Shown: piece after piece, positions 1-64,000 of the stretch
Position numbering within the stretch: position 1 is the first letter of the stretch
Layout: the number at the start of each line of letters is the position of its first letter
Assembly (NCBI RefSeq): GCF_016903815.1
Contig: NZ_CP069973.1
Direction: 5' to 3' (one strand)
DNA length: 64,000 nt
Source of the DNA: Escherichia coli
GTDB taxonomy: Bacteria > Pseudomonadota > Gammaproteobacteria > Enterobacterales > Enterobacteriaceae
Notes under the pieces: generated by a model
The model's database searches: none
Told to the model about the DNA's origin: nothing
Seen by the model: the letters and a program-made list of their open reading frames with translations, nothing else
Program-made: the position numbers and the translations under genes

Positions 1-473
1 GCCTGAATGTATCGGTACAGAAACTAGAAAATGCCATCGAGTTTTATGGCGCTATTTCGCATAACAAACTGCACGGCCTGTCAGTGCAGGTTGAAACCAA
101 TCACGTCAAATTACCGGCGGTGGTGGACGGCTTTGCCAGCGAAGGGATCATCCAGTTCTTCTTCGAAGAAACGCAAGACGAAAATGGCTTTAATATCTAC
201 ATTCTCGACGAAAGCAACCGGGTTGAGGTGTATCACCACTGCGAAGGCAGCAAAGAGGAGCTGGTGCGTGACGTCAGTCGCTTCTACTCGTCATCGCACG
301 ACCGTTTTACCTACGGCTCAAGCTTCATCAACTTCAACCTGCCGCAGTTCTATCAGATTGTGAAGGTTGATGGTCGTGAACAGGTGATTCCGTTCCGCAC
401 CAAATCGATTGGCAACATGCCGCCTGCCAATCAGGATCACGACACGCCGCTATTACAGCAGTATTTTTCGTGA
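1..473 (+). CDS. cyaA: adenylate cyclase, C-terminal fragment (5' end outside window; reading frame starts at nt 3)
   Basis: Open frame from window start to TGA at 471-473; tail ...[10 protein letters not shown] matches remembered CyaA C-terminus; convergent cyaY follows as in E. coli. Confidence 0.8.
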
Positions 474-512
474 TGAGCGTGCCGGAAAGCGAGGCTTATC
501 CGGCATGCAATC

Positions 513-833
513 TTAGCGGAAACTGACTGTTTCACCCGCTTGCTGCGTTGCCGCCTGTTCCAGCAAATCCCAGAAGGTTTCGCCGCTACGATCGCAAATC
601 CACTCATCGCCTTTCAGATCAAAATGGTAGCCGCCCTGTTTGGTTGCCAGCCATACCTGGTGCAGCGGTTCCTGGCGGTTGATAATGATTTTGCTGCCGT
701 TCTCAAAGGTAATGGTTAGTACACCGCCGTTGATTTCACAGTCGATATCGCTGTCGCCATCCCAGTCGTCCAGACGCTCTTCAATGGTCAGCCACAGTTG
801 ATCAGCCAGGCGATGAAATTCACTGTCGTTCAT
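513..833 (-). CDS. cyaY: frataxin-like iron-binding protein CyaY
   Basis: 106-aa [17 protein letters not shown]... matches remembered CyaY; conserved position. Confidence 0.9.
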
Positions 834-1298
834 TGTTGTATCCTGTTTTTAAGTGATGGCGGCAGTATAGCGGCATGGGGTCAGGGCTTCAAAGTTTGCT
901 CGTCTGCTGCGTTCTGGCATGATTCATCCGTCAACGGAATAATAATGTCTCTATATAGCGAAAGATTGGTCTTTTCATAAGGGCGCAAATACACCACGCC
1001 TTTTCCCTGTTTCTGGTAAATATTATGTTCCGCTCATCAAGCCGACATCCCCATGCCGACGATAAAAACAACGAACAAGCCAACAAACAAACCACATTGC
1101 GATAGTGCATAAAGCCATCCTGGCGCGAGGTGCCGATCACGAAACTACCAGCAAAACATAAATCGCCACGAGTAAGCGTTATACTCGCAGCATTTCCTCA
1201 CTTTTCAGACTTCATAAAGAGTCGCTAAACGCTTGCTTTTACGCCTTCTCCTGCGATGATAGAAAGCAGAAAGCGATGAACTTTACAGGCAATCCATA

Positions 1299-1502
1299 AT
1301 GAAAAACGTGTTTAAGGCACTCACTGTATTACTTACTCTCTTCAGCCTGACGGGCTGCGGTCTGAAAGGTCCGCTCTATTTCCCGCCTGCAGATAAAAAC
1401 GCACCGCCGCCGACCAAACCGGTAGAGACGCAAACGCAATCCACGGTGCCGGATAAAAACGACCGCGCCACTGGCGATGGTCCATCCCAGGTGAATTACT
1501 AA
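1299..1502 (+). CDS. yifL: small lipoprotein YifL (LptM)
   Basis: 67-aa ORF with signal peptide and lipobox LTGC; sits immediately upstream of dapF. Confidence 0.85.
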   Translation: MKNVFKALTVLLTLFSLTGCGLKGPLYFPPADKNAPPPTKPVETQTQSTVPDKNDRATGDGPSQVNY

Positions 1503-1538
1503 AAGTCAGTTTCTGTACCCGCGTGATTGGAGTAAATG

Positions 1539-2363
1539 ATGCAGTTCTCGAAAATGCATGGCCTTGGCAACGATTTTATGGTCGTCGACGCGGTAACGCA
1601 GAATGTCTTTTTTTCACCGGAGCTGATTCGTCGCCTGGCGGATCGGCACCTGGGGGTAGGGTTTGACCAGCTGCTGGTGGTTGAGCCGCCGTATGATCCT
1701 GAACTGGATTTTCACTATCGCATTTTCAATGCTGATGGCAGTGAAGTGGCGCAGTGCGGCAACGGCGCGCGCTGCTTTGCCCGTTTTGTGCGTCTGAAAG
1801 GGCTGACCAATAAGCGCGATATCCGCGTCAGCACCGCCAACGGGCGGATGGTTCTGACCGTCACCGATGATGATCTGGTTCGCGTAAATATGGGCGAGCC
1901 CAACTTCGAACCTTCCGCTGTGCCGTTTCGCGCTAACAAAGCGGAAAAGACCTATATTATGCGCGCCGCCGAGCAGACAATCTTATGTGGCGTGGTGTCG
2001 ATGGGAAATCCGCACTGCGTGATTCAGGTCGATGATGTCGATACTGCGGCGGTAGAAACGCTTGGTCCTGTTCTGGAAAGCCATGAGCGTTTTCCGGAGC
2101 GCGCCAATATCGGTTTTATGCAAGTGGTTAAGCGCGAGCATATTCGTTTACGCGTTTATGAGCGTGGGGCAGGAGAAACCCAGGCCTGCGGCAGCGGCGC
2201 ATGTGCGGCGGTGGCGGTAGGGATCCAGCAAGGTTTGCTGGCCGAAGAAGTACGCGTGGAACTCCCCGGCGGTCGTCTTGATATCGCCTGGAAAGGTCCG
2301 GGTCACCCGTTATATATGACTGGCCCGGCGGTACATGTCTACGACGGATTTATTCATCTATGA
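1539..2363 (+). CDS. dapF: diaminopimelate epimerase
   Basis: 274-aa product [17 protein letters not shown]... with the two catalytic Cys motifs (GNGARC, GSGACA); tandem ATG, second used. Confidence 0.95.
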
Positions 2364-3067
2364 AGCAACCAGGGGAAGAACTGCAGGAAACACTCACGGA
2401 GCTTGATGACCGGGCGGTTGTCGATTATCTGATTAAAAATCCTGAGTTTTTTATCCGCAATGCGCGCGCAGTTGAAGCGATACGTGTGCCGCATCCGGTA
2501 CGCGGCACCGTTTCGTTGGTCGAATGGCACATGGCCCGTGCACGTAATCATATTCATGTTCTGGAAGAGAACATGGCGTTGTTGATGGAACAGGCTATCG
2601 CCAACGAAGGGCTGTTTTATCGCTTACTCTACTTGCAGCGCAGTCTCACCGCCGCCAGCAGTCTCGATGATATGCTGATGCGCTTTCACCGCTGGGCGCG
2701 CGATCTCGGCCTGGCGGGTGCGAGTCTGCGCCTGTTCCCGGATCGCTGGCGTTTAGGTGCACCGTCGAACTACACTCATCTGGCATTAAGCCGTCAGTCT
2801 TTCGAACCGCTGCGTATTCAGCGTCTGGGGCAGGAACAGCACTATCTTGGGCCGCTTAACGGGCCGGAGTTGCTGGTGGTGCTACCTGAAGCGAAAGCGG
2901 TGGGATCGGTGGCGATGTCGATGCTGGGAAGCGATGCTGATTTGGGTGTTGTGCTGTTTACCAGTCGCGATGCCAGTCACTATCAACAAGGGCAGGGAAC
3001 GCAGTTACTTCATGAAATTGCGCTGATGTTGCCGGAGCTTCTGGAGCGTTGGATTGAACGCGTATGA
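2360..3067 (+). CDS. yigA: DUF484-family protein YigA
   Basis: 235-aa ORF overlapping dapF stop and xerC start; operon dapF-yigA-xerC-yigB. Confidence 0.85.
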
Positions 3068-3960
3068 CCGATTTACACACCGATGTAGAACGCTACCTAC
3101 GTTATCTGAGCGTGGAGCGCCAGCTAAGCCCGATAACCCTGCTTAACTACCAGCGTCAGCTTGAGGCGATCATCAATTTTGCCAGCGAAAACGGCCTGCA
3201 AAGCTGGCAGCAATGTGATGTGACGATGGTGCGCAATTTCGCTGTACGCAGTCGCCGTAAAGGGCTGGGAGCTGCAAGTCTGGCGTTACGGCTTTCTGCG
3301 CTACGTAGCTTTTTTGACTGGCTGGTCAGCCAGAACGAACTCAAAGCTAACCCGGCGAAAGGTGTTTCGGCACCGAAAGCGCCGCGTCATCTGCCGAAAA
3401 ACATCGACGTCGACGATATGAATCGGCTGCTGGATATTGATATCAACGATCCCCTCGCCGTGCGCGATCGGGCAATGCTGGAAGTGATGTACGGCGCGGG
3501 TCTGCGTCTTTCCGAACTGGTGGGGCTCGATATCAAACACCTCGACCTGGAGTCTGGTGAAGTGTGGGTGATGGGGAAAGGCAGCAAAGAGCGCCGCCTG
3601 CCGATTGGTCGCAACGCTGTGGCGTGGATTGAGCACTGGCTTGATTTGCGCGACCTGTTTGGTAGCGAAGACGACGCGCTTTTTCTGTCGAAACTGGGCA
3701 AGCGTATCTCCGCGCGTAATGTGCAGAAACGCTTTGCCGAATGGGGCATAAAACAAGGGCTGAATAATCACGTTCACCCGCATAAATTACGTCACTCGTT
3801 CGCTACGCATATGCTGGAGTCGAGCGGCGATCTTCGTGGTGTGCAGGAGCTGCTGGGTCATGCCAACCTCTCCACCACGCAAATCTATACTCATCTTGAT
3901 TTTCAACACCTTGCCTCGGTGTACGATGCGGCGCATCCACGCGCCAAACGGGGGAAATAA
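3064..3960 (+). CDS. xerC: site-specific tyrosine recombinase XerC
   Basis: 298 aa; C-terminal catalytic region [12 protein letters not shown]...[15 protein letters not shown] typical of tyrosine recombinases. Confidence 0.95.
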
Positions 3961-4676
3961 TGCGTTTTTACCGGCCTTTGGGGCGCATCTCGGCGCTCAC
4001 CTTTGACCTGGATGATACCCTTTACGATAACCGTCCGGTGATTTTGCGCACCGAGCGAGAGGCGCTTACCTTTGTGCAAAATTATCATCCGGCGCTGCGC
4101 AGCTTCCAGAATGAAGATCTGCAACGCCTGCGCCAGGCGGTACGGGAAGCGGAACCCGAGATTTATCACGACGTGACGCGCTGGCGTTTTCGTTCGATTG
4201 AACAAGCCATGCTCGACGCCGGGCTGAGTGCCGAAGAAGCCAGTGCAGGCGCACACGCGGCAATGATCAACTTTGCCAAATGGCGCAGCCGAATCGATGT
4301 CCCGCAGCAAACCCACGACACCTTAAAACAGCTGGCGAAGAAATGGCCGCTGGTGGCGATCACCAACGGTAACGCCCAGCCGGAACTGTTTGGTTTGGGG
4401 GATTATTTTGAGTTTGTGCTGCGCGCTGGCCCGCACGGGCGCTCAAAACCGTTCAGCGATATGTACTTTCTGGCTGCGGAAAAACTCAACGTGCCGATCG
4501 GCGAGATCTTACATGTTGGGGACGATCTCACCACTGACGTGGGTGGGGCAATTCGCAGCGGAATGCAGGCTTGTTGGATCAGACCGGAAAATGGCGATCT
4601 GATGCAAACCTGGGACAGCCGTTTACTCCCGCATCTGGAAATTTCCCGGTTGGCATCTCTGACCTCGCTGATATAA
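3960..4676 (+). CDS. yigB: HAD-family phosphatase YigB
   Basis: 238 aa; HAD motif I (FDLDDTLYD) near N-terminus; conserved position. Confidence 0.85.
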
Positions 4677-4683
4677 TCAGCAA

Positions 4684-4703
4684 ATCTGTATATATACCCA
4701 GCT
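4684..4703 (+). promoter_or_regulatory. LexA (SOS) box in the uvrD promoter
   Basis: atCTGTatatataccCAGct fits the CTGT-N8-ACAG consensus, ~60 bp upstream of the uvrD ATG. Confidence 0.75.
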
Positions 4704-4759
4704 TTTTGGCGGAGGGCGTTGCGCTTCTCCGCCCAACCTATTTTTACGCGGCGGTGCCA

Positions 4760-6922
4760 ATGGACGTTTCTTACCTGCTCGACAGCCTTAATGACAAACA
4801 GCGCGAAGCGGTGGCCGCGCCACGCAGCAACCTTCTGGTGCTGGCGGGCGCGGGCAGTGGTAAGACGCGCGTACTGGTGCACCGTATCGCCTGGCTGATG
4901 AGCGTGGAAAACTGCTCGCCATATTCGATTATGGCGGTAACGTTTACCAACAAAGCGGCGGCGGAGATGCGTCATCGTATCGGGCAGCTGATGGGCACCA
5001 GCCAGGGCGGCATGTGGGTCGGCACCTTCCACGGGCTGGCGCACCGTCTGCTGCGTGCGCACCATATGGACGCCAATCTGCCGCAGGATTTTCAGATCCT
5101 CGACAGCGAGGACCAGCTACGCCTGCTCAAACGCCTAATCAAGGCGATGAACCTCGACGAGAAGCAGTGGCCGCCGCGCCAGGCAATGTGGTACATCAAC
5201 AGCCAGAAAGATGAAGGCCTGCGTCCACATCATATTCAAAGCTACGGTAATCCGGTGGAGCAGACCTGGCAGAAGGTGTATCAGGCGTATCAGGAAGCGT
5301 GTGACCGCGCGGGCCTGGTGGACTTCGCCGAGCTGCTGCTACGTGCTCACGAGTTGTGGCTTAACAAGCCGCATATCCTTCAGCACTATCGCGAACGGTT
5401 TACCAATATCCTGGTGGACGAATTCCAGGATACCAACAACATTCAGTATGCGTGGATCCGCCTGCTGGCGGGCGATACCGGCAAAGTGATGATCGTTGGC
5501 GATGACGATCAGTCAATCTACGGCTGGCGTGGAGCGCAGGTGGAGAATATTCAGCGTTTCCTCAATGATTTCCCCGGTGCTGAAACTATCCGTCTGGAGC
5601 AGAACTACCGCTCTACCAGCAATATTCTGAGCGCCGCGAACGCCCTGATTGAAAACAACAACGGGCGTTTGGGTAAAAAACTGTGGACCGATGGCGCGGA
5701 TGGTGAGCCTATTTCCCTCTATTGCGCTTTTAACGAACTCGATGAAGCGCGTTTTGTGGTTAACCGTATCAAAACCTGGCAGGACAACGGCGGGGCGCTT
5801 GCCGAGTGCGCCATTCTCTACCGCAGCAACGCCCAGTCGCGTGTGCTGGAAGAAGCACTGTTACAGGCAAGTATGCCGTACCGTATTTACGGCGGGATGC
5901 GATTCTTCGAACGCCAGGAAATCAAAGATGCGCTCTCGTATCTGCGCCTGATTGCCAACCGTAATGACGACGCGGCCTTTGAGCGCGTGGTGAATACACC
6001 AACGCGGGGTATTGGTGACCGGACGCTGGACGTGGTACGTCAGACATCGCGCGATCGCCAGTTAACACTCTGGCAGGCATGTCGTGAACTGTTGCAGGAA
6101 AAAGCCCTCGCCGGACGTGCTGCCAGTGCCTTACAGCGGTTTATGGAACTGATCGACGCCTTAGCGCAGGAAACTGCCGATATGCCGCTGCATGTACAGA
6201 CTGACCGGGTAATTAAAGACTCCGGCCTGCGCACAATGTACGAGCAGGAGAAAGGCGAAAAAGGCCAGACGCGTATCGAAAACTTAGAGGAACTGGTGAC
6301 GGCGACGCGCCAGTTCAGCTACAACGAAGAAGACGAAGATTTAATGCCGCTGCAGGCGTTCCTCTCCCATGCGGCACTGGAAGCGGGCGAGGGGCAGGCG
6401 GATACCTGGCAGGATGCGGTGCAGTTGATGACGCTACACTCGGCGAAAGGTCTGGAGTTCCCGCAGGTGTTTATCGTCGGTATGGAAGAGGGCATGTTCC
6501 CAAGCCAGATGTCGCTGGATGAAGGTGGGCGTCTGGAAGAAGAACGCCGTCTGGCCTACGTTGGCGTAACCCGCGCGATGCAGAAACTGACGCTGACCTA
6601 CGCGGAAACCCGCCGTCTGTATGGCAAAGAAGTTTACCATCGCCCGTCGCGCTTTATCGGCGAGCTGCCGGAAGAGTGTGTGGAAGAGGTGCGCCTGCGC
6701 GCCACGGTAAGCCGCCCGGTCAGCCATCAACGGATGGGTACGCCGATGGTCGAGAACGACAGCGGCTACAAGCTCGGCCAGCGCGTACGCCACGCTAAGT
6801 TTGGTGAAGGCACCATTGTCAATATGGAAGGCAGCGGTGAGCATAGCCGTTTGCAGGTGGCGTTCCAGGGCCAGGGTATTAAATGGCTGGTGGCGGCTTA
6901 TGCCCGGTTGGAGACGGTGTGA
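4760..6922 (+). CDS. uvrD: DNA helicase II (UvrD)
   Basis: 720 aa from ATG at 4760 (MDVSYLLDSLNDKQREAV...); Walker A GAGSGKTRV; the track ORF at 4571 is an upstream in-frame extension. Confidence 0.95.
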   Translation: MDVSYLLDSLNDKQREAVAAPRSNLLVLAGAGSGKTRVLVHRIAWLMSVENCSPYSIMAVTFTNKAAAEMRHRIGQLMGTSQGGMWVGTFHGLAHRLLRAHHMDANLPQDFQILDSEDQLRLLKRLIKAMNLDEKQWPPRQAMWYINSQKDEGLRPHHIQSYGNPVEQTWQKVYQAYQEACDRAGLVDFAELLLRAHELWLNKPHILQHYRERFTNILVDEFQDTNNIQYAWIRLLAGDTGKVMIVGDDDQSIYGWRGAQVENIQRFLNDFPGAETIRLEQNYRSTSNILSAANALIENNNGRLGKKLWTDGADGEPISLYCAFNELDEARFVVNRIKTWQDNGGALAECAILYRSNAQSRVLEEALLQASMPYRIYGGMRFFERQEIKDALSYLRLIANRNDDAAFERVVNTPTRGIGDRTLDVVRQTSRDRQLTLWQACRELLQEKALAGRAASALQRFMELIDALAQETADMPLHVQTDRVIKDSGLRTMYEQEKGEKGQTRIENLEELVTATRQFSYNEEDEDLMPLQAFLSHAALEAGEGQADTWQDAVQLMTLHSAKGLEFPQVFIVGMEEGMFPSQMSLDEGGRLEEERRLAYVGVTRAMQKLTLTYAETRRLYGKEVYHRPSRFIGELPEECVEEVRLRATVSRPVSHQRMGTPMVENDSGYKLGQRVRHAKFGEGTIVNMEGSGEHSRLQVAFQGQGIKWLVAAYARLETV

Positions 6923-6966
6923 CGTTGCGGGATGCGGTGCGCCACACCGCATTCCGCATCAGCACC

Positions 6967-7869
6967 TTACTTAGCGCACTTCTTCACATCAATATTCCAG
7001 TCAGCACCAGACGCAACCTGATGTTTCTGCGCAAAATTATCCATATTCAGCGCCACGGAAACATTCAATAAGCTGTTCAGATACACCATCGGCTGGCCTT
7101 CCGGCACATCGCCGAAGCTTGCGACATACGGCATTTTCCCTGCGTATTTTTGCTGGGAACCTTCGGAAATGGTCACACACAACGTGTCGTTGAGTTTGAT
7201 TCCTGCCTGATTCAGCAACTCGTCGCTGATATTGCTCCAGACGTTGCCGTACTGAATATCGAGAATCGGGATATTGCCCTTCACTTCACCTTTTGTTGCT
7301 TTTGCTTTCTGATAAGAAAGTTCGACAACTTTTGCAGGAAGCTCTGGCCCCACCTGTTCGAACGTAATCGCTCCGGAAGCCAGACGCGCACCAGTGTAGG
7401 CATATACATCGCGACCATGGAAGGTATATGACTTTTCAGAACCTTTCAGGCGGTTAGCTTTTTCGTCGATTTCCCGGACGCTATCAATACCCAGAGTTTG
7501 TGCCACCAAAGTGAGCGTACCGTTATCTGGTGAAACGAAGTATTGACCGTTTTTGGTTTTCAGCACTACCGATTTACGGTCAGTGCCTACGCCCGGATCG
7601 ACCACGCTAACAAACACCGAACCTTGCGGCCAGTAACTGGCAGTCTGATACAGGCGATAAGCGCCTTCCCAGATGTTATACGGTGGAATTTCGTGTGTTA
7701 AATCAAAGATTTTAAGATTATGGTCAACGCCGAATGCGACCCCTTTCATCGCCGAGACGGCACCATCTTTCAGGCTAAAATCAGTTTGTAAAATCAAAGC
7801 GTTATCCGCATAGGCGGATGATGATCCCAGACACGTTAATAAAAATAACGTTGCGAGCGTTTTTTTCAT
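6967..7869 (-). CDS. secreted SAM hydroxide adenosyltransferase-like protein (DUF62 family)
   Basis: 300 aa; N-terminal signal peptide MKKTLATLFLLTCLGSSSAYA; motifs LQTDFSLKDGAVSAMKGV and FHGRDVYAYTGARLASG resemble the DUF62 fold; family call is from memory of motifs. Confidence 0.6.
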   Translation of the reverse strand: MKKTLATLFLLTCLGSSSAYADNALILQTDFSLKDGAVSAMKGVAFGVDHNLKIFDLTHEIPPYNIWEGAYRLYQTASYWPQGSVFVSVVDPGVGTDRKSVVLKTKNGQYFVSPDNGTLTLVAQTLGIDSVREIDEKANRLKGSEKSYTFHGRDVYAYTGARLASGAITFEQVGPELPAKVVELSYQKAKATKGEVKGNIPILDIQYGNVWSNISDELLNQAGIKLNDTLCVTISEGSQQKYAGKMPYVASFGDVPEGQPMVYLNSLLNVSVALNMDNFAQKHQVASGADWNIDVKKCAK

Positions 7870-7951
7870 TTTTGTTTCCCTTCATTTATCTGATGATTTT
7901 CCAGCTGTGTAGCCAGTCCCAGTTTGTCTGGCCTCCTCGAGTGTACAATGC

Positions 7952-8716
7952 TTAACCTTTCCGCTCGACGGAAATCATGGTGACAAAAGGATAGCGTTGC
8001 CACGGGATTGCCCCGCCTTTCATATACATATGTGAAATTGTGCCATCAAGATAAAGCAACTGCTCAACGTTCAGTTTCGCTTTGGCATAACAGACAAAAT
8101 CATAAAAATTTGTCGCCTGCTGGCTCAACAAAAACACGGCGTTCCCTTGTTTATTAATCCCTACACCGTTACGAATTTTACGCGAGGCAACATTCGGGTG
8201 AATACGCGGATTAATTACGCCGTTTTCCATCAACATTGGCCCTGACTGCACCGCAAACTGAATCTCTTTACTGGTTTTAAAGGCATCCAGACGAACGATG
8301 CCGACTTTATCTCCCGCGACATAAAACACGCCGCCAGGACGAATAAAGAAATTCCCTTCACCTGAAGCGAGATTTAACGCCACCTTCTGCTGACCGTTTT
8401 CGATGTACAAACCGAGCGGCGCATAGCTTTCATCATAGATGCCGCCGTTCATCGCCATCTGCACCTGACCCTGACTATTAATATCCGCCAGCAGAGCATG
8501 TAACGTTCCCCACGCTTCGCCATTGGCTTTTTGCCAGTACATTTTCACCCGCTCTGTTTGAGGATTAACGATATACGCCTGTACGGTCAGCGCCGGATCT
8601 GAGAGTGCGCAATCATCAGCGGCAACAGCAAACAAGGGAAGTAAGGTGAGGGTGAGAAAAATCCGTTTGAGATTCAAGGTGATCATTCCTTTACCAATGA
8701 GTAGCCGATGCGCCAT
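7952..8716 (-). CDS. yigE: DUF2233-family exported protein YigE
   Basis: 254 aa; N-terminal hydrophobic signal-like segment; conserved position upstream of corA. Confidence 0.8.
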   Translation of the reverse strand: MAHRLLIGKGMITLNLKRIFLTLTLLPLFAVAADDCALSDPALTVQAYIVNPQTERVKMYWQKANGEAWGTLHALLADINSQGQVQMAMNGGIYDESYAPLGLYIENGQQKVALNLASGEGNFFIRPGGVFYVAGDKVGIVRLDAFKTSKEIQFAVQSGPMLMENGVINPRIHPNVASRKIRNGVGINKQGNAVFLLSQQATNFYDFVCYAKAKLNVEQLLYLDGTISHMYMKGGAIPWQRYPFVTMISVERKG

Positions 8717-9085
8717 TATAGGTCCTGGATGTGGGATTTTTTTATCCTGTTAGCGACCTTGACGAGTACCAAAAAGCGCGAAGTTCAACTATTGTTCTGT
8801 GGTGTTCTGTTGCGTGTTGACGGCAAAATTTTGCTGGCGTAACATGCGCGCACGATCACTCTAAGAGGACATTCGCCTTGGACACACCCAGTAGATACTG
8901 GCTCACTATCCTGTCATCCAGGATCAACTCCTAAGGCTATCCCTTTTTGCTGATAGCCTTAGCGGTTGTCAGCGACCTCAATTTTTCCCGTCGCGCTGAG
9001 TCAGGCTGTTTAATGGTCTGAAACCCAATTTGTTTCTGTGTGCCCACCGAACTGTCCGATATTTTAAGCATTGGGAGTCCCGGTC

Positions 9086-10036
9086 ATGCTGAGCGCATTT
9101 CAACTGGAAAATAACCGACTGACCCGGCTGGAAGTCGAAGAGTCACAACCCCTTGTAAATGCAGTATGGATTGATCTTGTCGAACCGGACGACGACGAGC
9201 GACTGCGCGTACAATCTGAACTTGGCCAGAGCCTGGCAACCCGCCCGGAACTGGAAGACATCGAAGCATCGGCACGTTTCTTTGAAGACGATGACGGCCT
9301 GCATATTCACTCCTTCTTCTTCTTTGAAGATGCGGAAGATCACGCCGGTAACTCCACTGTGGCATTTACCATCCGTGATGGTCGTCTGTTTACTCTGCGT
9401 GAGCGTGAACTGCCCGCTTTTCGTCTATATCGTATGCGTGCCCGTAGCCAGTCGATGGTAGACGGTAATGCCTACGAGCTGCTGCTGGATCTGTTCGAAA
9501 CCAAAATCGAACAGTTGGCAGATGAAATTGAAAATATCTACAGCGACCTGGAGCAGTTGAGCCGGGTAATTATGGAAGGGCATCAGGGCGATGAGTACGA
9601 CGAGGCGCTCTCCACGCTGGCGGAACTGGAAGATATCGGCTGGAAAGTTCGCCTGTGTCTGATGGATACCCAGCGTGCGCTCAACTTCCTGGTGCGTAAG
9701 GCGCGTTTACCGGGCGGGCAACTAGAGCAGGCGCGTGAAATCCTGCGAGATATCGAATCCCTGCTGCCGCATAACGAATCTCTGTTCCAGAAGGTGAACT
9801 TCCTGATGCAGGCGGCGATGGGCTTTATCAACATCGAGCAGAACCGCATCATCAAAATCTTCTCGGTGGTATCCGTCGTGTTCCTGCCGCCAACACTGGT
9901 TGCTTCCAGCTACGGGATGAACTTTGAGTTTATGCCAGAACTGAAGTGGAGTTTCGGCTACCCAGGCGCGATTATCTTTATGATCCTCGCGGGCCTGGCA
10001 CCGTATCTGTACTTTAAGCGGAAGAACTGGTTGTAA
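9086..10036 (+). CDS. corA: Mg2+/Co2+ transporter CorA
   Basis: 316 aa [17 protein letters not shown]...; signature YGMNF and two C-terminal TM helices. Confidence 0.95.
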
Positions 10037-10041
10037 TATGA

Positions 10042-10068
10042 GTGCCGGATAAAGCTATTTTTTATCCG
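10042..10068. terminator. hairpin terminator downstream of corA (possibly bidirectional)
   Basis: gccggataaagctattttttatccggc inverted repeat with a T-run, directly after the corA stop. Confidence 0.5.
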
Positions 10069-10076
10069 GCTTATTT

Positions 10077-10568
10077 CTAAAAATTGTCTTTTTTAAAGTC
10101 ATGCGGATTGAAAACTCGCTCTATTTTATTTTCTTGTGTTAATTGATACTCAGTAAAATCGTTAATACCAATATGAGTGTTACGATAAGGGTATTCATTA
10201 ATAACCATTAAGTAATTTTTCACGATGCAATTATCATTGCTCTTAATTGTCGGGAAACAGTAGAGATCTTCATACGGCCCTTCGATATATTTTTTATAGT
10301 CAGTGAAGCCATTACCGATATCAATGACATACCAGGTATGCCAACTACCTTCTGGTAGGGGATGTTGATTTTTAATTTCATTCTGATGCTTCAGATACCA
10401 ATTTATTTTATCGCTGTCAGTCCATGGCAGATGATCAACGACCAGAAAGACTGAATTGCCAGCATCAGAGTATGTATACAAAATCTGTACAGGACGCAAT
10501 GTCCATAAATTATAGATGCAGCATAGAAGAAATAAACATAATATAATTTTCTGGAGTTTACTTTTCAT
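10077..10568 (-). CDS. hypothetical exported or membrane-anchored protein; candidate immunity partner of the upstream gene
   Basis: 163 aa; N-terminal hydrophobic segment (KIILCLFLLCCIYNLW); start overlaps the upstream stop (ATGA); very AT-rich; no family recognised. Confidence 0.55.
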   Translation of the reverse strand: MKSKLQKIILCLFLLCCIYNLWTLRPVQILYTYSDAGNSVFLVVDHLPWTDSDKINWYLKHQNEIKNQHPLPEGSWHTWYVIDIGNGFTDYKKYIEGPYEDLYCFPTIKSNDNCIVKNYLMVINEYPYRNTHIGINDFTEYQLTQENKIERVFNPHDFKKDNF

Positions 10569-11413
10569 AGATAATTTTCGATTCTTTCGATAGTGTTAAA
10601 ATTGGTGAAAAAAGGTTTGAAAGCAAAGTCTTTATGCCGTTGTAAAAAGAACCATATGCGAAAAAATCTATATTTGCTGTAAGTCTTGTTTTTTATATCA
10701 GTTACATCCAAACCAAAGTGGTCTTGTGCTATGAAATGAATGGTAGCGCTCCAGCCCATAGGATATTTTTGAAAATTTAAAAGAGAGATTTTTTGAGCTG
10801 AGATATCATGAATGCTGATTCCCAGGCCATTAAAATTATCTTTAAAATCATTGAATTTATTTAGTCTTGATGAAAGTAATTCGATCTTAATCTTTTGTAG
10901 GAGAAGAGGCCGGTATCCTATCGTAGGTGTTGAAGAAATATCATTTTCGATACATTCTTTGATTACACGTATTGGGCTATTATAATCATATTTGTTTATT
11001 CGTTCATGAAAAGATAAGTTCAATTCCTGGCTATGGAAACTGTTGCCATTTCCATATCTAAAATGATCAATCAGATCCTGGATGAGTGTTTTGTATTGTC
11101 CAAAAAAGGAAAACATTTTTGCCAGATCTTTCATTTCTGCAAATAAAATATCAATACATTCACTTTGTGATATTTTTGTTCCGGAAGTTGGAACACTAAA
11201 AGCACCATAAGTAGAATTCGGCCCAGGAAAATGGTATTTAATGAGGCGGTAAGGATCAACTTTTGCAGAGATGTCGCTTAAGCCGAGTGAGAGAAAATCT
11301 TGTTCTTCCATATCCCCATATTGCATATCATCAGCAGAAAAATCATCGAATAAAGTAATAGTTTCGAAAAGTGTACAGGGCATATTAATTGATGAGCCTA
11401 ATATGTTGTTCAT
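10565..11413 (-). CDS. hypothetical 282-aa soluble protein; candidate orphan effector/toxin
   Basis: Long ORF in a strongly AT-rich block between corA and rarD; no signal peptide; translationally coupled to the downstream 163-aa gene; family not recognised. Confidence 0.55.
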   Translation of the reverse strand: MNNILGSSINMPCTLFETITLFDDFSADDMQYGDMEEQDFLSLGLSDISAKVDPYRLIKYHFPGPNSTYGAFSVPTSGTKISQSECIDILFAEMKDLAKMFSFFGQYKTLIQDLIDHFRYGNGNSFHSQELNLSFHERINKYDYNSPIRVIKECIENDISSTPTIGYRPLLLQKIKIELLSSRLNKFNDFKDNFNGLGISIHDISAQKISLLNFQKYPMGWSATIHFIAQDHFGLDVTDIKNKTYSKYRFFRIWFFLQRHKDFAFKPFFTNFNTIERIENYL

Positions 11414-11723
11414 TTATATTCTCCTTTCTTATAATTAAGGGCAATGTTAATTTGATAAGAAATAATAGGGTAAAAAAATTTTAAAAAAGAAATGCACTTC
11501 ACATTTTTCATTACATTCTGAAGAGAACTTGGTTAATGATTGGTCTTGCTCATCGCTAATAACATAATGCTGAATTTACTAAAAATGAAATTTATTAAAG
11601 CAAATGAAAATATACAACGACGTCTGGAAATTCTGCCTTTCCTTATGTGAGTCTCCTGTCAGCATGGCAATATGCCCACTCTCATGCAAGAGTCGGCATA
11701 TTTTTTCAGAATATATTTATTTT

Positions 11724-12614
11724 TTATTTGGACGTTCTACGCTGCGTATAAATCGCATCCATCACAAAAATTGCCAGCGCCACCCAAATAAAGGCGAAGG
11801 TCACCATCTTATCGGCACCCGGTTTTTCACCATAAAACGTCACAGCCAGCAGGAACATCAGCGTCGGGCCAATGTACTGAAAAAAGCCTAACGTTGAGAG
11901 ACGCAGGCGTGTCGCAGCCGCAGTAAAACACAACAGCGGTACGGTAGTGACAATCCCGGCGGCGATCAGCAGTAAATTCAGTGACATCGGGTTTTGCCCC
12001 ATATGGCTAGTTGAGCTGTCGGCAATAGCAAACAGGTAAATCGCCGCCACGGGCAGCAACCACATAGTTTCGATTAACATGCCGGTTTGCGCTTCAACAG
12101 CAATCTTCTTGCGTACCAGGCCGTAGAAGGCAAAACTAAACGCCAGCCCCAGCGCGATAATCGGTAGTGAACCAAAAGTCCACAACTGAACCAACACGCC
12201 ACATATCGCCAGAATCACCGCCAGCCATTGCATCCGGCGGAATCGCTCGCCGAGGAAAATCATCCCTAGCACAATGTTCACCAGCGGGTTAATAAAGTAA
12301 CCAAGGCTCGCTTCCAGCATATGGTGATTGTTCACCGCCCAGATAAACAGTAGCCAGTTGCCACCAATCAGCACGGCAGAGACTGCCAGCATAAAAATTT
12401 TCTGTGGCGTCTGAATCAGCGTTTTTAAATAGGACCACTGGCGGCAGATGCTCATCAGCACCACCATAAAGAAAAACGACCAGATCACGCGATGCGTCAG
12501 GATCTCATCGGCGGGCACGTAGTAAATTAGCTTGAAGTACGCTGGCGCAATACCCCAAATAAAATAAGCGGCAAGAGCGAGTAATACGCCCTGCCGCGTT
12601 TGTTTTGCATCCAT
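11724..12614 (-). CDS. rarD: DMT-superfamily transporter RarD
   Basis: 296 aa, about ten hydrophobic helices; conserved position. Confidence 0.9.
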   Translation of the reverse strand: MDAKQTRQGVLLALAAYFIWGIAPAYFKLIYYVPADEILTHRVIWSFFFMVVLMSICRQWSYLKTLIQTPQKIFMLAVSAVLIGGNWLLFIWAVNNHHMLEASLGYFINPLVNIVLGMIFLGERFRRMQWLAVILAICGVLVQLWTFGSLPIIALGLAFSFAFYGLVRKKIAVEAQTGMLIETMWLLPVAAIYLFAIADSSTSHMGQNPMSLNLLLIAAGIVTTVPLLCFTAAATRLRLSTLGFFQYIGPTLMFLLAVTFYGEKPGADKMVTFAFIWVALAIFVMDAIYTQRRTSK

Positions 12615-12665
12615 CGGGAATACTCATTTTTAATTGGTAACAGCAGTTTACCTGCTTTTACGTTA

Positions 12666-13133
12666 TCAACCTACCATATAGGTGGCTGTAGCACTGGCAA
12701 TATAAAGCTGTTCTTCATTGTGTAATTCAACGCGGGCGACGGCGACTTTATTGCCTGCACGTAACAGGCTACTGGTAGCAGTAAAACGCTCGCCTCTGCC
12801 TGGGCGCAGATAATCGACGCGAAGATCAATGGTCCCCATTCGCGATAGCCGCTGACGTAGTTCATCTTCACTGATGGTTTCGTGGCGGGTTAAGGTACTT
12901 CCCACGCACACCAGACCGGCGGCGACATCCAGCGCCGACGCAATGACCCCGCCGTGCAAAATGCTTTGCGCCCAGTTACCCACCATCATTGGCTGATTTT
13001 TAAAGGCCAGCTGTGCGAACTCTTTTTCGTAACGCTCCAGTTCCATCCCCAATGCGCGGTTAAATGGCATGTGATAAACAAACATCTCACCCACTAATTT
13101 CAGGGCTTGTTCAGCGGTCAGTACGGCAGACAT
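12666..13133 (-). CDS. yigI: PaaI-like acyl-CoA thioesterase YigI
   Basis: 155 aa from ATG at 13133 ([14 protein letters not shown]...); hotdog-fold family. Confidence 0.85.
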
Positions 13134-13297
13134 ATCATCCTTACACTTCATTAGTTAATGAAATGTTGATTTTATGCTTCTTTGTTGTTGGTTTCTACTT
13201 TAGGAAGGGATAACTAACGGCTATGGAGTTAAGTATGTAAAATAGCCCGCAGAAAAATATTCACCTTATCAATAATTCGTTACGGAGAACACGAGCG

Positions 13298-14167
13298 ATG
13301 CGGACTCTGCAGGGCTGGTTGTTGCCGGTGTTTATGTTGCCTATGGCAGTATATGCACAAGAGGCAACGGTGAAAGAGGTGCATGACGCGCCAGCGGTGC
13401 GTGGCAGTATTATCGCCAATATGCTGCAGGAGCATGACAATCCGTTCACCCTTTATCCTTATGACACCAACTACATCATCTATACCCAAACCAGCGATCT
13501 GAATAAAGAAGCGATTGCCAGTTACGACTGGGCGGAAAATGCGCGTAAGGATGAAGTAAAGTTTCAGTTGAGCCTGGCGTTTCCGCTGTGGCGTGGGATT
13601 TTAGGCCCGAACTCGGTGTTGGGTGCGTCTTATACGCAAAAATCCTGGTGGCAACTGTCCAATAGCGAAGAGTCTTCACCGTTTCGTGAAACCAACTACG
13701 AACCGCAATTGTTCCTCGGTTTTGCTACCGATTACCGTTTTGCAGGTTGGACGCTGCGCGATGTGGAGATGGGGTATAACCACGACTCTAACGGGCGTTC
13801 AGACCCGACCTCCCGTAGCTGGAACCGCCTTTATACCCGCCTGATGGCAGAAAACGGTAACTGGCTGGTAGAGGTGAAGCCGTGGTATGTGGTGGGTAAT
13901 ACTGACGATAACCCGGATATCACCAAATATATGGGTTACTACCAGCTTAAAATTGGCTATCACCTCGGTGATGCGGTGTTGAGTGCGAAAGGACAGTACA
14001 ACTGGAACACGGGCTACGGCGGCGCGGAGTTAGGCTTAAGTTACCAGATCACCAAACATGTGCGCCTTTATACTCAGGTTTACAGCGGTTACGGCGAATC
14101 GCTCATCGACTATAACTTCAACCAGACCCGCGTTGGTGTAGGGGTTATGCTAAACGACTTGTTTTGA
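13298..14167 (+). CDS. pldA: outer-membrane phospholipase A
   Basis: 289 aa with signal peptide; matches remembered PldA including the catalytic region around YNHDSNGRSD. Confidence 0.95.
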   Translation: MRTLQGWLLPVFMLPMAVYAQEATVKEVHDAPAVRGSIIANMLQEHDNPFTLYPYDTNYIIYTQTSDLNKEAIASYDWAENARKDEVKFQLSLAFPLWRGILGPNSVLGASYTQKSWWQLSNSEESSPFRETNYEPQLFLGFATDYRFAGWTLRDVEMGYNHDSNGRSDPTSRSWNRLYTRLMAENGNWLVEVKPWYVVGNTDDNPDITKYMGYYQLKIGYHLGDAVLSAKGQYNWNTGYGGAELGLSYQITKHVRLYTQVYSGYGESLIDYNFNQTRVGVGVMLNDLF

Positions 14168-14293
14168 TGAACGGTTGAGTGGTTGGCAAATCTGGAATCC
14201 AGTATCCAGGATTACCCTCTCAGAGACTAAAAGCATTGCAGTTTCTCGCGCAGGCGCTGAAAATAGCGCCTGTTTTTATTTCAGGCAATCGGG

Positions 14294-16129
14294 GTGAATG
14301 TGGCGCAGGCGGAAGTGTTGAATCTGGAGTCCGGAGCTAAACAGGTTTTACAAGAAACCTTTGGCTACCAACAGTTTCGCCCCGGCCAGGAAGAAATTAT
14401 CGACACTGTGCTTTCCGGCCGCGATTGCCTCGTCGTCATGCCCACTGGTGGCGGAAAATCCCTTTGCTATCAAATTCCTGCCTTATTGCTAAACGGCCTT
14501 ACCGTGGTTGTTTCACCGCTGATTTCGTTGATGAAAGATCAGGTGGATCAACTGCAAGCCAACGGCGTGGCGGCGGCGTGCCTTAACTCGACGCAAACCC
14601 GCGAGCAGCAACTTGAAGTTATGACAGGCTGTCGCACCGGGCAAATCCGCCTGCTTTATATCGCGCCGGAACGTCTGATGCTGGATAACTTTCTTGAGCA
14701 TCTGGCGCACTGGAATCCGGTGTTATTAGCCGTTGATGAAGCGCACTGTATCTCCCAATGGGGTCACGATTTCCGCCCGGAATACGCTGCCCTCGGTCAG
14801 CTGCGTCAGCGTTTTCCGACGCTGCCGTTTATGGCGCTGACTGCCACAGCCGATGACACCACGCGCCAGGATATCGTGCGCCTGCTGGGGCTGAACGATC
14901 CGCTGATTCAAATCAGCAGTTTTGACCGTCCGAATATTCGCTACATGCTGATGGAGAAATTCAAACCGCTCGATCAGTTGATGCGTTATGTACAGGAACA
15001 ACGCGGTAAGTCGGGGATTATTTACTGTAATAGTCGTGCGAAAGTAGAAGACACCGCTGCGCGCCTGCAAAGCAAGGGAATTAGCGCGGCGGCCTATCAT
15101 GCCGGGCTGGAAAATAATGTTCGCGCTGATGTGCAGGAGAAATTCCAGCGCGATGACCTGCAAATTGTGGTGGCGACGGTGGCGTTCGGCATGGGCATCA
15201 ATAAACCAAACGTTCGCTTCGTGGTGCATTTTGATATTCCGCGCAACATTGAATCCTATTATCAGGAAACCGGACGCGCCGGGCGTGATGGCCTGCCCGC
15301 GGAAGCGATGCTGTTTTACGATCCGGCGGATATGGCGTGGCTGCGTCGTTGTCTGGAAGAGAAACCGCAGGGGCAGTTACAGGATATCGAACGTCATAAA
15401 CTCAATGCGATGGGCGCGTTTGCCGAAGCGCAAACTTGCCGTCGTCTGGTGCTGCTGAACTACTTTGGCGAAGGGCGGCAGGAGCCGTGCGGGAACTGCG
15501 ATATCTGCCTCGATCCGCCGAAACAATACGATGGTTCAACCGATGCTCAGATTGCCCTTTCCACCATTGGTCGTGTGAATCAGCGGTTTGGGATGGGTTA
15601 TGTGGTGGAAGTGATTCGTGGCGCTAATAACCAGCGTATCCGCGACTATGGTCATGACAAACTGAAAGTCTATGGCATGGGCCGTGATAAAAGCCATGAA
15701 CATTGGGTGAGCGTGATCCGCCAGCTGATTCACCTCGGCTTGGTGACGCAAAATATTGCCCAGCATTCTGCCCTACAACTGACAGAGGCTGCGCGTCCGG
15801 TGCTGCGCGGCGAATCCTCTTTGCAACTTGCCGTGCCACGTATCGTGGCGCTCAAACCGAAAGCGATGCAGAAATCCTTCGGCGGCAACTACGATCGCAA
15901 ACTGTTCGCCAAATTACGCAAACTGCGTAAATCGATTGCCGATGAAAGCAATGTCCCGCCGTACGTGGTGTTTAACGACGCAACCTTGATTGAGATGGCG
16001 GAACAGATGCCGATCACTGCCAGCGAAATGCTCAGCGTTAACGGCGTTGGGATGCGCAAGCTGGAACGCTTTGGCAAACCGTTTATGGCGCTGATTCGTG
16101 CACATGTTGATGGCGATGACGAAGAGTAG
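14294..16129 (+). CDS. recQ: ATP-dependent DNA helicase RecQ
   Basis: ~610 aa; helicase motifs PTGGGKS, DEAH, zinc-binding and HRDC regions; start is a GTG at 14294 or 14300. Confidence 0.95.
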
Positions 16130-16192
16130 TCAGCAGGATAAAAAAGTGCCAGGATGAAGACTCCGTAAACGTTTCCCCCGCGAGTCTAATGT

Positions 16193-16813
16193 ATGTTGAT
16201 GTTATTCCTCACCGTCGCCATGGTGCACATTGTGGCGCTTATGAGCCCCGGTCCCGATTTCTTTTTTGTCTCTCAGACCGCTGTCAGTCGTTCCCGTAAA
16301 GAAGCGATGATGGGCGTGCTGGGCATTACCTGCGGCGTAATGGTTTGGGCTGGGATTGCGTTGCTTGGCCTGCATTTTATTATCGAAAAAATGGCCTGGC
16401 TGCATACACTGATTATGGTGGGCGGTGGCCTGTATCTCTGCTGGATGGGTTATCAGATGCTGCGTAGCGCACTGAAAAAAGAGGTCGTTTCTGCGCCTGC
16501 GCCACAGGTAGAACTGGCAAAAAGCGGACGCAGTTTCCTGAAAGGCTTACTGACCAATCTCGCCAATCCGAAAGCGATTATCTACTTTGGTTCGGTATTC
16601 TCGCTGTTTGTCGGCGATAACGTCGGCACCACTGAGCGCTGGGGCATTTTCGCGTTGATTATTATCGAAACACTGGCGTGGTTTACCGTCGTTGCCAGCC
16701 TGTTTGCCCTGCCGCAAATGCGCCGTGGTTATCAACGTCTGGCGAAGTGGATTGATGGTTTTGCCGGGGCGTTATTTGCCGGATTTGGCATTCATTTGAT
16801 TATTTCGCGTTGA
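16193..16813 (+). CDS. rhtC: threonine efflux protein RhtC (LysE family)
   Basis: 206 aa polytopic membrane protein; matches remembered RhtC. Confidence 0.9.
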   Translation: MLMLFLTVAMVHIVALMSPGPDFFFVSQTAVSRSRKEAMMGVLGITCGVMVWAGIALLGLHFIIEKMAWLHTLIMVGGGLYLCWMGYQMLRSALKKEVVSAPAPQVELAKSGRSFLKGLLTNLANPKAIIYFGSVFSLFVGDNVGTTERWGIFALIIIETLAWFTVVASLFALPQMRRGYQRLAKWIDGFAGALFAGFGIHLIISR

Positions 16814-16835
16814 TGCCAGACGCGTCATCAGAGTA

Positions 16836-16870
16836 AGTCGGATAAGGCGTTTACGCCGCATCCGACATTA
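16836..16870. repeat. REP (palindromic unit) between rhtC and rhtB
   Basis: gtcggataaggcgtttacgccgcatccgac imperfect palindrome typical of E. coli REP. Confidence 0.5.
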
Positions 16871-16874
16871 TTTT

Positions 16875-17495
16875 TCACGCATGCCTCGCCGATGCTAACA
16901 GCGCTCCCACCAGCATAAACAACGAGCCGAAAATCTTATTCAGCGCCTTCATCTGCTTTGGTCCTTTAATCCATAGAGCAATCCGTTGAGCAAGGGTGGC
17001 GTAACCGATCATCACAATAATATCGACCACAATAGTCGTGACGCCGAGCACGATATACTGCATCAGCTGCGGCTGTTGCGGCATGATGAATTGCGGAAAT
17101 AGCGCCGCCAGAAACACAATACTTTTGGGATTGGTGAGATTCACAAAAACTGCGCGCTGGAACAAATGTCGACGCGATTGAGTAGAGGCCAGCGATTTAA
17201 GATCAATTGCGCCAGCGGCGCGCCACTGCTGAATCCCAAGCCAAATCAGATAAGCTGCGCCCGCCCACTTCAACACTTCAAACGCAATCACTGAGCGGGA
17301 AAATAGCGTCCCCAAACCCACGCCAACCAGCACAATATGAATCGCCAGTCCGGTCTGAAGCCCAGCAATAGACGCCACCGCGCCGCGATAACCATGGTTG
17401 AGCGAGGTGGTCATGGTGTTGATTGCGCCAGAGCCTGGCGACAGGCTTAAAATGATCGATGTCAGCAGGTAGGCAAACCACCATTCTAAGGTCAT
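16875..17495 (-). CDS. rhtB: homoserine/homoserine-lactone efflux protein RhtB (LysE family)
   Basis: 206 aa polytopic membrane protein convergent with rhtC. Confidence 0.9.
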
Positions 17496-17605
17496 GATGA
17501 ACTCCCGGTGTGTCTATTTTTGTGCCACAATACGCTACTGTCGCAGCGTTGTGTCAGGCACGCTTAAAAAAACGATTTTACGTGGTTTAAGAGGCAGATT
17601 ACCCG

Positions 17606-18628
17606 ATGTTTCAGCAGCAAAAAGACTGGGAAACAAGAGAAAACGCGTTTGCTGCTTTTACCATGGGACCGCTGACTGATTTCTGGCGTCAGCGAGATGA
17701 AGCAGAGTTTACTGGTGTGGATGACATTCCGGTGCGCTTTGTCCGTTTTCGCGCACAGCACCATGACCGGGTGGTAGTCATCTGCCCGGGGCGTATTGAG
17801 AGCTACGTAAAATATGCGGAACTGGCCTACGACCTGTTCCATTTGGGGTTTGATGTCTTAATCATCGACCATCGCGGGCAGGGACGTTCCGGTCGCCTGT
17901 TAGCCGATCCGCATCTCGGGCATGTTAATCGCTTTAATGATTATGTTGATGATCTGGCGGCATTCTGGCAACAGGAAGTTCAGCCCGGTCCGTGGCGTAA
18001 ACGTTATATACTGGCACATTCGATGGGCGGTGCGATCTCCACATTATTTCTGCAACACCATCCAGGTGTATGTGACGCCATTGCGCTAACTGCGCCAATG
18101 TTTGGGATCGTGATTCGTATGCCGTCATTTATGGCACGGCAGATCCTCAACTGGGCCGAAGCGCATCCACGTTTCCGTGATGGCTATGCAATAGGCACCG
18201 GGCGCTGGCGCGCGTTGCCGTTTGCTATCAACGTACTGACCCACAGCAGACAGCGATATCGACGTAACTTACGCTTTTATGCTGATGACCCAACGATTCG
18301 CGTCGGTGGGCCGACCTACCATTGGGTACGCGAAAGTATTCTGGCTGGCGAACAGGTGTTAGCCGGTGCGGGTGATGACACCACGCCAACGCTTCTCTTA
18401 CAAGCTGAAGAGGAACGCGTGGTGGATAACCGCATGCATGACCGTTTTTGTGAACTCCGCACCGCTGCGGGCCATCCTGTCGAAGGAGGACGGCCGTTGG
18501 TAATTAAAGGTGCGTACCATGAGATCCTTTTTGAAAAGGACGCAATGCGCTCAGTCGCGCTCCACGCCATCGTTGATTTTTTCAACAGGCATAACTCACC
18601 CAGCGGAAACCGCTCTACAGAGGTTTAA
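17606..18628 (+). CDS. pldB: lysophospholipase L2
   Basis: 340 aa alpha/beta hydrolase with GHSMGG nucleophile elbow. Confidence 0.9.
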   Translation: MFQQQKDWETRENAFAAFTMGPLTDFWRQRDEAEFTGVDDIPVRFVRFRAQHHDRVVVICPGRIESYVKYAELAYDLFHLGFDVLIIDHRGQGRSGRLLADPHLGHVNRFNDYVDDLAAFWQQEVQPGPWRKRYILAHSMGGAISTLFLQHHPGVCDAIALTAPMFGIVIRMPSFMARQILNWAEAHPRFRDGYAIGTGRWRALPFAINVLTHSRQRYRRNLRFYADDPTIRVGGPTYHWVRESILAGEQVLAGAGDDTTPTLLLQAEEERVVDNRMHDRFCELRTAAGHPVEGGRPLVIKGAYHEILFEKDAMRSVALHAIVDFFNRHNSPSGNRSTEV

Positions 18629-18635
18629 ATTTCTT

Positions 18636-19436
18636 ATGTACCAGGTTGTTGCGTCTGATTTAGATGGCACGTTACTTTCTCCCGACCATACGTTATCCCC
18701 TTACGCCAAAGAAACTCTGAAGCTGCTCACCGCGCGCGGCATCAACTTTGTGTTTGCGACCGGTCGTCACCACGTTGATGTGGGGCAAATTCGCGATAAT
18801 CTGGAGATTAAGTCTTACATGATTACCTCCAATGGCGCGCGCGTTCACGATCTGGATGGCAATCTGATTTTTGCTCATAACCTGGATCGCGACATTGCCA
18901 GCGATCTGTTTGGCGTAGTCAACGACAATCCGGACATCATTACTAACGTTTATCGCGACGACGAATGGTTTATGAATCGCCATCGCCCAGAAGAGATGCG
19001 CTTTTTTAAAGAAGCGGTGTTCAAATATGCGCTGTATGAGCCTGGATTACTGGAGCCGGAAGGCGTCAGCAAAGTGTTCTTCACCTGCGATTCCCATGAA
19101 CAACTGCTGCCGCTGGAGCAGGCGATTAACGCTCGCTGGGGCGATCGCGTCAACGTCAGTTTCTCTACCTTAACCTGTCTGGAAGTGATGGCGGGCGGCG
19201 TGTCGAAAGGCCATGCGTTGGAAGCAGTGGCGAAGAAACTGGGCTACAGCCTGAAGGATTGTATTGCCTTTGGTGACGGGATGAACGACGCCGAAATGCT
19301 GTCGATGGCGGGGAAAGGCTGCATTATGGGCAGTGCGCACCAGCGTCTGAAAGATCTGCATCCGGAGCTGGAAGTGATTGGTACTAATGCCGACGACGCG
19401 GTGCCGCATTATCTGCGTAAGCTCTATTTATCGTAA
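18636..19436 (+). CDS. yigL: HAD-family sugar phosphatase YigL (Cof-type)
   Basis: 266 aa from ATG at 18636; HAD motif I SDLDGTLL. Confidence 0.85.
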   Translation: MYQVVASDLDGTLLSPDHTLSPYAKETLKLLTARGINFVFATGRHHVDVGQIRDNLEIKSYMITSNGARVHDLDGNLIFAHNLDRDIASDLFGVVNDNPDIITNVYRDDEWFMNRHRPEEMRFFKEAVFKYALYEPGLLEPEGVSKVFFTCDSHEQLLPLEQAINARWGDRVNVSFSTLTCLEVMAGGVSKGHALEAVAKKLGYSLKDCIAFGDGMNDAEMLSMAGKGCIMGSAHQRLKDLHPELEVIGTNADDAVPHYLRKLYLS

Positions 19437-19511
19437 TCGTTCTTTATTTGGCCAGTTGTCAACCTGATACTTCGCTACAATGGATACTCGTTAATCAAAG
19501 AGTTTTCCATT

Positions 19512-20411
19512 GTGGCGCTACTTATCATCACCACGATTCTGTGGGCCTTCTCCTTTAGCTTTTATGGCGAGTACCTTGCGGGGCACGTCGATAGCTATTT
19601 TGCGGTGCTGGTGCGCGTTGGCCTGGCGGCACTCGTTTTTTTGCCGTTTCTGCGTACCCGTGGCAATAGCCTGAAAACGGTCGGCCTGTATATGCTGGTG
19701 GGCGCGATGCAGCTCGGCGTGATGTATATGCTGAGTTTTCGCGCCTATCTCTACCTGACGGTCTCCGAATTGTTGCTGTTCACCGTACTGACGCCGCTCT
19801 ACATTACGTTGATTTATGACATCATGAGTAAGCGCCGTCTGCGCTGGGGCTATGCTTTTAGCGCCTTGTTGGCGGTGATTGGTGCCGGGATTATTCGCTA
19901 TGATCAGGTCACCGACCACTTCTGGATTGGCCTGCTGCTGGTGCAGCTCTCCAATATCACTTTTGCCATCGGCATGGTGGGTTACAAACGTCTGATGGAA
20001 ACTCGCCCGATGCCGCAGCATAACGCCTTTGCGTGGTTCTATCTTGGCGCGTTCCTGGTGGCGGTGATTGCATGGTTCTTGCTGGGAAATGCGCAGAAAA
20101 TGCCACAAACCACGTTGCAATGGGGCATTCTGGTGTTTCTTGGCGTGGTGGCTTCCGGGATTGGCTACTTTATGTGGAACTACGGCGCAACCCAAGTAGA
20201 CGCCGGAACGCTGGGTATTATGAATAATATGCACGTTCCGGCAGGGCTGCTGGTAAACCTGGCTATCTGGCACCAACAGCCGCACTGGCCAACGTTCATT
20301 ACAGGCGCGCTGGTGATCCTGGCCTCACTGTGGGTGCATCGTAAGTGGGTCGCTCCGCGCTCTTCACAAACGGCAGATGATCGCAGGCGTGATTGCGCGC
20401 TGAGCGAATAA
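19512..20411 (+). CDS. yigM: DMT-family transporter YigM (biotin transporter BioP)
   Basis: 299 aa, ten TM helices, GTG start; 3' end overlaps the 3' end of convergent metR. Confidence 0.8.
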
Positions 20412-21252
20412 ACGCTTCAGTAATCGGCTGACGCTGCTCGCCATCGCGCACGGCGGCGTACAGTCGGCTCCACAAGCCTTCGCCCAGGGTTTTGGTCACC
20501 ACCAGACCCTGGCGCTCAAAACTCTCTACTACCCAATGCGGCAGGGCGGCAATACCCATCCGCGCGGCAACCATCTGAATCAACAATAAGGTGTTATCGA
20601 CGCTTTTCAGTGACGGGCTGACGCCTGCCGGCTGAAGAAAATGCCGCCAGACATCCAGTCGGCTACGCTGCACCGGATAAATCAACAGCGTCTCGCTGGC
20701 GAGATCTTCCGGTGTAATACGCGTTTTTGCCGCCAGCGGATGGTCAGGTGCCAACACCAGACGCACTTCATAATCGAACATCGGCGAATAATGCAGGCCA
20801 CTGCGCGGCAGAATATCTGACGTCATCACCAGATCCAGCTCGCCCTGTTGCAACGCAGGCTGCGGGTCAAACGTCACGCCCGATTTAAAGTCCATCTCGA
20901 CCTGCGGCCAGTTCTTATGGAAATTTTCTAACGCGGGCGTCAGCCACTGAATACAGCTATGGCACTCAATGGCGATGCGCAGACGCGTCTGCTGCGGTTC
21001 ATTGCAGGCTTGCAGTGCCTGGCTAATTTGTGGCAGCACCTGGTTTGCCAGTTGCAACAGGATTTCTCCCTGCGGTGTAAAGCGAAGCGGCTGGCTCTTA
21101 CGCACAAATAGCCGGAAGCCAAGGCGTTGTTCCAGATCGCTAAACTGGTGAGACAGGGCGGATTGCGTCTGATGCAACGTCGCCGCAGCGGCTGCGAGCG
21201 AGCCGCAGTTCCGCAACGCTTGTAGCGTTTTCAGATGTTTTACTTCGATCAT
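20299..21252 (-). CDS. metR: LysR-type transcriptional regulator MetR
   Basis: 317 aa with N-terminal HTH; divergent from metE. Confidence 0.9.
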
Positions 21253-21369
21253 GAAAGTCCTTCACTTCGGCATGAATAATTTGCGCTTGAGGAATATACA
21301 GTAACCGCCAATTATGGATGTGTAAACATCTGGACGGCTAAATACTAAAAATTCCATAAGGGGCATATA

Positions 21370-23631
21370 ATGACAATTCTTAATCACACCCTCGGTTTCC
21401 CTCGCGTTGGCCTGCGTCGCGAGCTGAAAAAAGCGCAAGAGAGTTATTGGGCGGGGAACTCCACGCGTGAAGAACTGCTGGCGGTAGGGCGTGAATTGCG
21501 TGCTCGTCACTGGGATCAACAAAAGCAAGCGGGTATCGACCTGCTGCCGGTGGGCGATTTTGCCTGGTACGATCATGTACTGACCACCAGTCTGCTGCTG
21601 GGTAACGTTCCGGCGCGTCATCAGAACAAAGATGGTTCGGTAGATATCGACACCCTGTTCCGTATTGGTCGTGGACGTGCGCCGACTGGCGAACCTGCGG
21701 CGGCAGCGGAAATGACCAAATGGTTTAATACCAACTATCACTACATGGTGCCGGAATTCGTTAAAGGCCAACAGTTCAAACTGACCTGGACGCAGCTGCT
21801 GGACGAAGTGGACGAGGCGCTGGCGCTGGGCCACAAGGTGAAACCTGTGCTGCTGGGGCCGGTTACCTACCTGTGGCTGGGTAAAGTGAAAGGTGAACAG
21901 TTTGATCGCCTGAGCCTGCTGAACGACATTCTTCCGATTTATCAGCAAGTGCTGGCAGAACTGGCAAAACGCGGCATTGAGTGGGTACAGATTGATGAAC
22001 CCGCGCTGGTACTGGAACTGCCGCAGGCGTGGCTGGACACATACAAACCCGCTTACGACGCGCTCCAGGGACAGGTGAAACTGCTGCTGACCACCTATTT
22101 TGAAGGCGTAACGCCAAATCTCGACACGATTACTGCGCTGCCTGTTCAGGGTCTGCATGTCGATCTTGTACATGGTAAAGATGACGTTGCTGAACTGCAC
22201 AAGCGTCTGCCTTCTGACTGGCTGCTGTCTGCGGGTCTGATCAATGGTCGTAACGTCTGGCGCGCCGATCTTACCGAGAAGTATGCGCAAATTAAGGACA
22301 TTGTCGGCAAACGCGATTTGTGGGTGGCATCTTCCTGCTCACTGCTGCACAGCCCCATCGACCTGAGCGTGGAAACGCGTCTTGATGCAGAAGTGAAAAG
22401 CTGGTTTGCCTTCGCCCTGCAAAAATGTCATGAACTGGCACTGCTGCGCGATGCGCTGAACAGTGGTGACACGGCTGCTCTGGCAGAGTGGAGCGCTCCG
22501 ATTCAGGCGCGTCGTCACTCTACTCGTGTTCATAATCCGGCAGTAGAAAAGCGTCTGGCGGCGATCACCGCCCAGGACAGTCAGCGTGCGAATGTCTATG
22601 AAGTGCGTGCTGAAGCCCAGCGTGCGCGTTTTAAACTGCCCGCGTGGCCGACCACCACGATTGGTTCCTTCCCGCAAACCACGGAGATTCGTACCCTGCG
22701 TCTGGATTTTAAAAAGGGTAATCTCGACGCCAATAACTACCGCACGGGCATTGCGGAACATATCAAGCAGGCCATTGTTGAGCAGGAACGTTTGGGACTG
22801 GATGTGCTGGTACATGGCGAGGCTGAGCGTAATGACATGGTGGAATACTTTGGCGAGCACCTCGACGGTTTTGTCTTTACGCAAAACGGTTGGGTACAGA
22901 GCTACGGTTCACGCTGCGTGAAGCCACCGATTGTTATTGGTGACGTTAGCCGCCCGGCACCGATTACCGTTGAGTGGGCGAAGTATGCGCAATCCCTGAC
23001 TGATAAACCGGTGAAAGGGATGTTGACCGGCCCGGTGACTATTCTCTGCTGGTCGTTCCCGCGTGAAGATGTCAGCCGTGAAACCATCGCCAAACAAATT
23101 GCGCTGGCGCTGCGTGATGAAGTGGCGGACCTGGAAGCCGCTGGAATTGGCATCATCCAGATTGATGAACCGGCACTGCGCGAAGGTTTACCGCTGCGTC
23201 GCGGCGACTGGGATGCCTATCTCCAGTGGGGCGTGGAGGCTTTCCGTATCAACGCCGCCGTGGCGAAAGATGACACACAAATCCACACTCACATGTGTTA
23301 CTGCGAGTTCAACGACATCATGGATTCGATTGCGGCGCTGGACGCAGACGTCATCACCATCGAAACCTCGCGTTCCGACATGGAGTTGCTGGAGTCGTTT
23401 GAAGAGTTTGATTATCCAAATGAAATCGGTCCTGGCGTCTATGACATTCACTCGCCAAACGTACCGAGCGTAGAATGGATTGAAGCCTTGCTGAAGAAAG
23501 CGGCAAAACGCATTCCGGCAGAGCGTCTGTGGGTCAACCCGGACTGTGGCCTGAAAACGCGCGGCTGGCCAGAAACCCGCGCGGCACTGGCGAACATGGT
23601 GCAGGCGGCGCAGAATTTGCGTCGGGGATGA
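21370..23631 (+). CDS. metE: cobalamin-independent methionine synthase
   Basis: 753 aa [22 protein letters not shown]...; matches remembered MetE. Confidence 0.95.
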
Positions 23632-23799
23632 CGAATATTAACGAGTCACTGTAAATTGCAGTACGATAATGGCTTCCAGCACTGGAAGCCATTTTGCATG
23701 AGTGCCAGATTGAAGCTGATCTTCAGGAGCAGAAATAACCGAATCGTTTTTTTCGCAAAACACAGTTTTGAGTGATTCCGTTCAGTAATCAACGCTACG

Positions 23800-24060
23800 T
23801 TATTTATTCTCACGTTGCACGAGATTGTATCCCTTTTCACTAACGTGGTAGTGAGGCATAGACTTATTCCCGCTATCCTCAATAATAACCAAACCTTCGT
23901 TAGCTAATTTGTTAACAATGTTAACAACATTCCCGAATCCTGGAATTTGCCTTATGGATAGTGTGCGATCGAGATTCATCCAGTTCCAGTTTATATCTTT
24001 CTCAGTCATAACGTTCAGCACGTTAAGTTCATTTTTAGTGATCACGATATTCTGTACCAA
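23800..24060 (-). CDS. small winged-helix-like protein, paralogue 2; candidate immunity protein
   Basis: 86 aa; roughly 55-60% identical by eye to the neighbouring 85-aa ORF (shared IPGFGNV..NIV.KL...GLV core); AT-rich island. Confidence 0.55.
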   Translation of the reverse strand: MVQNIVITKNELNVLNVMTEKDINWNWMNLDRTLSIRQIPGFGNVVNIVNKLANEGLVIIEDSGNKSMPHYHVSEKGYNLVQRENK

Positions 24061-24119
24061 AATTGATGAGTATCTTATTGAAAGATCACAATGTAAATCA
24101 TGCTCCTGTAATGGCTGGA

Positions 24120-24377
24120 TCAGAAGAGGTTGTCTTGTTGTTCTTTGATAAGATTCAATCCATATTGAGAAACTCTGTAGCGTGGTCTAGAGTTGCCCTC
24201 ACCATTTACGATATCAACCAACCCATGATTAACCAGCTTTGTTACGATATTCGCTACGTTGCCAAATCCTGGAATATTTCGTATAGCTAAAGTACGATCC
24301 AGCACCATCCAGCTCCAGTCAATATCTTTCTCAGCCATAACTTTCAGCACGTTAAATTCAACTATCGTAATCGTCAT
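24120..24377 (-). CDS. small winged-helix-like protein, paralogue 1; candidate cognate immunity protein
   Basis: 85 aa; start overlaps the stop of the Hcp-extension gene (ATGA), implying translational coupling. Confidence 0.55.
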   Translation of the reverse strand: MTITIVEFNVLKVMAEKDIDWSWMVLDRTLAIRNIPGFGNVANIVTKLVNHGLVDIVNGEGNSRPRYRVSQYGLNLIKEQQDNLF

Positions 24378-25507
24378 TTTGTTGCATCCGGATGAAATAA
24401 GTCAGTATCTTTAATTTTAAAGTCTTCTAGAGTTGCAGTATGTACATTATTCCATAATTCATATCCATCTAAACCTTTCGGTTCACCTGTTTCCCATCCT
24501 AAATTACAATAACGCTGATACTCGCGACATTCATGAGTATAGTAGTTCAGATCGTATTTTTCAGGAAGCAATTCTTTATTTGCTATTTTCTTTAGCCTTG
24601 AAATCATTACATCATTAGCTGGATCATGATCAAATCTGGAGATATGCTTTTCAACAATAGCGATACCTTCCCTGTTGATTGTTACGCCATCTATCGTCAG
24701 GTTTTCAATTGGACCACCGGCAAGGTCGGGATTAAATGGTCTTCCTGATACTGCTCCTCTGGCTCCGAAATGCTCAAGTGATTCCAAATCAGGGAATCTC
24801 ATTCTTCCCAGAACAACTCCAGCAACTATTGAAGCACCAGCGATGAGTAACCCTTTGTTATCCATAACTTGATCGTAACCAGCAGGTGCATCTCCTCCCA
24901 ACTTGTTTGCTGTTTCCCTGAATCCTTCGATATTCCCATTGTATATGCCGCCAGCAGCAAGCAGTCTGCCAACCGCTTTACTATTGAGTGTTTTGAGGCC
25001 ATTATCATCTTTAGTTTTTGGCCGTGGTATAAACAGACGGTTGTAGTTATCGGGAAATGCCAAATAACTAAATTCAGTATTAGCAATCAGATGCCTGGAG
25101 AGTATATATTCATAACTGACAGTGATGGTTTCTGTATCCAGATTGTTCTCAGTAAACAGGTGATTGATTGCTGATAAGAGCGCGCCGCGAAGTTGAATGT
25201 TGTAATATTTCTCCCATCGACCAAATCTATTGATCCGATAGAAGTCAAACTCCATGAACAACTGCTCGTTATTGTTAATAGCGTTAATAAGTAACGGGGA
25301 GCTTTTGTCAATCAATTTACAGAAACTAAGGCCATGCAATTGTGACCCTTTGCCTGTATTCGTAATACTATTAGAGAGCGAGAACGCGAAGATTTCATCT
25401 TCATGGCCAATCTGCCAGCGATTACCTATTGATGCGCTCGTTCCACAACGAGAGGAAATACATCCTTGTTGTTCTCCGGTTATGTTCAGGTAAATAATAT
25501 CACTCAT
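24374..25507 (-). CDS. Hcp (T6SS tube protein) fused to a C-terminal extension: candidate 'extended Hcp' toxin
   Basis: 377 aa; N-terminal ~150 aa aligns by eye to Hcp (IYLNITGEQQG ~ IKGESKD; FCKLIDKSSPLL ~ FTKYIDKSTPNL; FYRIN ~ WYKIN); ~220-aa extension with a Gly/Ala-rich hydrophobic stretch and an unassigned C-terminal domain. Confidence 0.75.
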   Translation of the reverse strand: MSDIIYLNITGEQQGCISSRCGTSASIGNRWQIGHEDEIFAFSLSNSITNTGKGSQLHGLSFCKLIDKSSPLLINAINNNEQLFMEFDFYRINRFGRWEKYYNIQLRGALLSAINHLFTENNLDTETITVSYEYILSRHLIANTEFSYLAFPDNYNRLFIPRPKTKDDNGLKTLNSKAVGRLLAAGGIYNGNIEGFRETANKLGGDAPAGYDQVMDNKGLLIAGASIVAGVVLGRMRFPDLESLEHFGARGAVSGRPFNPDLAGGPIENLTIDGVTINREGIAIVEKHISRFDHDPANDVMISRLKKIANKELLPEKYDLNYYTHECREYQRYCNLGWETGEPKGLDGYELWNNVHTATLEDFKIKDTDLFHPDATK

Positions 25508-25898
25508 CCTTGAAAAACCTTTTGTTAATTCTTTTGTGAAAGAAAAATAGTATTGTTATTTTTTACCTTTATTTACGCCTAAAAGGGATGAACTAAAATG
25601 TGAAAAACAAAATGTTTCACTTTAATATCTTTTTATCAGGAAGGTCTGAGATAATTTATAATTAATGTGAATGTGTTGATAATAATTAATGTTTGTTTGA
25701 GAATGGGAGTTGATGGTAAATCTCTAAGGTGTCTGCCAGTGAAGAGACTCACTTATGACTATTACTTGCCGACTTTCTTAAGGTCAAATAGCGGAGTCGT
25801 GCTCTCCAATCAATTCATACTGATTATTTTTTGGGGGACAGAGATGGCAGCAAAACGCACTCGTTCACTCACCATCTCAAATATAGACTAAGAGGAAA

Positions 25899-26711
25899 CT
25901 AATTCCGCTTCCCACCATACTGCTTAAACCACTCCAGCATACGCTGCCAGCCATCTTTCGCAGATTCGGCATGATAGCTCGGGCGATAATCGGCGTTGAA
26001 TGCATGCCCGGCATCCGGGTAGACGATAATCTCTGCTTTCGCATTAGCAGCCCGCAGCGCCTGGCGCATGGTTTCAACGCTCTCCTGCGGAATGCTGTTA
26101 TCCTGACCACCATATAAGCCGAGAACCGGCGCGTTAAGATCGGTTGCGATATCAACAGGTTGTTTCGGTGAATTCAGCGACTTATCGCCTGTCAGTTTGC
26201 CGTACCATGCCACCGCCGCTTTCAGTTGCGGGTTATGCGCAGCATACAGCCAGGTGATACGTCCACCCCAGCAGAATCCGGTGATCATTAAACGATGAAC
26301 ATCGCCGCCGTTGCGGGAAGCCCAACTGGCGACATGATCGAGATCGGCCAGCACCTGCGAGTCAGGCACTTTTGCTACCAGACCGCTAAGCAACGTGGGG
26401 ATATCGGCAAAATCATTCGGATCGCCTTCGCGGAAGTAAAGTTCAGGTGCAATAGCCAGATACCCCTCCAGCGCCAGACGGCGACAAATGTCGCGGATAT
26501 GTTCATGCACGCCAAAAATATCCTGCACTACAATGACCACTGGCAGTGGGCCATCGCTCTGCTTTGGTCTGGCATGGTAAGCAGGCATGTTATCCCCTTG
26601 TGAAGGGATAGAGGTGAAGCCCGCCACAATCGCGTCGTCCGGAGTCTGAACGATGGTCGAAGCGAGAGGCGATGCAGCAGGTGCAAATCCAGATTGTTGT
26701 GTTGTTGCCAT
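25899..26711 (-). CDS. ysgA: dienelactone hydrolase-family protein YsgA
   Basis: 271 aa from ATG at 26711 (MATTQQSGFAPAAS...); track ORF extends upstream in frame. Confidence 0.85.
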   Translation of the reverse strand: MATTQQSGFAPAASPLASTIVQTPDDAIVAGFTSIPSQGDNMPAYHARPKQSDGPLPVVIVVQDIFGVHEHIRDICRRLALEGYLAIAPELYFREGDPNDFADIPTLLSGLVAKVPDSQVLADLDHVASWASRNGGDVHRLMITGFCWGGRITWLYAAHNPQLKAAVAWYGKLTGDKSLNSPKQPVDIATDLNAPVLGLYGGQDNSIPQESVETMRQALRAANAKAEIIVYPDAGHAFNADYRPSYHAESAKDGWQRMLEWFKQYGGKRN

Positions 26712-26829
26712 GGTATTCTCCGTACCCTTATAAAAATGTTGCGCAATGTTAACTATAGTCAGCATGCAACAAATCACATTGCCTGAATCGGCTCATCTTT
26801 TATGCAGTCCTGCAGAATGAAGAGTGATT

Positions 26830-26899
26830 TATGTGATTTGCATCACTTTTGGGGGGTAAATTTATGCAACGCATTTGCGTCATGGTGATGAGTATCACG
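26830..26899 (+). promoter_or_regulatory. udp promoter with two CRP-like sites
   Basis: TGTGAtttgcaTCACT (26832-26847) and GGTGAtgagtaTCACG (26884-26899), ~53 bp apart, upstream of udp; matches known CRP/CytR control of udp. Confidence 0.5.
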
Positions 26900-26972
26900 A
26901 AAAAATGTTAAACCCTTCGGTAAAGTGTCTTTTTGCTTCTTCTGACTAAACCGATTCACAGAGGAGTTGTAT

Positions 26973-27734
26973 ATGTCCAAGTCTGATGTTTTTCATCTCG
27001 GCCTCACTAAAAACGATTTACAAGGGGCTACGCTTGCCATCGTCCCTGGCGACCCGGATCGTGTGGAAAAGATCGCCGCGCTGATGGATAAGCCGGTTAA
27101 GCTGGCATCTCACCGCGAATTCACCACCTGGCGTGCAGAGCTGGATGGTAAACCTGTTATCGTCTGCTCTACCGGTATCGGCGGCCCGTCTACCTCTATT
27201 GCTGTTGAAGAGCTGGCACAGCTGGGCATTCGCACCTTCCTGCGTATCGGTACAACGGGCGCTATTCAGCCGCATATTAATGTGGGTGATGTCCTGGTTA
27301 CCACGGCGTCTGTTCGTCTGGATGGCGCGAGCCTGCACTTCGCACCGCTGGAATTCCCGGCTGTCGCTGATTTCGAATGTACGACTGCGCTGGTTGAGGC
27401 TGCGAAATCCATCGGCGCGACGACTCACGTTGGCGTGACGGCTTCTTCTGATACCTTCTACCCAGGTCAGGAACGTTACGATACTTACTCTGGTCGCGTA
27501 GTTCGTCACTTTAAAGGTTCTATGGAAGAGTGGCAGGCGATGGGCGTAATGAACTATGAAATGGAATCTGCAACCCTGCTGACCATGTGTGCAAGTCAGG
27601 GCCTACGTGCCGGTATGGTAGCGGGTGTTATCGTTAACCGCACCCAGCAAGAGATCCCGAATGCTGAGACGATGAAACAAACTGAAAGCCAAGCGGTGAA
27701 AATCGTGGTGGAAGCGGCGCGTCGTCTGCTGTAA
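26973..27734 (+). CDS. udp: uridine phosphorylase
   Basis: 253 aa [28 protein letters not shown]... Confidence 0.95.
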
Positions 27735-27874
27735 TCCTCTTCTCCTGTCTGAAGGCCGACGCGTTCGGCCTTTTGTATTTTTGCGTAGCGCCTCGCAGGA
27801 AATGCCTTTCCAACTGGACGTTTGTACAGCACAATTCTATTTTGTGCGGGTAAGTTGTTGCGTCAGGAGGCGTT

Positions 27875-29302
27875 GTGGATTTCTCAATCATGGTTTACGC
27901 AGTTATTGCGTTGGTGGGTGTGGCAATTGGCTGGCTGTTTGCCAGTTATCAACATGCGCAGCAAAAAGCCGAGCAATTAGCTGAACGTGAAGAGATGGTC
28001 GCGGAGTTAAGCGCGGCAAAACAACAAATTACCCAAAGCGAGCACTGGCGCGCTGAGTGCGAGTTACTCAATAACGAAGTGCGCAGCCTGCAAAGTATTA
28101 ACACCTCTCTGGAGGCCGATCTGCGTGAAGTAACCACGCGGATGGAAGCCGCACAGCAACATGCTGACGATAAAATTCGCCAGATGATTAACAGCGAGCA
28201 GCGCCTCAGTGAGCAGTTTGAAAACCTCGCCAACCGTATTTTTGAGCACAGCAATCGCCGGGTTGATGAGCAAAACCGTCAGAGTCTGAACAGCCTGTTG
28301 TCGCCGCTGCGTGAACAACTGGATGGTTTTCGCCGACAGGTACAGGACAGCTTTGGTAAAGAAGCACAAGAACGCCATACCCTGACCCACGAAATTCGTA
28401 ATCTACAACAACTCAACGCGCAAATGGCCCAGGAAGCGATCAACCTGACCCGCGCGCTGAAAGGCGATAACAAAACCCAGGGGAACTGGGGCGAAGTGGT
28501 ACTGACGCGGGTGCTGGAGGCTTCCGGACTGCGTGAAGGGTATGAATACGAAACCCAGGTCAGCATCGAAAATGACGCCCGCTCGCGGATGCAGCCGGAT
28601 GTCATCGTGCGGCTACCGCAGGGGAAAGATGTGGTGATCGATGCCAAAATGACGCTGGTCGCCTATGAACGCTACTTCAACGCGGAAGACGACTACACAC
28701 GCGAAAGCGCATTGCAGGAGCATATTGCTTCGGTACGTAATCACATCCGCTTGCTTGGGCGCAAAGACTATCAACAGCTGCCGGGGCTACGAACGCTGGA
28801 TTACGTGCTGATGTTTATCCCTGTGGAACCCGCTTTTTTACTGGCGCTTGATCGCCAGCCGGAGCTGATCACCGAAGCATTAAAGAACAACATAATGCTG
28901 GTTAGCCCCACCACGCTGCTGGTGGCGTTGCGTACTATCGCCAACCTTTGGCGTTATGAGCATCAAAGCCGTAACGCCCAGCAAATCGCCGATCGCGCCA
29001 GCAAGCTGTACGACAAGATGCGTTTGTTCGTCGATGACATGTCAGCGATTGGTCAAAGTCTCGACAAAGCGCAGGATAACTATCGCCAGGCAATGAAAAA
29101 ACTCTCTTCAGGTCGCGGAAATGTGCTGGCGCAGGCAGAAGCGTTTCGCGGTTTAGGGGTAGAAATTAAACGCGAGATTAATCCGGATTTGGCTGAACAA
29201 GCGGTGAGCCAGGATGAAGAGTATCGACTGCGGTCGGTTCCGGAGCAGCCGAATGATGAAGCTTATCAACGCGATGATGAATATAATCAGCAGTCGCGCT
29301 AG
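27875..29302 (+). CDS. rmuC: DNA recombination protein RmuC
   Basis: 475 aa; N-terminal TM segment, long coiled-coil, C-terminal RmuC domain. Confidence 0.9.
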   Translation: MDFSIMVYAVIALVGVAIGWLFASYQHAQQKAEQLAEREEMVAELSAAKQQITQSEHWRAECELLNNEVRSLQSINTSLEADLREVTTRMEAAQQHADDKIRQMINSEQRLSEQFENLANRIFEHSNRRVDEQNRQSLNSLLSPLREQLDGFRRQVQDSFGKEAQERHTLTHEIRNLQQLNAQMAQEAINLTRALKGDNKTQGNWGEVVLTRVLEASGLREGYEYETQVSIENDARSRMQPDVIVRLPQGKDVVIDAKMTLVAYERYFNAEDDYTRESALQEHIASVRNHIRLLGRKDYQQLPGLRTLDYVLMFIPVEPAFLLALDRQPELITEALKNNIMLVSPTTLLVALRTIANLWRYEHQSRNAQQIADRASKLYDKMRLFVDDMSAIGQSLDKAQDNYRQAMKKLSSGRGNVLAQAEAFRGLGVEIKREINPDLAEQAVSQDEEYRLRSVPEQPNDEAYQRDDEYNQQSR

Positions 29303-29396
29303 CCCATTGGGGGTAGTTAAGCCGGGTAGAAATCTAGGGCATCGACGCCCAATCTGTTACACTTCTGGAACAATTTTTTGATGAGCAGGCATTGAG

Positions 29397-30152
29397 ATGG
29401 TGGATAAGTCACAAGAAACGACGCACTTTGGTTTTCAGACCGTCGCGAAGGAACAAAAAGCGGATATGGTCGCCCACGTTTTCCATTCCGTGGCATCAAA
29501 ATACGATGTCATGAATGATTTGATGTCATTTGGTATTCATCGTTTGTGGAAGCGATTCACGATTGATTGCAGCGGCGTACGCCGTGGGCAGACCGTGCTG
29601 GATCTGGCTGGTGGCACCGGCGACCTGACAGCGAAATTCTCCCGCCTGGTCGGAGAAACTGGCAAAGTGGTCCTTGCTGATATCAATGAATCCATGCTCA
29701 AAATGGGCCGCGAGAAGCTGCGTAATATCGGTGTGATTGGCAACGTTGAGTATGTTCAGGCGAACGCTGAGGCGCTGCCGTTCCCGGATAACACCTTTGA
29801 TTGCATCACTATTTCGTTTGGTCTGCGTAACGTCACCGACAAAGATAAAGCACTGCGTTCAATGTATCGCGTGCTGAAACCCGGCGGCCGCCTGCTGGTG
29901 CTTGAGTTCTCGAAGCCAATTATCGAGCCGCTGAGCAAAGCCTATGATGCATACTCCTTCCATGTGCTGCCGCGTATTGGCTCACTGGTCGCGAACGACG
30001 CCGACAGCTATCGTTATCTGGCAGAATCCATCCGTATGCATCCCGATCAGGATACTCTGAAAGCCATGATGCAGGATGCCGGATTCGAAAGTGTCGACTA
30101 CTACAATCTGACGGCAGGGGTTGTGGCGTTGCATCGTGGTTATAAGTTCTGA
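29397..30152 (+). CDS. ubiE: ubiquinone/menaquinone C-methyltransferase UbiE
   Basis: 251 aa; SAM-binding motif LDLAGGTGD. Confidence 0.95.
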
Positions 30153-30165
30153 CAGGAGACCGGAA

Positions 30166-32408
<2,243 letters not shown>

Positions 32409-32486
32409 TTTTTTCATCGCTCAAGGCGGGCCGTGTAACGTATAATGCGGCCTTGTTTAATCATCATCTACCACAGAGGAACATGT

Positions 32487-32756
32487 ATGGGTGGTATCAG
32501 TATTTGGCAGTTATTGATTATTGCCGTCATCGTTGTACTGCTTTTTGGCACCAAAAAGCTCGGCTCCATCGGTTCCGATCTTGGTGCGTCGATCAAAGGC
32601 TTTAAAAAAGCAATGAGCGATGATGAACCAAAGCAGGATAAAACCAGTCAGGATGCTGATTTTACTGCGAAAACTATCGCCGATAAGCAGGCGGATACGA
32701 ATCAGGAACAGGCTAAAACAGAAGACGCGAAGCGCCACGATAAAGAGCAGGTGTAA
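32487..32756 (+). CDS. tatA: twin-arginine translocase subunit TatA
   Basis: 89 aa [27 protein letters not shown]... Confidence 0.95.
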
Positions 32757-32759
32757 TCC

Positions 32760-33275
32760 GTGTTTGATATCGGTTTTAGCGAACTGCTATTGGTATTCAT
32801 CATCGGCCTCGTCGTTCTGGGGCCGCAACGACTGCCTGTGGCGGTAAAAACGGTCGCGGGCTGGATTCGCGCGTTGCGTTCACTGGCGACAACGGTGCAG
32901 AACGAACTGACCCAGGAGTTAAAACTCCAGGAGTTTCAGGACAGTCTGAAAAAGGTTGAAAAGGCGAGCCTCACTAACCTGACGCCCGAACTGAAAGCGT
33001 CGATGGATGAACTACGCCAGGCCGCGGAGTCGATGAAGCGTTCCTACGTTGCAAACGATCCTGAAAAGGCGAGCGATGAAGCGCACACCATCCACAACCC
33101 GGTGGTGAAAGACAATGAAACTGCGCATGAAGGCGTAACGCCTGCTGCTGCACAAACGCAGGCCAGTTCGCCGGAACAGAAGCCAGAAACCACGCCAGAG
33201 CCGGTGGTAAAACCTGCTGCGGACGCTGAACCGAAAACCGCTGCACCTTCCCCTTCGTCGAGTGATAAACCGTAA
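32760..33275 (+). CDS. tatB: twin-arginine translocase subunit TatB
   Basis: 171 aa, GTG start, [26 protein letters not shown]... Confidence 0.95.
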
Positions 33276-33277
33276 AC

Positions 33278-34054
33278 ATGTCTGTAGAAGATACTCAACC
33301 GCTTATCACGCATCTGATTGAGCTGCGTAAGCGTCTGCTGAACTGCATTATCGCGGTGATCGTGATATTCCTGTGTCTGGTCTATTTCGCCAATGACATC
33401 TATCACCTGGTATCCGCGCCATTGATCAAGCAGTTGCCGCAAGGTTCAACGATGATCGCCACCGACGTGGCCTCACCGTTCTTTACGCCGATCAAGCTGA
33501 CCTTTATGGTGTCGCTGATTCTGTCAGCGCCGGTGATTCTCTATCAGGTGTGGGCGTTTATCGCCCCAGCGCTGTATAAGCATGAACGTCGCCTGGTGGT
33601 GCCGCTGCTGGTTTCCAGCTCTCTGTTGTTTTATATCGGCATGGCGTTCGCCTACTTTGTGGTCTTTCCGCTGGCATTTGGCTTCCTTGCCAATACCGCG
33701 CCGGAAGGGGTACAGGTATCCACCGACATCGCCAGCTATTTAAGCTTCGTTATGGCGCTGTTTATGGCGTTTGGTGTCTCCTTTGAAGTGCCGGTGGCAA
33801 TAGTGCTGCTGTGCTGGATGGGGATTACCTCGCCAGAAGACTTACGCAAAAAACGCCCGTATGTGCTGGTTGGTGCATTCGTTGTCGGGATGCTGCTGAC
33901 ACCGCCGGATGTCTTCTCGCAAACGCTGTTGGCGATCCCTATGTACTGTCTGTTTGAAATCGGTGTCTTCTTCTCACGCTTTTACGTTGGTAAAGGGCGA
34001 AATCGGGAAGAGGAAAACGACGCTGAAGCAGAAAGCGAAAAAACTGAAGAATAA
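33278..34054 (+). CDS. tatC: twin-arginine translocase subunit TatC
   Basis: 258 aa, six TM helices. Confidence 0.95.
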
Positions 34055-34095
34055 ATTCAACCGCCCGACAGGGCGGTTGTCATATGGAGTACAGG

Positions 34096-35408
<1,313 letters not shown>

Positions 35409-35529
35409 TTACGCTAAGTTAATTATATTCCCCGGTTTGCGTTATACCGTCAGAGTTCACGCTAATTTAACAAATTTACAGCATCGCAAAGATGAACGCC
35501 GTATAATGGGCGCAGATTAAGAGGCTACA

Positions 35530-37023
35530 ATGGACGCCATGAAATATAACGATTTACGCGACTTCTTGACGCTGCTTGAACAGCAGGGTGAGCTAAAACG
35601 TATCACGCTCCCGGTGGATCCGCATCTGGAAATCACTGAAATTGCTGACCGTACTTTGCGTGCCGGTGGGCCTGCGCTGTTGTTCGAAAACCCTAAAGGC
35701 TACTCAATGCCGGTGCTGTGCAACCTGTTCGGTACGCCAAAGCGCGTGGCGATGGGCATGGGGCAGGAAGATGTTTCGGCGCTGCGTGAAGTTGGTAAAT
35801 TATTGGCGTTTCTGAAAGAGCCGGAGCCGCCAAAAGGTTTCCGCGACCTGTTTGATAAACTGCCGCAGTTTAAGCAAGTATTGAACATGCCGACAAAGCG
35901 ACTGCGTGGTGCGCCGTGTCAGCAAAAAATTATCTCCGGCGATGACGTCGATCTTCACCGTATCCCCATTATGACCTGCTGGCCGGAAGACGCCGCGCCG
36001 CTGATTACCTGGGGGTTGACCGTGACGCGCGGCCCGCATAAAGAGCGGCAGAATCTGGGCATTTATCGCCAGCAGCTGATTGGTAAAAACAAATTGATTA
36101 TGCGCTGGCTGTCGCATCGCGGCGGCGCGCTGGATTTCCAGGAGTGGTGTGCGGCGCATCCGGGCGAACGTTTCCCGGTTTCTGTGGCGCTGGGTGCTGA
36201 TCCCGCCACAATTCTCGGTGCAGTCACCCCCGTTCCAGATACGCTTTCAGAGTATGCGTTTGCCGGATTGCTGCGCGGCACCAAGACCGAAGTGGTGAAG
36301 TGTATCTCCAATGACCTTGAAGTGCCCGCCAGTGCGGAGATAGTGCTGGAAGGGTATATCGAACAAGGCGAAACTGCGCCGGAAGGGCCGTATGGCGACC
36401 ACACCGGTTACTATAACGAAGTCGATAGTTTCCCGGTATTTACTGTGACGCATATTACCCAGCGTGAAGATGCGATTTATCATTCCACCTATACCGGGCG
36501 TCCGCCGGATGAACCTGCGGTGCTGGGTGTCGCACTGAACGAAGTGTTTGTGCCGATTCTGCAAAAACAGTTCCCGGAAATTGTCGATTTTTACCTGCCG
36601 CCGGAAGGCTGCTCTTATCGCCTGGCGGTAGTGACGATCAAAAAACAGTACGCCGGACACGCGAAGCGCGTCATGATGGGCGTCTGGTCGTTCTTACGCC
36701 AGTTTATGTACACTAAATTTGTGATCGTTTGCGATGATGACGTCAACGCACGCGACTGGAACGATGTGATTTGGGCGATTACCACCCGTATGGACCCGGC
36801 GCGGGACACGGTGTTGGTCGAAAATACGCCTATTGATTATCTGGATTTTGCCTCGCCTGTGTCCGGGCTGGGTTCAAAAATGGGGCTGGATGCCACGAAT
36901 AAATGGCCAGGGGAAACCCAGCGTGAATGGGGACGTCCCATCAAAAAAGATCCGGATGTTGTCGCGCATATTGACGCCATCTGGGATGAACTGGCTATTT
37001 TTAACAACGGTAAAAGCGCCTGA
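35530..37023 (+). CDS. ubiD: 3-octaprenyl-4-hydroxybenzoate decarboxylase UbiD
   Basis: 497 aa [20 protein letters not shown]... Confidence 0.95.
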
Positions 37024-37068
37024 TGCGCGTTTGTTTTGCCCTATTTATCGATCCGACAGAGAAAGCGC

Positions 37069-37770
37069 ATGACAACCTTAAGCTGTAAAGTGACCTCGGT
37101 AGAAGCTATCACGGATACCGTATATCGTGTCCGCATCGTGCCAGACGCGGCCTTTTCTTTTCGTGCTGGTCAGTATTTGATGGTAGTGATGGATGAGCGT
37201 GACAAACGTCCGTTCTCAATGGCTTCGACGCCGGATGAAAAAGGTTTCATCGAGCTGCATATTGGCGCTTCTGAAATCAACCTTTACGCGAAAGCAGTCA
37301 TGGACCGCATTCTTAAAGATCATCAAATCGTGGTCGATATTCCGCACGGTGAGGCATGGCTGCGCGATGATGAAGAACGTCCAATGATTCTCATCGCGGG
37401 CGGCACCGGGTTCTCTTATGCGCGCTCGATTTTGCTGACGGCGCTGGCGCGTAACCCAAACCGTGATATCACCATTTACTGGGGCGGGCGTGAAGAGCAG
37501 CATCTTTATGATCTCTCCGAGCTTGAGGCGCTTTCGCTTAAGCACCCTGGTCTGCAAGTGGTGCCGGTGGTTGAACAACCGGAAGCGGGCTGGCGTGGGC
37601 GTACTGGCACTGTGTTAACGGCGGTATTGCAGGATCACGGTACGCTGGCAGAGCATGATATCTATATTGCCGGACGTTTTGAGATGGCGAAAATTGCCCG
37701 TGACCTGTTTTGCAGTGAGCGTAATGCGCGGGAAGATCGCCTGTTTGGCGATGCGTTTGCATTTATCTGA
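37069..37770 (+). CDS. fre: NAD(P)H-flavin reductase Fre
   Basis: 233 aa from ATG at 37069 ([16 protein letters not shown]...). Confidence 0.9.
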
Positions 37771-37781
37771 GATATAAAAAA

Positions 37782-37800
37782 CCCGCCCCTGACAGGCGGG
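37782..37800. terminator. hairpin between convergent fre and fadA
   Basis: cccgcccctgacaggcggg stem-loop; A-run on the plus side means a T-run on the minus strand, so it more likely terminates the minus-strand fadBA transcript. Confidence 0.45.
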
Positions 37801-37842
37801 AAGAACGGCAACTAAAACTTTATACAGTGGCATTTAGATCTA

Positions 37843-37948
37843 TGTCGCATCCGGCATACGCTGCCTGATGCGACGCTGGCGCGTCTTATCAGGCCTACAT
37901 TGGTGCTGGATCGGTAGACCGGATAAGGCGTCACGCCGCATCCGGCAA
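37843..37948. repeat. BIME / cluster of REP palindromic units
   Basis: Three REP-like units (tgtcgcatccggcatacg; gcctgatgcgacgctggcgcgtcttatcaggcctac; cggataaggcgtcacgccgcatccggcaag). Confidence 0.65.
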
Positions 37949-37952
37949 GTGG

Positions 37953-39125
<1,173 letters not shown>

Positions 39126-41315
39126 TTAAGCCGTTTTCAGGTCGCCAACCGGACGGGCTGGCTCAACCGGGGGATAGTACGGTTCGTTATGACGCGCTTT
39201 ATTACGCAGACCTTCCGGCACTTCATACAGCGGGCCGAGGTGCTGATATTGCTGTGCCATATCGAGGTATTTTGCGCTACCGAGGGTGTCCAGCCAGCGG
39301 AACGCACCGCCGTGGAACGGAGGGAAGCCCAGGCCGTAGACCAGCGCCATATCCGCTTCTGCCGGAGTGGCGATAATGCCTTCTTCCAGACAGCGGACCA
39401 CTTCGTTGACCATCGGGATCATCATGCGGGCGATAATCTCTTCTTCGCTGAAATCGCGCTTCGGCTGGCTCACTTCTGCCAGCAGGTCGTCAACGACGGC
39501 GTCTTCTTCTTTCTTCGGCTTACCTTTGCTGTCTTCTTTATAACGCCAGAAACCGAGGCCGTTCTTCTGACCAAAGCGGTTGGCATCAAACAGCGCGTCG
39601 ATGGTATCGCGATAATCTTTCTGCATCCGCTGCGGGAAGCCTGCTGCCATGACAGCCTGGGCATGATGCGCGGTGTCAATGCCCACAACGTCCAGCAGAT
39701 ATGCCGGACCCATAGGCCAGCCAAACTGTTTTTCCATCACTTTGTCGATCTTGCGGAAATCCGCGCCGTCGCGCAGCAGCTGGCTGAAACCCGCGAAGTA
39801 GGGGAACAGCACGCGGTTAACGAAGAATCCGGGGCAGTCGTTAACCACAATCGGCGTTTTGCCCATCTTGCTCGCCCAGGCGACGACTTTCGCGATGGTT
39901 TCGTCGGAGCTTTTCTCGCCGCGAATAATTTCCACCAACGGCATCCGGTGCACCGGGTTAAAGAAGTGCATCCCGCAGAAGTTTTCCGGACGTTCCAGCG
40001 CGTTGGCCAGTTCGCTGATAGGAATGGTTGAAGTGTTAGACGCCAGCACGGTATCCGGGCGTACTTTCTGCTCGGTTTCTGCCAGTACGGCTTTTTTCAC
40101 TTTCGGGTTTTCGACAACCGCTTCTACCACAACATCCACGCGGTCAAAACCAGAGTAATCGAGCGTTGGGTGGATTGTGGAGATCACGCCAGCCAGTTTC
40201 AGACCATCGATCTTGCCGCGCTCAAGCTGCTTGTTCAGCAGTTTCGCGGCTTCGGTCATGCCGAGGGTTAACGACTTGTCGTTGATATCTTTCATGACAA
40301 CCGGTACGCCTTTCCACGCAGACTGGTAAGCGATGCCGCCACCCATAATGCCTGCGCCCAGCACAGCGGCCTGTTTCGGGGTTTCAACGTCTTTGGTGAG
40401 TTTCTTCGCTTTGCCTTTTACATATTGATCGTTAAGGAAAATGCCGACCAGTGCGCGGGCTTCGTTGGTGTGCGCCAGCGGGACAAAGCTTTTGTTTTCC
40501 AGATTTAATGCTTCTTCACGACCAAAACGGGCCGCCGCTTCAATGGTTTTTACTGCGGTGATGGGGGCCGGATAATGTTTCCCCGCCGTTTGTGCGACCA
40601 TCCCTTTAGCGATGGTGAAGCTCATGGTGGCTTCAATCTTGCTCAGTTTTAGCGGTTCCAGCTTCGGCTGACGTTTCGCTTTCCAGTCGAGGTCGCCGTT
40701 AATGGCCTGGCGTAAAATCGCCATCGCCCCTTCAACCAGTTTTTCTGCTTTGACTACACCATCCACCAGACCGATTTTCAGCGCCTGATCCGCGCCGACA
40801 TCTTTACCGGCGGCAATGATTTCCAGCGCACTGTCAGCGCCCAGCATACGTGGCATACGTACAGAACCGCCAAAGCCCGGCATGATGCCCAGTTTGGTTT
40901 CCGGCAGACCGATGCGCAGATCCGGCGTCGCCAGACGATAATCGGTCGCCAGCACGCATTCGCAGCCACCGCCCAGCGCATAGCCGTTGACGGCAGCAAT
41001 GGTCGGCACCGGGAGATCTTCCAGGCGATTAAACACGCTATTGGCAAAGTGCAGCCACTGACTTAACTGTTCTTCAGGAACGAGGAACAGGGACAAAAAT
41101 TCGGTGATATCAGCACCGACGATAAAGGCTGATTTGTTCGAACGTAGCAGCAGCCCTTTTAGATCTGATTGCTGTTCCAGCACGCCGATGGCCTCGCCGA
41201 GGCTGGCGACGGTCGCAGTGTCGAGTTTATTAACTGAACCTGGGGCATCAAATACCAGTTCGGCAATGCCATCTTCCAGCCAGTCAAGGTACAGGGTGTC
41301 GCCTTTGTAAAGCAT
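39126..41315 (-). CDS. fadB: fatty-acid oxidation complex alpha subunit FadB
   Basis: 729 aa from ATG at 41315 ([22 protein letters not shown]...); track ORF over-extends upstream. Confidence 0.95.
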
Positions 41316-41340
41316 GTCAGTCTCCTGAATCCGCAAGGTG

Positions 41341-41357
41341 ATCTGGTCGTACCAGAT
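41341..41357. promoter_or_regulatory. FadR operator of the fadBA promoter
   Basis: ATCTGGTCGTACCAGAT, a 17-bp near-perfect palindrome matching the FadR consensus (TGGT-N-ACCAG core), ~25 bp upstream of the fadB start. Confidence 0.75.
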
Positions 41358-41504
41358 GCATCGAAGTGTGTATTTTGTGTTAAAAATATGCAAATAAAAG
41401 ATTAAAGAAATGCCGATCTGATCACGCTCGGCAGAAATCACGCTCTGGATGAACGATGTGCTAAGATGCGGAGACTTAAGGTCAAAAAAACAGAAGGGTA
41501 AAAA

Positions 41505-42836
41505 ATGGAATCACTGGCCTCACTCTATAAAAATCATATAGCTACCTTACAAGAACGGACTCGCGATGCGCTGGCGCGCTTCAAGCTGGATGCGTTACTT
41601 ATTCACTCCGGCGAACTGTTCAACGTTTTTCTCGACGATCATCCCTATCCGTTTAAAGTGAATCCGCAATTCAAAGCGTGGGTGCCGGTAACTCAGGTGC
41701 CAAACTGCTGGCTGTTGGTGGATGGCGTGAACAAGCCGAAACTGTGGTTTTATCTGCCGGTTGATTACTGGCACAACGTCGAACCGCTGCCGACCTCCTT
41801 CTGGACTGAAGATGTAGAAGTGATCGCGCTGCCGAAAGCCGATGGCATTGGTAGCCTGCTGCCTGCTGCGCGCGGGAATATCGGTTATATCGGTCCGGTG
41901 CCGGAGCGTGCGCTGCAACTGGGTATTGAGGCCAGCAATATCAACCCGAAAGGGGTGATCGACTACCTGCATTACTACCGCTCCTTCAAAACCGAGTACG
42001 AACTGGCCTGTATGCGTGAAGCGCAGAAAATGGCGGTCAACGGTCATCGCGCGGCAGAAGAAGCGTTCCGTTCTGGCATGAGCGAGTTCGATATCAATAT
42101 TGCCTATCTGACCGCGACCGGTCATCGTGATACCGACGTACCTTACAGCAACATTGTGGCGCTTAACGAACACGCTGCGGTGTTGCATTACACCAAACTG
42201 GACCACCAGGCACCGGAAGAGATGCGCAGCTTCCTGCTGGATGCCGGGGCCGAATATAACGGCTATGCGGCTGACCTGACCCGTACCTGGTCGGCAAAAA
42301 GCGATAACGACTACGCACAGCTGGTGAAAGACGTAAATGATGAACAACTGGCGCTGATCGCCACCATGAAAGCAGGCGTCAGCTATGTGGATTACCACAT
42401 CCAGTTCCATCAGCGCATCGCCAAACTGCTGCGTAAACATCAAATCATCACCGATATGAGTGAAGAAGCGATGGTCGAAAACGATCTCACCGGACCGTTT
42501 ATGCCGCACGGTATCGGCCATCCGCTGGGCCTGCAGGTGCATGACGTAGCCGGTTTTATGCAGGATGATAGCGGTACGCACCTCGCGGCACCGGCAAAAT
42601 ATCCGTACCTGCGCTGCACCCGTATTCTCCAGCCGGGCATGGTGTTAACCATCGAGCCGGGTATCTACTTCATCGAATCGCTACTGGCACCGTGGCGTGA
42701 AGGGCAGTTCAGTAAACACTTTAACTGGCAGAAAATTGAAGCACTGAAACCGTTCGGCGGCATTCGTATCGAAGACAACGTGGTGATCCACGAAAACAAC
42801 GTGGAAAACATGACCCGGGATCTGAAACTGGCGTGA
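41505..42836 (+). CDS. pepQ: Xaa-Pro dipeptidase (prolidase)
   Basis: 443 aa [21 protein letters not shown]... Confidence 0.95.
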
Positions 42837-43450
42837 TGGAAAGCTGGTTAATTCCTGCGGCACCAGTCACGGTCGTTGAAGAGATCAAAAAGAGCCGCTT
42901 CATAACGATGTTGGCGCATACCGATGGCGTTGAGGCGGCGAAAGCGTTTGTTGAATCGGTGCGGGCAGAACACCCCGATGCCCGCCACCATTGCGTGGCG
43001 TGGGTGGCGGGTGCGCCGGATGATTCTCAACAGCTCGGTTTCTCTGACGACGGGGAACCGGCGGGAACGGCCGGTAAACCGATGCTCGCCCAACTAATGG
43101 GCAGCGGCGTCGGGGAAATTACCGCTGTGGTGGTGCGCTACTACGGCGGCATATTGCTTGGTACCGGTGGGTTAGTGAAAGCGTATGGCGGCGGAGTGAA
43201 TCAGGCGCTGCGCCAGCTAACGACCCAACGCAAGACGCCATTAACCGAATATACTTTGCAATGTGAATATAGTCAGTTAACCGGCATTGAAGCGTTGCTG
43301 GGGCAGTGTGACGGCAAAATTATCAACAGTGATTATCAGGCATTCGTTCTGCTGCGGGTGGCGCTTCCGGCGGCGAAAGTGGCTGAATTTTCCGCAAAGC
43401 TGGCGGATTTTAGCCGTGGTTCATTGCAATTGTTAGCGATTGAAGAATAA
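42836..43450 (+). CDS. yigZ: IMPACT-family protein YigZ
   Basis: 204 aa; ATG overlaps the pepQ stop. Confidence 0.9.
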   Translation: MESWLIPAAPVTVVEEIKKSRFITMLAHTDGVEAAKAFVESVRAEHPDARHHCVAWVAGAPDDSQQLGFSDDGEPAGTAGKPMLAQLMGSGVGEITAVVVRYYGGILLGTGGLVKAYGGGVNQALRQLTTQRKTPLTEYTLQCEYSQLTGIEALLGQCDGKIINSDYQAFVLLRVALPAAKVAEFSAKLADFSRGSLQLLAIEE

Positions 43451-43488
43451 TCCCCACTTCGTTTTGCAGAACTAAGGAAGCGGCAGAG

Positions 43489-44940
43489 ATGCATTTTCGC
43501 GCCATTACCCGAATCGTTGGACTACTGGTCATCTTATTTTCAGGGACCATGATTATCCCTGGGCTGGTAGCACTCATCTACCGGGATGGAGCGGGCCGCG
43601 CTTTTACCCAGACCTTTTTTGTCGCCCTCGCCATTGGCTCTATGCTGTGGTGGCCGAACCGCAAAGAGAAGGGCGAACTGAAATCCCGTGAGGGGTTTCT
43701 GATAGTGGTGCTGTTCTGGACCGTGCTGGGTAGCGTCGGTGCGCTCCCTTTTATCTTCTCGGAAAGCCCGAACCTCACGATTACCGATGCGTTTTTTGAA
43801 TCTTTCTCTGGCCTGACCACCACGGGGGCCACTACGCTGGTGGGGCTGGATTCGCTCCCTCACGCCATCCTCTTTTATCGCCAGATGCTGCAATGGTTTG
43901 GCGGGATGGGGATCATCGTGTTGGCGGTTGCGATACTGCCTATCCTCGGCGTGGGTGGGATGCAGCTCTATCGCGCAGAAATGCCCGGCCCGCTGAAAGA
44001 TAACAAAATGCGCCCGCGAATTGCGGAAACGGCGAAAACCCTGTGGTTGATTTATGTCTTGCTGACCGTCGCCTGTGCGCTGGCGTTGTGGTTTGCCGGA
44101 ATGGATGCCTTTGATGCCATCGGCCATAGCTTTGCGACTATCGCTATTGGCGGCTTCTCGACACATGATGCCAGTATCGGTTATTTCGACAGCCCGACAA
44201 TTAACACTATCATTGCTATCTTCCTGTTGATCTCCGGCTGTAACTACGGTCTGCACTTTTCGCTGTTAAGTGGGCGTAGTCTGAAGGTTTATTGGCGCGA
44301 TCCGGAATTTCGCATGTTTATCGGCGTACAGTTTACGCTGGTGATTATTTGTACCCTCGTGCTGTGGTTTCATAATGTCTATAGTTCGGCGCTGATGACA
44401 ATTAACCAGGCGTTTTTCCAGGTGGTGTCGATGGCGACAACCGCCGGGTTTACGACTGACAGCATTGCCCGCTGGCCGCTCTTTTTGCCGGTACTGCTCT
44501 TATGTTCAGCTTTTATCGGCGGTTGTGCCGGGTCAACGGGCGGTGGCCTGAAAGTGATCCGCATCCTGCTGCTGTTTAAGCAGGGGAACCGTGAGCTGAA
44601 ACGACTGGTGCATCCGAACGCCGTCTATAGCATTAAGCTGGGGAATCGCGCACTGCCGGAACGTATCCTCGAAGCCGTTTGGGGATTTTTCTCCGCCTAT
44701 GCATTGGTGTTTATTGTCAGTATGCTGGCGATTATCGCCACGGGCGTGGATGACTTTTCTGCCTTTGCCTCAGTTGTTGCGACATTGAATAACCTGGGGC
44801 CAGGGCTTGGCGTGGTTGCTGATAACTTTACCAGTATGAACCCGGTGGCTAAATGGATCCTGATTGCCAACATGCTGTTTGGTCGTCTTGAGGTCTTTAC
44901 ATTGCTGGTGCTCTTTACCCCGACTTTCTGGCGTGAATGA
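43489..44940 (+). CDS. trkH: potassium uptake protein TrkH
   Basis: 483 aa polytopic membrane protein. Confidence 0.95.
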   Translation: MHFRAITRIVGLLVILFSGTMIIPGLVALIYRDGAGRAFTQTFFVALAIGSMLWWPNRKEKGELKSREGFLIVVLFWTVLGSVGALPFIFSESPNLTITDAFFESFSGLTTTGATTLVGLDSLPHAILFYRQMLQWFGGMGIIVLAVAILPILGVGGMQLYRAEMPGPLKDNKMRPRIAETAKTLWLIYVLLTVACALALWFAGMDAFDAIGHSFATIAIGGFSTHDASIGYFDSPTINTIIAIFLLISGCNYGLHFSLLSGRSLKVYWRDPEFRMFIGVQFTLVIICTLVLWFHNVYSSALMTINQAFFQVVSMATTAGFTTDSIARWPLFLPVLLLCSAFIGGCAGSTGGGLKVIRILLLFKQGNRELKRLVHPNAVYSIKLGNRALPERILEAVWGFFSAYALVFIVSMLAIIATGVDDFSAFASVVATLNNLGPGLGVVADNFTSMNPVAKWILIANMLFGRLEVFTLLVLFTPTFWRE

Positions 44941-44951
44941 TGGAGTAATAC

Positions 44952-45497
44952 GTGAAAACATTAATTCTTTTCTCAACAAGGGACGGACAAACGCGCGAGA
45001 TTGCCTCCTACCTGGCTTCGGAACTGAAAGAACTGGGGATCCAGGCGGATGTCGCCAATGTGCACCGCATTGAAGAACCACAGTGGGAAAACTACGACCG
45101 TGTGGTCATTGGTGCTTCTATTCGCTATGGTCACTACCACTCTGCGTTCCAGGAATTTGTCAAAAAGCATGCGACGCGGCTGAATTCGATGCCGAGCGCC
45201 TTTTACTCCGTAAACCTGGTGGCGCGTAAACCTGAGAAGCGTACTCCACAGACCAACAGCTACGCGCGGAAGTTTCTGATGAGTTCACAATGGCGTCCCG
45301 ATCGCTGCGCGGTCATTGCCGGGGCGCTGCGTTACCCACGTTATCGCTGGTATGACCGTTTTATGATCAAGTTAATTATGAAGATGTCAGGCGGTGAAAC
45401 GGATACGCGCAAAGAAGTTGTCTATACCGATTGGGAGCAGGTGGCGAATTTCGCCCGAGAAATCGCCCATTTAACCGACAAACCGACGCTGAAATAA
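44952..45497 (+). CDS. hemG: menaquinone-dependent protoporphyrinogen oxidase HemG
   Basis: 181 aa flavodoxin-like protein [25 protein letters not shown]... Confidence 0.95.
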
Positions 45498-45546
45498 GCA
45501 TAAAGAATAAAAAATGCGCGGTCAGAAAATTATTTTAAATTTCCTC

Positions 45547-45574
45547 TTGTCAGGCCGGAATAACTCCCTATAAT
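45547..45574 (+). promoter_or_regulatory. rrn P1 promoter
   Basis: TTGTCA (-35), 16-bp spacer, TATAAT (-10), GC-rich discriminator GCGCCACC; AT-rich UP/Fis region upstream (45505-45545). Confidence 0.8.
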
Positions 45575-45665
45575 GCGCCACCACTGACACGGAACAACGG
45601 CAAACACGCCGCCGGGTCAGCGGGGTTCTCCTGAGAATCTCAACAGGGAAAAGCAAAAAAAATGC

Positions 45666-45693
45666 TTGACTCTGTAGCGGGAAAGCGTATTAT
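45666..45693 (+). promoter_or_regulatory. rrn P2 promoter
   Basis: TTGACT (-35), 16-bp spacer, TATTAT (-10), ~120 bp downstream of P1. Confidence 0.75.
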
Positions 45694-45730
45694 GCACACC
45701 CCGCGCCGCTGAGAAAAAGCGAAGCGGCAC

Positions 45731-45743
45731 TGCTCTTTAACAA
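45731..45743 (+). promoter_or_regulatory. rrn leader boxA antitermination element
   Basis: TGCTCTTTAACAA matches the boxA consensus in the 16S leader. Confidence 0.75.
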
Positions 45744-45874
45744 TTTATCAGACAATCTGTGTGGGCACTCGAAGATACGGATTCTTAACGTCGCAAGACG
45801 ATAAATGAATACCAAGTCTCAAGAGTGAACACGTAATTCATTACGAAGTTTAATTCTTTGAGCATCAAACTTTT

Positions 45875-47416
<1,542 letters not shown>

Positions 47417-47484
47417 CCTTAAAGAACTGTGCTTTGCAGTGCTCACACAGATTGTCTGATGAAAATGAGCAGTAAAACCTCTAC

Positions 47485-47561
<77 letters not shown>

Positions 47562-47603
47562 AATTTGCACCGCAAATTTGAAGAGGTTTTAACTACATGT
47601 TAT

Positions 47604-47679
47604 GGGGCTATAGCTCAGCTGGGAGAGCGCCTGCTTTGCACGCAGGAGGTCTGCGGTTCGATCCCGCATAGCTCCACCA
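47604..47679 (+). tRNA. alaT: tRNA-Ala (anticodon TGC)
   Basis: GGGGCTATAGCTCAGCTGGGAGAGCGCCTGCTTTGCACGCAGGAGG...GCTCCACCA; G3:U70 alanine identity pair. Confidence 0.95.
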
Positions 47680-47863
47680 TCTCTGTAGTGATTAAATAAA
47701 AAATACTTCAGAGTGTACCTGCAAAGGTTCACTGCGAAGTTTTGCTCTTTAAAAATCTGGATCAAGCTGAAAATTGAAACACTGAACAATGAAAGTTGTT
47801 CGTGAGTCTCTCAAATTTTCGCAACACGATGATGAATCGAAAGAAACATCTTCGGGTTGTGAG

Positions 47864-50767
<2,904 letters not shown>

Positions 50768-50859
50768 ACAACGCCGAAGGTGTTTTGGCGGATGAGAGAA
50801 GATTTTCAGCCTGATACAGATTAAATCAGAACGCAGAAGCGGTCTGATGAAACAGAATT

Positions 50860-50979
50860 TGCCTGGCGGCCTTAGCGCGGTGGTCCCACCTGACCCCATG
50901 CCGAACTCAGAAGTGAAACGCCGTAGCGCCGATGGTAGTGTGGGGTCTCCCCATGCGAGAGTAGGGAACTGCCAGGCAT
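50860..50979 (+). rRNA. rrfA: 5S ribosomal RNA
   Basis: TGCCTGGCGGC...GGGAACTGCCAGGCAT; 120 nt. Confidence 0.95.
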
Positions 50980-50990
50980 CAAATTAAGCG

Positions 50991-51018
50991 AAAGGCCATC
51001 CGTCAGGATGGCCTTTTT
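50991..51018 (+). terminator. rrn operon T1 rho-independent terminator
   Basis: aaaggccatccgtcaggatggccttttt: GC-rich stem-loop followed by a T-run, right after the 5S gene. Confidence 0.85.
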
Positions 51019-51585
51019 GCATTGGTGCAAAACAAATGCCGGATGCGACGCTGGCTGAACTGCACCCCAAATGTTGGACATAATCTGACATCTGAAGGTG
51101 CAGTTTATGAAACATTCATTTGAAGTAAAAATTGCCGCTGTAAATCATTACCTGGCCGGTCATGCAGGCATCATTTCTACGGCAAAACTCTTTCAACTTT
51201 CTCACACCAGCCTCTCACACTGGATTAATCTTTTTCTTCTTCACGGTCCTCAGGCACTGGATTGCAGACACAAGCGTAGCTATTCTCCTGAAGATAAACT
51301 TTGCGTGGTTCTTTATGCTCTCGGGCATTCTGAGTCTCTACCCCGGGTAGCTGCCCGGTTTAACATTCCCAGCCACAACACGGTTAAAAACTGGATAAAA
51401 GGCTACCGCAAATCTGGTAATGAGGCCTTTATCAGGCGCAGGAAGGAGAAATGCATGACCCGTTCTGATGATACCCATGAAAACGAGGCAAACATGACGC
51501 CGGAAGAGATGAAGAATGAGCTGCGTTATCTTCGCGCAGAAAATGCATATCTGAAAGCCATGCAGGAGCATCTCCTGGAAAAAAA

Positions 51586-52488
<903 letters not shown>

Positions 52489-52515
52489 GGCGCGTCTTAT
52501 CCAGCCTACTCTTGC

Positions 52516-53043
52516 TTATCCGTTCTGCTTTTGCATCCACTCCACCACAAAATCAGCCAGCCCCTCAACATCATTAATATCCAGTAATGCGACATCAAGA
52601 TTAAGCGGCACATCACTGGCTACAGCAATAACATGCCTGTCTATCACTAATTCTTCCGGTCGATGTCCGGCTCCATCGCGAAACAGCACAATCTTTGCGA
52701 TCTCTTCATGCTTAAACCCTTCGACCAGAATCAAATCCAGCTTTGAGGTATCCATTCGACTTGCGAGAAAATGTAGATCCAGCTCTTCTTCGTCTGGTGT
52801 TTCCGTCATCAAGGCCCATCGTTGCTGGCTGGCAACGATGGTTTGTGCCGCGCCAGCCTTGCGCAGCTCATAGCTATCTTTGCCTGGCTTATCAACATCC
52901 ATATCATGGTGCGTATGCTTAATCAGCCCTGGACGGATCCCTCTGGCGCATAATGCCGGGATCAGTTTTTTCAGCAGCGTAGTTTTTCCAGTGCCACTCC
53001 ACGCGGCAAAGGCGAGTAACGGTATCATCGTTTTTCCTGCCAT
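52516..53043 (-). CDS. mobB: molybdopterin-guanine dinucleotide biosynthesis adapter MobB
   Basis: 175 aa with Walker A GTGKTT. Confidence 0.9.
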
Positions 53044-53609
53044 CGGGCAAGCTCCTCTGGCGTATTCACGTTAACAAATGCATCTTTATGATCGCTGAAA
53101 TCAACCGCATGCCCGCCAGCCAGACGCATAAATGCCATTACCCGGCGTTCTCCTGCTTGCAGATATTCCAGTAATAAAGGCTCAATAGCGCGGTTTACCA
53201 GAGCAATAGTCGGGTGATCGCGTTCACCGTCATGGACCCACACGACAGGCGCATCTTTGCGCTGATGATTAAGCCGGGCTGCTAAATCCTCGGGAATATA
53301 AGGAGTATCGCACGGACAAAACAAAAACCACTCGCCTGCTTCCTGCTGCATTACTGAAAGCATTCCTGCCAGAGGGCCTGGGTAATCCGCCAGTGAATCT
53401 TCAATCACTTTCAGACCGCTTGCCTGATAGATTTCCTGATGACGATTAGCATTAACCACGACGTGAGAGAGCTGCGCCATAAGCGCGTCAGCGACATGTT
53501 GCCATAATGGTTTGCCGTTTAATTCAAGCAATCCTTTATCTACGCCGCCCATTCGTCTGGCTTTACCGCCTGCCAGCACAACGCCTGTTATCGTCGTCAT
53601 CAGATTCAC
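53025..53609 (-). CDS. mobA: molybdenum cofactor guanylyltransferase MobA
   Basis: 194 aa [28 protein letters not shown]... Confidence 0.95.
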
Positions 53610-53678
53610 CGATATCGCCTCTTTTATTGTGGGATTGACCCTGCTAACGTGTCTGTCTCAAGAGTAAGGAGCATTACT

Positions 53679-53948
53679 ATGAAATGTAAACGTCTGAATG
53701 AAGTTATTGAACTCCTCCAGCCAGCCTGGCAAAAAGAGCCAGACCTTAACCTGTTGCAATTTTTGCAGAAACTGGCGAAAGAGTCAGGTTTTGACGGCGA
53801 ACTGGCGGATTTGACGGATGACATTCTGATCTATCACCTGAAAATGCGTGATTCCGCGAAAGATGCGGTGATCCCGGGTTTGCAGAAAGATTATGAAGAA
53901 GACTTCAAAACGGCGCTGTTACGCGCTCGCGGCGTAATTAAAGAGTAA
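53679..53948 (+). CDS. yihD: DUF1040-family protein YihD
   Basis: 89 aa from ATG at 53679 ([14 protein letters not shown]...). Confidence 0.85.
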
Positions 53949-54024
53949 AAGCTTGTAAGCGGCGCCACCAAAATCATCGTGAAATGATATCCTTCATCAT
54001 TCGTAATGTTTTCCGGATGATGGG

Positions 54025-55011
54025 ATGAACAACAGCGCTTTTACTTTCCAGACACTACACCCGGATACCATCATGGACGCTCTGTTTGAGCATGGGATCC
54101 GGGTGGATTCCGGTCTTACCCCGCTTAACAGCTATGAAAACCGTGTCTATCAATTTCAGGACGAAGATCGTCGACGTTTTGTCGTCAAATTTTATCGCCC
54201 TGAACGTTGGACTGCCGATCAAATCCTCGAAGAACATCAATTTGCGTTGCAGCTGGTTAACGATGAAGTTCCGGTCGCAGCGCCTGTGGCCTTTAACGGT
54301 CAGACTTTATTGAATCATCAGGGATTTTATTTCGCTGTTTTTCCAAGCGTCGGTGGTCGCCAGTTCGAAGCTGATAATATCGATCAGATGGAAGCGGTTG
54401 GGCGTTATTTAGGGCGTATGCACCAGACGGGGCGCAAACAGCTTTTTATCCATCGCCCGACCATCGGTCTGAATGAATATCTCATTGAGCCACGCAAGCT
54501 GTTTGAGGACGCTACACTGATACCTTCCGGGTTGAAAGCGGCATTCCTGAAAGCGACAGATGAGCTGATCGCCGCCGTTACAGCACACTGGCGGGAAGAT
54601 TTCACCGTTCTGCGGCTACATGGAGACTGCCACGCCGGGAATATTCTCTGGCGCGATGGTCCAATGTTTGTTGATCTGGATGATGCACGTAATGGTCCAG
54701 CCGTTCAGGATTTGTGGATGTTGCTCAATGGCGATAAAGCCGAGCAGCGGATGCAACTGGAAACTATTATTGAAGCTTATGAAGAATTTAGCGAGTTCGA
54801 CACCGCTGAAATCGGACTGATTGAACCTTTACGCGCCATGCGTTTGGTTTATTATCTTGCCTGGCTAATGCGGCGTTGGGCTGATCCCGCGTTCCCGAAA
54901 AATTTCCCGTGGTTAACCGGGGAAGATTACTGGCTGCGACAGACGGCGACTTTTATAGAACAGGCAAAAGTTCTACAAGAACCCCCTTTGCAATTAACAC
55001 CTATGTATTAA
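54025..55011 (+). CDS. srkA: stress-response Ser/Thr kinase SrkA (YihE/RdoA)
   Basis: 328 aa; kinase-like fold with HGDCHAGN catalytic loop and DLDD motif. Confidence 0.9.
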   Translation: MNNSAFTFQTLHPDTIMDALFEHGIRVDSGLTPLNSYENRVYQFQDEDRRRFVVKFYRPERWTADQILEEHQFALQLVNDEVPVAAPVAFNGQTLLNHQGFYFAVFPSVGGRQFEADNIDQMEAVGRYLGRMHQTGRKQLFIHRPTIGLNEYLIEPRKLFEDATLIPSGLKAAFLKATDELIAAVTAHWREDFTVLRLHGDCHAGNILWRDGPMFVDLDDARNGPAVQDLWMLLNGDKAEQRMQLETIIEAYEEFSEFDTAEIGLIEPLRAMRLVYYLAWLMRRWADPAFPKNFPWLTGEDYWLRQTATFIEQAKVLQEPPLQLTPMY

Positions 55012-55027
55012 TCGGAGAGAGTAGATC

Positions 55028-55654
55028 ATGAAAAAGATTTGGCTGGCGCTGGCTGGTTTAGTTTTAGCGTTTAGCGCATCGGCGGCGCAGTATGAAGATG
55101 GTAAACAGTATACTACCCTGGAAAAACCGGTAGCTGGCGCGCCGCAAGTGCTGGAGTTTTTCTCTTTCTTCTGCCCGCACTGCTATCAGTTTGAAGAAGT
55201 TCTGCATATTTCTGATAACGTGAAGAAAAAACTGCCGGAAGGCGTGAAGATGACTAAATACCACGTCAACTTCATGGGTGGTGACCTGGGCAAAGATTTG
55301 ACTCAGGCATGGGCAGTGGCGATGGCACTGGGCGTGGAAGACAAAGTCACTGTTCCGCTGTTTGAAGGCGTACAGAAAACCCAGACCATTCGTTCAGCAT
55401 CTGATATCCGCGATGTATTTATCAACGCAGGTATTAAAGGTGAAGAGTACGACGCGGCGTGGAACAGCTTCGTGGTGAAATCCCTGGTCGCTCAGCAGGA
55501 AAAAGCTGCAGCTGACGTGCAATTGCGTGGCGTTCCGGCGATGTTTGTTAACGGTAAATATCAGCTGAATCCGCAGGGTATGGATACCAGCAATATGGAT
55601 GTTTTTGTTCAGCAGTATGCTGATACTGTGAAATATCTGTCCGAGAAAAAATAA
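55028..55654 (+). CDS. dsbA: periplasmic thiol:disulfide oxidoreductase DsbA
   Basis: 208 aa; signal peptide and CPHC active site. Confidence 0.95.
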
Positions 55655-55671
55655 CTCAATGTAAATTACAT

Positions 55672-55700
55672 AAAGCCCGTGAATATTCACGGGCTTTTTT
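55672..55700 (+). terminator. dsbA rho-independent terminator
   Basis: aaagcccgtgaatattcacgggctttttt: perfect stem-loop plus T-run. Confidence 0.85.
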
Positions 55701-55702
55701 GT

Positions 55703-56410
55703 GCACAGAAAACCCCCAGCTAGGCTGGGGGTTCCGGAAAGCTTTCAGCTTTAAGCCAGTTATTAAAACCCCTTTTGATTTGTTAAAACACCTTGCGGTC
55801 TGGCAACTGCAAGTGTCAAACAAGAAATCAAAAGGGGGTCCCAATGGGGAACGAAAAGAGCTTAGCGCACACCCGATGGAACTGTAAATATCACATAGTT
55901 TTTGCGCCAAAATACCGAAGACAGGTGTTCTACAGAGAGAAGCGTAGAGCAATAGGCAGTATTTTGAGAAAGCTGTGTGAGTGGAAAAGTGTACGGATTC
56001 TGGAAGCTGAATGCTGTGCAGATCATATCCATATGCTTGTGGAGATCCCGCCCAAAATGAGCGTATCCGGCTTTATGGGATATCTGAAAGGGAAAAGCAG
56101 TCTGATGCTTTACGAGCAGTTTGGTGATTTGAAATTCAAATACAGGAACAGGGAGTTCTGGTGCAGAGGGTACTACGTCGATACGGTGGGTAAGAACACG
56201 GCGAAGATACAGGATTACATAAAGCACCAGCTTGAAGAGGATAAAATGGGAGAGCAGTTATCGATTCCCTATCCGGGCAGCCCGTTTACGGGCCGTAAGT
56301 AACGAAGTTGGATGCAAATGTCAGATCGTGTGCGCCTGTTAGGGCGCGGCTGGTAAGAGAGCCTTATAGGCGCATTTGAAAAACCTCCGGCTATGCCGGA
56401 GGATATTTAT
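55703..56410 (+). mobile_element. IS200-family (IS200/IS605) insertion sequence; boundaries approximate
   Basis: Y1 transposase gene preceded by a hairpin (aaacccccagctaggctgggggtt, 55709-55732) and a long-range pairing ccccttttgatt / aatcaaaagggggtc that buries the RBS, and followed by a hairpin (cctccggctatgccggagg, 56384-56402); all typical of IS200. Confidence 0.7.
55844..56302 (+). CDS. tnpA: IS200-family Y1 (HUH) transposase TnpA
   Basis: 152 aa from ATG at 55844; HUH motif (DHIHMLVEIPP) and catalytic Tyr region (YIKHQ). Confidence 0.9.
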   Translation: MGNEKSLAHTRWNCKYHIVFAPKYRRQVFYREKRRAIGSILRKLCEWKSVRILEAECCADHIHMLVEIPPKMSVSGFMGYLKGKSSLMLYEQFGDLKFKYRNREFWCRGYYVDTVGKNTAKIQDYIKHQLEEDKMGEQLSIPYPGSPFTGRK

Positions 56411-56519
56411 TTATTATTTAATAAATATAAATACATTCTGATAATGCGTCCTGCCGCTGGACATTATTTCAGCATAAGTGGATATTCAAAGTTTTGCTGT
56501 TTTATCAGGGAATATTTAT

Positions 56520-57950
56520 ATGATACGTAAGTCAGCTACAGGTGTTATTGTTGCGTTAGCCGTAATCTGGGGGGGTGGCACATGGTACACAGGTACGCAA
56601 ATTCAGCCTGGTGTCGAAAAGTTTATTAAAGATTTTAACGATGCTAAAAAGAAAGGTGAACATGCCTACGATATGACGTTAAGTTATAAAAACTTTGACA
56701 AAGGCTTTTTTAATTCTCATTTTCAAATGCAAATAACATTTGATAACGGTGCACCCGATCTCAATATCAAGCCAGGCCAGAAAGTTGCATTTGATGTGGA
56801 TGTTGAGCACGGTCCGTTGCCCATCACAATGTTAATGCGTAGTAATGTCATCCCCGCACTGGCAGCGGCAAAAGTGAACTTAGTGAATAATGAACTGACA
56901 CAACCGCTATTTATCGCCGCAAAAAATAAATCGCCCGTGGAAGCGACATTGCGATTCGCGTTTGGTGGCTCATTCTCCACGACATTAGATGTTGCCCCTG
57001 CAAAATATGGAAAGTTTTCTTTTGGTGAGGGCCAGTTTACTTTTAATGGTGATGGTAGTTCATTGTCTAACCTGGATATTGAAGGCAAAGTCGAAGATAT
57101 TGTTCTGCAATTATCACCAATGAACAAAGTAACGGCGAAAAGTTTTACCATTGATTCTCTGGCGCGATTAGAAGAAAAGAAATTTCCGGTTGGTGAAAGC
57201 GAGTCGAAATTTAATCAGATTAACATTATCAATCACGGGGAAGACGTTGCCCAAATCGATGCTTTCGTTGCAAAAACCAGGCTGGATCGCGTTAAAGACA
57301 AAGATTATATCAATGTCAATCTGACCTACGAACTTGATAAGTTAACAAAAGGGAATCAGAAACTCGGTAGTGGTGAGTGGTCATTGATTGCTGAATCTAT
57401 TGATCCCTCAGCGGTGCGCCAATTTATCATCCAGTATAACATTGCGATGCAGAAGCAGCTTGCTGCACACCCTGAGTTAGCAAACGATGAAGTTGCTCTG
57501 CAAGAAGTGAATGCTGCATTGTTCAAAGAGTATTTACCGTTATTACAAAAAAGTGAGCCGACCATTAAACAACCGGTAAGATGGAAGAACGCACTCGGCG
57601 AACTAAATGCCAATCTGGATATCAGTATTGCCGACCCAGCCAAATCCTCATCATCCACAAACAAAGATATTAAATCGCTCAATTTTGATGTGAAGTTACC
57701 GCTTAATGTCGTCACAGAAACCGCAAAACAGCTTAATTTATCTGAAGGGATGGATGCTGAAAAAGCGCAAAAGCAGGCTGATAAACAAATCAGCGGGATG
57801 ATGACCTTAGGTCAGATGTTTCAGTTAATCACGATTGACAACAATACCGCCTCGCTGCAACTGCGTTATACACCGGGTAAAGTTGTTTTTAACGGACAGG
57901 AGATGAGCGAAGAAGAATTTATGTCTCGTGCCGGACGTTTTGTTCATTAA
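56520..57950 (+). CDS. yihF: DUF945-family protein YihF
   Basis: 476 aa from ATG at 56520 (MIRKSATGVIVALAVIWGGG...); N-terminal TM anchor. Confidence 0.85.
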   Translation: MIRKSATGVIVALAVIWGGGTWYTGTQIQPGVEKFIKDFNDAKKKGEHAYDMTLSYKNFDKGFFNSHFQMQITFDNGAPDLNIKPGQKVAFDVDVEHGPLPITMLMRSNVIPALAAAKVNLVNNELTQPLFIAAKNKSPVEATLRFAFGGSFSTTLDVAPAKYGKFSFGEGQFTFNGDGSSLSNLDIEGKVEDIVLQLSPMNKVTAKSFTIDSLARLEEKKFPVGESESKFNQINIINHGEDVAQIDAFVAKTRLDRVKDKDYINVNLTYELDKLTKGNQKLGSGEWSLIAESIDPSAVRQFIIQYNIAMQKQLAAHPELANDEVALQEVNAALFKEYLPLLQKSEPTIKQPVRWKNALGELNANLDISIADPAKSSSSTNKDIKSLNFDVKLPLNVVTETAKQLNLSEGMDAEKAQKQADKQISGMMTLGQMFQLITIDNNTASLQLRYTPGKVVFNGQEMSEEEFMSRAGRFVH

Positions 57951-57990
57951 AATACTCACTCGCCTCTGCTCATTCAGAGGCGAGCAAAAT

Positions 57991-58923
57991 TTACTTGTCC
58001 TGCCGCTGTGATGACATCAACGACGTCAGAAGCCGGTCTTTTTCCTGCCACAGTGAGTTCAGCCATTGCTGAAAATGGCGCTTAAAGCTTTTGTCATTGA
58101 TGTAGTCGCCATGTAACTCATCGGCAATAGGCTGTAAATCCACATGTACGACAATCCGCGTCAGTTTACCGCTTAACATATCGAAGAACGGCTGACGGTT
58201 ATTGTCCGGATAACACAGCGTAACATTAAGCAGTTTATCGAATTGTTTACCCAGTACATTTAGCGCCATCGCAATGCCTGCCGCCTTTGGTGGCAACAAG
58301 TTTTGAAAAGTGGAGTGGGTTTGCTGATGTTTTTCTTGCGTGAAACGGGAGCCTTCAACGAAATTGACAATGGTGGTGGGATGCAGGCGAAACTTTTCAC
58401 AAGAACGCCGAGTGGTTTCAACATCTTTACCACGTCGCTCCGGATGACGTAATAAATAAGCGCGGGAATAACGCTTCATAAACGGCATATCCAGCGCCCA
58501 GCATGCCAGGCCAAGAAAAGGCACCCAGGCCAGCTGCTGCTTGAGGAAATATTTATTCATCGGAATGTGCTTACGAAACAGCACGCACAGTACGACAATA
58601 TCTGCCCAACTACGGTGGTTACAAATAAGCAGATACCAGTTCTTCTTACTTAACCCTTCCAGCCCGTGAACTTCCCATTGCAGGTGTGGGTTCAGATGCA
58701 GTAATACCGCAAGGCATTCACACCAGCAATACATCATAAAATCACAAAAACGCGAAACCTTTCGCCAAATGACTGGCACAGGTAGCAATAGTTTTACAAT
58801 CCCGGCAATGATGATCGGGACGGAACAAAAAATAGTGACCAAAATGGTCAATACGATACTCAGCAAAAGGGTTATCGCAGCGAGTATTCTCGTCATAATG
58901 AATTTATTCAAAAGGTTAGCCAT
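57991..58923 (-). CDS. yihG: PlsC-family acyltransferase YihG
   Basis: 310 aa from ATG at 58923 ([14 protein letters not shown]...); acyltransferase NHRSWAD motif; alternative upstream start at 58947. Confidence 0.85.
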
Positions 58924-59286
58924 AGACAGTGCGCTAAAGAAGCGCAAGGCGCAGATTTTAGCAGAAAACGACCCAAATAACGGATGATCCTTAAGGAGAA
59001 AAATAATTCATATCTATCCACATTAGAAAAAATCCCATTATCTTAATTACTAGGGATGGTCTTATTTTTAACTGCATGAAAAACAAAGACAAACATCATG
59101 CTGTAAAAAGCATGATAATAAATTAAAAGCGATGTAAATAATTTATGCACAAAGTTATCCACATGACGATTTGCGAGCGATCCAGAAGATCTACAAAAGA
59201 TTTTCACGAAAAGCGGTGAAAAACTCATGTTTTCATCCTGTCTGTGGCATCCTTTACCCATAATCTGATAAACAGGCACGGACATT

Positions 59287-62073
59287 ATGGTTCAGATCCC
59301 CCAAAATCCACTTATCCTTGTAGATGGTTCATCTTATCTTTATCGCGCATATCACGCGTTTCCCCCGCTGACTAACAGCGCAGGCGAGCCGACCGGTGCG
59401 ATGTATGGTGTCCTCAACATGCTGCGCAGTCTGATCATGCAATATAAACCGACGCATGCAGCGGTGGTCTTTGACGCCAAGGGAAAAACCTTTCGTGATG
59501 AACTGTTTGAACATTACAAATCACATCGCCCGCCAATGCCGGACGATCTGCGAGCACAAATCGAACCTCTGCACGCGATGGTTAAAGCGATGGGACTGCC
59601 GCTGCTGGCGGTTTCTGGCGTAGAAGCGGACGACGTTATCGGTACTCTGGCGCGCGAAGCCGAAAAAGCCGGGCGTCCGGTGCTGATCAGCACTGGCGAT
59701 AAAGATATGGCGCAGCTGGTGACGCCAAATATTACGCTTATCAATACCATGACGAATACCATCCTCGGACCGGAAGAGGTGGTGAATAAGTACGGCGTGC
59801 CGCCAGAACTGATCATCGACTTCCTGGCGCTGATGGGTGACTCCTCCGATAACATCCCTGGCGTACCGGGCGTCGGTGAAAAAACCGCGCAGGCATTGCT
59901 GCAAGGTCTTGGCGGCCTGGATACGCTGTATGCCGAGCCAGAAAAAATTGCCGGGTTGAGCTTCCGTGGCGCGAAAACAATGGCAGCGAAGCTCGAGCAA
60001 AACAAAGAAGTTGCTTATCTCTCATACCAGCTGGCGACGATTAAAACCGACGTTGAACTGGAGCTGACCTGTGAACAACTGGAAGTGCAGCAACCGGCAG
60101 CGGAAGAGTTGTTGGGGCTGTTCAAAAAGTATGAGTTCAAACGCTGGACTGCTGATGTCGAAGCGGGCAAATGGTTACAGGCCAAAGGGGCAAAACCAGC
60201 CGCGAAGCCACAGGAAACCAGTGTTGCAGACGAAGCACCAGAAGTGACGGCAACGGTGATTTCTTATGACAACTACGTCACCATCCTTGATGAAGAAACA
60301 CTGAAAGCGTGGATTGCGAAGCTGGAAAAAGCGCCGGTATTTGCATTTGATACCGAAACCGACAGCCTTGATAACATCTCTGCTAACCTGGTCGGGCTTT
60401 CTTTTGCTATCGAGCCAGGCGTAGCGGCATATATTCCGGTTGCTCATGATTATCTTGATGCGCCCGATCAAATCTCTCGCGAGCGTGCACTCGAGTTGCT
60501 AAAACCGCTGCTGGAAGATGAAAAGGCGCTGAAGGTTGGGCAAAACCTGAAATACGATCGCGGTATTCTGGCGAATTACGGCATTGAGCTGCGTGGGATT
60601 GCGTTTGATACCATGCTGGAGTCCTACATTCTCAATAGCGTTGCCGGGCGTCACGATATGGACAGCCTCGCGGAACGTTGGTTGAAGCACAAAACCATCA
60701 CTTTTGAAGAGATTGCGGGTAAAGGCAAAAATCAACTGACCTTTAACCAGATTGCCCTCGAAGAGGCCGGACGTTACGCCGCCGAAGATGCTGATGTCAC
60801 CTTGCAGTTGCATCTGAAAATGTGGCCGGATCTGCAAAAACACAAAGGGCCGTTGAACGTCTTCGAGAATATCGAAATGCCGCTGGTGCCAGTGCTTTCA
60901 CGCATTGAACGTAACGGTGTGAAGATCGATCCGAAAGTGCTGCACAATCATTCTGAAGAGCTCACCCTTCGTCTGGCTGAGCTGGAAAAGAAAGCGCATG
61001 AAATTGCAGGTGAGGAATTTAACCTTTCTTCCACCAAGCAGTTACAAACCATTCTGTTTGAAAAACAGGGCATTAAACCGCTGAAGAAAACGCCGGGTGG
61101 CGCGCCGTCAACGTCGGAAGAGGTACTGGAAGAACTGGCGCTGGACTATCCGTTGCCAAAAGTGATTCTGGAGTATCGTGGTCTGGCGAAGCTGAAATCG
61201 ACCTACACCGACAAGCTACCGCTGATGATCAACCCGAAAACCGGGCGTGTACATACCTCTTATCACCAGGCAGTAACCGCAACGGGACGTTTATCGTCAA
61301 CCGATCCTAACCTGCAAAACATTCCGGTGCGTAACGAAGAAGGTCGTCGTATCCGCCAGGCGTTTATTGCGCCAGAGGATTATGTGATTGTCTCGGCGGA
61401 CTACTCGCAGATTGAACTGCGCATTATGGCGCATCTCTCGCGTGACAAAGGCTTGCTGACCGCATTCGCGGAAGGAAAAGATATCCACCGGGCTACGGCG
61501 GCAGAAGTGTTTGGTTTGCCACTGGAAACCGTAACCAGCGAGCAACGCCGTAGCGCGAAAGCGATCAACTTTGGTCTGATTTATGGCATGAGTGCTTTCG
61601 GTCTGGCGCGGCAATTGAACATTCCACGTAAAGAAGCGCAGAAGTACATGGACCTTTACTTCGAACGCTACCCTGGCGTGCTGGAGTATATGGAACGCAC
61701 CCGTGCTCAGGCGAAAGAGCAGGGCTACGTTGAAACGCTGGACGGACGCCGTCTGTATCTGCCGGATATCAAATCCAGCAATGGGGCTCGTCGTGCAGCG
61801 GCTGAACGTGCAGCCATTAACGCGCCAATGCAGGGAACCGCCGCCGACATTATCAAACGGGCGATGATTGCCGTTGATGCGTGGCTACAGGCTGAGCAAC
61901 CGCGTGTACGTATGATCATGCAGGTACACGATGAACTGGTATTTGAAGTTCATAAAGATGATGTCGATGCCGTCGCGAAGCAGATTCATCAACTGATGGA
62001 AAACTGTACCCGTCTGGATGTGCCGTTGCTGGTGGAAGTGGGGAGTGGCGAAAACTGGGATCAGGCGCACTAA
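59287..62073 (+). CDS. polA: DNA polymerase I
   Basis: 928 aa; 5' nuclease, 3'-5' exonuclease and polymerase domains recognisable. Confidence 0.97.
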
Positions 62074-62220
62074 GATTCGCCTGAACATGCCCTTTTTTCG
62101 TAAGTAAGCAACATAAGCTGTCACGTTTTGTGATGGCTATTAGAAATTCCTATGCAACAACTGAAAAAAAATTACAAAAAGTGCTTTCTGAACTGAACAA
62201 AAAAGAGTAAAGTTAGTCGC

Positions 62221-62329
62221 GTAGGGTACAGAGGTAAGATGTTCTATCTTTCAGACCTTTTACTTCACGTAATCGGATTTGGCTGAATATTTTAGCCGCC
62301 CCAGTCAGTAATGACTGGGGCGTTTTTTA
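62221..62329 (+). ncRNA. spf: Spot 42 small regulatory RNA
   Basis: GTAGGGTACAGAGGTAAGATGTTCTATCTTTCAGACC...CCCCAGTCAGTAATGACTGGGGCGTTTTTT matches remembered Spot 42 (~109 nt) with its intrinsic terminator; canonical polA-engB location. Confidence 0.9.
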
Positions 62330-62352
62330 TTGGGCGAAAGAAAAGATCCGTA

Positions 62353-62436
62353 ATGCCTGATACGCCATGTTTATCAGGCCAACGGTAAAATCGTAATCTA
62401 TTGAATTTACGGGCCGGATACGCCACATCCGGCACA
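62353..62436. repeat. REP-like palindromic units between spf and engB
   Basis: gcctgatacgccatgtttatcaggc and gccggatacgccacatccggc imperfect palindromes. Confidence 0.45.
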
Positions 62437-62454
62437 AGCATTAAGGCAAGAAAA

Positions 62455-63087
62455 TCATTCGCCGTCCTGCGTTTCTTCTACAGGCTGCATCTCGCTAAAC
62501 CAGGTATCCAGTTTCTGCCGCAGCTTGTCCACGCCTTGTTTCTTCAACGAAGAAAACGTTTCAACCTGCACATCACCGTTAAACGCCAGCACCGCTTCAC
62601 GCACCATATTCAATTGCGCTTTACGTGCGCCGCTTGCCAGTTTGTCCGCTTTGGTCAGCAGCACCAGCACGGCGATATTGCTGTCTACCGCCCACTCAAT
62701 CATCTGCTGATCCAAATCTTTCAGCGGATGGCGAATATCCATTAGCACCACCAGACCTTGCAGGCTCTGACGTTTTTCGAGGTATTCGCCGAGCGCGCGT
62801 TGCCATTTGCGCTTCATCTCTTCCGGGACTTCCGCGTAGCCATAGCCGGGCAGGTCAACCAGACGCTTGCCGTCAGCCACTTCAAACAGGTTGATAAGCT
62901 GGGTGCGCCCTGGGGTTTTTGAGGTACGAGCCAGGCTTTTCTGGTTAGTCAGCGTGTTCAGCGCGCTGGATTTACCTGCGTTGGAACGGCCTGCAAAAGC
63001 CACTTCAATTCCGGTATCGGAAGGTAGGTGGCGAATATCAGGCGCACTCATCACAAAATGCGTCTGTTGATAATTCAAATTAGTCAA
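62455..63087 (-). CDS. engB: ribosome biogenesis GTPase EngB (YihA)
   Basis: 210 aa; G1 motif [10 protein letters not shown]4 TKADK. Confidence 0.95.
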
Positions 63088-63358
63088 AGCGGTCGTCTCC
63101 GTCAGTCAAAGCTTTGCGGCGATTATACCTGAACCATAATAAAAGGCGGATTTTTCGGCGTGAGCGTTGTAAGTAAAAGCCATACGCTTTGTGAGACATT
63201 GCCGATAGTCTTTATGCGAAATAGCAGAGAAAATTCTGCGATGCATGTCAAATAAGCTATATAAATCAGTTAATTGCTTTTATATAAAACTCTGAAAATG
63301 TGCAAATACTGATGGCGGTTGATTGTTTGTTTAAAGCAAAGGCGTAAAGTAGCACCCA

Positions 63359-63603
63359 TAGAGCGAGGACGCTAACAGGAACAATGACTCAGGATGAGGG
63401 TCAGGAGCGCCAGGAGGCGAAGACAGAGGATTGTCAGGAAGACAAACGTCCGGAGACGTAATTAAACGGAAATGGAATCAACACGGATTGTTCCGGCTAA
63501 TGGAAAAACAGGGTGTGTTGGCGGCCTGCAAGGATTGTAAGACCCGTTAAGGGTTATGAGTCAGGAAAAAAGGCGACAGAGTAATCTGTCGCCTTTTTTC
63601 TTT
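63359..63603 (+). ncRNA. csrC: CsrC small RNA (CsrA-sequestering)
   Basis: Starts ATAGAGCGAGGACGCTAACAGGAACAATGACTCAGGATGAGGGTCAGGAGCG; many GGA motifs; ends at terminator aaaaaaggcgacagagtaatctgtcgccttttttc; ~245 nt; canonical engB-yihI location. Confidence 0.85.
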
Positions 63604-63668
63604 GCTTGCTTTCTGTTAGATTCCGCCGCAAATCTATACTGAATAAAACGGCTAAAAGACGAACCATT

Positions 63669-64000
63669 ATGAAACCATCATCTTCAAACTCACGCAGCAA
63701 AGGTCATGCAAAAGCGCGTCGAAAAACACGCGAGGAGCTGGATCAGGAAGCTCGTGACCGTAAGCGTCAGAAAAAACGTCGTGGTCATGCGCCGGGCAGC
63801 CGCGCAGCGGGCGGTAACACCACGTCAGGCAGCAAAGGCCAGAACGCACCGAAAGATCCACGTATTGGCAGTAAAACCCCTATTCCATTGGGCGTGACTG
63901 AAAAAGTCACCAAACAGCACAAACCGAAGAGTGAGAAACCTATGCTTTCACCGCAGGCGGAGTTGGAGTTACTGGAAACGGATGAGCGTCTGGATGCGCT
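63669..64000 (+). CDS. yihI: Der GTPase-activating protein YihI, N-terminal fragment (3' end outside window)
   Basis: ATG at 63669; [39 protein letters not shown]... highly basic N-terminus; open to window end. Confidence 0.85.

What the first reader, a model, noticed from the sequence alone, without database searches (positions are those of the whole stretch)
4684..4703. SOS box upstream of uvrD
A CTGT-N8-CAG palindrome lies between a -10-like TATAAT (4672-4677) and the uvrD start, consistent with LexA control of uvrD.
Basis: partly seen in the sequence, partly recalled or inferred. Interest (0 to 1): 0.2.

Follow-up and report, generated by a model that had tools for sequence, protein, structure and literature searches.

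The report
Known LexA operator of E. coli uvrD

Summary
The window is E. coli chromosome, with 3 mismatches in 50 kb to strain 7/2. ATCTGTATATATACCCAGCT sits at 4684-4703, exactly as reported. It lies 6 nt downstream of a near-consensus sigma-70 promoter (TTGGCA-16-TGaTATAAT, 4650-4677) and 56 nt upstream of the uvrD ATG (4760).

The loose pattern CTGT-N9-CAG is no rarer than chance: 5 found, 6.2 expected. A leave-one-out LexA weight matrix built from 17 published E. coli sites, without uvrD, decides the matter:
- The site scores 18.3 bits. That is the best of about 128,000 positions in the window and falls within the range of real operators (17.0-30.5).
- About 0.04 such hits are expected per window.
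- The second-best hit is the known rmuC SOS box, which validates the matrix.

Conservation agrees. The 60-mer around the box is identical in 5374 of 5425 complete E. coli genomes. Of 117 gammaproteobacterial uvrD upstream regions, 96 carry a site of at least 12 bits, against 0.3-2% of controls.

The same sequence is printed as the uvrD LexA motif in PMC3009722, and lexA control of uvrD dates from 1983.

Verdict: observation confirmed apart from an off-by-one in the spacer, interpretation supported, already known, low interest.

The parts
3960..4676 (+). yigB coding sequence. Its 3' end contains the uvrD promoter, and its stop codon TAA (4674-4676) lies inside the -10 hexamer.
   Evidence: ORF list; RefSeq annotation of a strain that differs at 3 of 50,000 positions.
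4650..4655 (+). Predicted -35 hexamer TTGGCA of the uvrD promoter.
   Evidence: Promoter scan: 11 of 12 consensus matches with a 16-nt spacer; 1 site found against 0.3 expected. Conserved across Enterobacterales.
4669..4677 (+). Extended -10 element TGaTATAAT (TATAAT at 4672-4677).
   Evidence: TGATATAAT is almost invariant in 12 Enterobacterales.
4684..4703 (.). LexA operator (SOS box) ATCTGTATATATACCCAGCT. CTG is at 4686-4688 and CAG at 4699-4701. It is predicted to cover about +1 to +20 of the transcript.
   Evidence: Leave-one-out PWM score 18.3 bits, rank 1 in the window. Sequence printed as the uvrD LexA motif in PMC3009722. Conserved in E. coli and across Gammaproteobacteria.
4708..4733 (+). 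G+C-rich hairpin in the uvrD leader (GGCGGAGGGCG/CGC-UCUCCGCC). It is the candidate attenuator, and possibly also the terminator of the upstream yigB transcript.
   Evidence: RNA fold. 95.5% of cells are paired in 6 Escherichia/Citrobacter sequences, with one compensatory pair, but the covariation is not significant. The title of Easton & Kushner 1983 names attenuation. Not found by the strict terminator scan.
4741..4745 (+). T-run (TTTTT) 8 nt downstream of the hairpin.
   Evidence: Read from the sequence. It is too far from the stem for the canonical terminator rule.
4760..6922 (+). uvrD coding sequence (DNA helicase II, 720 aa), the regulated gene.
   Evidence: Translation starts MDVSYLLDSLNDKQREAVAAP and is 720 aa long. 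RefSeq annotation WP_000383407.1.

Best explanation
The sequence at 4684-4703 is the LexA operator of the E. coli uvrD promoter. In undamaged cells a LexA dimer binds the CTG-N10-CAG site. The site starts 6 nt after the -10 hexamer and so covers the predicted transcription start and early transcribed region. Bound LexA is inferred to hinder RNA polymerase by steric occlusion. After DNA damage, RecA filaments on single-stranded DNA trigger LexA self-cleavage, LexA leaves the operator, and uvrD transcription rises. The operator departs from consensus (AT instead of TA at the left flank, CCAG instead of ACAG, GCT instead of GTA at the right flank), so it is of weak to medium strength. Repression is therefore leaky, induction is modest and early, and a basal supply of helicase II remains for mismatch repair and nucleotide excision repair. 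A hairpin in the 76-nt leader adds a second level of control, attenuation, according to Easton & Kushner 1983. Shown here: the sequence, its PWM score, its position next to the promoter, and its conservation. Taken from the literature: LexA dependence and damage induction. Inferred: the exact transcription start and the occlusion mechanism.
For: The sequence and coordinates are confirmed. The adjoining promoter matches 11 of 12 consensus positions and has an extended TG. The leave-one-out PWM gives 18.3 bits, the best of about 128,000 positions and within the training range of 17.0-30.5; about 0.04 such hits are expected per window; the leave-one-out HI is 7.8. The second-best hit of the same matrix (27812-27831) lies 44 nt upstream of rmuC, another listed SOS gene, which shows that the matrix finds real operators. 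The 60-mer 4664-4723 is identical in 5374 of 5425 E. coli genomes, whereas only 1562 of 5425 are at least 99% identical over the 601-nt region. In 117 gammaproteobacterial species, 96 have a site of at least 12 bits and 86 a site of at least 15 bits within 300 nt upstream of uvrD. The controls give 4 of 482 coding windows, 8 of 2340 shuffles and 3 of 158 other ORF-free gaps. By group the counts are Enterobacterales 32/33 and Vibrionales 29/30. In the Enterobacterales alignment CTGTAT...CCAG stays fixed while the leader next to it diverges. From the literature: the identical sequence is listed as the uvrD LexA motif upstream of UV-induced genes (PMC3009722). The uvrD box has HI 8.5, with 2.1- and 1.7-fold entries in that paper's table of LexA-regulated genes (PMC11228462). 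uvrD promoter activity peaks early, at 35-38 min, at all UV doses (PMC5999292). Salmonella uvrD is induced 13.9-fold by nalidixic acid and has one box (PMC8072944). [quoted passage not shown]
Against: None of this is direct for this particular strain; no binding or expression assay can be run here. The loose CTGT-N9-CAG pattern alone is no rarer than chance. The operator is among the weaker ones, near the bottom of the training range. In Salmonella, basal uvrD heterogeneity was independent of LexA under non-inducing conditions (PMC8072944), so repression is incomplete. The primary 1983 papers are not held in the library, so I rely on their titles and on secondary citations. The transcription start is predicted, not mapped, here.
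Confidence: 0.97

Rival explanations
1. The sequence is a chance LexA-like match. It is simply AT-rich promoter-proximal DNA that LexA does not bind in vivo.
For: The loose pattern occurs at the chance rate. At the iid rate about 3 sites of at least 18.3 bits are expected by chance in a whole E. coli genome. The site is weak for an operator.
Against: It is the best hit in the window and lies exactly at the promoter of a repair gene. It is conserved in 96 of 117 species, against at most 2% of controls, even where the surrounding leader has diverged and the distance to the ATG differs. Damage induction and lexA control are published.
Confidence: 0.01
2. The conserved block is a core-promoter feature, such as the initial transcribed sequence or an overlapping second -10-like TATATA, conserved for RNA polymerase rather than for LexA.
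For: The (TA)n core at 4689-4696 resembles -10 hexamers, and the block sits at the predicted start site.
Against: The conserved bases include the G/C trinucleotides CTG and CAG at the exact 10-nt spacing, which a -10-like element would not require. The spacing between TATAAT and the box varies from 0 to about 11 nt among Enterobacterales. In Vibrionales, Pasteurellales and Alteromonadales the box lies at quite different distances from the ATG, with medians of 9, 13 and 59 nt. A fixed promoter element does not fit that pattern; a transcription-factor site does.
Confidence: 0.01
3. LexA binds here, but the main damage-responsive control of uvrD is the leader attenuator or read-through from the upstream dapF-yigA-xerC-yigB transcript. 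The box would then contribute little.
For: The leader holds a stable hairpin and a T-run. The 1983 paper's title names attenuation. Fold induction in E. coli is small, 1.7 to 2.1. Basal heterogeneity in Salmonella is independent of LexA.
Against: The hairpin has no significant covariation support in 6 sequences, and the leader is not conserved outside Escherichia/Citrobacter, whereas the box is. This rival modifies the best explanation rather than replacing it.
Confidence: 0.01

Closest known systems
E. coli K-12 uvrD SOS box (LexA operator of uvrDp)
   Same: The sequence is identical: AAATCTGTATATATACCCAGCTTTT is printed as the uvrD motif in PMC3009722 Tables 4 and 7. The yigB-uvrD gene context is the same. 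The 60-mer is identical in 99% of complete E. coli genomes.
   Different: Nothing at the site. The window comes from a non-K-12 strain; it is closest to strain 7/2, with 3 mismatches in 50 kb.
Strong E. coli LexA operators (sulA, umuDC, recN, sbmC; consensus TACTG(TA)5CAGTA)
   Same: The CTG-N10-CAG frame, the TA-rich spacer and the promoter-overlapping position are shared.
   Different: The uvrD site is weaker: 18.3 bits against 27-30.5 for the best sites. Its HI is 5.7 on the 18-site matrix, 7.8 leave-one-out and 8.5 as published, against 0.3-2 on the 18-site matrix for the best sites. This fits early, modest induction.
Salmonella enterica uvrD LexA box
   Same: It is the orthologous gene, with a single box, and is damage-inducible (13.9-fold with nalidixic acid) (PMC8072944 Table 1).
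   Different: The Salmonella box is reported 105 bp from the ATG with HI 11.48, against a 56-nt gap (box start 76 nt from the ATG) and HI about 8 here. The leader length therefore differs, as it does in Phytobacter.
rmuC (yigN) SOS box, in the same window at 27812-27831
   Same: It is a LexA-type site of similar weak to medium strength (14.4 bits) lying 44 nt upstream of the ATG of a DNA-metabolism gene.
   Different: It controls a different gene, and its spacer is less TA-rich (GGACGTTTGTA).

Membership tests
Gammaproteobacterial LexA operator (SOS box) | The invariant trinucleotides CTG and CAG separated by 10 bases | tested here: met
   CTG is at 4686-4688 and CAG at 4699-4701. The rule CTG-N10-CAG is stated in PMC11228462.
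Gammaproteobacterial LexA operator (SOS box) | A match of the whole 20-mer to the TACTG(TA)5CAGTA profile at the level of proven operators (PWM score or heterology index) | tested here: met
   The leave-one-out PWM gives 18.3 bits against 17.0-30.5 for the 17 training sites, and the site ranks first in the window. HI is 7.8 leave-one-out and 5.7 on the 18-site matrix. The published HI is 8.5.
Gammaproteobacterial LexA operator (SOS box) | A position overlapping or adjoining the promoter of the regulated gene | tested here: met
   The box starts 6 nt after the TATAAT of an 11-of-12 extended -10 promoter. The transcription start itself is predicted, not mapped.
Gammaproteobacterial LexA operator (SOS box) | Conservation of the site upstream of orthologous genes | tested here: met
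   96 of 117 species have a site of at least 12 bits, against 0.3-2% of controls. The site is near-invariant within E. coli.
Gammaproteobacterial LexA operator (SOS box) | Physical binding of LexA protein to the site | not testable with these tools
   This rests on the literature only: Easton & Kushner 1983, cited. The paper itself is not held.
Gammaproteobacterial LexA operator (SOS box) | RecA/LexA-dependent induction of the downstream gene by DNA damage | not testable with these tools
   Literature: UV-induced uvrD promoter activity, UV tiling arrays, an AZT RNA-seq table, and Salmonella with nalidixic acid.
Intrinsic terminator / attenuator (leader hairpin 4708-4733) | A G+C-rich stem-loop immediately followed by a U-run | tested here: inconclusive
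   The hairpin is predicted, but the T-run begins 8 nt after the stem and the strict scan does not call it. The z-score of the whole leader is 0.5. One compensatory pair is seen, and the covariation is not significant with 6 sequences.

The most novel reading that the evidence does not exclude
The box itself holds nothing new. The most novel reading not excluded concerns the neighbouring leader. The hairpin at 4708-4733 may be a regulated attenuator whose signal is still undefined. It may also double as the terminator of the upstream dapF-yigA-xerC-yigB transcript, so that LexA bound at +1 to +20 also acts as a roadblock to read-through from yigB. A different hairpin occupies the same place in Phytobacter, which hints at selection for structure rather than for sequence.
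Probability: 0.05. Interest if true: 0.3.

Novelty: already known. Interest (0 to 1): 0.05.

Why it matters
It matters mainly as a check on the scan. A reader without tools correctly recognised a real, weak to medium LexA operator from sequence alone, and the site serves as a positive control. Biologically it is textbook: LexA control of uvrD ties the supply of helicase II, which acts in nucleotide excision repair, mismatch repair and RecA filament removal, to the SOS response. The only modest addition here is a survey of 117 species. It shows that the uvrD box is kept in Enterobacterales, Vibrionales, most Alteromonadales and many Pasteurellales. In this sample it is missing from 7 of 8 Marinomonas and all 3 Shewanella.

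Tried and rejected
It was replaced by a leave-one-out PWM.
- The primary papers, Easton & Kushner 1983 (PMC326612) and Pang & Walker 1983 (PMC217635), are not held.
- The supplements of PMC5999292, which might list measured LexA off-rates for the uvrD operator, are not held.
- A literature search for ChIP evidence of LexA at uvrD returned nothing directly usable.
- Rfam found no family in 4400-5000 at E <= 1, so the leader is not a described RNA element.
- The covariation test of the leader hairpin was inconclusive: 6 sequences, and 92 of 500 shuffles did as well.
- The symmetrised PWM gave the same ranking with lower scores (15.5 bits). The asymmetric version is reported because the source motif was oriented.
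- Rejected: a chance match, and a pure core-promoter element. Both are set out under the rival explanations.

Full report
**What is there.** The 601 bases around the finding match the yigB-uvrD junction of E. coli at 100% identity, and the junction is present in 5425 of 5426 complete E. coli genomes. The first 50 kb of the window differ at 3 positions from strain 7/2 (NZ_CP023820.1), so that record's annotation can be read in window coordinates. yigB runs 3960-4676 and uvrD (DNA helicase II, 720 aa, MDVSYLLDSLNDKQREAVAAP...) runs 4760-6922, both on the + strand.

The 83-nt gap between them holds these features in order:
- a -35 hexamer TTGGCA at 4650-4655, inside yigB;
- a 16-nt spacer;
- an extended -10, TGaTATAAT, at 4669-4677, in which the yigB stop codon TAA is embedded;
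- the 20-mer ATCTGTATATATACCCAGCT at 4684-4703;
- a G+C-rich hairpin at 4708-4733;
- a T-run at 4741-4745;
- the ATG at 4760.

**Checking the observation.** The coordinates, the TATAAT and the identity of the gene are all correct. The only slip is the spacer. CTGT and CAG are 9 bases apart, so the site is CTGT-N8-CCAG, equivalent to CTG-N10-CAG: the canonical frame with one half-site mismatch. As a bare pattern this is not remarkable, since CTGT-N9-CAG occurs 5 times in the window against 6.2 expected.

**PWM test.** I built a weight matrix from the 17 LexA motifs, other than uvrD, that PMC3009722 lists upstream of UV-induced E. coli genes (Table 4). I scanned both strands of the window with it.
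- The uvrD site scores 18.3 bits and ranks first of 63,981 start positions. The training operators score 17.0-30.5.
- Under an iid background p is 3e-7 per position, about 0.04 expected per window.
- 7 of 300 first-order Markov 64-kb sequences reach this score.
- A Berg-von Hippel heterology index on the same counts gives 7.8 leave-one-out and 5.7 with uvrD included. This places the site among the weaker genuine operators and agrees with the value of 8.5 tabulated in PMC11228462.
- As an internal control, the second-best hit of the matrix (27812-27831, 14.4 bits) lies 44 nt upstream of rmuC/yigN. rmuC is listed as an SOS gene, and the Salmonella yigN box is also reported 44 bp from the ATG.

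**Conservation within the species.** The 60-mer 4664-4723, which spans the -10, the box and the start of the leader, is identical in 5374 of 5425 genomes. Only 1562 of 5425 are at least 99% identical over the surrounding 601 nt.

**Conservation between species.** One scan of representative genomes, using a degenerate pattern for the UvrD peptide LNDKQREAVAAP, returned 120 gammaproteobacterial loci. In 117 usable loci, the 300 nt upstream of uvrD hold a site of at least 12 bits in 96 cases and of at least 15 bits in 86.

The controls at the 12-bit threshold are far lower:

| Control | Windows reaching 12 bits |
|---|---|
| Equal-sized coding windows | 4 of 482 |
| Shuffles of the proximal 150 nt | 8 of 2340 |
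| Other ORF-free gaps in the same loci | 3 of 158 |

By group the counts are as follows (genus-to-order assignment is from my own knowledge):

| Group | Loci with a site of at least 12 bits |
|---|---|
| Enterobacterales | 32 of 33 |
| Vibrionales | 29 of 30 |
| Other Alteromonadales | 22 of 26 |
| Pasteurellales | 12 of 17 |
| Marinomonas | 1 of 8 |
| Shewanella | 0 of 3 |

The distance from the box to the ATG differs between groups, with medians of 34.5, 9, 59 and 13 nt for the first four groups above. Among Enterobacterales the gap between TATAAT and the box varies from 0 to about 11 nt, while CTGTAT...CCAG stays fixed and the leader next to it diverges. This is how a transcription-factor site behaves, not a fixed core-promoter element.

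**Mechanism.** Established knowledge of the SOS system is summarised in PMC6590174 and PMC11228462. LexA dimers bind CTG-N10-CAG operators and repress. RecA filaments formed on single-stranded DNA after damage stimulate LexA self-cleavage, and the genes are derepressed.

Here the operator begins 6 nt after the -10. By inference it covers the transcription start and the first ~20 transcribed bases, so bound LexA should occlude RNA polymerase. That step is inferred, not shown. The departures from consensus make the operator weak to medium in strength. This fits several published observations:
- uvrD behaves as an 'early' SOS promoter whose peak time (35-38 min) does not shift with UV dose (PMC5999292).
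- uvrD shows only about 2-fold entries in the E. coli table of LexA-regulated genes.
- Salmonella uvrD has LexA-independent basal heterogeneity but is induced 13.9-fold by nalidixic acid (PMC8072944).

A second level of control, attenuation in the leader, is named in the title of Easton & Kushner 1983 (cited; the paper is not held). The hairpin at 4708-4733 is the obvious candidate. My own tests of it are inconclusive:
- The T-run is 8 nt from the stem, and the strict scan does not call a terminator.
- The leader as a whole does not fold better than shuffles (z = 0.5).
- Six Escherichia/Citrobacter sequences give one compensatory pair without statistical support.
- Rfam has no family there.

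**Comparison with what is known, and verdict.** The site is not merely like the K-12 uvrD SOS box; it is that box, base for base. Every defining feature of a LexA operator that can be tested in silico is met. The two that cannot be tested here, protein binding and lexA-dependent induction, are covered by the literature.

The finding is correct, already known and of low interest. It is useful only as a positive control for the scan, with a small descriptive addition on how widely the uvrD box is kept among Gammaproteobacteria.

Noticed in passing
window 27812-27831: This is the second-best LexA-PWM hit of the window: AACTGGACGTTTGTACAGCA, 14.4 bits. It lies 44 nt upstream of the rmuC (yigN) ATG at 27875. 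rmuC is a listed SOS gene, and the Salmonella yigN box is also 44 bp from the ATG, so this is the known rmuC SOS box.
   Followed up: partly
window 21284-21303: This is the third-best LexA-PWM hit, at 13.5 bits. Its reverse complement, TACTGTATATTCCTCAAGCG, has a perfect left half-site only. It sits in the divergent metR/metE intergenic region (metR ends at 21252, metE starts at 21370). It is probably a chance half-site; about 0.2-0.4 hits of at least 14.4 bits are expected per window.
   Followed up: no
window 4650-4677: The uvrD promoter lies inside the 3' end of yigB, and the yigB stop codon TAA (4674-4676) is embedded in the TATAAT hexamer. Conservation of the promoter is therefore confounded with coding constraint on yigB.
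   Followed up: partly
window 4708-4745; L084 2500-2560: The leader hairpin plus T-run could also terminate the dapF-yigA-xerC-yigB transcript. In Phytobacter massiliensis (L084) an unrelated, longer inverted repeat (GCTACGCG...CGCGTAGC) occupies the same position. This suggests selection for a structure rather than for a sequence.
   Followed up: partly
L022, L024, L054, L056, L062, L068, L072, L121 (Marinomonas); L037, L063, L100 (Shewanella): These uvrD upstream regions mostly lack any LexA-like site: 1 of 8 Marinomonas and 0 of 3 Shewanella have one. In the other groups sampled 71-97% do. This suggests lineage-specific loss of LexA control of uvrD, or a divergent arrangement.
   Followed up: no
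window 6967-7869, 10077-11413, 23800-25507: From my own memory these strain-variable genes are absent from K-12 at these places. They are a SAM hydrolase/halogenase-family gene just downstream of uvrD, a DUF943/YPO3983 pair between corA and rarD, and a tssD-like (type VI tube protein) gene with two small hypothetical genes between metE and ysgA.
   Followed up: no

What the first reader, a model, noticed from the sequence alone, without database searches (positions are those of the whole stretch)
6923..7951. Secreted DUF62-like (SAM hydroxide adenosyltransferase fold) protein between uvrD and yigE
A ~1-kb segment between uvrD and yigE encodes a 300-aa protein with a clear signal peptide and motifs reminiscent of SAM hydroxide adenosyltransferase / halogenase-like enzymes. 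From memory, yigE follows uvrD closely in K-12, so this looks like an accessory gene. Characterised members of this fold act on cytoplasmic SAM, so an exported one is biochemically odd.
Basis: partly seen in the sequence, partly recalled or inferred. Interest (0 to 1): 0.5.

Follow-up and report, generated by a model that had tools for sequence, protein, structure and literature searches.

The report
Exported SAM-hydrolase homologue shared with H. pylori
An accessory E. coli gene between uvrD and yigE encodes an apparently catalytically intact member of the SAM-hydrolase (DUF62) family that carries an export signal, is absent from K-12, and is 90% identical to the uncharacterised Helicobacter pylori protein HP0709, which points to gene transfer between phyla and a possible role for this enzyme family outside the cytoplasm.

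Summary
Window 6967..7869 (minus strand) encodes a 300-aa protein with both SAM_HAT Pfam domains. It keeps the Asp-Arg-His triad that separates DUF62 hydrolases from halogenases (D91/R98/H151). It has a 21-residue Sec-type leader (MKK, hydrophobic core, AYA|DN) that lies outside the confidently modelled fold.

The gene is in 2413 of 5426 complete E. coli genomes and is absent from K-12 MG1655, where about 128 bp of REP-like sequence fills the slot.

Three additions:
- The closest non-Escherichia relative is H. pylori/H. acinonychis HP0709: 90% aa identity, against 51% for UvrA. dS is about 1.06 and dN/dS about 0.05. This indicates old inter-phylum transfer under strong purifying selection.
- Export is not unique to this gene. 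Of the 80 nearest classifiable family representatives, 47 have hydrophobic leaders. I found no characterised exported member.
- The Escherichia/Helicobacter/Aeromonas/Burkholderiales clade has two conserved cysteines that relatives outside it lack, a possible disulfide.

Most likely function: a periplasmic hydrolase of SAM or a related adenosyl-sulfonium compound, releasing adenosine and methionine. The nutrient-scavenging role is inferred. The gene is already annotated to this family, so this is a new variant of a known kind, of moderate interest.

The parts
6967..7869 (-). CDS of the 300-aa SAM_HAT (DUF62) family pre-protein. RefSeq WP_000751627.1, 'SAM hydrolase/SAM-dependent halogenase family protein'.
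   Evidence: ORF list; Pfam hits; PGAP annotation in the 100%-identical strain 7/2.
7807..7869 (-). Codons 1-21: predicted Sec/signal-peptidase-I leader MKKTLATLFLLTCLGSSSAYA, with cleavage predicted before D22.
   Evidence: Heuristic scoring. The leader pattern is conserved, though not its sequence, in Helicobacter, Aeromonas and Burkholderiales homologues. The leader evolves faster than the mature part (dN 0.20 vs 0.044). It lies outside the modelled fold. Not a lipobox: Thr at -1, and the Cys is not conserved. No twin-arginine motif.
7348..7794 (-). SAM_HAT_N domain (residues 26-174). Contains D30, PDNGT (114-118) and the catalytic triad D91, R98, H151.
   Evidence: Pfam. Residue-by-residue alignment to PH0463 D68/R75/H127. 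Family alignment.
6997..7278 (-). SAM_HAT_C domain (residues 198-291). Contains LDIQYGN (203-209, the IDxxFGN motif) and Cys231. Cys298 follows at the C-terminal tail (KKCAK).
   Evidence: Pfam. Motifs from PMC4859513. Cys-pair statistics.
7877..7883 (-). Shine-Dalgarno-like GAAGGGA, 7 nt upstream of the ATG.
   Evidence: Read directly from the sequence.
7870..7951 (-). 82-nt spacer between the yigE stop and the start codon. No terminator-like structure and no sigma-70 consensus hit, so co-transcription with yigE is plausible (inferred).
   Evidence: Fold z-score +0.33; promoter/terminator scan.
6926..6958 (.). 14-bp GC-rich hairpin between the convergent uvrD and SAM_HAT stop codons. Its left arm is the last sequence shared with the K-12 'empty' allele.
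   Evidence: dG -30 kcal/mol, z -5.7; junction alignments.
6941..7951 (.). Polymorphic segment (about 1.0 kb), replaced in K-12-like genomes by about 128 bp of REP-like sequence.
   Evidence: Alignments A1 and A2; BLAST of the K-12 spacer; 418-bp span of nearly all listed 'empty' matches.

Best explanation
The gene encodes a periplasmic (Sec-exported, signal-peptidase-I-processed) member of the SAM hydroxide adenosyltransferase/DUF62 family. After cleavage at AYA|DN, the 279-residue mature protein adopts the canonical two-domain fold. It probably forms the family's homotrimer, and a clade-specific Cys231-Cys298 disulfide may stabilise it. The conserved Asp91-Arg98-His151 triad would activate water to attack C5' of S-adenosylmethionine, or a closely related adenosyl-sulfonium compound, in the periplasm and release adenosine plus L-methionine. 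These could then be imported, so SAM, which as far as I know E. coli has no transporter for, would become usable purine and methionine.

Shown here: family membership, intact catalytic and nearly invariant residues, the leader, the gene's accessory status, strong purifying selection, and the HGT link to H. pylori HP0709.

Inferred: cleavage and localisation, disulfide, trimer, substrate identity, and the scavenging role.
For: Family and fold: Pfam; PDB sequence hits at 1e-43; AlphaFold pLDDT 94.7 and Foldseek top 40 hits all DUF62/SalL/FlA, with target-normalised TM up to 0.92.

Catalytic competence: D91/R98/H151 align with PH0463 D68/R75/H127. All 20 positions that are at least 90% conserved across 97 diverse homologues are present. 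D30, N209, PDNGT and LDIQYGN match the motifs listed in PMC4859513.

Export: leader features are conserved across four bacterial groups despite sequence divergence. Homology to cytoplasmic enzymes starts after the leader. No start-capable codon other than codon 25 lies between M1 and the domain, and the TTG at codon 25 is not conserved outside Escherichia/Helicobacter. There are exactly two Cys in the mature part in 247 of 252 clade sequences, and the pair is absent from 80 of 80 outside representatives. The H. pylori orthologue was detected in outer-membrane-vesicle proteomes (PMC8756444; weak evidence).

Selection: dN/dS about 0.05 over dS about 1.06.

Scavenging role, circumstantial: H. pylori grows efficiently on adenosine as sole purine source and imports it via NupC (PMC3368855). 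Neighbours in other lineages include a phosphopentomutase-type Metalloenzyme-family gene (PF01676) and a DeoC-domain fusion, and a Tat-exported PhoX phosphatase.
Against: There is no experimental localisation or activity for any member of this clade. No dedicated signal-peptide predictor was available; only a heuristic was used. The protein scores far below NCBIfam's equivalog cutoffs for (R)-SAM hydrolase (131.5 vs 350; 116.9 vs 470), so it is not an orthologue of the characterised enzymes and its substrate could differ. Gene neighbourhoods are not conserved between lineages, and no riboswitch was found, so context gives no firm functional link. The availability of extracellular SAM in the gut or stomach is uncertain. 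The OMV proteome also contains ribosomal proteins, so it does not prove export. The Cys-Cys distance could not be measured because no model coordinates were available.
Confidence: 0.6

Rival explanations
1. The protein is exported, but its physiological substrate or reaction is not SAM hydrolysis. It may act on another adenosyl-sulfonium or 5'-substituted adenosine compound found outside the cell, or it may serve to generate extracellular adenosine as a host-directed signal rather than as a nutrient.
For: It scores well below the equivalog cutoffs of the characterised (R)-SAM hydrolases. The exported branch is large and diverse, and 19 of 47 leader-bearing representatives have altered triads, which suggests functional diversification in that branch. 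The role of even the cytoplasmic DUF62 enzymes is debated (PMC12120602). An HP0709 SNP is associated with gastric cancer risk (PMC6090961).
Against: In this clade the triad and all nearly invariant family residues are intact. By established chemistry, nucleophilic displacement at C5' needs a good leaving group such as a sulfonium, which limits the alternatives.
Confidence: 0.2
2. The hydrophobic N-terminus is not a cleaved signal peptide. Either it is an uncleaved membrane anchor, or translation can also start at the in-frame TTG (codon 25), giving a leaderless cytoplasmic enzyme that works like ordinary DUF62 (R)-SAM hydrolases.
For: TTG at codon 25 is conserved in Escherichia and Helicobacter, and it would give an N-terminus like that of the cytoplasmic homologues. 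Cleavage has not been shown.
Against: The h-region is only about 12-13 residues, too short for a transmembrane helix, and is followed by a conserved small-x-small site. There is no Shine-Dalgarno sequence before codon 25, whereas the ATG has one. Codon 25 is CTN, not start-capable, in Aeromonas and all four MAG lineages, which nevertheless keep the leader. The clade-specific Cys pair fits an oxidising compartment.
Confidence: 0.1
3. It is a SAM-dependent halogenase (chlorinase/fluorinase-like) acting on halide outside the cytoplasm.
For: The RefSeq name includes 'SAM-dependent halogenase family'. The fold matches SalL and FlA. There is a weak TIGR04507 fluorinase hit.
Against: The hydrolase triad, which halogenases lack, is present (PMC10491745). 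The SalL Y70 position is Val89, and FlA's T80/S158 are not matched (Val89/Gly152) (PMC4859513). The TIGR04507 score is 83.9 against a cutoff of 400.
Confidence: 0.03

Closest known systems
PH0463 (PhDUF62), SAM hydroxide adenosyltransferase of Pyrococcus horikoshii (PDB 1wu8/2wr8)
   Same: Same two-domain fold (Foldseek target-normalised TM 0.87). Identical Asp-Arg-His triad by alignment. Same conserved substrate-binding Asp and Asn and the PxNG / IDxxFGN-type motifs.
   Different: About 30% identity. PH0463 has no leader and is cytoplasmic. It has no Cys231/Cys298 pair. It is archaeal and thermophilic.
(R)-S-adenosyl-L-methionine hydrolases (StDUF62 of Salinispora tropica; MJ1651, PDB 2f4n/22uy; SaciSAMH/HvSAMH)
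   Same: Same family and triad. These are the only members with a proposed physiological role: removal of the inactive (R,S)-SAM epimer (bioRxiv 10.1101/2025.08.29.672840; PMC12120602).
   Different: The window protein scores far below the NCBIfam equivalog cutoffs. A repair role for cytoplasmic SAM cannot be carried out by an exported protein. Stereoselectivity is unknown here.
Thermotoga maritima 2zbu/2zbv (uncharacterised DUF62 protein)
   Same: Best solved relative: E 1.3e-43 by sequence, target-normalised TM 0.91, rmsd 2.2 Å. Triad conserved.
   Different: 34% identity in the structural alignment. No leader. Function not determined.
SalL chlorinase and FlA fluorinase (SAM-dependent halogenases)
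   Same: Same fold and same SN2 chemistry at C5' of SAM. Shared ribose-binding Asp and adenine-binding Asn.
   Different: They lack the triad and have halide-binding residues (Y70/G131; T80/S158) that the window protein lacks. They are cytoplasmic enzymes of secondary metabolism.
Helicobacter pylori HP0709 (jhp0648, UniProt O25413)
   Same: Orthologue by horizontal transfer: 300 aa, 90% identity, same leader, triad, Cys pair and C-terminus.
   Different: It lies in a different chromosomal context (flgR-uvrA-hopE-rsmH-HP0708-[HP0709]-homA) and appears near-universal in H. pylori/H. acinonychis rather than accessory. It is likewise uncharacterised, described as 'less well-annotated' in PMC6090961.
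Periplasmic nucleotide/nucleoside-scavenging hydrolases of E. coli (UshA, CpdB) and phage T3 SAM-degrading enzyme (functional analogues, recalled from own knowledge)
   Same: UshA and CpdB convert non-importable adenine nucleotides into importable nucleosides in the periplasm, which is the logic proposed here. The T3 enzyme also destroys SAM.
   Different: Unrelated folds and chemistries. The T3 enzyme acts in the cytoplasm to evade restriction. No homology was tested or expected.

Membership tests
SAM hydroxide adenosyltransferase / DUF62 superfamily (Pfam PF01887 + PF20257) | N-terminal SAM_HAT_N domain above the Pfam gathering score | tested here: met
   179.7 bits against cutoff 26.3, residues 26-174, full profile coverage.
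SAM hydroxide adenosyltransferase / DUF62 superfamily (Pfam PF01887 + PF20257) | C-terminal SAM_HAT_C beta domain above the gathering score | tested here: met
   66.8 bits against cutoff 25.5, residues 198-291.
SAM hydroxide adenosyltransferase / DUF62 superfamily (Pfam PF01887 + PF20257) | Two-domain alpha/beta + beta fold of FlA/SalL/PH0463 | tested here: met
   AlphaFold pLDDT 94.7. The Foldseek top 40 PDB hits are all from this family, with target-normalised TM 0.78-0.92.
DUF62 hydrolase subgroup (as opposed to halogenases) | Strictly conserved Asp-Arg-His triad (PH0463 D68-R75-H127) that activates water | tested here: met
   D91, R98 and H151 align residue for residue. His is present in 244 of 252 clade sequences. 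The triad is defined in PMC10491745 and PMC4859513.
DUF62 hydrolase subgroup (as opposed to halogenases) | Substrate-binding Asp (FlA D16) and Asn (FlA N215); motifs PxNGL and IDxxFGN | tested here: met
   D30 and N209 are present. PDNGT (Leu replaced by Thr) and LDIQYGN (Phe replaced by Tyr) are close variants (motifs from PMC4859513).
DUF62 hydrolase subgroup (as opposed to halogenases) | Homotrimer with active sites at subunit interfaces | not testable with these tools
   Only a monomer model without coordinates was available.
DUF62 hydrolase subgroup (as opposed to halogenases) | Hydrolysis of SAM to adenosine + L-methionine | not testable with these tools
   Requires an enzyme assay.
(R)-S-adenosyl-L-methionine hydrolase equivalogs (NCBIfam NF058624, NF053629) | Score at or above the curated equivalog cutoff | tested here: not met
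   131.5 against 350 and 116.9 against 470. It is a family member but not an equivalog.
(R)-S-adenosyl-L-methionine hydrolase equivalogs (NCBIfam NF058624, NF053629) | Cytoplasmic location, needed to repair the cell's own SAM pool | tested here: not met
   An N-terminal export leader is present and conserved. All solved members lack it.
SAM-dependent halogenases (fluorinase TIGR04507; chlorinase SalL) | Halide-coordinating residues (FlA T80/S158 or SalL Y70/G131) and absence of the triad | tested here: not met
   Val89 occupies the Y70/T80 position, Gly152 occupies the S158/G131 position, and the triad is present. TIGR04507 scores 83.9 against cutoff 400.
Sec-dependent, signal-peptidase-I-cleaved periplasmic proteins | Positively charged n-region, hydrophobic h-region of about 10-15 residues, small residues at -3/-1 | tested here: met
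   Heuristic only: MKK (+2), best 9-residue hydropathy 2.32, AYA|DN. The pattern is conserved in Helicobacter, Aeromonas and Burkholderiales homologues. No dedicated predictor or experiment was available.
Bacterial lipoproteins (signal peptidase II) | Lipobox [LVI][ASTVI][GAS]C with an invariant Cys | tested here: not met
   E. coli has LLTC, with Thr at -1. The Cys is absent in H. acinonychis (VVHIG) and in the MAG and Aeromonas leaders.
Tat-exported proteins | Twin-arginine motif (S/T-R-R-x-F-L-K) in the n-region | tested here: not met
   The leader is MKKTLATLF..., with no RR.
Known anti-phage defence systems (PADLOC) | Match to a PADLOC model | tested here: not met
   No hits for this protein or its neighbours.

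The most novel reading that the evidence does not exclude
Exported SAM_HAT proteins form a large, unstudied extracytoplasmic branch of the DUF62 family. The E. coli/H. pylori clade would be a host-niche adaptation, passed between phyla, that converts extracellular SAM into adenosine and methionine at the cell surface. This would feed H. pylori, which grows efficiently on salvaged adenosine (PMC3368855) and which I recall, without checking here, to require exogenous methionine. It might also generate immunomodulatory adenosine, in the manner of staphylococcal AdsA (recalled from memory). That could underlie the reported association of an HP0709 variant with gastric cancer risk.
Probability: 0.12. 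Interest if true: 0.8.

Novelty: new variant of a known kind. Interest (0 to 1): 0.5.

Why it matters
The physiological purpose of DUF62 SAM hydrolases is unresolved. The leading idea, repair of the cytoplasmic (R,S)-SAM epimer, cannot apply to an exported enzyme. Yet leader-bearing members make up more than half of the nearest family representatives examined here.

This gene offers two experimentally convenient entry points. One is a naturally present/absent allele in E. coli, with about 44% of complete genomes carrying it. The other is a conserved, uncharacterised H. pylori gene (HP0709) that has already been flagged in a gastric-cancer GWAS.

The 90% identity between E. coli and H. pylori, against 51% for UvrA, is an unusually clear inter-phylum transfer between two inhabitants of the human gut and stomach, maintained under strong purifying selection in both. 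If the enzyme does hydrolyse SAM in the periplasm, that would define a new route for acquiring methionine and purine.

Tried and rejected
1. AlphaFold on a six-sequence alignment gave an unusable model (pLDDT 42). It was redone with 97 diverse sequences.
2. I wanted to measure the Cys231-Cys298 distance, but no coordinates are exposed. Only co-occurrence statistics were possible.
3. The scan of GTDB species genomes used two very specific peptides (DNFAQKH, ADNALILQ) and returned only four loci. It cannot be read as an exhaustive taxonomic survey. In particular, presence or absence in H. cetorum, E. albertii, E. fergusonii and Salmonella remains untested.
4. Key primary papers (Eustaquio 2008, Kornfuehrer 2020) are not held. 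The triad definition was taken from PMC10491745 and PMC4859513 instead.
5. The literature search combining 'SAM hydrolase', 'signal peptide' and 'periplasmic' returned only irrelevant papers among those listed. Searches for jhp0648 and O25413 added nothing new.
6. No riboswitch or other Rfam element was found near the gene in the window or in six homologous loci.
7. There are no PADLOC defence-system hits.
8. The 81%-identical 'E. coli HS-02' copy looked like a divergent allele but is a frameshifted pseudogene. The same assembly has an internal stop in nearby yigF, so sequencing error is likely.
9. I looked for remnants of the gene in the K-12 empty allele to polarise the event as a loss. None were found beyond the shared 18 nt.
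10. Gene neighbourhood gave no conserved partner: yigE/uvrD in Escherichia, HP0708/homA in H. pylori, PhoX in Aeromonas, deoB-like/abhydrolase or folE in the MAGs.
11. A lipoprotein and a Tat substrate were both considered and rejected (see the membership tests).
Full report
**1. What is in the sequence**

It holds one long ORF, 6967..7869 on the minus strand, 300 aa, starting with ATG. A GAAGGGA Shine-Dalgarno-like sequence lies 7 nt upstream of the ATG.

A 14-bp GC-rich hairpin (6926..6958, -30 kcal/mol, z = -5.7) sits between the two convergent stop codons. The 82-nt spacer to yigE has no terminator-like fold (z = +0.33) and no sigma-70 consensus match. Co-transcription with yigE is therefore plausible but only inferred.

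The window is 100% identical here to E. coli strain 7/2, from human faeces. In that genome PGAP annotates the gene as 'SAM hydrolase/SAM-dependent halogenase family protein', WP_000751627.1.

**2. Family assignment**

Both Pfam domains of the family are hit far above threshold: PF01887 SAM_HAT_N at 179.7 bits and PF20257 SAM_HAT_C at 66.8 bits. Sixteen distinct PDB sequences match, all from the DUF62/chlorinase/fluorinase family. The best is the uncharacterised Thermotoga maritima protein 2zbu (E 1.3e-43).

With a 97-sequence alignment, AlphaFold2 gives mean pLDDT 94.7 and pTM 0.88. The top 40 Foldseek matches in the PDB all belong to this family, with target-normalised TM up to 0.92.

The literature defines the hydrolase subgroup by a strictly conserved triad, D68-R75-H127 in PH0463, which halogenases lack. 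Halogenases instead carry halide-binding residues: T80/S158 in FlA and Y70/G131 in SalL (PMC10491745, PMC4859513). Residue counting in the HMMER alignment gives D91 = D68, R98 = R75 and H151 = H127. SalL has Y, T and Y at these three positions, and the SalL Y70 position is Val89 in the query.

All 20 positions that are at least 90% conserved across the 97 homologues are present in the E. coli protein. It is therefore a hydrolase-type, apparently catalytically competent member.

It is not an equivalog of the characterised (R)-SAM hydrolases or of fluorinase. Its scores are 131.5, 116.9 and 83.9 bits against curated cutoffs of 350, 470 and 400.

**3. The leader**

Residues 1-21 (MKKTLATLFLLTCLGSSSAYA) have a +2 n-region and a hydrophobic core. 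The best 9-residue hydropathy is 2.32, against 1.33 anywhere in the first part of the mature protein. The site is A-Y-A|D-N.

Every alignment to a solved, cytoplasmic homologue begins at query residue 23-29 and near the N-terminus of the target. The model is confident only from about residue 23.

The leader is not a lipobox: Thr sits at -1, and the Cys is missing in H. acinonychis and more distant clade members. It has no twin arginine.

A downstream Met start is impossible without deleting the conserved TDF motif. The only alternative start-capable codon before the domain is TTG at codon 25. It has no Shine-Dalgarno sequence, and it is CTN in Aeromonas and the four MAG lineages, which still keep a leader.

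The leader evolves about five times faster at non-synonymous sites than the mature part (dN 0.20 vs 0.044) while keeping its physicochemical pattern. That is the usual behaviour of signal peptides. No dedicated predictor or experiment was available, so cleavage and localisation remain predictions.

**4. Accessory status in E. coli**

The CDS is present, full length and chromosomal, in 2413 of 5426 complete genomes (44%). K-12 MG1655 lacks it: uvrD ends at 4,000,145 and yigE begins at 4,000,292.

The two alleles share sequence through the uvrD stop plus 18 nt, which is the left arm of the hairpin, and again from the yigE stop codon. Between those points the window has about 1.0 kb, while K-12 has about 128 bp of REP-like sequence with no remnant of the gene. 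Nearly all listed 'empty' matches span the same 418 bp, which suggests one ancestral event.

Two divergent Escherichia lineages (L006, L007) carry the gene in the same slot. The gene's divergence from the window (94.4% and 93.8% identity) matches that of the flanking uvrD (94.7% and 93.2%) and corA. This fits long vertical residence in Escherichia with secondary loss in K-12-like lineages, but the polarity is not proven.

Carriers include O157:H7, O145 and APEC O1 strains, plus Shigella proteins. Non-carriers include K-12 and strain 97-3250.

**5. The unexpected relative**

After Escherichia/Shigella (96-99%), the next-best proteins in a 5.8-billion-protein database are from Helicobacter pylori and H. 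acinonychis: 300 aa, about 90% identical over the full length. They come from complete 1.6-1.7 Mb genomes, and one 90%-identity cluster alone has 2579 members.

The H. pylori gene lies in a normal chromosomal context (flgR, uvrA, an HP_OMP gene, rsmH, HP0708, the gene, homA... rpoN) and is HP0709/jhp0648/O25413. Contamination is excluded because the DNA is only 83% identical and the similarity is confined to the CDS.

As a baseline, H. pylori UvrA from the same locus is 51.4% identical to E. coli UvrA, and no closer to E. coli than to Bacillus (52.7%).

Between the two hosts dS is about 1.06, dN about 0.054 and dN/dS about 0.05. This is an old transfer followed by strong purifying selection in both.

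In a neighbour-joining tree, Escherichia and Helicobacter are reciprocally monophyletic sisters. The next relatives, at 65-73% identity, are an Aeromonas caviae chromosomal gene and uncultured Burkholderiales/Neisseriales MAGs. Every other member of the clade is proteobacterial.

The H. pylori copy is compositionally foreign: GC3 0.49 against 0.30-0.43 for its neighbours. The MAG copies match their genomes. Helicobacter is therefore the probable recipient.

The E. coli copy (GC3 0.50, against 0.60-0.68 for uvrD, corA and xerC, but equal to yigE at 0.51) is also somewhat atypical. A third, unsampled donor cannot be excluded.

I found no paper that mentions this relationship. HP0709 appears only as a 'less well-annotated' gene with a gastric-cancer-associated SNP (PMC6090961), in OMV proteome lists (PMC8756444), and as a landmark next to homA and a prophage hotspot (PMC6083042, PMC11321410).

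**6. How unusual is export in this family?**

An exhaustive HMMER search of 1.84 billion cluster representatives found 8752 family members at E <= 1e-3. Of the 88 full-length-like sequences among the best 150, 80 could be classified. Of these, 47 have an N-terminal extension of at least 22 residues with a strongly hydrophobic window. Eight of the 47 have a lipobox-like motif. Thirty-two have no leader, and one is ambiguous.

Named examples include Paraglaciecola and Bdellovibrionales MAGs.

This sample is biased towards relatives of the query, so 59% is not a family-wide frequency. It does show that extracytoplasmic SAM_HAT proteins are a large, diverse group, with no characterised member that I could find.

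The canonical triad is kept in 28 of 47 leader-bearing representatives and 25 of 32 leaderless ones. This hints at functional diversification in the exported branch. One MAG lineage inside the tight clade has Phe in place of the His.

A distinguishing feature of the Escherichia/Helicobacter/Aeromonas/Burkholderiales clade is a pair of cysteines, Cys231 and Cys298, the latter in a C-terminal KKC motif. Exactly two Cys occur in the mature part in 247 of 252 clade sequences, and the pair is absent from all 80 outside representatives. A disulfide would suit a periplasmic protein. I could not measure the distance because coordinates are not exposed.

**7. Mechanism proposed**

Shown here:
- an intact hydrolase-type active site;
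- a conserved export leader;
- strong purifying selection.

Inferred:
- The pre-protein is exported by Sec and cleaved after Ala21.
- It folds in the periplasm, possibly disulfide-stabilised, and trimerises like its relatives.
- It hydrolyses SAM, or a close adenosyl-sulfonium analogue, to adenosine + L-methionine.

Why a cell would do this is the weakest step. The most economical idea is scavenging. As far as I know, E. coli has no SAM transporter, whereas adenosine and methionine are readily imported. H. pylori grows efficiently on adenosine as sole purine source, taken up via NupC (PMC3368855).

Context is only mildly suggestive. The neighbours are a phosphopentomutase-type Metalloenzyme-family gene (PF01676) and a DeoC-domain fusion in two related MAG loci, a Tat-exported PhoX in Aeromonas, and the exported phosphodiester glycosidase YigE in E. 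coli. No partner is conserved across lineages, and there is no riboswitch.

**8. Comparison with what is known, and verdict**

The protein works like, and is a member of, the DUF62 SAM hydrolase family. It is not a halogenase and not an equivalog of the (R)-SAM 'repair' hydrolases, whose proposed role needs a cytoplasmic location.

The gene is already annotated to its family in RefSeq, so the family assignment is not new. What I did not find described is:
- the extracytoplasmic variant as a class;
- the clade-specific Cys pair;
- the E. coli/H. pylori orthology by inter-phylum transfer.

I rate it a new variant of a known kind, of moderate interest (0.5). My confidence is about 0.6 in the exported-hydrolase model and much lower in the specific scavenging role.

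Noticed in passing
window 10077..11413 (minus strand): Two ORFs (163 aa, DUF943 family; 282 aa, 'YPO3983 family' in PGAP) form a 32-34% GC islet directly after corA. K-12 has yigF/yigG in this slot instead. This is a second replacement-type polymorphism about 2 kb from the SAM_HAT gene. There are no PADLOC hits.
   Followed up: partly
L003 8001..8903 (H. pylori HP0709) and window 6967..7869: Public records variously name this protein 'acetolactate synthase' (many Shigella and H. pylori entries), 'adenosyl-chloride synthase', or 'SAM-dependent chlorinase/fluorinase'. The GWAS paper notes the conflicting annotations. None of these names fits the hydrolase-type active site.
   Followed up: partly
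L009 3446..4348 (Neisseriaceae/Burkholderiales MAG; P0121 cluster): Within the otherwise conserved exported clade, this lineage has Phe in place of the catalytic His (TFFGRD) while keeping the Asp, the Arg, the leader and both cysteines. Four of 252 clade sequences show this.
   Followed up: partly
Representatives P0266-P0415: Among leader-bearing family representatives, 19 of 47 have non-canonical residues at the triad positions (e.g. DRD, DRQ, DRY, DTY, NKF), against 7 of 32 leaderless ones. This suggests that the exported branch contains proteins with altered or lost hydrolase chemistry.
   Followed up: no
L009 610..3435, L010 11066.., L003 2516..5341; window 4571..6922: The homologue lies immediately next to uvrA in the Neisseriaceae MAG, a few kb from uvrA in another MAG and in H. 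pylori, and next to uvrD in E. coli. This is probably coincidence, but the repeated proximity to excision-repair genes is curious.
   Followed up: no
L015 5001..5858 (E. coli HS-02, NZ_CP172818.1): This copy is only 81% identical at the DNA level and is annotated as frameshifted with an internal stop. yigF in the same assembly also has an internal stop, so assembly or sequencing error is more likely than a real divergent allele.
   Followed up: yes
PLSDB records NZ_AP026896.1, NZ_CP134663.1, NZ_CP141089.1: Whole chromosomes of 4.9 Mb (Aeromonas caviae, E. coli) are filed as 'plasmids' in the plasmid collection. This was useful here as an accidental source of chromosomal sequence, but it is a data-quality trap.
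   Followed up: no
window 4571..6922: The mechanical ORF for uvrD (783 aa from a TTG) is longer than the annotated 720-aa DNA helicase II, which in locus L002 spans 961..3123. The true start is therefore near window 4760.
   Followed up: partly
L017 2647..2792 (K-12 uvrD-yigE spacer): The 146-bp 'empty' allele contains REP-like sequence (e.g. CGCCGCATCCGGC) in place of the gene. The occupied allele keeps only a related hairpin.
   Followed up: partly
H. pylori HP0709 codon 49: The gastric-cancer-associated non-synonymous SNP reported at nucleotide 145 (D in 'safe', N in 'risk'; PMC6090961) falls at residue 49. In the AlphaFold model this is the loop just after helix 37-48, and it is Asp in all Escherichia and the listed Helicobacter sequences examined here.
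   Followed up: no

Follow-up and report, generated by a model that had tools for sequence, protein, structure and literature searches.

The main Mg2+ channel of enteric bacteria is CorA, whose expression was long regarded as constitutive. In Escherichia coli its gene is preceded by a long intergenic spacer, which raises the question of whether this DNA is empty or encodes a regulatory RNA. We studied the spacer in a window of 64,000 nucleotides (contig NZ_CP069973.1), the whole stretch of DNA analysed, to which all positions refer. The neighbour on the far side is the divergent gene yigE (7952-8716, minus strand), and the RefSeq corA coding sequence starts at 9086 on the plus strand, with the ATG at 9086-9088 and a Shine-Dalgarno sequence, GGGAG, at 9073-9077. 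The spacer, 8717-9085, measures 369 nt, in agreement with the ~370 nt of a sequence-only reading, which had proposed that it holds a cis-acting regulatory RNA rather than empty DNA. The short open reading frame corL, the conservation of the region and published Rho-dependent control (PMC5314796, PMC11552253) support this proposal. With high confidence, the spacer contains a promoter and a ~232-nt corA 5' leader that is an upstream ORF (uORF)-controlled, Rho-dependent transcription attenuator. The cis-acting leader was correctly recognized, but the corL/Rho-dependent attenuator is already published and is hence not new. It is a textbook-level case of uORF-guided Rho-dependent attenuation, which ties Mg2+ homeostasis to the translation status of the cell. 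The window is E. coli chromosomal DNA; the segment 8600-9200 is 100% identical to many complete genomes, and the identity is at least 99% in 5,439 of the 5,443 matching records.

A sigma-70 promoter for corA is located at 8817-8845 on the plus strand, with a -35 box TTGACG (8817-8822), a 17-nt spacer and a -10 box TAACAT (8840-8845). It is the sole promoter-like site found in 8500-9300. The mean identity among 81 sequences changes from 0.19-0.65 upstream (8756-8815) to 0.80-0.96 at the promoter. The conservation begins at the -35 box and holds at 0.7-0.99 up to the corA ATG; it is strong in the 80 other Enterobacterales loci, the comparison that the sequence-only reading had suggested. Published constructs and numbering place the likely transcription start at 8852-8854, ~7-9 nt past the -10 box. 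G8854 is +1 in the E. coli constructs, as indicated by the junctions of the oligos oFM4, GencorAfor, PBADCorArev and F-pLacUV5-corA, and the oligo name corA41-71txR (8894-8924) also gives +1 at 8854. In the 5' part of the leader, the Salmonella mutation numbers correspond to the window position minus 8851, which makes A8852 the Salmonella +1. The in vitro termination positions U211 and G216-U220 fit +1 at 8853, one nucleotide off the construct numbering. Because these three numberings disagree (8852, 8853 and 8854), the start is given only as a range. According to the published E. coli oligos, the construct start lies 232 nt upstream of the corA ATG and not within ~50 nt of it. The leader therefore does not occupy the whole ~370 nt, as had been supposed, but the last ~232-234 nt (8852/8854-9085). 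The first ~135 nt of the spacer is poorly conserved and is promoter or neighbour DNA. Among the compared Enterobacterales loci, yigE is the neighbour in Escherichia only.

The leader contains a short open reading frame, for which a search had been recommended. This uORF, corL, is located at 8878-8934 on the plus strand and is identical to the RefSeq coding sequence ysgD, annotated with exactly these coordinates between yigE and corA. It has 18 codons with a UUG start (MDTPSRYWLTILSSRINS) and a UAA stop at 8932-8934. Its Shine-Dalgarno sequence, GAGGA (8865-8869), lies 8 nt upstream of the UUG and is present in all 80 sequences that reach that far, one locus stopping short upstream. The uORF itself was found in 81 of 81 sequences with a UUG start every time, and its N-terminus, MD(T/A)PSR(Y/C)WL, is nearly invariant. 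The published mutagenesis oligos that change the start codon to AGG or AUG target 8878-8880, and the oligo for the corL-lacZ fusion matches too. An alternative-frame open reading frame of 27 codons from AUC 8916, possibly 'CDS177', is open in many species, with a start that is not conserved.

The hairpin placed at ~8931-8959 by the sequence-only reading is a 28-nt string located at 8933-8960, 1-2 nt off that position. It forms the centre of a more extended inverted repeat, 8925-8941/8952-8968, with 17-nt arms that are 88% complementary. The corresponding stem-loop C (8925-8968, plus strand as are all stems described here) consists of 8925-8929/8964-8968 and 8931-8941/8952-8962 and has the loop CCUUUUUGCU. 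Its predicted energy is -20.4 kcal/mol, compared with -7.2 +/- 2.2 kcal/mol for shuffled sequences (z = -6.0; 0 of 200 shuffles as stable). In the alignment it is 96.6% paired, with 4 pairs changed on both sides. GGC 8935-8937 and GCC 8956-8958 in this stem are the sites of the Salmonella mutations M1 and M2. Upstream, stem A closes a three-way junction at 8875-8937. Its outer helix (8875-8881/8931-8937) pairs the corL start codon with the corL stop codon and encloses the hairpins 8888-8892/8897-8901 and 8908-8913/8919-8924. The local fold of stem A with the junction has a predicted energy of -20.5 kcal/mol, the outer helix is 99.1% paired in 77 distinct sequences, and the arrangement agrees with the pairing of Salmonella M1* (G24 C25 C26) to M1 (G84 G85 C86).

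Stem-loop B (8947-8975) is formed by 8947-8958/8964-8975, with a predicted energy of -16.7 kcal/mol (z = -5.1) and 93.7% pairing. U8948/C8950 and G8972/G8974 in its arms are Salmonella M7 and M5, and precisely these arms are changed by the published E. coli oligos for the ON and OFF mutants. Stem-loop D (8972-8994) pairs GCGAC 8972-8976 with GUCGC 8990-8994 across the pyrimidine-rich loop CUCAAUUUUUCCC. It is 100% paired, with compensatory change in 3 of 5 pairs. Salmonella M5 and M6 fall on G8972/G8974 paired with C8994/C8992, a match that this register gives if the D loop is taken to differ by 2 nt. The register 8969-8974/8994-8999, which appears in the local fold, is only 83% paired and was rejected in favour of the fully paired, compensated GCGAC/GUCGC register. 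Stem-loop E (9001-9021; 9001-9009/9013-9021) has a predicted energy of -8.2 kcal/mol (z = -3.0), 90% pairing and changes on both sides in 6 of 9 pairs. It is equivalent to Salmonella 152-172, where G155 G156 C157 T158 and G166 G167 T168 C169 match 9004-9007 and 9015-9018. A small conserved hairpin follows at 9020-9036 (GAAAC 9020-9024/GUUUC 9032-9036), which is unnamed in the text sections of the published reports. It is 97.6% paired and survives loop insertions of 20-25 nt in Yersiniaceae, Pectobacteriaceae and Hafniaceae loci. Across the 80 other Enterobacterales loci stems A-E remain 90-100% paired, compared with 15-45% for slid controls. The compensatory evidence is thin for stems A and B (0 and 1 pairs changed on both sides, respectively) because most stem positions are invariant.

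These stems compete for the same RNA. Segment 8947-8968 belongs to both B and C, 8972-8975 to both B and D, and 8931-8937 to both A and C. The folding models thus give two mutually exclusive conformations, A+B and C+D, with nearly equal predicted energies: -46.1 kcal/mol for the OFF fold (A with its junction, B and E) and -46.8 kcal/mol for the ON fold (the junction hairpins, C, D and E). Stem-loop E is present in both. The minimum-free-energy fold along the growing transcript proceeds from A to C, then to A+B and finally to C+D, and the fold of the whole leader has z = -3.7. The anatomy of the leader, its two near-isoenergetic, exclusive folds and their conservation are established in the present analysis.

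The pyrimidine-rich tracts mentioned in the sequence-only reading are indeed found, at 8938-8951 (86% C+T) and 8976-8996 (76% C+T). There are 40 YC dinucleotides in the 232-nt leader versus 9 in the 137-nt promoter part. A putative rut region maps to 8940-9026 from Salmonella positions 89-177, and the YC sites UCC 8940-8942, CCC 8987-8989, UC 9001-9002, UC 9017-9018 and CCC 9024-9026 agree with the published positions. The major site of RNA polymerase pausing in Salmonella, U192, is predicted to correspond to 9041 (position + 8849). The bases G9032 (-10), U9041 (-1) and G9042 (+1) around this site constitute the cited consensus pause pattern. The Rho/NusG-dependent termination zone, from the published E. 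coli in vitro positions U211 and G216-U220, is located at 9063-9073.

The leader described in Salmonella and E. coli (Kriner & Groisman 2015, 2017; Vezina Bedard et al. 2024) has the same locus, the same promoter-to-ATG layout, the UUG uORF and stems A-E, and the E. coli study (Vezina Bedard et al. 2024) worked on the very sequence in the window. Salmonella positions convert to window positions by adding 8851 in the 5' part and 8849 from the 3' arm of stem D onward; the 80 compared loci contain no Salmonella locus, and this mapping was done by matching published base identities. All Salmonella mutations listed in the text (M1, M1*, M2, M5, M6, M7 and M19-M24) fall where predicted, both in base and in stem. 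The E. coli leader is ~4-6 nt shorter than that of Salmonella, lacking 2 nt in the loop of stem D and another 2 nt from the stretch between ~9045 and the ATG, and its numbering begins 2 nt later.

Combining the published data and our folds suggests how the switch would operate. The nascent leader would first present the corL Shine-Dalgarno sequence and UUG start. If corL is efficiently translated up to its stop codon at 8932-8934, we infer from the ribosome footprint that ribosomes would sit on the 5' arm of stem-loop C. Segment 8947-8968, common to B and C, would then pair downstream to form the termination-permissive stem-loop B, and the C/U-rich tracts flanking B, together with the YC dinucleotides to ~9026, would be left single-stranded as the rut site. 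Rho could load there, catch RNA polymerase at the pauses in the distal leader and terminate transcription either around 9063-9073 or once it reaches the corA start codon. When corL is translated poorly or its translation stalls early, a situation found at low intracellular Mg2+, 8925-8941 would be free to pair with 8952-8968 in stem-loop C, the anti-termination stem. Formation of B would be blocked and D allowed, the rut site would be masked, and transcription would proceed into corA.

Rho dependence, the inverse coupling of corL and corA and the Mg2+ response rest on the literature (PMC5314796, PMC11552253). Transcription is terminated by Rho within the leader, and the more corL is translated, the less corA is expressed (PMC5314796). 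At higher intracellular Mg2+, efficient corL translation was reported to favour stem-loop B, so that the rut site is exposed and transcription is terminated by Rho ahead of corA. The E. coli leader gives promoter-independent repression by intracellular Mg2+; changing the corL UUG to AGG de-represses and changing it to AUG represses (PMC11552253). The Rho R66S substitution weakens the Mg2+ repression only from 3.3-fold to 2.4-fold (PMC11552253). Because this effect is partial, other factors contribute to the Mg2+ regulation. The corL-AGG mutant still responds 1.3-fold to Mg2+ (PMC11552253), and the sensing routes considered are ribosome elongation, initiation or direct RNA folding. A 2025 review counts the corA leader as an established case (PMC12360218). 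None of the findings in the present analysis contradicts the attenuator model.

Several other explanations of the leader were weighed against the attenuator. That the hairpin reflects an inverted repeat occurring by chance in an ordinary spacer has only the prior that hairpins are common in its favour, and it is refuted by the stability of stem-loop C relative to shuffles (z = -6.0, none of 200 as stable), the 96.6% of pairs kept across Enterobacterales and the published mutational evidence; its probability is practically nil. The hairpins could instead constitute an intrinsic, Rho-independent attenuator of the trp leader type, in which B with the U-run 8982-8986 is the terminator and C the anti-terminator. 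The B/C alternation does have the logic of an attenuator, and a terminator scan flags 8947-8975 followed by CCTCAATTTT. However, the scan gave 2 terminator-like matches against 1.1 +/- 1.2 expected, which is no enrichment; the U-run is interrupted, lies 6 nt from the stem and varies by species (identity 0.52 at 8976-8985); and the mapped termination at ~+211 to +220 takes place ~90 nt beyond B, with stimulation by Rho/NusG. Stem B as a trp-type terminator (8947-8975 then CCUCAAUUUU) was rejected on these grounds, namely a count at shuffle level, a displaced U-run and 3' ends elsewhere, and an intrinsic mechanism is very improbable. Direct metal sensing, an idea first put forward for mgtA, would have Mg2+ binding shift the balance of A+B and C+D, with corL translation secondary. 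It would account for the 1.3-fold regulation that persists without the corL start codon, where the authors allow a Mg2+-dependent change of leader structure, and for the ~24% in vitro termination without Rho at saturating Mg2+ (PMC11552253); with isoenergetic folds, a small ligand effect could tip the balance. On the other hand, there is no match to any magnesium-sensing RNA family in Rfam at E <= 10, and changes of the corL start codon shift expression strongly and in the direction that the uORF model predicts. We consider direct sensing as the main mechanism unlikely.

The two remaining explanations assign the conserved elements to mRNA decay or to the peptide. If the leader were mainly an RNase III target that sets the half-life of the corA mRNA, its duplexes would be cleavage sites, and RNase III cleavage sites reportedly do lie in the corA 5' UTR. 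According to papers citing the original work, RNase III controls the decay of the corA mRNA (Lim et al. 2012, J Bacteriol 194:2214). In the leader, stem C has 16 bp and a long-range duplex of ~34 bp is possible; the enzyme is said to need a ~22-bp stem, longer than stem C, and the effects of Rho and corL have been directly shown in published work. A principal role in mRNA stability is thus possible but doubtful, and RNase III control is an added layer and not an alternative to the attenuator. Lastly, the conservation could reflect a functional small protein, YsgD, and not an RNA switch. The N-terminal MD(T/A)PSR(Y/C)WL is preserved through synonymous codon variation, with Arg encoded by AGA or CGA and, in place of Thr, Ala encoded by four different GCN codons, and tagged YsgD is detectable and has been used as a loading reference between blots. 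The C-terminal half is, however, highly variable, with a length of 17-25 residues, the nucleotide conservation extends 150 nt past the open reading frame, and start-codon strength alone alters corA expression in cis. The conserved N-terminus equally fits a nascent-peptide or ribosome effect, and a protein function as the cause of the conservation is rather improbable.

The attenuator can be compared with two known systems. The mgtA leader with mgtL, a Mg2+-responsive, Rho-dependent attenuator in Salmonella, likewise precedes a Mg2+ transporter gene as a long leader. The two leaders have in common a uORF within a three-way junction (stem A in corA), a choice between exclusive folds that leaves a rut site accessible or masked, and control of pausing at a far downstream position. 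The two have no detectable homology in sequence or structure. The Rfam covariance search (cmscan, 8400-9400, E <= 10) returned four chance-level matches, mir-76, AaHKsRNA54, tracrRNA and sR53, all far below gathering scores, and no match to the magnesium-sensing families, such as the mgtA 'Mg sensor' and the M-box. The corA leader thus works like that of mgtA but outside these families, and the search suggests that Rfam 15 has no corA-leader family. Whereas the mgtL peptide is rich in Pro and acidic residues, corL has one Pro and one Asp. Unlike mgtA, corA is without PhoPQ promoter control and responds to intracellular Mg2+ only. For mgtA, Rho involvement was not detected in E. coli. In the tnaC/tnaCAB leader, as in corA, ribosome occupancy of a short uORF governs the access of Rho to a rut site just past the uORF stop (PMC12360218). 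In tna it is the stalled ribosome that covers the rut site at the stop codon, whereas in corA the ribosome acts indirectly via the choice of RNA fold and efficient translation promotes termination.

One lead is possibly new. The Salmonella study of 2017 found that C+D suppress polymerase pausing more than 100 nt downstream via an 'unknown element', which was left unexplained. Our folding models tentatively point to a conserved long-range clamp beyond stems A-E, in which the corL Shine-Dalgarno sequence, start and codons 1-9 (8865-8906) may pair with the distal leader (8997-9057, plus strand). The candidate helices are 8898-8905/8997-9004, 8888-8897/9007-9016, 8879-8887/9038-9046 and 8867-8875/9048-9057. 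In addition, the 5' end (8854-8862) might pair with the corA Shine-Dalgarno region (9074-9085). All these helices taken together would close a four-way junction around the hairpin 8908-8924 and stem-loops C and D. As modelled, the clamp can coexist with the ON state only and rules out stems A and E. If true, it could lock out corL re-initiation and hide the distal YC dinucleotides, and it could be the 'unknown element', giving a concrete and testable mechanism for long-distance control of pausing. An apparent covariation at A8897/G8897 in the per-species duplexes was discounted; it is a register shift onto C9006 with no compensatory change. The long-range helices appear in the full-length minimum-free-energy fold and are 85-89% paired in the alignment, and RNAalifold retains the CACA/UGUG pairing with AU to GC compensations. 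Natural changes on both arms occur at U8872A/U8873A with A9050U/A9051U in Pectobacterium and at A8884G/A8886G with U9041C/U9039C in Pantoea. The per-species duplexes have predicted energies of -25 to -42 kcal/mol (median z -3.2), and cognate arm pairs beat non-cognate ones in 5000 of 5000 permutations.

The spacer between yigE (7952-8716, minus strand) and the corA start codon (ATG at 9086) covers 369 nt (8717-9085). It is in an E. coli chromosome; 8600-9200 matches many complete E. coli genomes at 100% identity, and 5,439 of 5,443 matching records reach at least 99%. The sole sigma-70-like site within 8500-9300 consists of TTGACG (8817-8822), a 17-nt spacer and TAACAT (8840-8845). In the E. 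coli study, +1 falls at G8854 according to its oligonucleotides (the Ptet and PBAD junctions, and 'corA41-71' at 8894-8924), and the Salmonella numbering corresponds to +1 at A8852. The leader is therefore 232-234 nt long. The sequence-only reading, which proposed 8717-9085 as a structured leader, holds for these last 232-234 nt; the first ~135 nt are promoter or neighbouring DNA.

Eighty further corA loci from Enterobacterales were collected via CorA protein similarity (Escherichia, Citrobacter, Enterobacter, Klebsiella, Kosakonia, Cedecea, Serratia, Yersinia, Rahnella, Hafnia, Edwardsiella, Pectobacterium, Dickeya, Brenneria, Pantoea, Erwinia and Mixta), and the 330 nt 5' of the corA ATG were aligned. 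Identity to E. coli is 0.19-0.65 in 8756-8815, rises to 0.80-0.96 at the -35 and -10 boxes and holds at 0.7-0.99 from there to the ATG, the cross-enterobacterial conservation that a regulatory leader had been expected to show. Among all 81 loci, yigE adjoins corA in Escherichia only, its place being taken by another gene in the remaining genera. What is conserved is thus the promoter and leader of corA, not the entire spacer. Conservation restarts exactly at the -35 box (8817) despite the differing upstream genes outside Escherichia.

The hairpin string singled out from sequence, aaggctatccctttttgctgatagcctt, is present at 8933-8960 as the core of an inverted repeat (8925-8941/8952-8968), and the pyrimidine-rich tracts noted with it are at 8938-8951 and 8976-8996. 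In RNA form, 8925-8968 makes a 16-bp stem capped by a 10-nt loop; its energy is -20.4 kcal/mol, compared with -7.2 +/- 2.2 for shuffles (z = -6.0; 0 of 200 as stable). Local folds and energy evaluation define this hairpin as stem-loop C among five elements. In stem A (8875-8881/8931-8937; -20.5 kcal/mol including inner hairpins), the start codon of the upstream ORF corL is predicted to pair with its stop codon, closing a three-way junction with hairpins 8888-8901 and 8908-8924. The others are stem-loops B (8947-8975; -16.7 kcal/mol, z = -5.1), D (8972-8976/8990-8994; -6.1 kcal/mol, with a pyrimidine-rich loop) and E (9001-9021; -8.2 kcal/mol, z = -3.0), the last present in both states. Because A and C overlap at 8931-8937, B and C at 8947-8968, and B and D at 8972-8975, A+B (OFF) and C+D (ON) are mutually exclusive. 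Their summed fold energies are near-equal (-46.1 and -46.8 kcal/mol), and the minimum-free-energy fold of the growing transcript passes from A to C, then A+B, then C+D. In these models, such balance and flipping are what a kinetic switch requires.

These elements coincide with the published ones. Salmonella positions convert to window positions by adding 8851 (5' part) or 8849 (from the stem D 3' arm onwards), and all named Salmonella bases then match the E. coli sequence. The Salmonella leader mutations fall in stem A (M1*, G24 C25 C26, 8875-8877), stems A and C (M1, G84 G85 C86, 8935-8937), stem B (M7, T97 and C99, 8948 and 8950), stems B and C (M2, G105 C106 C107, 8956-8958), stems B and D (M5, G121 and G123, 8972 and 8974), stem D (M6, C143 and C145, 8992 and 8994) and stem E (M24^, G155-T158, 9004-9007; M20^, G166-C169, 9015-9018). 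This match identifies the hairpin as stem-loop C, the conformer in which the Rho utilisation (rut) region is masked. Mapped from Salmonella, rut (89-177) spans 8940-9026, with YC dinucleotides at C175-177 (9024-9026); further downstream lie the major pause site, U192 (9041), and the YC dinucleotides altered in M23, C194-196 (9043-9045). Two published E. coli mutants also alter exactly the arms defined here: in the ON mutant, 8964-8968 is changed from GGTTG to ACAAC; in the OFF mutant, TAGCC becomes CACGG and the B 3' arm is altered to compensate.

The corA leader element is thus already known and well characterised in Salmonella and E. coli, and a 2025 review treats corA as an established uORF-controlled Rho attenuator (PMC12360218). 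Rho terminates transcription within the leader; rut is exposed by stem-loop B, which efficient corL translation favours, and hidden by C+D (PMC5314796). The E. coli leader responds to intracellular Mg2+, and repression upon a rise in Mg2+ from 20 to 50 uM comes from the leader rather than from the promoter (PMC11552253). Rho/NusG-dependent ends at U211 and G216-U220 correspond to ~9063-9073, and Mg2+ regulation is weakened in the Rho R66S mutant (PMC11552253). Changing the corL start to AGG de-represses and to AUG represses, corL-lacZ rises 1.7-fold at higher Mg2+, and regulation partly persists without corL translation (PMC11552253). Judging from the anatomy, a ribosome at the corL stop codon (8932-8934) would mask the C 5' arm and let B form; with the ribosome absent or stalled early, 8925-8941 would be free and C would form first. 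The original observation is confirmed and its interpretation as a regulatory leader supported; the remaining value of our analysis is the exact coordinate map and a candidate long-range pairing.

The short leader ORF that had been sought is annotated in RefSeq as ysgD at exactly 8878-8934. It starts with UUG 8 nt past GAGGA (8865-8869), has 18 codons (MDTPSRYWLTILSSRINS) and ends in UAA. The published start mutants and the corL-lacZ fusion oligonucleotide fit these coordinates, and ysgD is corL. It is kept in 81 of 81 sequences, and GAGGA in all 80 that extend that far upstream. The N-terminus, MD(T/A)PSR(Y/C)WL, is almost invariant and the C-terminal half varies. Arg6 is conserved via AGA/CGA and Ala at the Thr3 position uses all four GCN codons, which argues for some peptide-level constraint besides that on the RNA. 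The weak UUG (8878-8880) is unchanged in every sequence; given the opposite corA shifts caused by AUG and AGG, selection appears to act on start-codon strength itself. In Yersinia aldovae, the stop is changed from UAA to GAA, lengthening the uORF to 25 aa. An alternative-frame ORF of 27 codons (IQDQLLRLSLFADSLSGCQRPQFFPSR; plus strand, AUC at 8916 to UGA at 8997-8999) overlaps the corL end and stems C, B and D. In many species 26-36 codons of this frame are open; its AUC start is not conserved, and the ORF may be 'CDS177', a PIRT-seq ORF with an AUC start overlapping ysgD.

Other modes of control could act besides this Rho attenuator. Direct Mg2+ sensing by the RNA is possible as an added layer, but an Rfam search of the leader region returned no match of any kind. 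RNase III is reported to control corA mRNA, also as an added layer. A trans-acting role for the YsgD peptide is conceivable but not needed, and an intrinsic terminator at stem B was rejected.

Pairing of the Rho attenuator's stems was scored on the 80-sequence upstream alignment (77 distinct rows). Paired cells amount to 99.1% for stem A, 96.6% for C, 93.7% for B, 100% for D and 90% for E; slid controls gave 15-45%. Variation is mostly tolerated by both alternative partners: A8955 is G in about a third (23-25 of 77 distinct sequences), keeping G-U pairing in B and C. Stem C has compensatory changes at 8925/8968 (C-G to U-A, five sequences), D at three pairs and E at six. The Y. aldovae leader carries three compensatory pairs in stem D (CAGCAGC...GCUGCUG, in the region aligned to 8932-8994). 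A small hairpin 3' of stem E (GAAAC/GUUUC, 9020-9036), which the consulted sections of the published leader text do not name, is 97.6% paired (alignment columns 219-260); its loop has a 20-25 nt insertion in Yersiniaceae, Pectobacteriaceae and Hafniaceae loci, with the stem retained.

In the minimum-free-energy fold of the full-length leader, the 5' half of corL is paired to distal leader sequence. Predicted helices (8898-8905/8997-9004, 8888-8897/9007-9016, 8879-8887/9038-9046 and 8867-8875/9048-9057) would close a four-way junction around hairpin 8908-8924 and stem-loops C and D. They are 85-89% paired in the alignment, with a 5' segment that is near-invariant because it also encodes corL. 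RNAalifold keeps CACA/UGUG, with A-U to G-C compensations in Pantoea, and compensating differences occur in Pectobacterium (UAACG/CGUU for AUUCG/CGAA) and Pantoea (GGACAAUGC/GCGUUGUCC); independent events are few. Per-species fits, which are biased towards pairing, give duplexes of -25 to -42 kcal/mol (median z = -3.2). Cognate segments pair better, at -34.5 kcal/mol versus -32.3 for non-cognate ones (0 of 5000 permutations as low); cognate duplexes are weaker in Serratia grimesii, Edwardsiella and Dickeya. In the published Salmonella work, C+D suppresses pausing >100 nt downstream by an unexplained route and stem E is seemingly not the predominant fold in vitro, both of which the long-range pairing would fit; as a caveat, M23 left in vitro termination efficiency unchanged. 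We regard this pairing as a tentative, rather doubtful lead beyond the published stems. A further predicted helix, which would help to close the four-way junction, could pair the leader 5' end (8854-8862) with the corA Shine-Dalgarno region (9074-9085; ACUCU/GGAGU, GAUC/GGUC); only 72-76% of its pairing is kept across species, with a few compensatory changes.

In Serratia sp. Ag1, whose 5' part is outside the fetched range, ~65 nt are inserted between the distal leader and the corA Shine-Dalgarno (alignment columns 327-396), an insertion missing from every other locus. On the other side of corA, 3' of the gene, a DUF943-family gene (10077-10568) and a YPO3983-family gene (10565-11413) lie on the minus strand. 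A high content of Asn, Lys and Ile in the predicted proteins hints at AT-rich DNA, which may be a strain-variable insertion.

Follow-up and report, generated by a model that had tools for sequence, protein, structure and literature searches.

The AT-rich block that occupies the intergenic slot between corA and rarD in Escherichia coli strain 7/2 appears to be an orphan antibacterial effector-immunity pair of a type VI secretion system (T6SS), belonging to the DUF3289/DUF943 family; we put the probability of this interpretation at roughly three in four. Much of the underlying biology is already known, inasmuch as both protein families are named and annotated in RefSeq, and the toxicity, immunity, T6SS delivery and structure of family members were published in 2024-2025. 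The E. coli copy between corA and rarD itself, apparently, has not been previously described in the literature. The window, that is, the whole 64-kb stretch of DNA that was analyzed, corresponds to positions 4325499-4389498 of the strain 7/2 sequence NZ_CP023820.1, the only differences over the 64 kb being 3 mismatches in rRNA. The features of the island and its immediate surroundings are as follows (window coordinates).

10037..11580, no strand: AT-rich accessory block, bounded by the corA stop and by its junction with the yigG remnant (delineated by composition; boundaries set by comparing the locus with those of K-12-type genomes and of other E. coli)
10044..10070, no strand: terminator-like hairpin GCCGGATAAAGC...TATCCGGC, common to the convergent corA and immunity genes, which travels with the island
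10077..10568, minus strand: candidate immunity gene, DUF943, 163 aa
10565..11413, minus strand: candidate effector gene, encoding a 282-aa soluble protein with one DUF3289/TIGR03034 (YPO3983 family) toxin domain
11421..11426, minus strand: Shine-Dalgarno sequence AAGGAG (sequence reading)
11414..11580, minus strand: AT-rich region 5' of the effector gene, about 28-33% GC, part of the island (78-91% identity to the other allele, co-varying with the effector allele)
11581..11631, minus strand: internal piece left over from the 5' part of yigG and devoid of a start codon (aligned to locus L001)

The island and its two proteins

The preliminary description of this DNA, which was made from the sequence alone, pointed to an AT-rich two-gene block between corA and rarD, and this is borne out by the composition: the island (10037-11580) has a GC content of 32.4%, compared to 50.7% for the whole window, and the two open reading frames are located in the slot on the minus strand as described, with the 282-aa frame (10565..11413) followed by the 163-aa frame (10077..10568). 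Locally, the GC content is in the range of 0.28 to 0.36 across positions 10000-11650 versus 0.47 to 0.57 in corA and rarD, and the GC3 values of the two island genes are 0.29 and 0.34, respectively, versus 0.62 for the two flanking genes. The stop codon of the 282-aa gene and the start codon of the 163-aa gene share a 4-bp overlap, ATGA (within CTATGAAAAG), in agreement with the translational coupling proposed earlier; the AAGGAG Shine-Dalgarno sequence is found, by direct reading of the sequence, 7 nt 5' of the start ATG of the 282-aa gene. Both open reading frames are genuine genes and not chance stretches of coding potential, as indicated by the probability that 282 or 163 consecutive codons are free of stops at the composition of the island (6e-10 and 5e-6, respectively), by strong matches to protein families and by dN/dS ratios of 0.14 to 0.19.

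The flanking elements noted in the same description are present as well, namely, the terminator-like hairpin at 10044-10070, between the stop codon of corA and that of the 163-aa gene, and the AT-rich upstream region (11414..11580, 28-33% GC). The promoter of the pair is presumably located in the latter region; a scan for sigma-70 promoters on the minus strand 5' of the effector gene detected no convincing site, with counts that did not exceed those in shuffled sequence, and an Rfam search over positions 9900-11900 yielded nothing beyond snoRNA hits at the level of chance (E about 0.6). AT-rich DNA similar to that of the island is often silenced.

The two protein families, which the preliminary description had failed to recognize, are both named and characterized. 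The HMM and structure searches that it suggested were informative for both products. The 282-aa protein matches the NCBIfam model TIGR03034 ("YPO3983 family") with a score of 394.8 bits, well over the cut-off (156.45), along the entire profile (1-274 of 274), and the Pfam family DUF3289 (PF11692) with an E-value of 3.1e-82, the alignment spanning profile positions 2-270 of 272 and residues 10-278 of the protein. The 163-aa protein matches DUF943 (PF06092; E = 1.8e-26) over positions 1-150 of the 151-position profile. In RefSeq, the two proteins are annotated by these family names. A solved T6SS effector-immunity complex (PDB 9JDI) has two chains whose folds are matched by the structural models of the two proteins.

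The 282-aa protein contains no hydrophobic segments, consistent with its earlier description as soluble. It is a bare toxin domain that lacks both a signal peptide and a fused delivery domain (specifically, no PAAR, Hcp, VgrG, MIX, PIX or WHIX-type domain was found in it) and, given the absence of an export signal, should be harmless in the cytoplasm of the producer. Conservation was assessed using an alignment of 57 diverse DUF3289 members, in which QDHFGLDxxD is the invariant motif of the family. The E. coli protein retains D29, G33, D34, H202-D203, D231-H-F-G-L-D236, D239, W254, L257, Q258 and P267, and differs from the family at one near-invariant position, where P185 is replaced by N. Among 36 longer DUF3289 homologs, the domain is fused to PAAR in 10, to Hcp/TssD in two and to DUF4280 in one; some of the remaining proteins in this set contain PG_binding_1, Peptidase_M23 or LysM domains.

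The 163-aa protein possesses a single hydrophobic segment, approximately residues 8-24, which is preceded by K2, K5 and K7; thus, the N-terminal membrane anchor suggested previously is recovered as one predicted helix. In the AF2 model, a helix at residues 2-24 is followed by a folded domain, and Cys104 and Cys114 of the DUF943 protein are invariant. As expected for the partner of a toxin that acts in the periplasm, the distribution of charges, the single helix and the two invariant cysteines jointly predict a topology in which the N-terminus is inside and the folded domain faces the periplasm.

Type VI secretion as the candidate delivery route

The preliminary description missed one delivery route, the T6SS, which is complete in the same genome. 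In strain 7/2, the T6SS cluster adjoins aspV (NZ_CP023820.1, 242703-271281) and encompasses tssA, B, C, E, F, G, J, K, DotU and M together with genes for a ClpV-like ATPase, two Hcp proteins, VgrG and Rhs. A second orphan T6SS module, which consists of an Hcp extended by 230 aa at its C-terminus and of small downstream open reading frames, is located in the window, 13 kb away from the pair. There are no T6SS genes beside the pair itself, the neighbors of which are corA and rarD; the designation of the pair as an orphan, made at the outset, accordingly stands, and an orphan DUF3289 protein of Aeromonas jandaei is delivered by a T6SS (PMC12135965).

The coupling of the two families extends beyond E. 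coli. The DUF943 gene is located directly 3' of the DUF3289 gene in every independent locus examined, namely, Salmonella L005-7, Enterobacter L008, and the loci L022, L024 and L025. Locus L008 carries two tandem DUF3289-DUF943 pairs, and L025 harbors an array of PAAR-DUF3289 genes accompanied by additional DUF943 genes and by a fragment of a toxin, an arrangement that is typical in appearance of polymorphic-toxin loci.

To relate the pair to type VI secretion within E. coli, the co-occurrence of the island with aspV-type tssBC was derived by inclusion-exclusion for 5426 complete genomes (island, 2753; aspV-type tssBC, 2268; either, 3409). Under this count, 1612 genomes combine the island with the aspV-type T6SS, 1141 have the island alone, 656 the T6SS alone, and 2017 neither. 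The aspV-type T6SS is therefore found in 58.6% of the island-positive genomes versus 24.5% of the island-negative ones, which corresponds to an odds ratio of 4.3, a value that is uncorrected for phylogeny and ignores other T6SS types. The 1141 island-positive genomes (41%) that lack the aspV-type T6SS may possess a T6SS of another type.

The absence of an adjacent T6SS gene and of a fused delivery domain, along with a weak fold similarity of the effector to PaeM, colicin M, syringacin M and pectocin M1, could be taken to indicate a toxin that functions independently of the T6SS, either as a bacteriocin that is released by lysis or by another route and enters target cells in the manner of colicin M, or as an intracellular toxin-antitoxin or phage-defense module. 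We consider this very unlikely in each of its versions. For a bacteriocin, the DUF3289 domain fills residues 10-278 of the 282, so that the receptor-binding and translocation domains required by colicin M-type bacteriocins could not be accommodated, and a lysis gene is absent. For a defense module, neither protein matches any PADLOC defense model at E<=1, and the combination of a toxin devoid of a signal with an antidote that faces the periplasm would make no sense for a cytoplasmic toxin-antitoxin pair. Furthermore, homologs of the effector are fused to PAAR and Hcp, and one orphan homolog is delivered by a T6SS.

For the role of a T6SS effector-immunity pair, the following scheme is proposed. 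In strain 7/2, the effector would be carried as cargo, bound non-covalently to the spike or the tube of the aspV-island T6SS, and would be injected into the periplasm of neighboring Enterobacteria, where it would attack the synthesis or the integrity of the cell wall. A possible activity is cleavage of a lipid-linked peptidoglycan precursor by the conserved acidic/histidine cluster, composed of D29, D34, H202-D203, D231-H232, D236 and D239; the chemistry is the least certain step of this mechanism. Sibling cells would be protected by the membrane-anchored DUF943 protein, which would bind and block the incoming toxin in the periplasm. At the level of the family, DUF3289 has been shown to kill E. 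coli only when sent to the periplasm, and DUF943 neutralizes it (PMC11148199); also, a DUF3289 domain has been crystallized together with its immunity protein. The periplasm-acting toxin with an exported or anchored immunity protein that was conjectured from the gene layout is supported by the membership of the two proteins in DUF3289 and DUF943, by this demonstrated homologous pair (PMC11148199) and by the match of both folds to 9JDI.

Distribution, configurations and alleles in E. coli

The pair is an accessory, not a core, component of E. coli genomes: counting genomes that contain at least 80% of its DNA, it occurs in 2633 of the 5426 complete genomes (48.5%), including those of O157:H7, O104:H4 and BL21. 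This is the outcome of the pan-genome comparison at the corA-rarD junction that had been proposed as a check. It is probably the most widespread orphan T6SS toxin-immunity pair of E. coli. In K-12-type genomes, the slot is filled instead by yigF-yigG, so that the difference from K-12 noted in the preliminary description is confirmed by the comparison of loci; yigF-yigG are present in 2408 of the 5426 genomes. The pair and yigF-yigG mostly alternate, and some genomes carry both modules.

The shared slot and the alternation would also be compatible with the possibility that the two genes are AT-rich housekeeping or membrane genes that replace yigF-yigG and play no role in conflict. However, a presence of 48.5% and GC3 values of about 0.3 versus 0.62 in the flanking genes are not expected under this scenario, the membership of the proteins in their families and the experimentally shown toxicity and rescue among the homologs contradict it, and the joint presence of both modules in some genomes implies that these are not functional alternatives. 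We regard such a housekeeping role as extremely improbable.

Three configurations of the locus were distinguished. In configuration A, which is found in the window, B19429, CS6L and others, the order is corA-I-E-rarD (where I and E are the immunity and effector genes), with the 51-bp yigG remnant. In configuration B (1368KP, BL21, IMT16316), the order is corA-I-E-[137-bp copy of the corA 3' end]-yigF-yigG-rarD. Configuration C (O157:H7, O104:H4 and others) is similar to B except that a 99-aa hypothetical gene replaces yigFG. The window aligns from position 11581 onward with L001 from position 6435 onward, inside yigG, which puts the junction at 11579/11581. The yigG remnant lacks a start codon, which suggests that configuration A originated by deletion; specifically, it appears to derive from an arrangement with both the island and yigFG, from which the corA' copy and yigF were lost together with most of yigG.

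The 3' flanks of corA differ in a corresponding manner. Island-bearing strains and Salmonella L005 share a GCCGGAT...ATCCGGC hairpin, and K-12 has GGTGGCTTAG...CTAAGCCACC at this place. In configuration B, the functional corA is followed by the Salmonella-like hairpin, and the corA copy carries the K-12-type terminator, after which comes yigF. Judging from this layout, the K-12 arrangement would be restored if the 137-bp direct repeats recombined with each other. Non-enterica lineages of Salmonella carry a pair with 62% identity in the same corA-rarD slot. The 18-20 apparent plasmid locations of the island in E. coli come from PLSDB records of 1.0 and 4.8 Mb that are mislabeled chromosomes, and the PLSDB records checked give no sign of a plasmid-borne island in this species.

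The effector exists as two alleles that are 85% identical at the protein level, with a dS of 0.39 compared to 0.10-0.16 for corA and rarD. The immunity protein, by contrast, is 97.5-100% identical between genomes with different effector alleles. The divergence between the alleles begins sharply at about position 10698, inside the effector gene, and, on the evidence of the alignment, the window is a recombinant that combines an A-allele effector with a 3' part of the immunity gene identical to that of the B/C allele. Both genes evolve with dN/dS ratios in the range of 0.14 to 0.19. For the effector, the ratio is 0.19 between the alleles and 0.14 in the comparison with Salmonella; thus, the toxin is subject to purifying selection as well.

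These data bear on the possibility that the island is a decaying relic, in effect an immunity island, in which the pair has ceased to serve E. coli as a weapon and DUF943 is maintained against the DUF3289 toxins of competitors (for example, Salmonella, Enterobacter, Klebsiella and Yersinia) while the toxin drifts to loss. Among 14 island-bearing genomes that were sampled, 10 retain intact copies of both genes, three carry an effector pseudogene next to an intact immunity gene, and one has a pseudogene in place of the immunity gene. The broken effectors in these three genomes are compatible with such decay, as are the near-invariance of the immunity protein across effectors that are only 85% identical, the absence of the aspV-type T6SS from 41% of the island-positive genomes, the presence of both genes in intact form in the laboratory strain BL21 and the spare DUF943 genes in other genera (L025). 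Nevertheless, the effector in the window is intact and retains all but one of the conserved residues, its dN/dS values indicate purifying selection, the host genome encodes a complete T6SS, and the one sampled genome that kept the toxin and lost the immunity gene shows the opposite of what decay of the toxin predicts. On balance, we consider a relic unlikely and favor the functional T6SS effector-immunity pair.

The presence of the pair in about half of E. coli, combined with two effector alleles that are served by a nearly shared immunity protein, could place it among the main determinants of T6SS compatibility. This notion is part of a more far-reaching proposal, which we find doubtful, under which DUF3289, where an invariant Asp/His cluster (D29, D34, H202-D203 and QDHFGLDxxD) takes the place of the colicin M motif, would be a distinct enzyme class and not a colicin M-type lipid II phosphodiesterase, the bare E. 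coli version would be loaded onto the T6SS without an adaptor, and the pair would be among the main determinants of T6SS compatibility between strains of gut E. coli.

What is apparently new here for E. coli is the prevalence of the pair, its alternation with yigF-yigG in a fixed chromosomal slot that is also used by Salmonella, the existence of two alleles of the effector alongside an immunity protein that hardly differs between them, and the enrichment of the pair in genomes with the aspV-type T6SS. The pair is a convenient model for the loading of domain-only cargo effectors, and for the question whether effector repertoires structure the competition of E. coli in the gut.

Comparison with known systems

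Cmi, the immunity protein to colicin M, is held in the inner membrane through a helix at its N-terminus and faces the periplasm, and colicin M is characterized by the catalytic signature DxYDx5HR. The island pair resembles the colicin M family and Cmi in the predicted periplasmic site of action and in the predicted membrane anchoring of the immunity protein. A relaxed version of the colicin M pattern, D.[YFW]D.{4,6}H[RK], matches none of the 57 DUF3289 sequences. The effector was not assigned to the colicin M family because the fold match is weak and is accompanied neither by sequence support nor by the catalytic motif. We retain the view that the effector would act on the cell wall in the periplasm; cleavage of lipid II is neither confirmed nor excluded by the tests performed here.

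A structurally characterized pair is found much farther away: Li W. et al. (2025, Cell Host Microbe 33:1901) reportedly describe BtpeA/BtpiA of Bacteroides fragilis (PDB 9JDI, 9JG8 and 9JG9). The identity to the island pair is just 20% for the effector, compared with the C-terminal domain of BtpeA, and 10% for the immunity protein, compared with BtpiA. The similarity between the effector and BtpeA is detectable at the sequence level (E = 1.3e-32, profile). BtpiA, on the other hand, is not found by the DUF943 profile at E<=10, and searches of PDB sequences with DUF943, as a single sequence and as a profile, returned nothing meaningful, so that BtpiA was found by fold comparison only. Unlike the bare domain encoded in the island, BtpeA is a protein of 608 aa that carries a PAAR-type region at its N-terminus and requires an adaptor; moreover, B. 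fragilis belongs to a different phylum and employs a different T6SS subtype from that of the island host.

In gene content, a closer counterpart is T6EC1, a PAAR-DUF3289 protein of Yersinia pseudotuberculosis IP32881, and T6IC1, the product of the downstream DUF943 gene (PMC11148199). T6EC1 that is targeted to the periplasm is toxic to E. coli BL21, the cells become round, and T6IC1 rescues them (PMC11148199, 2024). BL21, the host of these published toxicity tests, has its own intact copy of the pair. In the same study, DUF3289 was proposed to be a homolog of colicin M, and DUF943 its immunity protein, the similarity being called "striking" (PMC11148199). The Yersinia and E. coli pairs share both Pfam families and the gene order, and T6IC1 resembles the 163-aa protein in its predicted topology (a transmembrane segment at approximately residues 7-26, with the remainder periplasmic). 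The effectors differ in that T6EC1 is fused to PAAR and encoded inside a T6SS operon, whereas the island effector is a bare domain encoded among housekeeping genes, 4 Mb away from the T6SS cluster. The link between DUF3289 and DUF943 was also recovered statistically in Klebsiella (PMC12469244), and fusions of DUF3289 to PIX, PAAR or M23 domains have been noted in further papers.

With respect to delivery, the relevant comparison is with A. jandaei DSM 7311, in which the orphan DUF3289 protein WP_042032936.1 was identified in the T6SS-dependent secretome (PMC12135965, 2025) and was confirmed in self-competition assays to form, together with the product of the downstream gene, a true effector-immunity pair (PMC12135965). 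The immunity protein of A. jandaei is unlike DUF943, being a protein of 95 aa that has a signal peptide along with three transmembrane helices. The effector, however, is similar to that of the island in being encoded away from T6SS clusters, and, by this analogy, the A. jandaei protein is the best precedent for the delivery of an orphan DUF3289 by a T6SS.

Allelic composition and flanking repeats of the corA-rarD island

The window's effector-immunity pair between corA and rarD (DUF3289 and DUF943 genes, respectively) is an inter-allele recombinant. The part of the effector gene encoding the N-terminal three quarters of the protein, together with the upstream region (10698-11580), is 98-100% identical to effector allele A and only 81-91% identical to allele B/C. 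Conversely, the spacer next to corA and the adjoining 3' portion of the immunity gene (10000-10300) show 98-100% identity to allele B/C and only 81-96% to allele A. The immunity protein WP_000837562.1 is common to the window and strains in which the effector is of the other allele.

In other E. coli, 137 bp from the 3' end of corA, still with the K-12-type terminator, recur in direct orientation beyond the island, which is therefore flanked by direct repeats on both sides in these genomes; the second copy is absent from the window. Such repeats could remove the island via homologous recombination.

Copies of the corA 3' end that were compared
Window, 9900-10036
L001 (E. coli locus), 5570-5706
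L002 (E. coli strain 03_3469), 5576-5712
L018 (E. coli BL21(RP)), 3720-3866

State of the pair in other E. coli strains

In BL21(RP) (L018, NZ_CP084683.1 1847566-1848902), the effector gene, which represents allele B, and the immunity gene are both intact, and yigF and a yigG pseudogene are found beside the pair. Given that BL21 was the host in which the toxicity of a Yersinia DUF3289 domain was demonstrated (PMC11148199), the chromosomal DUF943 protein of this strain is either unexpressed or does not provide cross-protection. Strain 03_3469 (L002, NZ_CP074954.1, 4042-4534) combines an intact effector with an immunity gene frameshifted by an additional T at the equivalent of window position 10289, a state that the strain can tolerate only as long as its own periplasm and that of its siblings are never reached by the toxin. 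The near-identical strain B19429 contains an IS200C copy between corA and the immunity gene.

Type VI secretion genes and other accessory elements

E. coli 7/2, the strain from which the window comes, encodes a complete T6SS cluster that adjoins tRNA-Asp (aspV) outside the window (NZ_CP023820.1 242703-271281, corresponding to 17704-46282 of locus L011). Among its genes are those for VgrG and an Rhs core protein, with a small ORF downstream. Of the 5426 complete E. coli genomes, 2268 contain tssBC DNA of the aspV type. Strain 7/2 itself was isolated from human faeces in Sweden.

The window contains a second orphan T6SS module, an Hcp module located between metE and ysgA.

24374-25507, (-), 377-aa protein annotated as tssD, between metE and ysgA
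24120-24377, (-), 85-aa ORF, 4-bp overlap with the tssD gene
23800-24045, (-), 81-aa ORF following the 85-aa ORF

The first ~147 residues of the 377-aa protein comprise the Hcp domain (TIGR03344, 124.9 bits; Pfam T6SS_HCP), and the ~230-aa extension behind it produced no match in family and PDB searches. This arrangement of an Hcp domain followed by an extension makes the protein an effector of the Hcp 'extended toxin' type. The two downstream ORFs, for which no family match was obtained, are candidate immunity genes.

Several further elements are scattered over the window.

6967-7869, (-), 300-aa SAM hydrolase / halogenase-family gene, between uvrD and yigE
~51107-52455, IS1397 copy (IS3 family), downstream of the rrn operon
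~55844-56302, IS200C transposase, between dsbA and yihF
956-1110, (-), annotated pseudogene, DKNYY-family fragment, beside cyaY
~63384-63550, (+), annotated pseudogene, frameshifted hypothetical ORF, upstream of yihI

The 300-aa protein matches the (R)-SAM hydrolase and fluorinase models below the cut-off. Its gene is missing at the uvrD-yigE junction in L001 and L002, the other E. coli loci that show this junction, and thus represents another accessory insertion.

Homologous pairs outside E. coli

In non-enterica subspecies of Salmonella enterica (houtenae/arizonae-type; L005-L007, 8001-9328), the slot between rarD and corA likewise holds a DUF3289-DUF943 pair, which is 62% identical, with no corA repeat at these three loci. 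The slot is either ancient or has been hit repeatedly by exchange via the conserved flanking genes. In another genome (L025; GCA_041200025.1, CP165628.1, 3632-8682), housekeeping genes surround an array in which two PAAR-DUF3289 genes are accompanied by four copies of DUF943 and a DUF3289 fragment of 62 aa; the array resembles a polymorphic-toxin locus that has immunity genes to spare.

Follow-up and report, generated by a model that had tools for sequence, protein, structure and literature searches.

Long convergent overlaps and related arrangements

Pallejà et al. (2008; PMC2478687) concluded that gene overlaps of more than 60 bp may be genuine only where the two genes converge. Most annotated overlaps of this length were mispredictions, with 124 of 178 long convergent ones put down to 3' extensions, and the 54 real candidates found in 338 genomes were mostly conserved only among very close species. 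Long conserved convergent overlaps in prokaryotes are also credited to Rogozin et al. (2002), as cited in that paper (PMC2478687). The bioP (yigM)-metR pair of Escherichia coli resembles these in being tail-to-tail, in sharing more than 60 bp, and in consisting of well-characterised genes whose lengths are both conserved among orthologues. It differs from most of the real cases in being kept across the Enterobacteriaceae and most Yersiniaceae, beyond very close species, and is absent by gene name or b-number from the supplementary lists of Pallejà et al. The pair belongs to a rare class, that of long convergent overlaps, and is an unusually widely conserved member of it.

The overlap is already in the literature, as are its functional consequence and the overlapping transcription. 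Côté et al. (2016; mBio, PMC5120140) remarked on it in connection with a metR deletion that is synthetically lethal with bioA and sensitive to a BioA inhibitor; both effects were ascribed to concurrent disruption of yigM, and the Keio metR deletion abolishes YigM-dependent biotin uptake. In ExcludonFinder (2025; PMC12288877), bioP-metR is one of the 165 convergent pairs whose transcription overlaps in no fewer than half of 58 MG1655 RNA-seq samples. The arrangement described here has the same genes, the same 113 nt and the same relative coordinates as the published E. coli K-12 one, annotated in RefSeq and EcoCyc, with nothing different in kind. A site-by-site map of constraint and a phylogenetic distribution were not found in the published accounts consulted, and are added here.

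Two other kinds of system are close enough to compare. As in excludons, bioP and metR have overlapping transcripts, and ExcludonFinder counts them as a convergent excludon in E. coli MG1655 (PMC12288877). In classical excludons, however, the overlap involves long UTRs and the mutually exclusive expression of functionally opposed genes, whereas here it lies within the coding sequences and reciprocal regulation would be hypothetical. The second comparison is with the stem-loops lacking a U-tract that protect Rho-dependent transcript ends, described by Dar and Sorek (2018; PMC6061677). bioP likewise has a stable, conserved stem-loop without a U-tract after its stop codon, as well as a reported Rho region, but its stem-loop is a candidate predicted from sequence, and sits in the partner's coding sequence rather than in an intergenic region.

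The gene pair

The window analysed is a stretch of 64,000 nt from E. coli contig NZ_CP069973.1. Three features define the arrangement:

19512..20411, + strand: bioP (yigM) coding sequence, EamA/DMT-family biotin transporter (ORF list, Pfam/TIGR matches, RefSeq)
20299..21252, - strand: metR coding sequence, LysR-type regulator (ORF list, NF011950, PDB 5fo5/4ab5, RefSeq)
20299..20411, both strands: convergent coding overlap, 113 nt (ORF list, sequence, geometry in 52 genomes)

According to the ORF list and the raw sequence, bioP runs for 299 codons from a GTG start to a TAA stop at 20409-20411, and metR for 317 codons from an ATG at 21252-21250 to a TAA at 20301-20299. In each gene, the tail-to-tail stretch that they share takes in the stop codon, the 36 codons before it and 2 nt of the codon preceding those. 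The phase sets first codon positions of YigM opposite first positions of MetR, second opposite third, and third opposite second, so that a synonymous change in one gene always alters the second codon position of its partner.

A sequence-only reading had named the genes as yigM (bioP) and metR and had given their strands, their coordinates and an overlap of about 113 nt, all of it correct by the ORFs, profile matches and RefSeq annotation. YigM matches EamA (PF00892) and TIGR00950 (309.6 bits, against a cut-off of 230.2); the latter match and an AlphaFold model identify it as a protein of the ten-helix EamA-type fold and an orthologue of E. coli YigM, for which a function in biotin transport is published (PMC5120140, PMC10038027). 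The window protein is 99.7% identical to the copy in the K-12 derivative BW25113, the Keio strain. MetR matches the NCBIfam MetR equivalog model NF011950 along its full length, residues 1-317 (741 bits; the cut-off is 382), as well as the HTH_1 and LysR_substrate domains, and is a LysR-type MetR by these matches. Among PDB structures, 5fo5 is residues 1-92 of E. coli MetR itself and 4ab5 is the regulatory domain of a Neisseria MetR, which could be aligned to residues 87-296 of the E. coli protein and no further. Homologues number in the thousands.

RefSeq gives identical coordinates and the same 113-nt overlap in E. coli 7/2, which is 100% identical over window positions 19400-21400, and annotates the overlap likewise in a Keio-collection derivative and in MG1655 (bioP 4011076-4011975, metR 4011863-4012816). 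Of 5426 complete E. coli genomes, 5423 carry the locus at a coverage of at least 80%. Relative to K-12, the window strain shows a few percent sequence divergence, and its metR-metE spacer lacks a repeat element of about 120 nt.

In the Keio design, each deletion keeps the start codon, the last six codons and the stop codon of its target. The metR deletion would presumably remove window positions 20320-21249, so that YigM breaks off near residue 269, midway through transmembrane helix 10. A cut within this helix explains the biotin-uptake phenotype.

Distribution among relatives

A scan with a YigM alignment, at one genome per species, gave the 80 closest loci, from three Enterobacterales families; in each, both genes were translated from the start to the first stop. 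Protein lengths and spacing were as follows:

All sampled Enterobacteriaceae genera: YigM 299 aa, MetR 317 or 318 aa, overlap 113 or 116 nt
Yersinia: YigM 299 aa, MetR 317 aa, overlap 113 nt
Chimaeribacter and Rouxiella: YigM 299 aa, MetR 318 aa, overlap 116 nt
Rahnella: YigM 299 aa, MetR 311 aa, overlap 95 nt
Biostraticola: YigM 291 aa, MetR 311 aa, overlap 71 nt
Serratia: YigM 286-287 aa, MetR 316 aa, no overlap, gap of 4-36 nt
Pantoea and Erwinia: YigM 286-291 aa, MetR 308-319 aa, no overlap, genes 529-1179 nt apart

The Enterobacteriaceae sampled were Escherichia, Salmonella, Citrobacter, Klebsiella, Enterobacter, Kosakonia, Cedecea, Buttiauxella, Mangrovibacter and others. Across the 80 loci, the identical 113-nt geometry was found in 52 species-level genomes, with variants of 116, 95 and 71 nt in others; most Yersiniaceae have an overlap of 71-116 nt, and Serratia has none. 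The gap in one Serratia contains a GC-rich hairpin, and in both Pantoea loci examined there is an ORF of 159 aa between yigM and metR. In the genomes without overlap, YigM stops a few residues past a W-V-(A/V)-(P/G) sequence, and in MetR a short tail of variable sequence comes after a retained A-R-P (L-Q-P in P. agglomerans). Further afield, YigM homologues of 51% identity or less are not adjacent to metR, and are therefore uninformative on the origin of the overlap.

The survey bears directly on whether the overlap might be an artefact of annotation or sequencing, in which one of the ORFs is read on beyond the real end of its protein. Long overlaps in annotations usually arise in this way, as the misprediction and 3'-extension counts of Pallejà et al. 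cited above attest (PMC2478687), and in the present pair both Pfam domains do end before the partner's domain begins. Against it, the overlap is at the 3' ends, so it is independent of any start-codon call, and the stops are unambiguous. The same stops recur throughout E. coli (5423 of 5426 genomes, as above) and across dozens of genera. Taken at their minimum, the conserved cores of YigM and MetR still extend 59 nt and 65 nt, respectively, into the partner ORF, and deletion of metR destroys YigM function (PMC5120140). An artefact is rejected on the conservation data, and is scarcely credible. Both stops had been singled out for checking by homology, and the recurring geometry bears them out; a conserved YigM C-terminus ending before 20299, which would have told against the overlap, was looked for, and the conserved core instead runs to about residue 280-282 (nt 20351-20357).

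Constraint along the overlap

Entropy per site was calculated from an ungapped alignment of the 52 species-level genomes that share the 113-nt geometry. The overlap divides into three parts:

20299..20346: part A, residues 263-278 of the YigM core (the latter half of TM10, and H-R-K) over residues 303-317 and the stop of MetR, its variable tail
20347..20357, both strands: junction, YigM W279-V280-A281-P282 over MetR A299-E300-R301-P302
20358..20411: part B, MetR core (residues 281-298) over the YigM C-terminal tail (residues 283-299 and stop)

Within part A (20302-20346), YigM third positions have a mean of 1.04 bits, compared to 1.11 where yigM does not overlap metR (p=0.87). In the MetR frame these sites are second positions, for which the figure elsewhere in metR is 0.10 bits (p=8e-15). 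On this alignment, YigM is constrained here and MetR residues 303-317 vary freely. The situation is reversed in part B (20358-20408), where MetR third positions have 0.80 bits, compared to 1.03 in the metR-only region (p=0.10), and these are YigM second positions, which have 0.16 bits elsewhere in yigM (p=6e-10). By the same measure MetR is constrained in part B and YigM residues 283-299 vary freely, with the exception of a few tail sites. As judged from site entropy, both frames are clearly constrained only in the 11-nt junction, whose three codon positions have mean entropies of 0.05-0.11 bits, and at a few scattered sites; elsewhere one frame dominates. The two genes had been said to constrain each other's evolution. 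This holds, more narrowly than such wording implies, for 20347-20357 and for a handful of frozen synonymous sites in metR considered below, but over most of the overlap only one frame is visibly under purifying selection.

The protein data divide the two products at nearly the same points. The AlphaFold model of YigM has a pLDDT of 83.6, with TM10 at residues 259-280 and no helix beyond 280; residues 283-299 have a pLDDT below 50, and this 17-residue tail is predicted to be disordered. Distant YigM homologues align only to about residue 270-285. Natural truncations of 284 and 285 aa form clusters of 42 and 66 sequences, the 285-aa form being found in Salmonella, and the tail is missing in Serratia, Pantoea and Erwinia. 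It looks dispensable. In MetR, the last alignment column conserved at 90% or more is P302, with none beyond it, and the tail ranges from about 6 to 17 residues where it is unconstrained. Its structure prediction (pLDDT 43.6) was too poor to judge whether the tail is disordered.

These results weigh against the possibility that both tails are functional parts of their proteins and the whole segment is truly dual-coding, selected in both frames throughout. Mean variability at the second codon positions of the tails equals the synonymous background, at 5 to 10 times the level of second codon positions in the gene cores, and neither a YigM tail that is predicted to be disordered and is missing from non-overlapping relatives and from the 284-285 aa variants, including those of Salmonella, nor a MetR tail of such elastic length would be expected under it. 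In its favor are the extreme stability of the 299 and 317 aa lengths and a small number of conserved tail sites, which are taken up in turn.

Stop codons and constant length

The YigM stop, TAA at 20409-20411, is the antisense of MetR Phe281-Ile282 (TTT ATT). The MetR stop is likewise the antisense of YigM Ile263 (ATT or ATC, giving TAA or TGA) together with the A that starts codon 264. How far such constraints determine tail length was simulated by resampling the synonymous codons of the partner while its protein sequence was held fixed. In 59% of these recodings, the first stop in the YigM frame came after exactly 17 open codons beyond P282, and it never came later; the MetR frame remained open for 15 codons past P302 in 58%, with a maximum of 16. 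The observed tail lengths are the commonest outcome in each case, and are at or within one codon of the maximum.

With both stops fixed by conserved residues of the partner, the constant 113 nt is largely a by-product of selection on the cores. The 299 and 317 aa lengths and the 113-nt overlap are largely what would be expected once the cores abut in this phase, with no need for selection on the tails or on the overlap. Length stability, since it is reproduced by a simulation without selection on the tails, does not favor dual coding.

Frozen synonymous sites

A few sites do not follow the general pattern. Inside 20358-20411, hardly any third-position variation is seen in MetR I282 or in the two-fold MetR codons F281, H288, C290 and F295. 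Entropy in these four two-fold codons is 0-0.24 bits, compared to a mean of 0.76 in 33 control two-fold codons elsewhere in metR (p=0.002). Codon counts in 66-67 overlapping and 11 non-overlapping genomes were as follows:

MetR F281: overlapping TTT 66/66; non-overlapping TTT 11/11
MetR I282: overlapping ATT 65/66; non-overlapping ATC 6, ATT 1, GTG (Val) 4
MetR H288: overlapping CAC 60/66; non-overlapping CAC 7, CAT 4
MetR C290: overlapping TGC 64/65; non-overlapping TGC 7, TGT 4
MetR F295: overlapping TTT 63/65; non-overlapping TTT 6, TTC 5

The third positions of I282, H288, C290 and F295 are thus nearly frozen in overlapping genomes only, and F281 is TTT in both groups. A transition at one of these sites would alter YigM Q286, R291, R293 or E299. 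The YigM tail is therefore not a pure passenger: a few of its residues do appear to be selected, and they constrain metR in turn. In the reverse direction, YigM codons V268 and L270, opposite MetR S313 and P311, show almost no variation at their third positions, and a similar K-P-L-S/A motif persists in the MetR tail of Serratia, where there is no overlap. Across part A as a whole, the third positions of YigM show no reduction in variability relative to the rest of yigM.

In favor of dual coding are thus MetR synonymous sites opposite YigM Q286, R291, R293 and E299 that are frozen only where the genes overlap, and a MetR tail in which P311 and S313 are conserved. Set against the background-level variability of the tails as a whole, selection in both frames throughout the segment nonetheless seems unlikely. 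Low-constraint tails with a few selected residues, read antisense to the partner's core, are the preferred reading of the segment.

Transcript ends and RNA structures

Three features around the overlap are relevant to how the transcripts end:

20140, + strand: peak of a Rho-dependent termination region (Adams et al., 2021; converted via the MG1655 annotation; coarse, from 800-nt scoring windows)
20424..20467, + strand: 16-bp stem-loop, candidate protective 3' structure of the bioP transcript (RNAalifold consensus)
20202..20242: perfect 9-bp inverted repeat, GCCGGAACG / CGTTCCGGC, inside bioP and 57 nt downstream of the metR stop

A scan of 19000-22000 found no intrinsic terminator downstream of either stop; two matches lie further inside metR, and are no more numerous than in shuffled sequence. 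No bidirectional intrinsic terminator, in the form of a GC hairpin with an A-tract and U-tract, was found between or at the stops, and 19000-22000 has no match to an Rfam family. The inverted repeat at 20202-20242 was considered as a metR terminator and rejected: it is perfect only in this E. coli sequence and interrupted in other genera, and over 51 genomes its variable stem positions are uncompensated (covariation term -0.32).

For the + strand, supplementary file 2 of Adams et al. (2021) gives a Rho-dependent termination region with its peak at MG1655 4011704 (Rho score 5.07, p = 1.3e-12). At its 800-nt resolution, this peak (~20140) is upstream of the overlap. It is the only entry for the pair in that study, and a coarse one; neither the curated Term-seq tables searched nor the SMRT-Cappable-seq supplements have others, the former containing no discrete 3' ends for bioP or metR.

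The stem-loop at 20424-20467 starts 13 nt past the bioP stop, within metR codons of the opposite strand, and has no U-tract. Over 50 distinct sequences, 95.8% of its stem cells are paired, a value reached by none of 500 shuffles and compared to 24-44% in slid controls; the sequences are related and the sites also encode MetR, and it is on these that the covariation rests. Its non-Watson-Crick cells are nearly all G·U on the + strand, with pairing of 95.8% on that strand vs 84.0% on the - strand. Folded as a single sequence, 20409-20540 has z = -4.25. The structure fits the protective model of Dar and Sorek (2018; PMC6061677), and is put forward as a candidate.

That each mRNA is antisense to the 3' end of its partner, as first proposed for this stretch, follows from the coding geometry and agrees with the published RNA-seq listing (PMC12288877). 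It could be supposed from this that the pair is a working excludon, in which polymerase collision or RNase III acting on a duplex of at least 113 nt gives mutual repression of bioP and metR and so ties the uptake of biotin to methionine/SAM regulation. Conservation in two bacterial families, the lack of a terminator between the genes and the consumption of SAM in biotin synthesis would all suit such a role. The same might seem true of the ExcludonFinder entry, which puts the pair in the E. coli "excludome" on detection in half or more of the 58 samples (PMC12288877), but any overlapping pair of coding sequences must score as an excludon by the ExcludonFinder method, so that the listing adds no functional evidence. 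The constant length has its explanation in stop codons that conserved residues of the partner hold in place, Rho limits read-through on the + strand, and no anticorrelated expression of bioP and metR was found in the literature. The case is weakened further by two independent losses of the overlap, in Serratia and in the Erwiniaceae, with both genes kept adjacent. There is no evidence for a regulatory role of the overlap itself, and a working excludon is considered very unlikely.

Origin and maintenance

The most probable explanation, held with high confidence, is that of a genuine and old convergent overlap between two unrelated, functional genes, in which low-constraint tails are read antisense to the partner's core as far as stops that the partner fixes, and in which termination is Rho-dependent rather than intrinsic. 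The conserved cores abut on opposite strands, with YigM ...W-V-A-P and MetR ...A-E-R-P sharing about 11 nt (20347-20357). Past this junction, each frame continues through the antisense of the partner's core to the first stop, yielding a disordered YigM tail of 17 residues and a variable MetR tail of 15. The arrangement has neither intergenic space nor an intrinsic terminator, so the mRNAs are complementary over at least 113 nt. Going by the published data, at their coarse resolution, Rho would end bioP transcription within or beyond the 3' part of bioP, and the transcript is probably trimmed back to the stem-loop at 20424-20467.

The reading of its origin is based on the family relationships of the Enterobacteriaceae, Yersiniaceae and Erwiniaceae. 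The arrangement most likely arose once, before the Enterobacteriaceae and Yersiniaceae diverged, and would have been lost later in Serratia, via a short spacer containing a hairpin, and in the Erwiniaceae, via an inserted gene. The Serratia YigM core still ends in W-V-A-P, the sequence dictated by MetR E-R-P in overlapping genomes. A single origin with later losses is the most economical history; its direction is one that we infer, given the negative outcome of a test for tandem duplication of the overlap as the source of the Serratia arrangement, a candidate that was rejected. In this test, DNA alignments between the Serratia MetR-tail region and antisense yigM TM10 scored at or below the shuffle means.

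The overlap could also be more than a frozen accident. The stem-loop at 20424-20467, which pairs well only in the + strand RNA, and the MetR sites frozen only in overlapping genomes both point in this direction, and the obligatory RNA duplex could link biotin uptake to the methionine/SAM regulon. This is quite improbable. If true, the last 60-odd codons of metR would encode three things at once: MetR itself, the tail and stop of YigM, and an element at the 3' end of the bioP mRNA.

Overall, the finding is an ordinary one, which opens no new question, and its practical consequences are established but limited. A deletion or insertion in the 3' end of either metR or bioP damages both genes, and misleading phenotypes in screens of the Keio collection have already resulted (PMC5120140). 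As a case study, the pair cleanly illustrates how an extended convergent overlap can be maintained over very long periods although the overlap as such is not selected for, given cores that abut, tails that ride on the antisense of the partner, and stops that the partner fixes.

Stem-loop, inverted repeat and frozen codon positions at the bioP and metR 3' ends

A stem-loop and an inverted repeat lie in or near the 113-nt overlap (20299-20411) between the 3' ends of bioP (yigM) and metR, on opposite strands:

20424-20467, plus strand: conserved 16-bp stem-loop without a U-tract, just 3' of the bioP stop codon and within metR codons of the opposite strand
20350-20360 / 20397-20407: 11-nt inverted repeat, 91% complementary, arms 36 nt apart, wholly within the overlap

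Pairing in the stem-loop is higher on the plus strand than on the minus strand (95.8% vs. 84.0%), and its wobble pairs function only in plus-strand RNA.

Across 52 genomes, five third-codon positions of MetR (20368, 20383, 20389, 20407, and 20410) are frozen. Four of the five are variable in genomes that lack the overlap; that of F281 (TTT, at 20410), opposite the bioP stop codon, is frozen in overlapping and non-overlapping genomes alike.

The 299-aa YigM cluster representative (P0123) has an internal stretch matching an alternative-frame ORF at 20033-20227, a match that most likely reflects a double frameshift or erroneous sequencing in the assembly from which it derives.

Other bioP-metR arrangements

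Different arrangements were seen in several loci. In a single genome, E. coli Z135-6 (NZ_CP159632.1, 2010978-2016056), bioP and metR are both truncated pseudogenes, and the interval separating them holds a 636-nt ORF annotated as a "hypothetical protein"; the entire overlap has thereby been removed by natural replacement. Both Pantoea loci examined have a 159-aa ORF between yigM and metR, on the metR strand (L074, 4189-4668; L081, 3858-4337), which in L081 overlaps the yigM stop codon by 4 nt. The Serratia quinivorans locus (L068, 3849-3891) has a 33-nt yigM/metR spacer with a GC-rich hairpin (GGGCTGCC...GGCAGCCC), which from its sequence looks like a terminator because a T-rich run flanks it on the metR-strand side.

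The metR-metE intergenic region

On the other side of metR, the spacer to metE is 117 nt here (21253-21369) vs. 236 nt in K-12, where an additional block of ~120 nt with an internal palindrome is present (MG1655 locus L084, 2908-3030). This block, which resembles an ERIC/IRU element, is a dispersed repeat: a search of 5,426 genomes gave a median of three copies per genome and a maximum of nine, with a copy of at least 99% identity in 2095 of 4690 matching records. Since the block is located in the metE leader/regulatory region, it could influence control of metE or metR.

Follow-up and report, generated by a model that had tools for sequence, protein, structure and literature searches.

The metR-metE Locus

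The stretch of DNA analysed here (the window, 64,000 nucleotides of Escherichia coli) contains the divergent genes metR and metE, which are separated by a spacer of 117 bp (21253-21369). The features of the locus are collected in Table 1. The product of metR carries the Pfam domains HTH_1 and LysR_substrate, i.e., the helix-turn-helix and substrate-binding domains, and metE is 96.9% identical to its K-12 counterpart in a gapless alignment. A junction query of 321 bp matched 5425 of the 5426 complete E. coli genomes, in which the two genes were always annotated as metR and metE; one of these, E. coli strain 7/2 in RefSeq, is 100% identical across the query. An earlier note on this DNA had described 21250-21369 as the divergent control region of metR and metE. 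The RefSeq annotation of the 100% identical strain and the LysR domains of the metR product bear out the naming of the flanking genes, and the span corresponds to the metR start codon together with the entire spacer.

Table 1. Positions of genes and of observed or predicted regulatory features in the window.
Feature	Position	Strand	Description and basis
metR CDS	20299..21252	-	317 aa LysR-type regulator; ORF list, RefSeq annotation of identical strain, Pfam
MetR site 1 (distal, high-affinity recognition, predicted)	21251..21265	.	ATGAAAGTCCTTCAC; palindrome, conservation, position
MetR site 2 (proximal, low-affinity activation, putative)	21272..21286	.	ATGAATAATTTGCGC; adjoins metE -35
metE promoter (inferred)	21288..21315	+	-35 TTGAGG 21288-21293, 16-nt spacer, -10 AATTAT 21310-21315
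metR promoter (putative)	21299..21327	-	-35 TTTACA (complement 21322-21327), 17-nt spacer, -10 TACTGT (complement 21299-21304)
MetJ operator (predicted)	21316..21339	.	three tandem 8-bp metboxes, GGATGTGT, AAACATCT and GGACGGCT; matrix score, K-12 identity
metE 5' leader, short allele	21321..21369	+	about 49 nt; Shine-Dalgarno AAGGGG 21358-21363, 6 nt before ATG
Position of the K-12-type ERIC element	21340..21347	.	element of about 120 bp there in K-12, absent here; pairwise alignment
metE CDS	21370..23631	+	753 aa cobalamin-independent methionine synthase; ORF list, RefSeq annotation

Two comparisons were used to judge the spacer. One is the alignment with E. coli K-12 MG1655, which the earlier note had proposed as a check. 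Positions 21200-21343 are identical to MG1655 save for one base, and since this base lies inside metR, both the MetR and the MetJ motifs are conserved. The alignment thus holds to the left of 21343, but to the right of this position there is no simple alignment, as an ERIC repeat occupies that place in K-12. The other comparison covers metR loci from 80 Enterobacteriaceae species with a MetR identity of 90-100%. The segment that begins with the metR start codon and includes the third metbox (21250-21342) could be aligned without a gap in all 80 species, and only five out of 100 third-codon positions of metR were invariant in the same set.

Taken together with the sites described below, the region is very probably the control region that metR and metE share as a divergent pair, as in K-12 and Salmonella, with the binding of both regulators being predicted from the sequence. 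Such a control region with MetR and MetJ sites is already known and ordinary.

Two observations were made on the neighbourhood of these genes. On the metR side, bioP (yigM), on the plus strand, converges with metR, on the minus strand, and their 3' ends overlap by 113 bp at 20299-20411, which is the same in K-12. On the metE side, a 2.3-kb segment (23628-25907) that is absent from K-12 lies between metE and ysgA, the next gene in K-12. A protein of 377 aa encoded in this segment has an Hcp/TssD domain at its N terminus (residues 6-135), to which a long C-terminal extension is joined, and its gene is followed by two small ORFs of 85 and 86 aa, neither of which has a match in Pfam. Judged by these predicted products, the segment resembles an orphan Hcp-toxin of type VI secretion, with candidate immunity genes.

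Predicted MetR Sites

The consensus for MetR binding is ATGAA-N5-TTCAT (PMC4239095). The string TGAAAGTCCTTCA, which conforms to TGAA-N5-TTCA, is found at 21252-21264 just as the earlier note had placed it, and it is the sole exact copy in the window. The label of a half-site that was given to it has to be dropped, since TGAA-N5-TTCA is the whole palindromic site. The overlap with the metR start is likewise real: CAT at 21250-21252, which reads ATG on the other strand, shares 1 nt with the 13-mer and 2 nt with the 15-mer. Extended to 15 bp, site 1 matches nine of the ten consensus positions. A second candidate, site 2, matches seven of ten, which alone is not significant, and its role as a MetR site is therefore putative.

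The number of motifs in the window has no significance by itself. One exact TGAA-N5-TTCA was seen versus 1.3 expected, with at least one copy in 77 of 100 shuffles, and two 15-mers with nine out of ten matches were seen versus 2.8 expected. One 9/10 MetR-like 15-mer is located at 47789-47803, inside the spacer of an rRNA operon, and looks like a chance occurrence. The exact motif is expected by chance only about 0.002-0.005 times inside the 117-bp spacer. The motif carries weight because it lies within the metR-metE spacer and is almost totally conserved across species: 14 of the 15 columns of site 1 are invariant in the 80 species, the N5 spacer included. For site 2, this applies to ten of the 15 columns.

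Phylogenetic footprinting has placed two MetR sites in E. coli, the better conserved IR1 with its centre at -63 relative to the metE start and IR2 with its centre at -41, and their spacing falls one base short of that in the wider alignment (PMC5002191). In the window, the centres of the two palindromes are at 21258 and 21279. Their spacing of 21 bp fits both the published -63/-41 geometry and the remark on the shorter spacing, the distances being counted from the inferred metE start. The assignment to MetR is thus in agreement with the published consensus as well as with the published placement of two sites (PMC4239095, PMC5002191). Judged by secondary sources, sites 1 and 2 probably correspond to the footprinted MetR sites.

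Site 1 also overlaps the Shine-Dalgarno sequence of metR, GAAGGA (complement of 21258-21263), and its invariance, including that of the N5 spacer, is partly due to this element and the start codon. It can be argued further that 21252-21264 is conserved only as the translation-initiation region of metR and that the functional MetR site is 21272-21286 or lies elsewhere. The overlap itself is in keeping with this view, as is the invariant N5 spacer, which is not required by MetR recognition alone. However, the outer ATGAA/TTCA bases fall partly outside the Shine-Dalgarno sequence and the ATG, yet they are invariant too. Although chance alone would give about one TGAA-N5-TTCA in 64 kb, no string in the spacer other than 21252-21264 matches the published palindrome perfectly. 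This string is centred some 63 nt upstream of the inferred metE start, which is about the distance at which LysR-type recognition sites are normally found, and the Salmonella footprints and point mutants reportedly map to a TGAA-N5-TTCA palindrome at a comparable distance. The better-conserved site of E. coli is put at this very distance (PMC5002191). A role restricted to metR translation is therefore considered very unlikely, and 21251-21265 is retained as the predicted recognition site of MetR.

Predicted MetJ Operator

A MetJ matrix was made from 26 other K-12 metboxes (PMC3228920, Table S1), leaving out those of metE/metR. With this matrix, the array at 21316-21339 scored 20.47 bits and ranked first among 63,977 positions in the window. 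The three abutting 8-bp boxes resemble AGACGTCT and contribute 4.4, 9.1 and 6.9 bits. The 8-mers flanking the array score below zero by the MetJ matrix, and the array therefore consists of exactly three boxes. The earlier note had seen tandem Met boxes near 21330. These belong to the predicted MetJ operator, but their number had to be corrected from two to three, starting at 21316; acatctggacggct at 21326-39 is the end of box 2 followed by box 3.

The 24-mer is identical, letter for letter, to the published K-12 metE/metR site, which comprises three boxes and scores 21.08 bits (Augustus & Spicer 2011, PMC3228920 Table S1). This supports the assignment to MetJ. Across the 80 species, 16 of the 24 columns are invariant, and a survey of free-living Enterobacteriales found metboxes at metE and metR in 122 of 122 species (PMC3228920). 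The next-best three-box string in the window, at 37656-37679, reaches 15.5 bits. This is within about two standard deviations of the maximum in random sequence, and the string looks like a product of chance.

The metboxes overlap the inferred metE start and the putative -35 of metR, so that promoter constraint contributes to their conservation. The reading that the motifs arose by chance and are conserved only as core elements of two overlapping promoters, with neither MetJ nor MetR binding, is nevertheless extremely improbable, as none of 1000 random 64-kb sequences reached 20.47 bits (mean maximum 11.6, sd 2.25), this score lies within the range of 16-31 bits of proven K-12 operators, and both the identity with the published K-12 site and the 122 surveyed species speak against it (PMC3228920). 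The array is accordingly treated as a predicted MetJ operator.

Proposed Promoters and Regulation

Both hexamers of the inferred metE promoter, TTGAGG and AATTAT, are nearly invariant across the 80 species. They are weak, with four of six matches in the -35 and four of six in the -10, which fits dependence on an activator. Counting from the published -63/-41 positions, the metE start would lie near 21320-21322; the centres of the two 15-mers point to 21320-21321, 5-6 nt past AATTAT. The hexamers of metR are proposed with low confidence: together with a start near 21293, they are suggested by the sequence and by two invariant blocks, ACAGTA and GTGTAAACATC. A promoter scan called neither the metE nor the metR promoter, and the metR candidate was below the threshold. 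The sole match of the scan, ATGAAA-18-AATAAT on the plus strand (21251-21280), was rejected, as it falls within the MetR sites and nothing else supports it. No RNA family was found in the spacer by an Rfam scan at the gathering threshold.

In the LysR-type layout, a recognition site is located near -65 and an activation site near -40, where it touches a weak -35. Following this layout, MetR with homocysteine as co-activator would bind the strong palindrome at 21251-21265 and the weaker site at 21272-21286 beside the metE -35. Bound MetR may then recruit RNA polymerase for transcription of metE from near 21321. The same bound MetR would repress metR, because both MetR sites sit just downstream of the metR start. 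MetJ with S-adenosylmethionine is expected to bind the metboxes at 21316-21339, so that both genes would be off when methionine is plentiful; one operator could repress both because its boxes overlie the inferred metE start as well as the putative -35 of metR. The roles given here to MetR and MetJ follow the model published for E. coli and Salmonella (PMC3228920, PMC5002191). In this strain, the metE mRNA would begin with a short unstructured leader that contains a ribosome-binding site of its own, in place of the ERIC-containing leader of K-12.

The metE Leader and Its Two Forms

The window and K-12 part company just beyond the operator. The spacer is 236 bp long in K-12 versus 117 bp here, and from the right of 21343 onwards K-12 has about 120 extra bases. 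The extra segment is a dispersed repeat that occurs at a median of eight places per E. coli genome, and its core sequence marks it as an ERIC (IRU) element. ERIC/IRU elements are imperfect palindromes of about 127 bp in transcribed intergenic regions of enterobacteria; the name and the consensus reportedly come from Hulton in 1991 and from Sharples and Lloyd in 1990. No ERIC-like sequence was found anywhere in the 64-kb window, including the stretch that separates the third metbox from the ribosome-binding site of metE. This short-leader allele had been missed by the earlier note, as had the leftmost metbox and the second MetR site.

The K-12 leader, which contains the ERIC element, is about 168 nt long. 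In predicted folds, it forms a long hairpin (-42.5 kcal/mol for 198 nt), whereas the leader of the window is essentially unstructured (-5.6 kcal/mol for 79 nt). The ribosome-binding region differs as well, with AAGGGGCATATA-ATG here versus TAGAGGAAGAAAAA-ATG in K-12, and metE codons 3-4 show three synonymous differences between the two. The idea that the short and long alleles sit on an old diverged haplotype in E. coli was considered and rejected, since the SNP density between the window and K-12 shows no peak at the indel and only the background of 3%. Across a CTAAAT direct repeat, there is a weak similarity of the short leader to the right arm of ERIC (p about 0.015), which hints that the short leader may have originated by deletion.

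Both forms are common in E. coli. The short junction was present in 3324 of the 5426 complete genomes (~61%), and the K-12 ERIC copy was found in about 2100 (~39%). Some variation exists within the short form. In about 168 short-allele genomes, a 5-bp tandem duplication, CATAT, sets the Shine-Dalgarno sequence further apart from the ATG of metE and lengthens the spacing from 6 to 11 nt. E. coli YZ3E2001 (L084 160-173, corresponding to window 21364-21369) has this duplication and also a C-to-T change in metbox 3.

The same dimorphism extends across genera. A short spacer (114-123 bp) was found in 39 of the 80 Enterobacteriaceae species and a long one (186-262 bp) in 41, with an ERIC element at the same position; the dimorphic segment is 21340-21369 in the window and L001 1403-1539 in K-12. 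Escherichia, Citrobacter, Enterobacter, Kluyvera and Pluralibacter each include both forms, and at least 14 changes of leader state have to be placed on a neighbour-joining tree of metR from the 80 species. In one species (L044), the ERIC element is partly deleted, and deletions therefore do occur. The long alleles keep their hairpin, with 28 consensus pairs of which ten show compensatory double changes. The mean identity of leaders between species is 0.63-0.69, about that of third-codon positions. There is thus no general excess conservation of leaders over third-codon positions, only some identical pairs. E. coli and Citrobacter sp. wls619, for example, have the same long leader (100% identity), although their flanking genes are only 80-86% identical. 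Such identical leaders across genera suggest that leaders may have been exchanged.

It is conceivable that the two forms represent a functional polymorphism, a short, unstructured leader with its own ribosome-binding site versus a conserved ERIC hairpin with a different one, and not neutral turnover of a repeat. On the sequences compared, this is considered unlikely. If the polymorphism were maintained by selection or repeatedly exchanged between enterobacterial genera, it could bring about different levels of MetE translation or mRNA stability under the same MetR/MetJ switch. The dimorphism is a modest side observation. Its practical side is that annotation or modelling based on the coordinates of the K-12 metE leader, i.e., the distance from the operator to the start codon, the ribosome-binding site and the ERIC hairpin, will be wrong for the ~61% of complete E. 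coli genomes with the short form, the present one among them. A natural pair of metE leader alleles also offers a cheap case for asking whether an ERIC repeat alters expression, because MetE is a very highly expressed enzyme (PMC3228920).

Comparison with Known Systems

The metR-metE pair is a textbook case of a LysR-type activator and MetJ sharing one divergent promoter and carries little weight as a discovery. The closest known system is the b3828-b3829 spacer of E. coli K-12. K-12 and the window do not differ over the 94 bp that begin with the metR start codon and take in the third metbox, and they share the three-box MetJ operator and both MetR-like palindromes at their 21-bp spacing. K-12 differs in its longer spacer, the ERIC element in the metE leader, the synonymous changes in codons 3-4 and another ribosome-binding site (TAGAGGAAGAAAAAATG versus AAGGGGCATATAATG in the window).

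In Salmonella typhimurium, studied by Urbanowski, Wu and Stauffer, the promoters are divergent and overlap, two MetR palindromes of unequal affinity lie in tandem, and one operator serves both genes, as summarised in PMC5002191. The Salmonella loci of the 80-species set (L052 and L059) share a conserved core of 90 bp with the window. Salmonella differs in having a long leader, with a spacer of 248 bp and another ERIC subtype.

More generally, the arrangement is that of a LysR-type divergent promoter such as gcvA-gcvB. As there, the regulator and its target are transcribed divergently. Counted from the inferred metE start, the strong palindrome would be centred near -63 and the weak one, which touches the -35, near -41, and the same sites would account for autorepression. 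The locus departs from the generic LysR-type system in having two palindromes instead of three and in sharing its control region with an unrelated repressor, MetJ.
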